Assembly (NCBI GenBank): GCA_000388065.2
Contig: KB932204.1
Origin: Fonticula alba ATCC 38817
Lineage: Eukaryota > Protista > Nucleariida
Length of the DNA stretch: 9,254 nucleotides
Strand: one strand, 5' to 3'
Shown: positions 1 through 9,254 of the stretch, one piece after another
Layout: every line of letters begins with the position of its first letter
Position numbering within the stretch: the first letter of the stretch is position 1
Program-made: the position numbers and the translations under genes
Notes under the pieces: generated by a model
The model's database searches: none
Seen by the model: only the letters and a program-made list of their open reading frames with translations
Told to the model about the DNA's origin: nothing

Positions 1-64
1 AGAGAGAGAGAGCGAGAGAGAGAGAGAGAGCGAGAGAGAGAGAGCGAGAGAGAGAGCGAGAGAG
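1..64 (+). repeat. Compound (GA)n microsatellite with GAGC interruptions, truncated at the window start
   Basis: Direct reading; corresponds to the 3' part of the tract at 7181-7326. Confidence 0.95.
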
Positions 65-517
65 GGAAAGAGAAAAAGAGAAAAAGGTCTCATCCCGCGC
101 GCGTCCATGCAGCTGCCGCGTTCCGGAAACACCCCCGGCCGGTTCCGGGCGTGAGGCCCCAGCAGAGACCTGGCCTATCCGTTGGCAGTCGCCACTCTGG
201 TGCCCGATCGCACGTCCGATCTCGCAGCAGCGGAACCCCCGGGACCGAGCACAAACGCAATGGGGGCGTTCTGATCCTGCCCCCCCCCCCCCCCCCCCTC
301 TCCTGGCGGGCCCAGGGCCGGTCGCCTGCCAGGCTCGTGGCACGGCGGCCGATCTGTCCCAAGATCGACGCATACAGAGGGCGGAGGGCAAAAAAAAAAA
401 CAAAAAAACAAATCCCCCCGCCCCCGTCGCCTGGCTGTTGGCCTGCATCAACCCCCTTCACCCGCTCGCCGCCACCTCCCCCGCACCTCTCCCCCCGCCC
501 CTTCCCGCCCTGACATC

Positions 518-1830
518 ATGGCCACCACCAGCCCCTTCCCGGCGACCGAGCCGGAACTTGTCAAACTCCCGCTCCTCGCCATCGAAAAGCGCTTCATCAA
601 TGACTGCATCCGAGGTTCGGCCCCTGCTCGCGTGTCACGCTCCCTCGTCTTCGCGCTCCCCCTTGCCCCCCGCCGCACGATGCCACACTTGTTAACCTGC
701 CTCCTCCTCGCCACCCACCGCCAGCCATCTGCCACAGCATCTTCCTTGCCCGGCACTTGGACCAGGTTCGCCCGAAGGACTTCCACGCAACGGACCCCGA
801 TGCCGCAGGACTCGACGTTGTGTGGGTGCGACCGCCCCCCCTCCCCCTACCCCCGCCCCCTCTTCTGCTGCCTTCGGTCTTCTTACCCTGCCCCATGCTC
901 CCCTCCGGCACCAGGCCGGTCCCGACATCTTCGGCTCGTCCGAGGGCCCCGCTGCCGACTCCTCGAGCAAGTCCATCCAGCACTTCTTCAACACCCTCAG
1001 CGAATCCTTCATCAAGGAAATCCCCCAACGCTTGTCTCAGGTCCAGGTGACCTCACAGCCGCAGCCCACCTCCTCGGACGACATCTATATCGACATTTAC
1101 GATGTGACCAGCGTCCCGGCCGATGCTCTGGGACAATCGCCCGATCGCGCTGCCGGGCCACCCCCCGGACGCCACCTCGAGCGGTGGGTTCTCCCCATTC
1201 AACTTTTGACCGACTCCAGCCGCGGCCCGGTGGAGCTCTTCAACATCGAAGCCCCGCGCCCCGGTGGAGGTGCTCTTCCCCCGCCCGACAACTCGCCCGG
1301 GGCGGTGGATGGTGCGCCCTCTCGACGGCTCCCTCCTCGTCCCCCTTGCTCCTGTTCCCCCCCCCCCCCCCACACACACACACCTTGGCTTGCATCTTTG
1401 CGGCCCCCTGACACCCGATGGCCCCCTCCCCCTGTACCACCACCGATCCCCCCCCCCCCTTCGTAGCTCGCTTGAAGCTTGAGAACATCCTCGCTCGGAT
1501 CGGCGCACACACCTTGGCCACGTCCAACTGGTGGGCTGACACCGGATCCGTGCGCGTGGCCTTGGTGGTATGAAGTCTCTCACCCTCCTGCCCCCTCAAG
1601 CACACGCACATACACACGCACATACACACGCACACACACACACACACACACACCTTTTCTCCCTCTCTCTCTCCCAACCCGGCTCTCAGCTCGTTTCGCC
1701 CCGACACCTGACCCCTCGCCCCCCTCCCCCGCCTGTCATCCTTCTGGCCTTGGTCAAATAGGTGGCCTTTAAGCCCAAAGATCGCCTCAATTTGTTCCGC
1801 TTCCCCCTTCCACTCCCCTTCATGCGGTGA
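518..1830 (+). CDS. ATG101: Autophagy-related protein 101-like (HORMA domain), 254 aa; join(518..614,725..825,915..1311,1467..1567,1762..1830)
   Basis: Four GT-AG introns (615-724, 826-914, 1312-1466, 1568-1761) give a continuous 765-nt frame ending in TGA. The spliced N-terminus 'INDCIRAICHSIFLARHLDQVRPKD' resembles the Atg101 motif (plant-like 'LRCILHTIFFHRALGLVRPKD'), and 'IYIDIYDV...HLERWVLPIQL' matches the 'LxFY...WExWxI' strands. Family call is from recalled motifs; no search was run. Confidence 0.72.
1601..1651 (+). repeat. (CA)n-rich microsatellite with CACACGCACATA units, in Atg101 intron 4
   Basis: Direct reading; second copy at 8863-8913. Confidence 0.9.
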
Positions 1831-1864
1831 AGAGAAAAAGAAGAGAACAGGTCAGAGAAGCACA

Positions 1865-1870
1865 TTTATT
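1865..1870 (-). terminator. Putative polyadenylation signal AATAAA for RNase H1
   Basis: TTTATT on the + strand, about 145 nt downstream of the RNase H1 stop codon. Confidence 0.5.
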
Positions 1871-1895
1871 CTTGCCCCTCTGGGACATCGGCCAC

Positions 1896-1901
1896 AATAA
1901 A
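1896..1901 (+). terminator. Putative polyadenylation signal AATAAA for the Atg101-like gene
   Basis: AATAAA 65 nt after the TGA, in otherwise GC-rich DNA. Confidence 0.55.
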
Positions 1902-1982
1902 GTACACACACATGTCTCGCCAACGGAGCGACAACCACCCTCGCGGGTTGTTGAAAAGCCCATCTCCTGGGAGACGCCCATC

Positions 1983-2006
1983 GAGAGAGAGAGAGAGAGA
2001 GAGAGA
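1983..2006 (+). repeat. (GA)12 microsatellite between the convergent Atg101 and RNase H1 genes
   Basis: Direct reading; the window end (9254) falls inside the second copy of this tract. Confidence 0.95.
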
Positions 2007-2015
2007 GGCAGCAAC

Positions 2016-3499
2016 CTACTTGGGGGGCAGGCTGCGTGAGCGATTGTATTGGTCGCTGCCTTGGTTTGCCAGCTGGTCGGCCATTTCGTTGCCCGGGATG
2101 CCGGAATGGGATTTGACATGCCGGAAAACCACCGCATCCCGCTCGACCGCATTGCGCTGATCGCACAGCTTCGAGATGTCCATGATGAGATCCTGATGAG
2201 AGACCGGCTGGCCGCCGGAAGTCTTAAAGCCATTGGTCTTCCATTTTGGCAGCCACTCATTGACGCCTGGACGAAGGGTCAATGCACGCGTCGAACGGGC
2301 GAAAGAGCCACGCACAAATGGCCCCCCATGGGCCACGTACTCTTGATGGCGTAGATGCTGTCGGAGTGGATGACAATATTCCGGTCCCCGGGAGCTGTCT
2401 CAAGAGCCCGCTTGATGGCCTGCAGTGGGATGGATGGTTGGCAAATCGAACAGCACCAAGGGGAGAGGCCGAAGGGGATGAAGGGAGGGCAACAGGGAAG
2501 GGGGAAAAGCGAAAGGAGGTACCTTCAATTCGGCGCGCGAGTTGGTGGCCGGCTCGGTCGGGGACAGGGGCTCCGCAAGGTTGCTGCTCCCATGTGCACG
2601 CACATGTTAGTGGGGGGGGGGGGAGCAGGCAAAGAGAAGGGATCAGAGGCCAGGGCCGCGAGAGGAAGGCCCTGCAGTCCCGGCGCAAAGGCCATCGATG
2701 GGCATACCGAGGATCGTGCGGGCCAAAGTAAACCCCCAGACCAGACCCATTCGGTCGCGAACTGCCATCCGTATAGATGTCGATGGATTGCCGAGTCGAT
2801 GCCGGGGCAGGGGGCGATCGGGCGGATGACCCGCTGGAGGAGCTCGACGATCTCGAAGTGGAGAGGGGGGAGGAATAGAAAGAGGAGGAGGAGGAGGAAG
2901 AGGAAGAAGAAGAAGAAGAAGAGGACCCACGCGTGGAGGAGGAGAAGCTCCTCCCGGAGGCACGATAGCCAGACGAATAGCTTGTCGGGTCGCGCGTGCT
3001 GTGCGAGGCCGCCGGCCTCGAGGAGGAATTACTGCCGGAACTTATGTAGCGCTGGGCCTCCTCGCGAGTGCGGAAGGACTTGAACTCGGCCCCGGAAAAG
3101 CCGCTCACCGAGGAGCTACACTCATCCCTGTGCCGATCGCCACGGAAAGTGCGCGGTTAGTTCGATTCCAATGACCCAGCCCGACGGGGGGGGGGGGGGG
3201 GGGGGGGGGGGTAGCAGGAAGCCATTGACGGACCAGGAAGAGTGGATGCCGGTCGAGCGGCCTGAGCGCACGGCGTAAAATTTGGCCTTCCCAGCCGAGG
3301 AACGGGGAGGCATGGCTGCTAAATCGGCGACCTGAGAGGTGACAGCAGGACCCGCGGCAGGGGGACAAGGGCGCGGAGCAGTGGAGGCGGGCTCTTTGGG
3401 GGCGAGGGAGAAGCTGAGCGACCGGTTCCAGGGCCGAACAATCAGGCGACCAATGAGTGAGTTCAGGGGGAGTGGAAGAAGAAAGCGACTCTGCGCCAT
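2016..3499 (-). CDS. RNASEH1: Ribonuclease H1 (N-terminal hybrid-binding domain, Ser-rich linker, RNase H domain); complement(join(2016..2266,2341..2419,2523..2583,2708..3127,3234..3313 or 3499)); 296 aa from ATG 3313, 358 aa from ATG 3499
   Basis: Introns 3233-3128, 2707-2584, 2522-2420 and 2340-2267 are all GT-AG and frame-consistent. HBD: 'KFYAVRSGRSTGIHSSWDEC...VSGFSGAEFKSF'. Catalytic motifs: YTDGS, TNSRAEL, IHSDSIY, WKTNGFKT, HVKSHSG, GNEMADQLA. Confidence 0.95.
2878..2933 (-). repeat. TCC/TCT trinucleotide tract encoding poly-Ser in the RNase H1 linker
   Basis: (GAG)n/(GAA)n on the + strand; translates as SSSSSSSSSSSSSSSFYSS in exon 2. Confidence 0.85.
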
Positions 3500-3994
3500 G
3501 TGAGACGGCGGAGGGCAGGCAGGAGGGGGGCGGGCGGGGGAGGGAAAAGGGGGCGAGGGATCTCGCGCGGCTGAAACAGAAGATGAATGCCGCTCGCGGA
3601 GTGGGGGATGGCGGTGAAACGGGGCGAACGTCCGGAGAAGAAATGTTGCCTACAGATTAGGATCGGCCTGGCCCGTTCCCGCCCCCGCCCTCGCCCCCCG
3701 GTCCCGCCCGGCTCGGCTCTCGTTGCCACGATCCTCCCCCCCCCCCCTCCCCCCCCCCCGCGGCCCTGGGGGCCGATCTGTCCGGACACTGTGATATCCC
3801 CACGGAGGTGTCACGTGCACACCGTGGAAACACCATTTCACCCCAGGCCCGAGGAATAAGGCGCTGCTCGGTGCCGGCGCAGAGCGGCCCCGGGGGCGCG
3901 GAGCCCCAGAGAGTAAAGGTGTGCTGTCCACCTCGCCCTCTTTCCTCCCTCCCCCCCTCCCCCGCTCCCCCTCGCCCACCTTTTTTTCCCTGAG
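3500..3994. promoter_or_regulatory. Probable bidirectional promoter between divergent RNase H1 and J-domain genes (495 bp)
   Basis: Head-to-head start codons at 3499 (-) and 3995 (+). Contains inverted GGCCGATC motifs, C-runs and a CACGTG dyad. Confidence 0.55.
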
Positions 3995-4927
3995 ATGTTC
4001 CCCTTCCACGCTTCGCCTCTCGCCACCGGCCGCCGTGGCTACGCCACCGCCGCCGGTGCCGCCGCCGGCGCCAAGGACTTCGCCCAGGAGGAGCTCTTCG
4101 CCCGGACCCTGCTCGGCAACACCCACATGTCCCACTACCAGGTTCTCGGCCTGCCGGAGCCGGTGTTCGACCTGAGCCTCAGCTCGGCCGAGGCCGTGGC
4201 CTCCGCCAACAAGGCCTCCAGCCGTGAGATCCGCCACGCCTACTACAAGCTGTCCATGCGCTTCCACCCGGATCGCCTGCCGGCCGCGGCCTCCGCCGCC
4301 TGGGGCAAGCCCGCGTACACCCGCATCACCGACTCCTACGCCACCCTGGCCAACCCGGACACCCGCGCCGCCTACGACCAGTCCATCTTCCGCGAGGCCT
4401 CCACCCGCGCCGCGGCCCTGACCTCCTCCCGTGGCCGTCAGTACCAGTTCCACACCTCCTCCGGTGTTAACCCCTCCTTCGCGGCCAACACCAACGCCTC
4501 GGCCTTCTCGGACTTCACCCGCCAGAGCTACCGCCCCTTCGACAACTACAACGCCTTCCACCAGGCCTACAAGCACCACCATGGTGCCGCCTTCGGTCGC
4601 TACTCCGCCGACAGCACCTCCCACCAGGGTGACAACCGCTTCGACATCGGCAACGGCACTGCCGCCCGCATGGCCGACCGCGCCGCCGAGTATGCCCGCC
4701 ACGCTGCCCGCACCACCGGCAGCGCCGCCCGCTTCATGGACCCGGAGCTGGCCGCCAAGATCGCCAAGAAGCAGGCCCTCCCTCGCCGCTTCCTCCTCCC
4801 CTCCCTGACCGTCATGGCTACTCTTGGCGTTGTCGGCCTTGCGGCCATCTACGCCCTCAACGACCGGCCCAGCTCCCTGGAGCTGGACAACCGCCGTTTC
4901 CAGAAGACCCGTCGTGCCTTCGACTAA
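3995..4927 (+). CDS. Class C J-domain (DnaJ-like) protein, 310 aa, with probable mitochondrial presequence and a C-terminal transmembrane helix
   Basis: Single ORF with strong C-ending codon bias. J-domain: 'HYQVLGL...EIRHAYYKLSMRFHPDR...RAAYD' (HPD at 4265-4273). N-terminal 'GRRGYA' resembles an R-2/R-3 cleavage motif. Hydrophobic segment 'FLLPSLTVMATLGVVGLAAIYAL'. Confidence 0.9.
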   Translation: MFPFHASPLATGRRGYATAAGAAAGAKDFAQEELFARTLLGNTHMSHYQVLGLPEPVFDLSLSSAEAVASANKASSREIRHAYYKLSMRFHPDRLPAAASAAWGKPAYTRITDSYATLANPDTRAAYDQSIFREASTRAAALTSSRGRQYQFHTSSGVNPSFAANTNASAFSDFTRQSYRPFDNYNAFHQAYKHHHGAAFGRYSADSTSHQGDNRFDIGNGTAARMADRAAEYARHAARTTGSAARFMDPELAAKIAKKQALPRRFLLPSLTVMATLGVVGLAAIYALNDRPSSLELDNRRFQKTRRAFD

Positions 4928-5932
4928 GTACCTCTAGCGCACGCATGTACCCTGTACACGCATGCATATGTACCACGAGGGGGGCGGGGGAGCAGGAGCG
5001 CGCGGCCGACAGCGGCCATCGACCGGCCACGGGACGACGGGCGGGGCCCACTCCTCCGTCATGGCAGTAGACAATCCGACAAGCCAGTGTGACGGCCAGG
5101 ATGCGCTGTCCCTGTTGTCCGGGACGGAACATGGCTTCGCCAATCGGCGGCCCTGTGTTTGCCGAGCCCGCGCTCCTCGCTGTCCCCTGCCCCCCTCCCC
5201 CCTCTCTCCCGCTCGCTCTGTCTGTCCCCTTCCTCCTCGCCTCCCCCCATGTATTCGCCATTTTGGAGGGAGTCCAAAAGGTGTCTTCTCATGGCCTCAC
5301 TCACATATATATATATCTACACACACACACACATCCCTATATATGTATCCGTCCAGCTGGGCTCGGCCAATGGTAAAGGGTTAGCAAGGCCGGCGCTCGT
5401 CCGCCTTTTTTCCCATCCACCTCGGTGGGCCTCATGCATGTCTCGGCGCTTTTCACCCCCCTCCCCCCTCCTAAATACACACATATCATACAAGGCCCGT
5501 GGCGGCAATGCGGGCCAAGCTGCGGCAGGGGGAGGCAGACACAGTAAACGATTGTGTGTGTAGAGGCTCTTGGTGCGAGCCCCGCAGTACGAGACGAGGG
5601 CTCCCATGTCCTTGGATGTCAGCCTGCACCTGCGCGATCCTCCTGCAGGCCAAAAGGAGGCCCAGGGAGAGCCCAGGCAAGGAGCAGCCGCTCGGTGAAG
5701 AACTGGCCCCTCAGCCCCATCTCACCCCTTGCCCTCCCATCCCCAGCGATATAGACACAAGGAAACACCCCCATCTTGTGGGGAGGGGGGGGGGGGGCGG
5801 GAAGCGCTATCCAGGGGACCCCTCCATTCGGCGTGTACGTGCGTGCGCGGGTGCTACGCGAGCGGCGGAGGGGGGATCGGACTGGACCAACAAAGGGTGC
5901 CCCCTCAAACAGGAATGGCCAAAAAAAAACAC

Positions 5933-5942
5933 NNNNNNNNNN
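5933..5942. other. Assembly/scaffold gap (10 N) between an A-run and a C18 run
   Basis: Ns in the sequence; true gap length unknown. Confidence 0.99.
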
Positions 5943-5996
5943 CCCCCCCCCCCCCCCCCCTCACCCCTTTCCTTTGCCCCCATCCCGAGCCCTGTC

Positions 5997-6924
5997 ATGT
6001 CTGTCGCCAACGTCCTCCGGCCCACCTTTAACCTGGCTCTTCGGCCGCGGCTCTTCGCCACCGGCACTTTCGCCGCCTACCGCGTGTCCTTCGGCTTCAA
6101 TCAAACGGGCGGAGTCCGGTCCGCGCAGCTGCCCGAGAGGCTCCTCATTCAGGATGTCTCCTTCTCGGTGCAGCCCGGCTCGGCGGTCCTCCTCCATGGC
6201 CCCAACGGCTCGGGCAAGACCACGCTCATGCGGCTGGCCGCCGGTGAGTTGATCCCCACGTCCGGGATATTCACCTGGCGCGGGCAGCCATTCACCCATG
6301 CGGCGGACCTCAGCAAGTGGGCGCACCAGCACATGGTCGAGATGCCGGCCCTCAATGACGGCATGAGCAACCTGCTCACCGTGCGCATCATGATGCGGAT
6401 TTTCTCCCTCCGCCGTGGCTTTGGCGGCAAGGAGATTGATGAGGCTCTCCACATGTTCAAGATCTACCATCTCCGGTGTGTCCCGCCGCCGTCGCCCTCC
6501 TCGAGCCTGGCCCTCCCCCCTTCGCCTTCCCCCCTGGCATGGTGCACATGATCCTAACCTTGGTCTCCCCCCCCTCTCCCCCTCTCCTCCCTCCGACTCA
6601 GCAATCGGAGAATCGGCACCCTCTCCACTGGGCAGCGACGCCTGGTGGCATTCGCCAACATGTGGGCCTCCCAGCGACTCATTTGGCTGTTGGACGAGCC
6701 GAACATTGCCCTTGATCTCCGGTGCGTGCCGACCCCTCCACCGACGCCAGCTTGTGGCCATGCCTTCCCGAATGGGCTTACTGACCGGCCGCACACACAC
6801 CTCCAGCTCGCAGGCCGGCATCGAGGAGGCCATTCGCATGCACCGCGATCGTGGCGGCATCGTCATCGTTGCCTCCCACGCAAACATTGTCCTCGAAGAC
6901 GCCGTGTCCATCCGTATTCGCTGA
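5997..6924 (+). CDS. ccmA: Heme exporter ABC ATPase CcmA-like (cytochrome c maturation System I), 238 aa, nuclear-type with introns; join(5997..6475,6602..6721,6807..6924)
   Basis: GT-AG introns 6476-6601 (branch CTAAC) and 6722-6806 (branch CTGAC) give a 717-nt frame. Walker A GPNGSGKTT, signature LSTGQRR, Walker B IWLLDEP and C-terminal 'HRDRGGIVIVASH' are typical of CcmA. No transmembrane domain. The Arg-rich, acid-free N-terminus looks like a presequence. Confidence 0.85.
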
Positions 6925-7180
6925 TGCGGATCCTGGCTCGGCTGCCGCCGACCCCGACCCCCTCCCGTCAGCCCTTCTCCCAGCCGGGCGCACAATCCCC
7001 CCTCCCCTAGCCCTCTTCCCATTGTTTTCCTCCCCCTCTCCCCCCTTTAGACCGCGCCCCCGGAGGAGAAGGGAGCCCAGTGGTGGGGCTGCGCGCGCCC
7101 TGCTCGAAAGTAACATGCAAAATACACCCCACCCCTTCGAATGCCCCACCCGCGCCCCCACGTACCAGAGCCGGAGAGCT

Positions 7181-7211
7181 AGAGAGAGAGAGAGAGAGAG
7201 AGAGCGAGAGG

Positions 7212-7243
<32 letters not shown>

Positions 7244-7249
7244 GAGAGC

Positions 7250-7287
<38 letters not shown>

Positions 7288-7326
7288 GAGAGCGAGAGAG
7301 AGAGAGCGAGAGAGAGAGCGAGAGAG
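7181..7326 (+). repeat. Compound (GA)n microsatellite, about 146 bp, with GAGC interruptions, followed by a purine-only run
   Basis: Direct reading; contains the start of the duplicated segment at 7263. Confidence 0.95.
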
Positions 7327-9254
7327 GGAAAGAGAAAAAGAGAAAAAGGTCTCATCCCGCGCGCGTCCATGCAGCTGCCGCGTTCCGGAAACACCCCCGG
7401 CCGGTTCCGGGCGTGAGGCCCCAGCAGAGACCTGGCCTATCCGTTGGCAGTCGCCACTCTGGTGCCCGATCGCACGTCCGATCTCGCAGCAGCGGAACCC
7501 CCGGGACCGAGCACAAACGCAATGGGGGCGTTCTGATCCTGCCCCCCCCCCCCCCCCCCCTCTCCTGGCGGGCCCAGGGCCGGTCGCCTGCCAGGCTCGT
7601 GGCACGGCGGCCGATCTGTCCCAAGATCGACGCATACAGAGGGCGGAGGGCAAAAAAAAAAACAAAAAAACAAATCCCCCCGCCCCCGTCGCCTGGCTGT
7701 TGGCCTGCATCAACCCCCTTCACCCGCTCGCCGCCACCTCCCCCGCACCTCTCCCCCCGCCCCTTCCCGCCCTGACATCATGGCCACCACCAGCCCCTTC
7801 CCGGCGACCGAGCCGGAACTTGTCAAACTCCCGCTCCTCGCCATCGAAAAGCGCTTCATCAATGACTGCATCCGAGGTTCGGCCCCTGCTCGCGTGTCAC
7901 GCTCCCTCGTCTTCGCGCTCCCCCTTGCCCCCCGCCGCACGATGCCACACTTGTTAACCTGCCTCCTCCTCGCCACCCACCGCCAGCCATCTGCCACAGC
8001 ATCTTCCTTGCCCGGCACTTGGACCAGGTTCGCCCGAAGGACTTCCACGCAACGGACCCCGATGCCGCAGGACTCGACGTTGTGTGGGTGCGACCGCCCC
8101 CCCTCCCCCTACCCCCGCCCCCTCTTCTGCTGCCTTCGGTCTTCTTACCCTGCCCCATGCTCCCCTCCGGCACCAGGCCGGTCCCGACATCTTCGGCTCG
8201 TCCGAGGGCCCCGCTGCCGACTCCTCGAGCAAGTCCATCCAGCACTTCTTCAACACCCTCAGCGAATCCTTCATCAAGGAAATCCCCCAACGCTTGTCTC
8301 AGGTCCAGGTGACCTCACAGCCGCAGCCCACCTCCTCGGACGACATCTATATCGACATTTACGATGTGACCAGCGTCCCGGCCGATGCTCTGGGACAATC
8401 GCCCGATCGCGCTGCCGGGCCACCCCCCGGACGCCACCTCGAGCGGTGGGTTCTCCCCATTCAACTTTTGACCGACTCCAGCCGCGGCCCGGTGGAGCTC
8501 TTCAACATCGAAGCCCCGCGCCCCGGTGGAGGTGCTCTTCCCCCGCCCGACAACTCGCCCGGGGCGGTGGATGGTGCGCCCTCTCGACGGCTCCCTCCTC
8601 GTCCCCCTTGCTCCTGTTCCCCCCCCCCCCCCCACACACACACACCTTGGCTTGCATCTTTGCGGCCCCCTGACACCCGATGGCCCCCTCCCCCTGTACC
8701 ACCACCGATCCCCCCCCCCCCTTCGTAGCTCGCTTGAAGCTTGAGAACATCCTCGCTCGGATCGGCGCACACACCTTGGCCACGTCCAACTGGTGGGCTG
8801 ACACCGGATCCGTGCGCGTGGCCTTGGTGGTATGAAGTCTCTCACCCTCCTGCCCCCTCAAGCACACGCACATACACACGCACATACACACGCACACACA
8901 CACACACACACACACCTTTTCTCCCTCTCTCTCTCCCAACCCGGCTCTCAGCTCGTTTCGCCCCGACACCTGACCCCTCGCCCCCCTCCCCCGCCTGTCA
9001 TCCTTCTGGCCTTGGTCAAATAGGTGGCCTTTAAGCCCAAAGATCGCCTCAATTTGTTCCGCTTCCCCCTTCCACTCCCCTTCATGCGGTGAAGAGAAAA
9101 AGAAGAGAACAGGTCAGAGAAGCACATTTATTCTTGCCCCTCTGGGACATCGGCCACAATAAAGTACACACACATGTCTCGCCAACGGAGCGACAACCAC
9201 CCTCGCGGGTTGTTGAAAAGCCCATCTCCTGGGAGACGCCCATCGAGAGAGAGA
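7263..9254. repeat. Direct repeat copy 2 (1992 bp) of 1-1992
   Basis: See copy 1. Confidence 0.97.
7780..9092 (+). CDS. ATG101: Second identical copy of the Atg101-like gene; join(7780..7876,7987..8087,8177..8573,8729..8829,9024..9092)
   Basis: Exact duplicate of 518..1830 at +7262; may be the same locus emitted twice by the assembler. Confidence 0.7.

What the first reader, a model, noticed from the sequence alone, without database searches (positions are those of the whole stretch)
1..9254. 7262-bp four-gene unit with a 1992-bp perfect terminal overlap: candidate circular nuclear DNA or tandem amplicon
Seen: 1-1992 equals 7263-9254 with no visible differences, even in introns and microsatellites, and both ends fall in GA tracts. 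Circularised, the unit holds four complete spliceosomal-intron genes with their flanks, and no gene is cut. The join at 1992/1993 looks genuine, because the RNase H1 AATAAA (1865-1870, - strand) lies inside the repeated segment. The second copy ends with that same signal, which predicts RNase H1 again after 9254. The N-gap join resembles the A-run then C-run layout upstream of Atg101. Inference: a circular mini-chromosome or eccDNA formed by GA-tract recombination, or a head-to-tail array, carrying housekeeping genes and no recognisable replication gene. A strong alternative is an assembly loop through the 146-bp GA tract, or a false scaffold link at the gap (the linear order 5943-9254 + 1993-5932 needs no circle).
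Basis: partly seen in the sequence, partly recalled or inferred. Interest (0 to 1): 0.75.

Follow-up and report, generated by a model that had tools for sequence, protein, structure and literature searches.

The report
Duplicated contig ends from scaffolding error
The exact 1992-base repeat is real in the file, but the window is a gap-bounded block inside a 3-Mb scaffold, and the "circle" is most likely two overlapping contigs placed in the wrong order, so it is an assembly artefact rather than a circular or amplified piece of DNA.

Summary
Observation confirmed: window 1-1992 equals 7263-9254 with 0 mismatches, and both outer ends lie in GA tracts. The window is not a molecule. It is C4:84394-93647 of a 3,073,782-bp scaffold, bounded by 2250 N on the left and 1780 N on the right, with a 10-N gap inside. 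The layout is [gap] A-B [10N] C-A [gap]. Only the joins A|B and C|A are read in sequence, so a single-copy linear order C-A-B explains every sequenced base. The B|C join that would close a circle is unread. 10 N is the smallest gap size seen. Four other 10-N gaps nearby split a single homopolymer, but this one joins unlike ends. I verified a second block 261 kb away on the same scaffold with the same architecture: gap-bounded, 10-N gap inside, 1985-bp identical ends, and copy 2 stopping inside a kinase exon. Earlier first-reader notes of this scan list at least three further "closes on itself" windows in this genome (not checked here), so the scan has met this pattern before on other DNA. In 219 kb there is no other duplication of 90% identity or more. 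Best reading: gap-associated false duplication (about 0.75). A real chromosomal duplication is about 0.18 and a free circle about 0.03. Read depth or long reads would decide. Interest is low.

The parts
1..1992 (.). Segment A, copy 1. It forms the left end of contig A-B and starts directly after a 2250-N scaffold gap (C4:82144-84393).
   Evidence: Identical to 7263-9254; exactly two copies in the whole assembly; N run immediately to the left.
1993..5932 (.). Segment B, single copy in the assembly. It carries RNase H1 and the DnaJ gene.
   Evidence: One full-length match in G000.
5933..5942 (.). Scaffold gap of 10 N, the minimum gap size used in this assembly. It lies between unlike ends (...A9CAC | C18).
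   Evidence: Gap sizes in 219 kb: 10 (five times), then 27, 41, 65 and upward. The other four 10-N gaps split a single homopolymer.
5943..7262 (.). Segment C, single copy. It starts with C18 and carries the ccmA-like gene.
   Evidence: One full-length match in G000; homopolymer list.
7263..9254 (.). Segment A, copy 2. It forms the right end of contig C-A and is followed directly by a 1780-N gap (C4:93648-95427).
7181..7349 (.). Imperfect GA tract between C and A. Copy 1 of A begins inside the equivalent of this tract. Its internal exact repeats reach 51 nt (period 44).
1983..2009 (.). (GA)13 tract spanning the A|B boundary. Copy 2 of A ends inside its equivalent.
518..1295 (+). ATG101-like gene with at least 3 exons, read by eye; the identification is weak. 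A candidate + strand AATAAA lies at 1896.
   Evidence: Exon 721-852 hits PF07855 at E 0.036 only. A six-frame PF07855 search of the genome found nothing, and nothing in the controls either. Translation; AATAAA.
2016..3499 (-). RNase H1 gene (N-terminal hybrid-binding domain plus RNase H domain, several exons). The stop codon is at 2016-2018 and the inferred 3' UTR runs into A, with AATAAA at 1865-1870 on the - strand.
   Evidence: PF01693 on two exons; PF00075 E 5.8e-12 on 2019-2399; translation and stop codon; AATAAA.
3995..4927 (+). J-domain (DnaJ) protein gene, a 310-aa open frame.
   Evidence: PF00226 E 2.4e-10; translation.
5997..6924 (+). CcmA-like ABC ATPase gene, three exons by eye. 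The ATG is 55 nt right of the gap.
   Evidence: TIGR01189 is the best hit for exon 1 (E 2.4e-13) and exon 2 (E 8.3e-11); PF00005; translation.

Best explanation
This is a gap-associated false duplication in a short-read scaffold. The genome most likely holds one copy of the 7.26-kb stretch in the linear order C-A-B (ccmA-like, ATG101-like, RNase H1, DnaJ), lying between neighbours X and Y. Two contigs cover it. C-A (3312 bp) and A-B (5932 bp) both contain A. The scaffolder put them in the wrong order, A-B before C-A, and wrote the minimum 10-N gap between ends that are not neighbours. That places the shared 1992 bp at the two outer ends of the block, next to the residual gaps. Shown: the scaffold embedding, the single-copy status of B and C, the absence of any read junction other than A|B and C|A, the minimum gap size, and the recurrence of the architecture. 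Inferred: the way A came to be written twice. The most likely route is a gap-filling step that extends contig flanks into gaps without re-ordering contigs, as Pilon does. The alternative is two overlapping contigs that were never merged.
For: (1) The window is C4:84394-93647 of a 3,073,782-bp scaffold and is bounded by 2250 N and 1780 N. (2) A has exactly 2 copies in the assembly, and B and C have 1 each. The only joins read in sequence are A|B and C|A, and both fit a single linear C-A-B. Both outer ends of the repeat are contig ends, so no breakpoint X|A or A|Y has been observed. (3) 10 N is the smallest gap size among 38 gaps in 219 kb. The four other 10-N gaps split a single homopolymer (C23|C19, C4|C10, G2|G4, G2|G5), whereas this one joins ...A9CAC to C18. 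(4) A second case, checked here, is C4:354762-363334. It is gap-bounded, has an internal gap of exactly 10 N between C12 and G38, and has ends identical over 1985 bp at 100%. Copy 2 stops inside a protein-kinase coding exon. (5) Earlier first-reader notes list at least 3 more 'closes on itself' windows and several 'contigs out of order' scaffolds in this genome (unverified leads). (6) In 219 kb the only self-match of at least 120 bp and 90% identity is this pair, so there is no background of older duplications. (7) The copy of A that stops in the GA tract stops where exact internal repeats of up to 51 nt begin. The other copy reads straight through. This fits two assembly steps with different k. 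(8) In the re-ordered layout X (ending in C23) meets C (starting with C18), like against like. This is weak evidence, because about 40% of contig ends here are poly-C. (9) Literature: false duplications are typically separated by an assembly gap, whereas true ones are not (PMC9516828). Pilon shrinks unclosed gaps by extending both flanks, never re-orders scaffolds, uses K=47, and ran in the Broad production pipeline (PMC4237348).
Against: No reads were available, so the copy number of A was not measured. A scaffolder normally needs read pairs linking B to C before it places A-B ahead of C-A, and if those pairs were genuine they would indicate a tandem copy. The assembly's X-to-Y span (13.3 kb) is nearer to two units (14.5 kb) than to one (7.3 kb), although gap estimates here look unreliable, since kb-sized gaps often lie between two halves of what looks like one homopolymer. 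It is not documented that this assembly was gap-filled with Pilon or any other tool. The default minimum gap of 10 in Pilon is my recollection, not something in the paper. The exact k-mer stop rule that I derived from this window failed on the second case. Why copy 2 ends where it does, at (GA)5 here and in unique sequence in case 2, is unexplained.
Confidence: 0.75

Rival explanations
1. A real, very recent chromosomal duplication. It would be either a full head-to-tail duplication X-[C A B]-[C A B]-Y, whose identical copies the assembler could only partly lay out, or a partial one (A-B-C-A). In that case ATG101, and possibly all four genes, would be present twice.
For: The scaffold order A-B then C-A implies that the scaffolder saw B-to-C links. 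The span from X to Y in the assembly (2250 + 9254 + 1780 = 13,284 bp) is close to two units (14.5 kb). C starts with a poly-C run of the kind that breaks contigs throughout this assembly, so a true B|C join could be hidden there.
Against: No junction specific to a duplication has been read. B and C are single copy in the assembly. The 10-N gap joins unlike ends, unlike the ordinary 10-N gaps. The same architecture, with an almost equal repeat length (1985 bp), occurs 261 kb away and there cuts a kinase exon at a contig end. There are no diverged duplications in 219 kb, so a class of duplications that are all 100% identical and all wrapped around a minimum-size gap looks procedural rather than biological. 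Perfect identity extends through the microsatellites and homopolymers.
Confidence: 0.18
2. An extrachromosomal circular DNA or mini-chromosome of 7262 bp (plus the gap), formed by recombination in GA tracts and carrying four housekeeping genes.
For: Only the formal closure of the window on itself, and the fact that no gene is cut when the unit is circularised.
Against: The block is scaffolded inside a 3.07-Mb scaffold with neighbours on both sides. The closing join is an unread minimum-size gap. No replication or partition function was found among the four identified genes. Identical-end blocks recur in the assembly, which an assembler habit explains better than many gene-sized circles do.
Confidence: 0.03

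Closest known systems
Gap-associated false duplications in draft assemblies (Ko et al. 2022, Genome Biol 23:205, PMC9516828; Kelley and Salzberg 2010, PMC2864568)
   Same: [quoted passage not shown] The effect on annotation would be a false gene gain (a second ATG101).
   Different: The published cases are mostly heterozygous haplotype copies or error-containing copies lying side by side across the gap. Here the copies are 100% identical and sit at the outer ends of a two-contig block, which points to swapped contig order plus overlap or extension rather than uncollapsed haplotypes. Read depth and pair discordance, the published criteria, could not be tested.
Partial gap filling by flank extension (Pilon, Walker et al. 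2014, PMC4237348)
   Same: According to the paper, unclosed captured gaps are shrunk by consensus extensions from each flank, scaffold order is never changed, and tandem repeats longer than K=47 stop the walk. Applied to two swapped contigs, this would write the sequence between them twice, at the outer ends, and stop in tandem repeats, as seen at the left end of both blocks.
   Different: It is not documented that this assembly went through Pilon. The exact stop position fits a k of 37-51 in this window but not by the same rule in the second case. The right-hand stops are unexplained.
Eukaryotic eccDNA or tandem amplicons
   Same: A gene-sized unit with head-to-tail closure at short repeats (GA tracts).
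   Different: No junction read, no depth evidence, embedded in a chromosome-scale scaffold, and a pattern that recurs with a fixed 10-N gap.

Membership tests
Assembly false duplication (gap-associated) | An assembly gap lies between the two copies, and the copies abut gaps or contig ends | tested here: met
   A 10-N gap lies between the copies, and both outer ends abut N runs of 2250 and 1780.
Assembly false duplication (gap-associated) | All read sequence is explained by a single-copy layout, with no junction unique to a second copy | tested here: met
   Only A|B and C|A are read. B and C are single copy, and A has two copies with no flanking context on their outer sides.
Assembly false duplication (gap-associated) | The same architecture recurs elsewhere in the same assembly | tested here: met
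   C4:354762-363334 has 1985-bp identical ends and an internal 10-N gap and is gap-bounded. Further cases appear only as unverified notes.
Assembly false duplication (gap-associated) | Read depth on each copy about half of the single-copy level, and discordant read pairs | not testable with these tools
Circular extrachromosomal DNA / mini-chromosome | The closing junction is read in sequence | tested here: not met
   The B|C join is 10 N, the minimum gap size, and joins unlike ends.
Circular extrachromosomal DNA / mini-chromosome | Physically separate from the chromosomes | tested here: not met
   The window is C4:84394-93647 of a 3,073,782-bp scaffold. This is assembly-level evidence only.
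Tandem duplication / amplicon | Elevated copy number of the unit, shown by depth or by a second assembled copy of B and C | tested here: inconclusive
   B and C occur once in the assembly, but identical copies would collapse. Depth is not available.
Tandem duplication / amplicon | A head-to-tail junction (B|C) distinct from the outer junctions (X|C, B|Y) | tested here: not met
   None of B|C, X|C, X|A, A|Y or B|Y is read; all fall in N runs.

The most novel reading that the evidence does not exclude
The identical-end blocks (this one, the one 261 kb away, and those noted elsewhere) are real. On this reading the genome carries a set of very recent 4-7-kb head-to-tail duplications, or excised circles, that arise by slippage or recombination at its abundant homopolymer and microsatellite tracts, and the assembler renders each of them as A-B-10N-C-A.
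Probability: 0.1. Interest if true: 0.55.

Novelty: not a real feature. Interest (0 to 1): 0.08.

Why it matters
The value is mostly quality control. If the artefact reading is right, the second ATG101-like gene copy in this assembly is a false gene gain. The order of contigs around C4:84-94 kb is wrong. Every other 'window closes on itself' note in this genome should be read as the same artefact unless read depth says otherwise. That saves follow-up effort on several apparent gene-sized circles. If it were real, it would show recurrent microsatellite- or homopolymer-mediated duplication of housekeeping genes in a unicellular relative of fungi, which would be of moderate interest.

Tried and rejected

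I obtained 219 kb of contiguous sequence plus 16 kb around the second case.

3. A six-frame PF07855 (ATG101) search of the genome found nothing, and nothing in the control genomes either, so it is uninformative. ATG101 rests on one weak exon hit and on reading the translation by eye.

4. The k-mer stop rule. In this window the block start is exactly the base after the first repeated k-mer met on a leftward walk, for k of 37-51. I fixed that rule and tested it on case 2, where it failed by 45 nt. I keep only the loose statement that both left block ends lie inside tandem repeats that loop at k of about 47 but not at large k.

5. A 95-bp (K-1) overlap signature across gaps: none in the 50 kb around the window.

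6. Like-with-like homopolymers at the re-ordered joins: X|C fits (C23|C18), but poly-C ends are so common (about 40% of contig ends) that this is weak. B ends with only one C.

7. Gap sizes as a test of one unit against two: both models predict the same X-to-A and A-to-Y distances, and the estimates fit only within about 2x.

8. Gene continuity across the joins: all joins are intergenic (the RNase H1 stop codon is 24 nt from 1992/1993, and the ccmA ATG is 55 nt from the gap), so there is no test there.

9. I did not run the search for homologous proteins for ORFs crossing the joins. Public short-read assemblies made from the same reads would break at the same homopolymers, and without genomic context the chance of an informative hit seemed too low for the cost.

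10. Spliced gene models were searched exon by exon, by reference only.

11. The assembler and pipeline of the public assembly could not be found in the papers searched.
Full report
**1. The observation**

Window 1-1992 and 7263-9254 are identical, with 0 mismatches over 1992 bases, and no neighbouring period fits (family D5). The only N run is 5933-5942. The window starts in a GA-type tract (1-87). The window ends inside the copy of a (GA)13 tract that in copy 1 runs 1983-2009.

**2. Where the window sits**

A search of the window's own assembly shows that the window is G000:C4:84394-93647, part of a scaffold of 3,073,782 bp in a 31.3-Mb, 214-scaffold assembly. It is bounded directly by N runs. 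2250 N lie on the left (C4:82144-84393) and 1780 N on the right (C4:93648-95427). 'Terminal overlap' therefore means only that the scan cut the window at scaffold gaps. The window is two contigs, A-B (5932 bp) and C-A (3312 bp), joined by 10 N. In the whole assembly A occurs exactly twice, and B (1993-5932) and C (5943-7262) occur once each. An N stretch could in principle also be sequence withheld by the operators. However, the varied lengths and the homopolymer ends match ordinary estimated scaffold gaps.

**3. What is actually read**

The only joins present as sequence are A|B (1992/1993) and C|A (7262/7263). Both outer ends of the repeat are contig ends next to gaps. No breakpoint of a duplication (X|A or A|Y) has been seen, and 1992 bp is simply how far two contigs overlap. 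A single linear order C-A-B (7262 bp) accounts for every sequenced base. A circle or tandem array needs the B|C join in addition, and that join is the unread gap.

**4. The gap (the test the scan's program asked for first)**

In 219 kb of contiguous scaffold (C4:44394-263647) there are 38 gaps, about one per 5.8 kb. Their sizes are 10 (five times), then 27, 41, 65, 71, 77, 95, 100 and upward to 4176. So 10 N is the smallest size seen. I take it to be a floor, written when the estimated distance is 10 or less, possibly negative.

- The four other 10-N gaps each split a single homopolymer (C23|C19, C4|C10, G2|G4, G2|G5). That is what a true adjacency broken by an unreadable run looks like.
- The gap in this window joins ...GGCCAAAAAAAAACAC to C18.
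- No coding sequence abuts the gap. The ccmA-like ATG is 55 nt to its right, and I found no gene in the last kb of B.
- Continuity and reading frame across the gap therefore cannot be established, and nothing in the sequence supports the join.

**5. Recurrence**

Earlier first-reader notes of this scan list other windows of this genome that 'close on themselves'. They are s1-065948 (6588-bp unit), s1-066341 (about 4.5 kb), s1-065655 (about 4.35 kb) and s1-065980 (5340 bp). Several other notes say that scaffold contigs are out of order. These are unverified leads.

I checked one myself, because it lies on my scaffold. C4:354762-363334 is bounded by N runs of at least 3762 on the left and 2366 on the right. 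It contains an internal gap of exactly 10 N (359740-359749). Its two ends are identical over 1985 bp at 100% (354762-356746 equals 361350-363334).

- There the 10-N gap lies between a C12 end and a G38 start, again unlike ends.
- The right end of copy 2 stops in the middle of a protein-kinase coding exon. The boundary falls inside the exon that matches Pkinase positions 1-70, and the next exon matches positions 74-192 at E 1.5e-32. The exon reads like casein kinase 2 alpha by eye.
- This is the same architecture, [gap] A-B [10 N] C-A [gap], with almost the same repeat length, in an unrelated gene neighbourhood.

Such a repeat of form points to a habit of the assembly process.

**6. No background of real duplications**

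A self-comparison of the 219 kb finds one match of at least 120 bp and 90% identity, and it is the 1992-bp pair itself. If local duplications arose naturally at an appreciable rate, some older, diverged ones should be visible. Instead the only ones seen are 100% identical and wrapped around a minimum-size gap.

**7. Why contigs break here**

Most gaps are bounded by poly-C or poly-G runs. 19 of 37 left ends and 22 of 37 right starts have four or more C or G. These runs lie on the transcribed strand of genes, and the GC skew follows gene orientation.

- In the re-ordered layout, X (ending in C23) would meet C (starting with C18), and B would meet Y (starting with C8).
- The X|C pairing is like against like, but poly-C ends are so common that this is weak support.
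- The two GA-tract ends, which are odd among the gap ends, become internal to the overlap in the re-ordered layout.

**8. How A may have been written twice (inferred)**

The GA tract 7181-7326 contains exact internal repeats of up to 51 nt (period 44) and none of 53 or more. Contig C-A reads straight through it. Contig A-B stops 64 nt into it. In the second case the left block end also lies inside a tandem repeat (period 18). This fits two steps with different word sizes: a primary assembly that can cross such tracts, and a later small-k extension of contig flanks into gaps that cannot.

The Pilon paper describes exactly such a step (PMC4237348). Unclosed captured gaps are shrunk by consensus extensions from each flank. 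Walks stop at tandem repeats longer than K=47. Scaffold order is never changed. The tool ran in the Broad production pipeline. If two neighbouring contigs had been swapped by the scaffolder, extending each into the gap on its outer side would rebuild the sequence that truly lies between them twice, at the outer ends of the pair. The gap between them would fall to the minimum.

Three cautions apply.

- I could not establish which assembler or gap filler was used.
- The default minimum gap of 10 in Pilon is my recollection, not in the paper.
- The exact stop rule that fits this window (block start equals the base after the first repeated k-mer, for k of 37-51) failed when applied, as fixed beforehand, to the second case.

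An alternative route to the same result is two overlapping contigs that were never merged. More generally, Ko et al. [quoted passage not shown]

**9. Gene content**

All gene models were searched exon by exon, by reference.

- **ATG101-like gene, + strand, about 518-1295.** It is identified only weakly: PF07855 at E 0.036 on one exon, a six-frame family search that found nothing, and the translation read by eye.
- **RNase H1, - strand, 3499 to 2016.** PF01693 matches two exons and PF00075 matches at E 5.8e-12. The stop codon is at 2016-2018.
- **J-domain protein, + strand, 3995-4927.** PF00226 at E 2.4e-10.
- **CcmA-like ABC ATPase, + strand, 5997-6924.** TIGR01189 is the best hit for two exons.

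None of the four has a replication or partition function.

**10. Rivals**

A real recent chromosomal duplication, either a full tandem [C A B]x2 or a partial A-B-C-A, cannot be excluded without reads. The scaffolder's order suggests that it saw some B-to-C links. The X-to-Y span in the assembly (13.3 kb) is nearer to two units than to one. However, both models predict the same X-to-A and A-to-Y distances. The estimates fit only within about twofold. Kb-sized gaps here often sit between two halves of what looks like one homopolymer. I give this reading about 0.18. A free circle is contradicted by the scaffold embedding and has no positive evidence, so about 0.03.

**11. Organism**

An earlier follow-up note names the genome as Fonticula alba. 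The size (31.3 Mb) and the high G+C fit what I recall of that assembly, listed as GCA_000388065.2 in bioRxiv 10.1101/2023.12.07.570557. I did not test the identification by sequence, and nothing in the verdict depends on it. The contig is not human.

**12. Limits**

- No read data can be reached with these tools.

The verdict therefore rests on the logic of the assembly layout and on recurrence, not on measured copy number.

**13. Verdict**

The circle or amplicon reading is not supported. This is not a real biological feature, and its interest is low except as a flag for the other identical-end windows in this genome and for a false second ATG101 gene.

Noticed in passing
window 5997-6924 (+): A nuclear, intron-containing gene whose exons hit CcmA (System I cytochrome c maturation ATPase, TIGR01189) better than any other ABC family. 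It has an N-terminal extension before the Walker A motif. Exon-level scores are below the whole-protein cut-off, so the subfamily call is open. This is already the subject of note s1-065946.
   Followed up: partly
C4:44394-263647 (loci L020-L023, L027-L043): The assembly is very gappy here, with 38 gaps in 219 kb. More than half of the contig ends are poly-C or poly-G runs. Several kb-sized 'estimated' gaps lie between two runs of the same base (for example C6|C13 with 3318 N and C13|C11 with 2780 N), so many gap sizes may be large overestimates of breaks inside a single homopolymer.
   Followed up: partly
window 280-298, 1357-1371, 3186-3211, 3736-3759, 5943-5960: Long C runs lie on the transcribed strand of each gene (as G runs on + for the - strand RNase H1), in upstream regions, introns and 3' regions. 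The GC skew switches sign with gene orientation (-0.1 to -0.4 over + strand genes, +0.14 to +0.28 over RNase H1). This is a strand-specific homopolymer habit of the genome.
   Followed up: no
L024:763-9335 (C4:354762-363334): A second gap-bounded block with 1985-bp identical ends and an internal 10-N gap between C12 and G38. It carries a protein-kinase gene (casein kinase 2 alpha-like by eye) that is cut at the end of copy 2. Its left end starts in an 18-nt tandem repeat (CCGCAGCCGGGACCGCAG).
   Followed up: yes
L021:2342-3202 (+) (C4:95989-96849): The block to the right of the window encodes an exon with a SKIP/SNW domain (PF02731, E 8.9e-7), probably the SNW1/Prp45 splicing factor gene.
   Followed up: no
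window 1865-1901: The convergent ATG101-like and RNase H1 genes have candidate AATAAA signals 26 nt apart on opposite strands (1896-1901 on +, 1865-1870 on -), so their 3' UTRs would overlap by some tens of bases.
   Followed up: no

What the first reader, a model, noticed from the sequence alone, without database searches (positions are those of the whole stretch)
5997..6924. Nuclear, intron-containing, presequence-bearing ccmA: System I cytochrome c maturation in this eukaryote
Seen: a CcmA-like ATPase with all ABC motifs intact, two spliceosomal introns and an N-terminal extension (MSVANVLRPTFNLALRPRLFA). Established: animals, fungi and many protists use HCCS (System III). System I is patchy; ccmA is mitochondrion-encoded in jakobids and some other protists and nuclear in land plants. 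Inference: the compact, microsatellite- and poly(C)-rich context does not look like a land plant, so this may be an independent mitochondrion-to-nucleus transfer of ccmA, or System I in a lineage not known to have it. That would be especially notable if the host is an opisthokont or amoebozoan.
Basis: partly seen in the sequence, partly recalled or inferred. Interest (0 to 1): 0.7.

Follow-up and report, generated by a model that had tools for sequence, protein, structure and literature searches.

The report
Nuclear ccmA gene of Fonticula alba
This is a real, expressed and spliced nuclear gene of the slime-mould-like fungal relative Fonticula alba for CcmA, the ATP-driven motor of the bacterial-type pathway that attaches heme to cytochrome c; it is already named so in GenBank, and the pathway is already documented in other single-celled relatives of animals and fungi.

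Summary
Window 5997-6924 (+) is a three-exon gene with GT..AG introns at 6476-6601 and 6722-6806. RNA-derived contigs from four runs are spliced exactly there. The 238-aa product is identical to a GenBank protein named [quoted passage not shown].

It scores 131.8 bits on the CcmA equivalog model TIGR01189, whose cut-off is 131.6. The best non-CcmA family scores 90.8. In a tree it sits inside the CcmA clade (100/97), within a moderately supported group (89/92) that holds every eukaryotic nuclear CcmA sampled: plants, Capsaspora, Chromosphaera and uncultured eukaryotes. Its closest relatives are genes on nuclear contigs of two GC-rich uncultured eukaryotes, which share its second intron in position and phase.

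The first 20 or so residues look like a mitochondrial presequence. This was judged from composition only.

However, System I is already documented in Opisthokonta (mitochondrial ccmC and ccmF in Capsaspora and Sphaerothecum). An independent gene transfer is neither supported nor excluded.

I could not search Fonticula for CcmB, C, E, F, H or HCCS. Earlier notes from this scan report a nuclear CcmE and a ccmF on other DNA of this genome; I did not check them.

Verdict: ordinary and already annotated, with a modest evolutionary point.

The parts
5967..5996 (+). Minimal 5' UTR. The RNA contigs start at 5967, just after a poly(C) tract and an assembly gap.
   Evidence: table 8; (N run 5933-5942)
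5997..6475 (+). Exon 1 (aa 1-159 plus two bases of codon 160). Holds the presequence-like N-terminus, Walker A and the Q-loop region.
5997..6056 (+). Predicted mitochondrial presequence (aa 1-20, MSVANVLRPTFNLALRPRLF). There is an R-3 type motif RLF|A; 3 Arg, no acidic residue.
   Evidence: composition, motif; pLDDT below 50 for residues 1-17. No dedicated targeting predictor was available.
6198..6221 (+). Walker A / P-loop GPNGSGKT (aa 68-75)
   Evidence: invariant columns G68 N70 G71 G73 K74
6476..6601 (+). Intron 1: 126 nt, phase 2, GTGTGT...CTAAC...CAG
   Evidence: joint 6474/6601, cut +1, in 4 runs
6602..6721 (+). Exon 2 (third base of codon 160, aa 161-199, two bases of codon 200). Holds the signature LSTGQ (6621-6635), Walker B IWLLDE (6681-6698) and D-loop ALD.
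6722..6806 (+). Intron 2: 85 nt, phase 2, GTGCGT...CTGAC...CAG. An intron sits at the same codon position and phase in the closest homologues, on two uncultured-eukaryote contigs (L002, L010).
   Evidence: joint 6720/6806, cut +1
6807..6924 (+). Exon 3 (third base of codon 200, aa 201-238, TGA). Holds H-loop His224 (6877-6879).
6925..7143 (+). 3' UTR as far as the RNA contigs reach. A 966-nt contig lies up to 7100 and has 43 more letters. The (GA)n microsatellite begins about 7180.
   Evidence: table 8

Best explanation
Window 5997-6924 is the single nuclear ccmA gene of Fonticula alba (Opisthokonta, Rotosphaerida).

Shown here: the gene is transcribed and both introns are removed. The 238-aa product is a stand-alone ABC ATPase domain of the CcmA family with an intact catalytic site. 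It belongs to the clade of eukaryotic nuclear CcmAs and is not a recent bacterial import.

Inferred: a presequence of about 20 residues takes the protein into the mitochondrial matrix. There, as in bacteria and plant mitochondria, two copies would dock on the inner-membrane proteins CcmB and CcmC. ATP hydrolysis would then drive release of heme-loaded CcmE on the outer face of the membrane, and CcmF/CcmH would attach the heme to apocytochromes c and c1 (System I). The membrane partners are expected to be encoded mostly in the mitochondrial DNA. Their presence in Fonticula was not verified here.
For: Gene model and expression: spliced contigs in 4 runs with GT..AG joints exactly at the model's introns. 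The product is identical to annotated protein P0001, which lies on a 3.07-Mb scaffold.

Family assignment: TIGR01189 ccmA scores 131.8 bits against a cut-off of 131.6, and the next non-CcmA family scores 90.8. The protist nuclear CcmAs score about as low: Capsaspora 139.6, Chromosphaera 140.1, P0015 138.4. The best PDB match by sequence is E. coli CcmA (87.6 bits). The AlphaFold model has pLDDT 88, and CcmA chains give the highest target coverage (TMt 0.87-0.88).

Tree (76 rows, 206 columns): CcmA versus other ABC ATPases 100/97. A eukaryotic clade at 89/92 includes plants, Capsaspora, Chromosphaera and genes on eukaryotic nuclear metagenome contigs. Fonticula+P0022+P0023 is supported at 99/88.

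Other points: intron 2 is shared in position and phase with L002 and L010. All catalytic motifs are conserved. The N-terminus has presequence-like composition.

Context from papers: plants have nuclear CCMA, CCME and CCMH and mitochondrial ccmB, C and F (PMC10879542). Capsaspora and Sphaerothecum mitochondrial DNAs carry ccmC and ccmF (PMC7027106).
Against: The equivalog score is only 0.2 bits above the cut-off, and the protein sits on a long branch (1.04 changes per column). No relative exceeds 43% identity among 1.8 billion representatives. The Q-loop region departs from the bacterial consensus.

No other System I component, and no HCCS, of Fonticula was examined by me. The only indications are unchecked notes of this scan. 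Mitochondrial targeting rests on composition and a motif, not on a predictor or an experiment. The published opisthokont mitochondrial DNAs list ccmC and ccmF but no ccmB, so the direct membrane partner of CcmA in this group is unidentified.
Confidence: 0.75

Rival explanations
1. Orphan or repurposed ATPase. The gene descends from ccmA but no longer serves cytochrome c maturation. Fonticula would use HCCS (System III) like fungi and animals, and this ATPase would work with another partner or be a relic.
For: The score is borderline on TIGR01189 (131.8 against 131.6). The branch is long and identity to any relative is low. The Q-loop region is altered. I could not verify any partner gene. Fungi and animals, the nearest large groups, use System III (PMC10879542).
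Against: All catalytic residues are kept. The gene is expressed and correctly spliced. Related uncultured eukaryotes keep an orthologue with the same intron. Other protist nuclear CcmAs from lineages with published mitochondrial ccmC and ccmF score just as low. Earlier scan notes, unchecked, report a nuclear CcmE and a ccmF in this genome.
Confidence: 0.15
2. Independent, lineage-specific transfer. ccmA would have moved from the mitochondrial DNA to the nucleus separately in the Fonticula lineage, not once in a common ancestor shared with Capsaspora, Chromosphaera or plants. This rival concerns only the gene's origin; the function would be as in the best explanation.
For: In the free ML tree Fonticula does not pair with the two holozoans. 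None of the three Capsaspora introns coincides with the two Fonticula introns. ccmA is still mitochondrion-encoded in several distant protists (PMC5174734), so several transfers must have happened in eukaryotes.
Against: All sampled nuclear CcmAs form one clade (89/92). Holding Fonticula, its environmental sisters, Capsaspora and Chromosphaera together gives a tree 1.4 log-likelihood units better than the free search, p-AU 0.51. With about 200 columns and no mitochondrion-encoded sequences in the set, the data cannot count transfers.
Confidence: 0.25
3. Bacterial contaminant or recent horizontal transfer from a food bacterium or symbiont.
For: CcmA is a typical proteobacterial gene, and bacterial CcmAs are nearly as similar (about 40% identity) as the eukaryotic ones.
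Against: The gene has two spliceosomal introns that are removed in RNA. It lies on a 3.07-Mb scaffold between eukaryotic genes such as DnaJ and SKIP/SNW. Its G+C content matches the surroundings. It sits in a clade of eukaryotic nuclear genes.
Confidence: 0.03

Closest known systems
Genes on nuclear contigs of uncultured eukaryotes (P0022 on L002, 59% G+C; P0314 on L010, 67% G+C; P0023, P0315)
   Same: These are the closest relatives found: 41-43% identity, and a clade with Fonticula at 99/88. They are nuclear, with neighbours RasGEF, ORC5, MMS22L, ribosomal L37ae and Vps18. An intron sits at the same codon and phase as Fonticula intron 2, just after the D-loop ALD. P0022 also has an N-terminal extension.
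   Different: The organisms are unknown, and no named relative was found. They lack Fonticula's intron 1.
Capsaspora owczarzaki 'heme ABC exporter' XP_004364551.1 (P0014) and Chromosphaera perkinsii EP01135_P003121 (P0143)
   Same: Both are nuclear CcmA homologues of unicellular opisthokonts, in the same eukaryotic clade, with similar TIGR01189 scores (139.6 and 140.1). The C-terminal stretch HRxRGGxxIxASHAxIxLExAVSxR is very similar. Capsaspora has ccmC and ccmF in its mitochondrial DNA (PMC7027106).
   Different: Identity is 30-38% across. Capsaspora has three introns at other positions, and its annotated model has no N-terminal extension. Both belong to Holozoa, whereas Fonticula is on the fungal side.
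Land-plant CCMA (ABCI1 type; P0019 Rhynchospora, P0084/85/128)
   Same: A nuclear-encoded, stand-alone CcmA ATPase serving mitochondrial System I. It is in the same eukaryotic clade (PMC10879542).
   Different: Identity is 32-38% across. It scores much higher on TIGR01189 (182.6). P0084 has almost no N-terminal extension.
E. coli CcmA in the CcmABCD heme-release complex (PDB 7F02, 7VFP, 8CE1, 8CE5)
   Same: It is the best PDB match by sequence (87.6 bits over residues 45-229). It has the same fold, size and motifs.
   Different: Identity is 28-29%. It is encoded in an operon, with no presequence and no introns. It has GHQ in the Q-loop where Fonticula has PAL.

Membership tests
CcmA (TIGR01189, heme ABC exporter ATP-binding protein, System I) | Score at or above the curated cut-off of the equivalog model, and better than any other ABC family | tested here: met
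   131.8 bits against a cut-off of 131.6, which is barely met. The next non-CcmA family is AztA at 90.8. Each exon taken alone also ranks CcmA first.
CcmA (TIGR01189, heme ABC exporter ATP-binding protein, System I) | Complete ABC ATPase catalytic motifs (Walker A, signature, Walker B with Glu, D-loop, H-loop) | tested here: met
   All are present in invariant or nearly invariant columns. The Q-loop region is divergent, as it is in other eukaryotic CcmAs.
CcmA (TIGR01189, heme ABC exporter ATP-binding protein, System I) | Stand-alone ATPase domain of about 200 aa, without a membrane or regulatory domain | tested here: met
   238 aa. The AlphaFold model shows one ATPase domain from residue 25 to the end. 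It covers E. coli CcmA at TMt 0.87-0.88.
CcmA (TIGR01189, heme ABC exporter ATP-binding protein, System I) | Groups with CcmA sequences in a tree against other ABC ATPases | tested here: met
   The CcmA clade is supported at 100/97 against four outgroup ATPases.
CcmA (TIGR01189, heme ABC exporter ATP-binding protein, System I) | Cognate membrane partners CcmB and CcmC in the same organism | not testable with these tools
This scan has no note on ccmB or ccmC.
Mitochondrial System I (CcmABCEFH) | CcmE, CcmF and CcmH present; HCCS absent or present | not tested
   There are only unchecked scan notes: a nuclear spliced CcmE (s1-065412) and a ccmF stop codon inside a tRNA (s1-065572). There are no notes on CcmH or HCCS.
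Mitochondrial System I (CcmABCEFH) | Mitochondrial matrix location of CcmA | tested here: inconclusive
   The N-terminus has the composition of a presequence: 5 Arg and no Asp or Glu in residues 1-46, an RLF|A motif, and disorder in the model. No targeting predictor or experiment was available.

The most novel reading that the evidence does not exclude
Opisthokont System I may run without CcmB. The published mitochondrial DNAs of Capsaspora and Sphaerothecum list only ccmC and ccmF, yet nuclear CcmA is kept in Capsaspora, Chromosphaera and Fonticula. In these lineages the ATPase might therefore dock on CcmC alone, as a CcmA2-CcmC2 heme-release complex. A milder version is that Fonticula matures cytochromes c by System I only, with no HCCS. 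Fungi and animals would then have replaced the bacterial pathway independently.
Probability: 0.1. Interest if true: 0.6.

Novelty: already known. Interest (0 to 1): 0.3.

Why it matters
If CcmA works with a full set of partners in Fonticula, the bacterial-type cytochrome c maturation pathway survives on the fungal side of Opisthokonta as well as on the animal side (Capsaspora, ichthyosporeans). The last common ancestor of animals and fungi then had System I, and HCCS replaced it more than once within the group. [quoted passage not shown] It is an extension of a documented pattern, not a new kind of system. The gene itself is already named in public databases.

Tried and rejected
1. A profile search with five eukaryotic CcmAs hit the 8000-candidate limit. 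It returned bacterial CcmAs and two-domain ABC proteins, and no new named eukaryote.
2. A search with P0022, the closest relative, found three more unnamed environmental sequences. Fonticula itself was the best named hit, so the identity of the sister lineages remains unknown.
3. Two cluster look-ups named only Capsaspora, Chromosphaera, one plant and one bacterial MAG.
4. The supplementary table of PMC10809612 that should show where Fonticula's ccm genes lie is cut off before the ccm columns. The supplements of PMC10879542 mention neither Fonticula nor Capsaspora.
5. Paper searches for Fonticula together with ccm, heme lyase, holocytochrome or mitochondrial genome found no text on System I in Fonticula.
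6. Foldseek does not separate CcmA from CbiO or LptB by E-value, so fold alone is not diagnostic.
7. I considered bacterial Ccm proteins as queries to reach Fonticula's CcmB, C, E, F and H. I rejected this because bacterial sequences would fill the candidate limit and the 120 listed rows.
8. Contamination and recent bacterial transfer were rejected on introns, splicing, scaffold context and tree position.

Full report
WHAT IS THERE

The sequence from 5997 to 6924 on the + strand reads as a three-exon gene.
- Exon 1 is 5997-6475.
- Intron 1 is 6476-6601: 126 nt, GTGTGT...CTAAC...CAG.
- Exon 2 is 6602-6721.
- Intron 2 is 6722-6806: 85 nt, GTGCGT...CTGAC...CAG.
- Exon 3 is 6807-6924 and ends in TGA.
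- Both introns split an Arg codon after its second base.

Each exon alone has CcmA (TIGR01189) as its best NCBIfam family. The three matches are collinear on the profile: positions 12-97, 124-159 and 164-196 of 198. Pfam sees only the generic ABC_tran domain.

WHOSE GENE IT IS, AND WHETHER THE MODEL IS RIGHT

A search with exon 1 returned a 238-aa protein, P0001, that is 100% identical over the query. Its source name is [quoted passage not shown], and it lies on a 3.07-Mb scaffold. Its sequence equals exon 1 + R + exon 2 + R + exon 3. The locus is KB932204.1 of assembly GCA_000388065.2, and the window is identical to positions 4005-13258 of the fetched stretch L001. Fonticula alba is an opisthokont of the order Rotosphaerida.

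Four runs from two samples of one study hold contigs that lie on 5967-7100, with 43 more letters beyond, and have no mismatch. They skip exactly 126 and 85 nt with GT..AG ends. The runs are not on record as RNA, but contigs without the introns can only come from spliced transcripts. The gene is therefore expressed and the annotated model is correct.

IS IT CcmA?

- The full-length P0001 scores 131.8 bits on the equivalog model TIGR01189, whose cut-off is 131.6.
- Two further CcmA models come next. The best non-CcmA family (AztA) reaches 90.8.
- The narrow margin over the cut-off is typical of protist nuclear CcmAs: Capsaspora 139.6, Chromosphaera 140.1, an uncultured eukaryote 138.4. A plant scores 182.6.
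- Among solved structures the best sequence match is E. coli CcmA of the CcmABCD complex, at 87.6 bits over residues 45-229. ABCE1 is next at 80.7.
- An AlphaFold model built on a 73-sequence alignment has mean pLDDT 88 and shows one ATPase domain from residue 25 onward.
- Foldseek finds many ABC ATPases at similar E-values. The CcmA chains give the highest coverage of the target, TMt 0.87-0.88.
- Walker A, the signature LSTGQ, Walker B with its Glu, the D-loop and the H-loop His all sit in invariant or nearly invariant columns.
- The Q-loop region (VEMPALNDG) lacks the 'GH' of most bacterial CcmAs. The other eukaryotic sequences vary there as well.

RELATIVES AND ORIGIN

An exhaustive HMMER pass over 1.84 billion representatives found nothing above 43% identity. 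The best single-domain hits are CcmAs. Named ones include:
- Capsaspora owczarzaki (XP_004364551.1, "heme ABC exporter");
- Chromosphaera perkinsii (EukProt);
- a sedge, plus unnamed sequences that begin with the same N-terminal motif and group with it.

Three unnamed hits (P0022, P0015, P0029) lie on metagenome contigs whose neighbours are plainly eukaryotic nuclear genes: RasGEF, ORC5, MMS22L, Rpb8, G-gamma, coatomer and bZIP.

The careful IQ-TREE tree (76 rows, 206 columns, LG+C20) gave these results:
- The CcmAs separate from four other ABC ATPases at 100/97.
- All eukaryotic sequences fall in one clade of 14 rows at 89/92.
- Fonticula joins P0022+P0023 at 99/88.
- The sister of the eukaryotic clade is a small group of bacterial-type sequences. 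One of them, P0002, sits on a bacterial contig.

Holding Fonticula, P0022, P0023, Capsaspora and Chromosphaera together gives a tree 1.4 log-likelihood units better than the free search, with p-AU 0.51. A single opisthokont nuclear ccmA is therefore compatible with the data but not shown.

Intron positions:
- In L002 and in L010 (the contig of P0314, with ribosomal L37ae and Vps18 as neighbours) an intron interrupts the second codon after the D-loop ALD, after its second base. This is exactly where Fonticula intron 2 lies. Both have GTACGT donors, with a CTAAC (L002) or CTGAC (L010) branch site.
- The Capsaspora gene has three introns, none at a Fonticula position.
- A reciprocal search with P0022 returns Fonticula as its best named hit.

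Contamination and recent bacterial transfer are excluded. Descent from the mitochondrial ancestor through transfer to the nucleus is the simplest reading. How many transfers occurred cannot be counted without mitochondrion-encoded sequences.

THE N-TERMINUS

Residues 1-46 contain five Arg, seven Ser/Thr and no acidic residue. Residues 6-16 are amphipathic (hydrophobic moment 0.58). RLF|A gives an R-3 type cleavage motif after residue 20. The model is disordered for residues 1-17, and the first strand of the domain starts at residue 25. A loop of about 12 extra residues (34-46) follows. This fits a short matrix-targeting presequence. No targeting predictor was available, so the step remains an inference.

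HOW IT MOST LIKELY WORKS

By homology with E. coli CcmA2BCD and with plant mitochondria, the imported ATPase would sit on the matrix face of the inner membrane on CcmB and CcmC. ATP hydrolysis would release heme-loaded CcmE, and CcmF/H would then attach the heme to cytochromes c and c1. In plants CCMA, CCME and CCMH are nuclear and ccmB, C and F are mitochondrial (PMC10879542).

What I showed: the gene, its expression, its family and its clade. What I inferred: import, partners and role.

WHAT IS ALREADY KNOWN

- The protein already bears the name CcmA in GenBank and UniRef.
- Fonticula is one of the species in the survey of Butenko et al. 2024, which plots ccmA location and heme lyase presence (PMC10809612). 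The held copy of the table ends before the ccm columns.
- The mitochondrial DNAs of Capsaspora and Sphaerothecum carry ccmC and ccmF (PMC7027106). PMC10879542 cites this as documented variation of systems I and III in Opisthokonta.
- No paper in the library discusses System I in Fonticula in its text.
- This scan found related things on other DNA of the same genome: a nuclear, spliced CcmE that was followed up (s1-065412), and a first-reader note on a ccmF stop codon (s1-065572). I did not test either. There are no notes on CcmH or HCCS.

LIMITS

No tool here searches the Fonticula assembly. I spent the three word-indexed protein searches on CcmA relatives. Bacterial Ccm queries would have been swamped by bacterial hits. 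It is the first of the decisive next steps.

VERDICT

An independent transfer is undecided. The small new items are:
- the eukaryotic clade of nuclear CcmAs;
- two uncultured GC-rich eukaryotes as nearest kin, with a shared intron;
- direct evidence of splicing.

Interest is low to moderate.

Noticed in passing
window 1-1992 and 7263-9254: A perfect 1992-bp direct repeat (1992 of 1992 bases identical) spaced 7262 bp apart. It does not extend beyond the window in scaffold KB932204.1. An assembly gap (N run 5933-5942) lies inside the unit. The gene called at 518-1830 is thus present twice (second copy 7780-8835). It could be an assembly artefact around the gap or a real tandem duplication. ccmA lies once, between the repeats.
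   Followed up: partly
window 2016-3499 (-): A gene of 358 aa whose RNase H1 N-terminal (Cauli_VI) domain is split across two ORFs, that is, by an intron (PF01693 hits on 2257-3108 and 3122-3499).
   Followed up: partly
window 3995-4927 (+): An intronless 310-aa DnaJ-domain protein gene directly upstream of ccmA.
   Followed up: no
window 5943-5962 and about 7180-7300: A poly(C) tract just upstream of the ccmA transcript start and a long (GA)n microsatellite just past its 3' UTR. The RNA contigs begin and end next to them, so the true transcript ends may be hidden by low-complexity sequence.
   Followed up: no
L002:6001-6770 and L010:4001-4754: Two uncultured eukaryotes (59% and 67% G+C) carry the closest CcmA homologues, with an intron at the Fonticula intron-2 position and GTACGT donors. 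They may be relatives of Fonticula, but no named sequence identifies them.
   Followed up: partly
L007:3001-3843 (Capsaspora KE346361.1): The annotated Capsaspora CcmA (195 aa) starts only 24 residues before Walker A and has no N-terminal extension, unlike Fonticula, Chromosphaera and the environmental homologues. Its start may be mis-annotated, or the protein may be imported without a presequence.
   Followed up: no
protein P0189: A 499-aa bacterial protein carries both the CcmB (PF03379) and ABC_tran domains, a natural CcmA-CcmB fusion.
   Followed up: no
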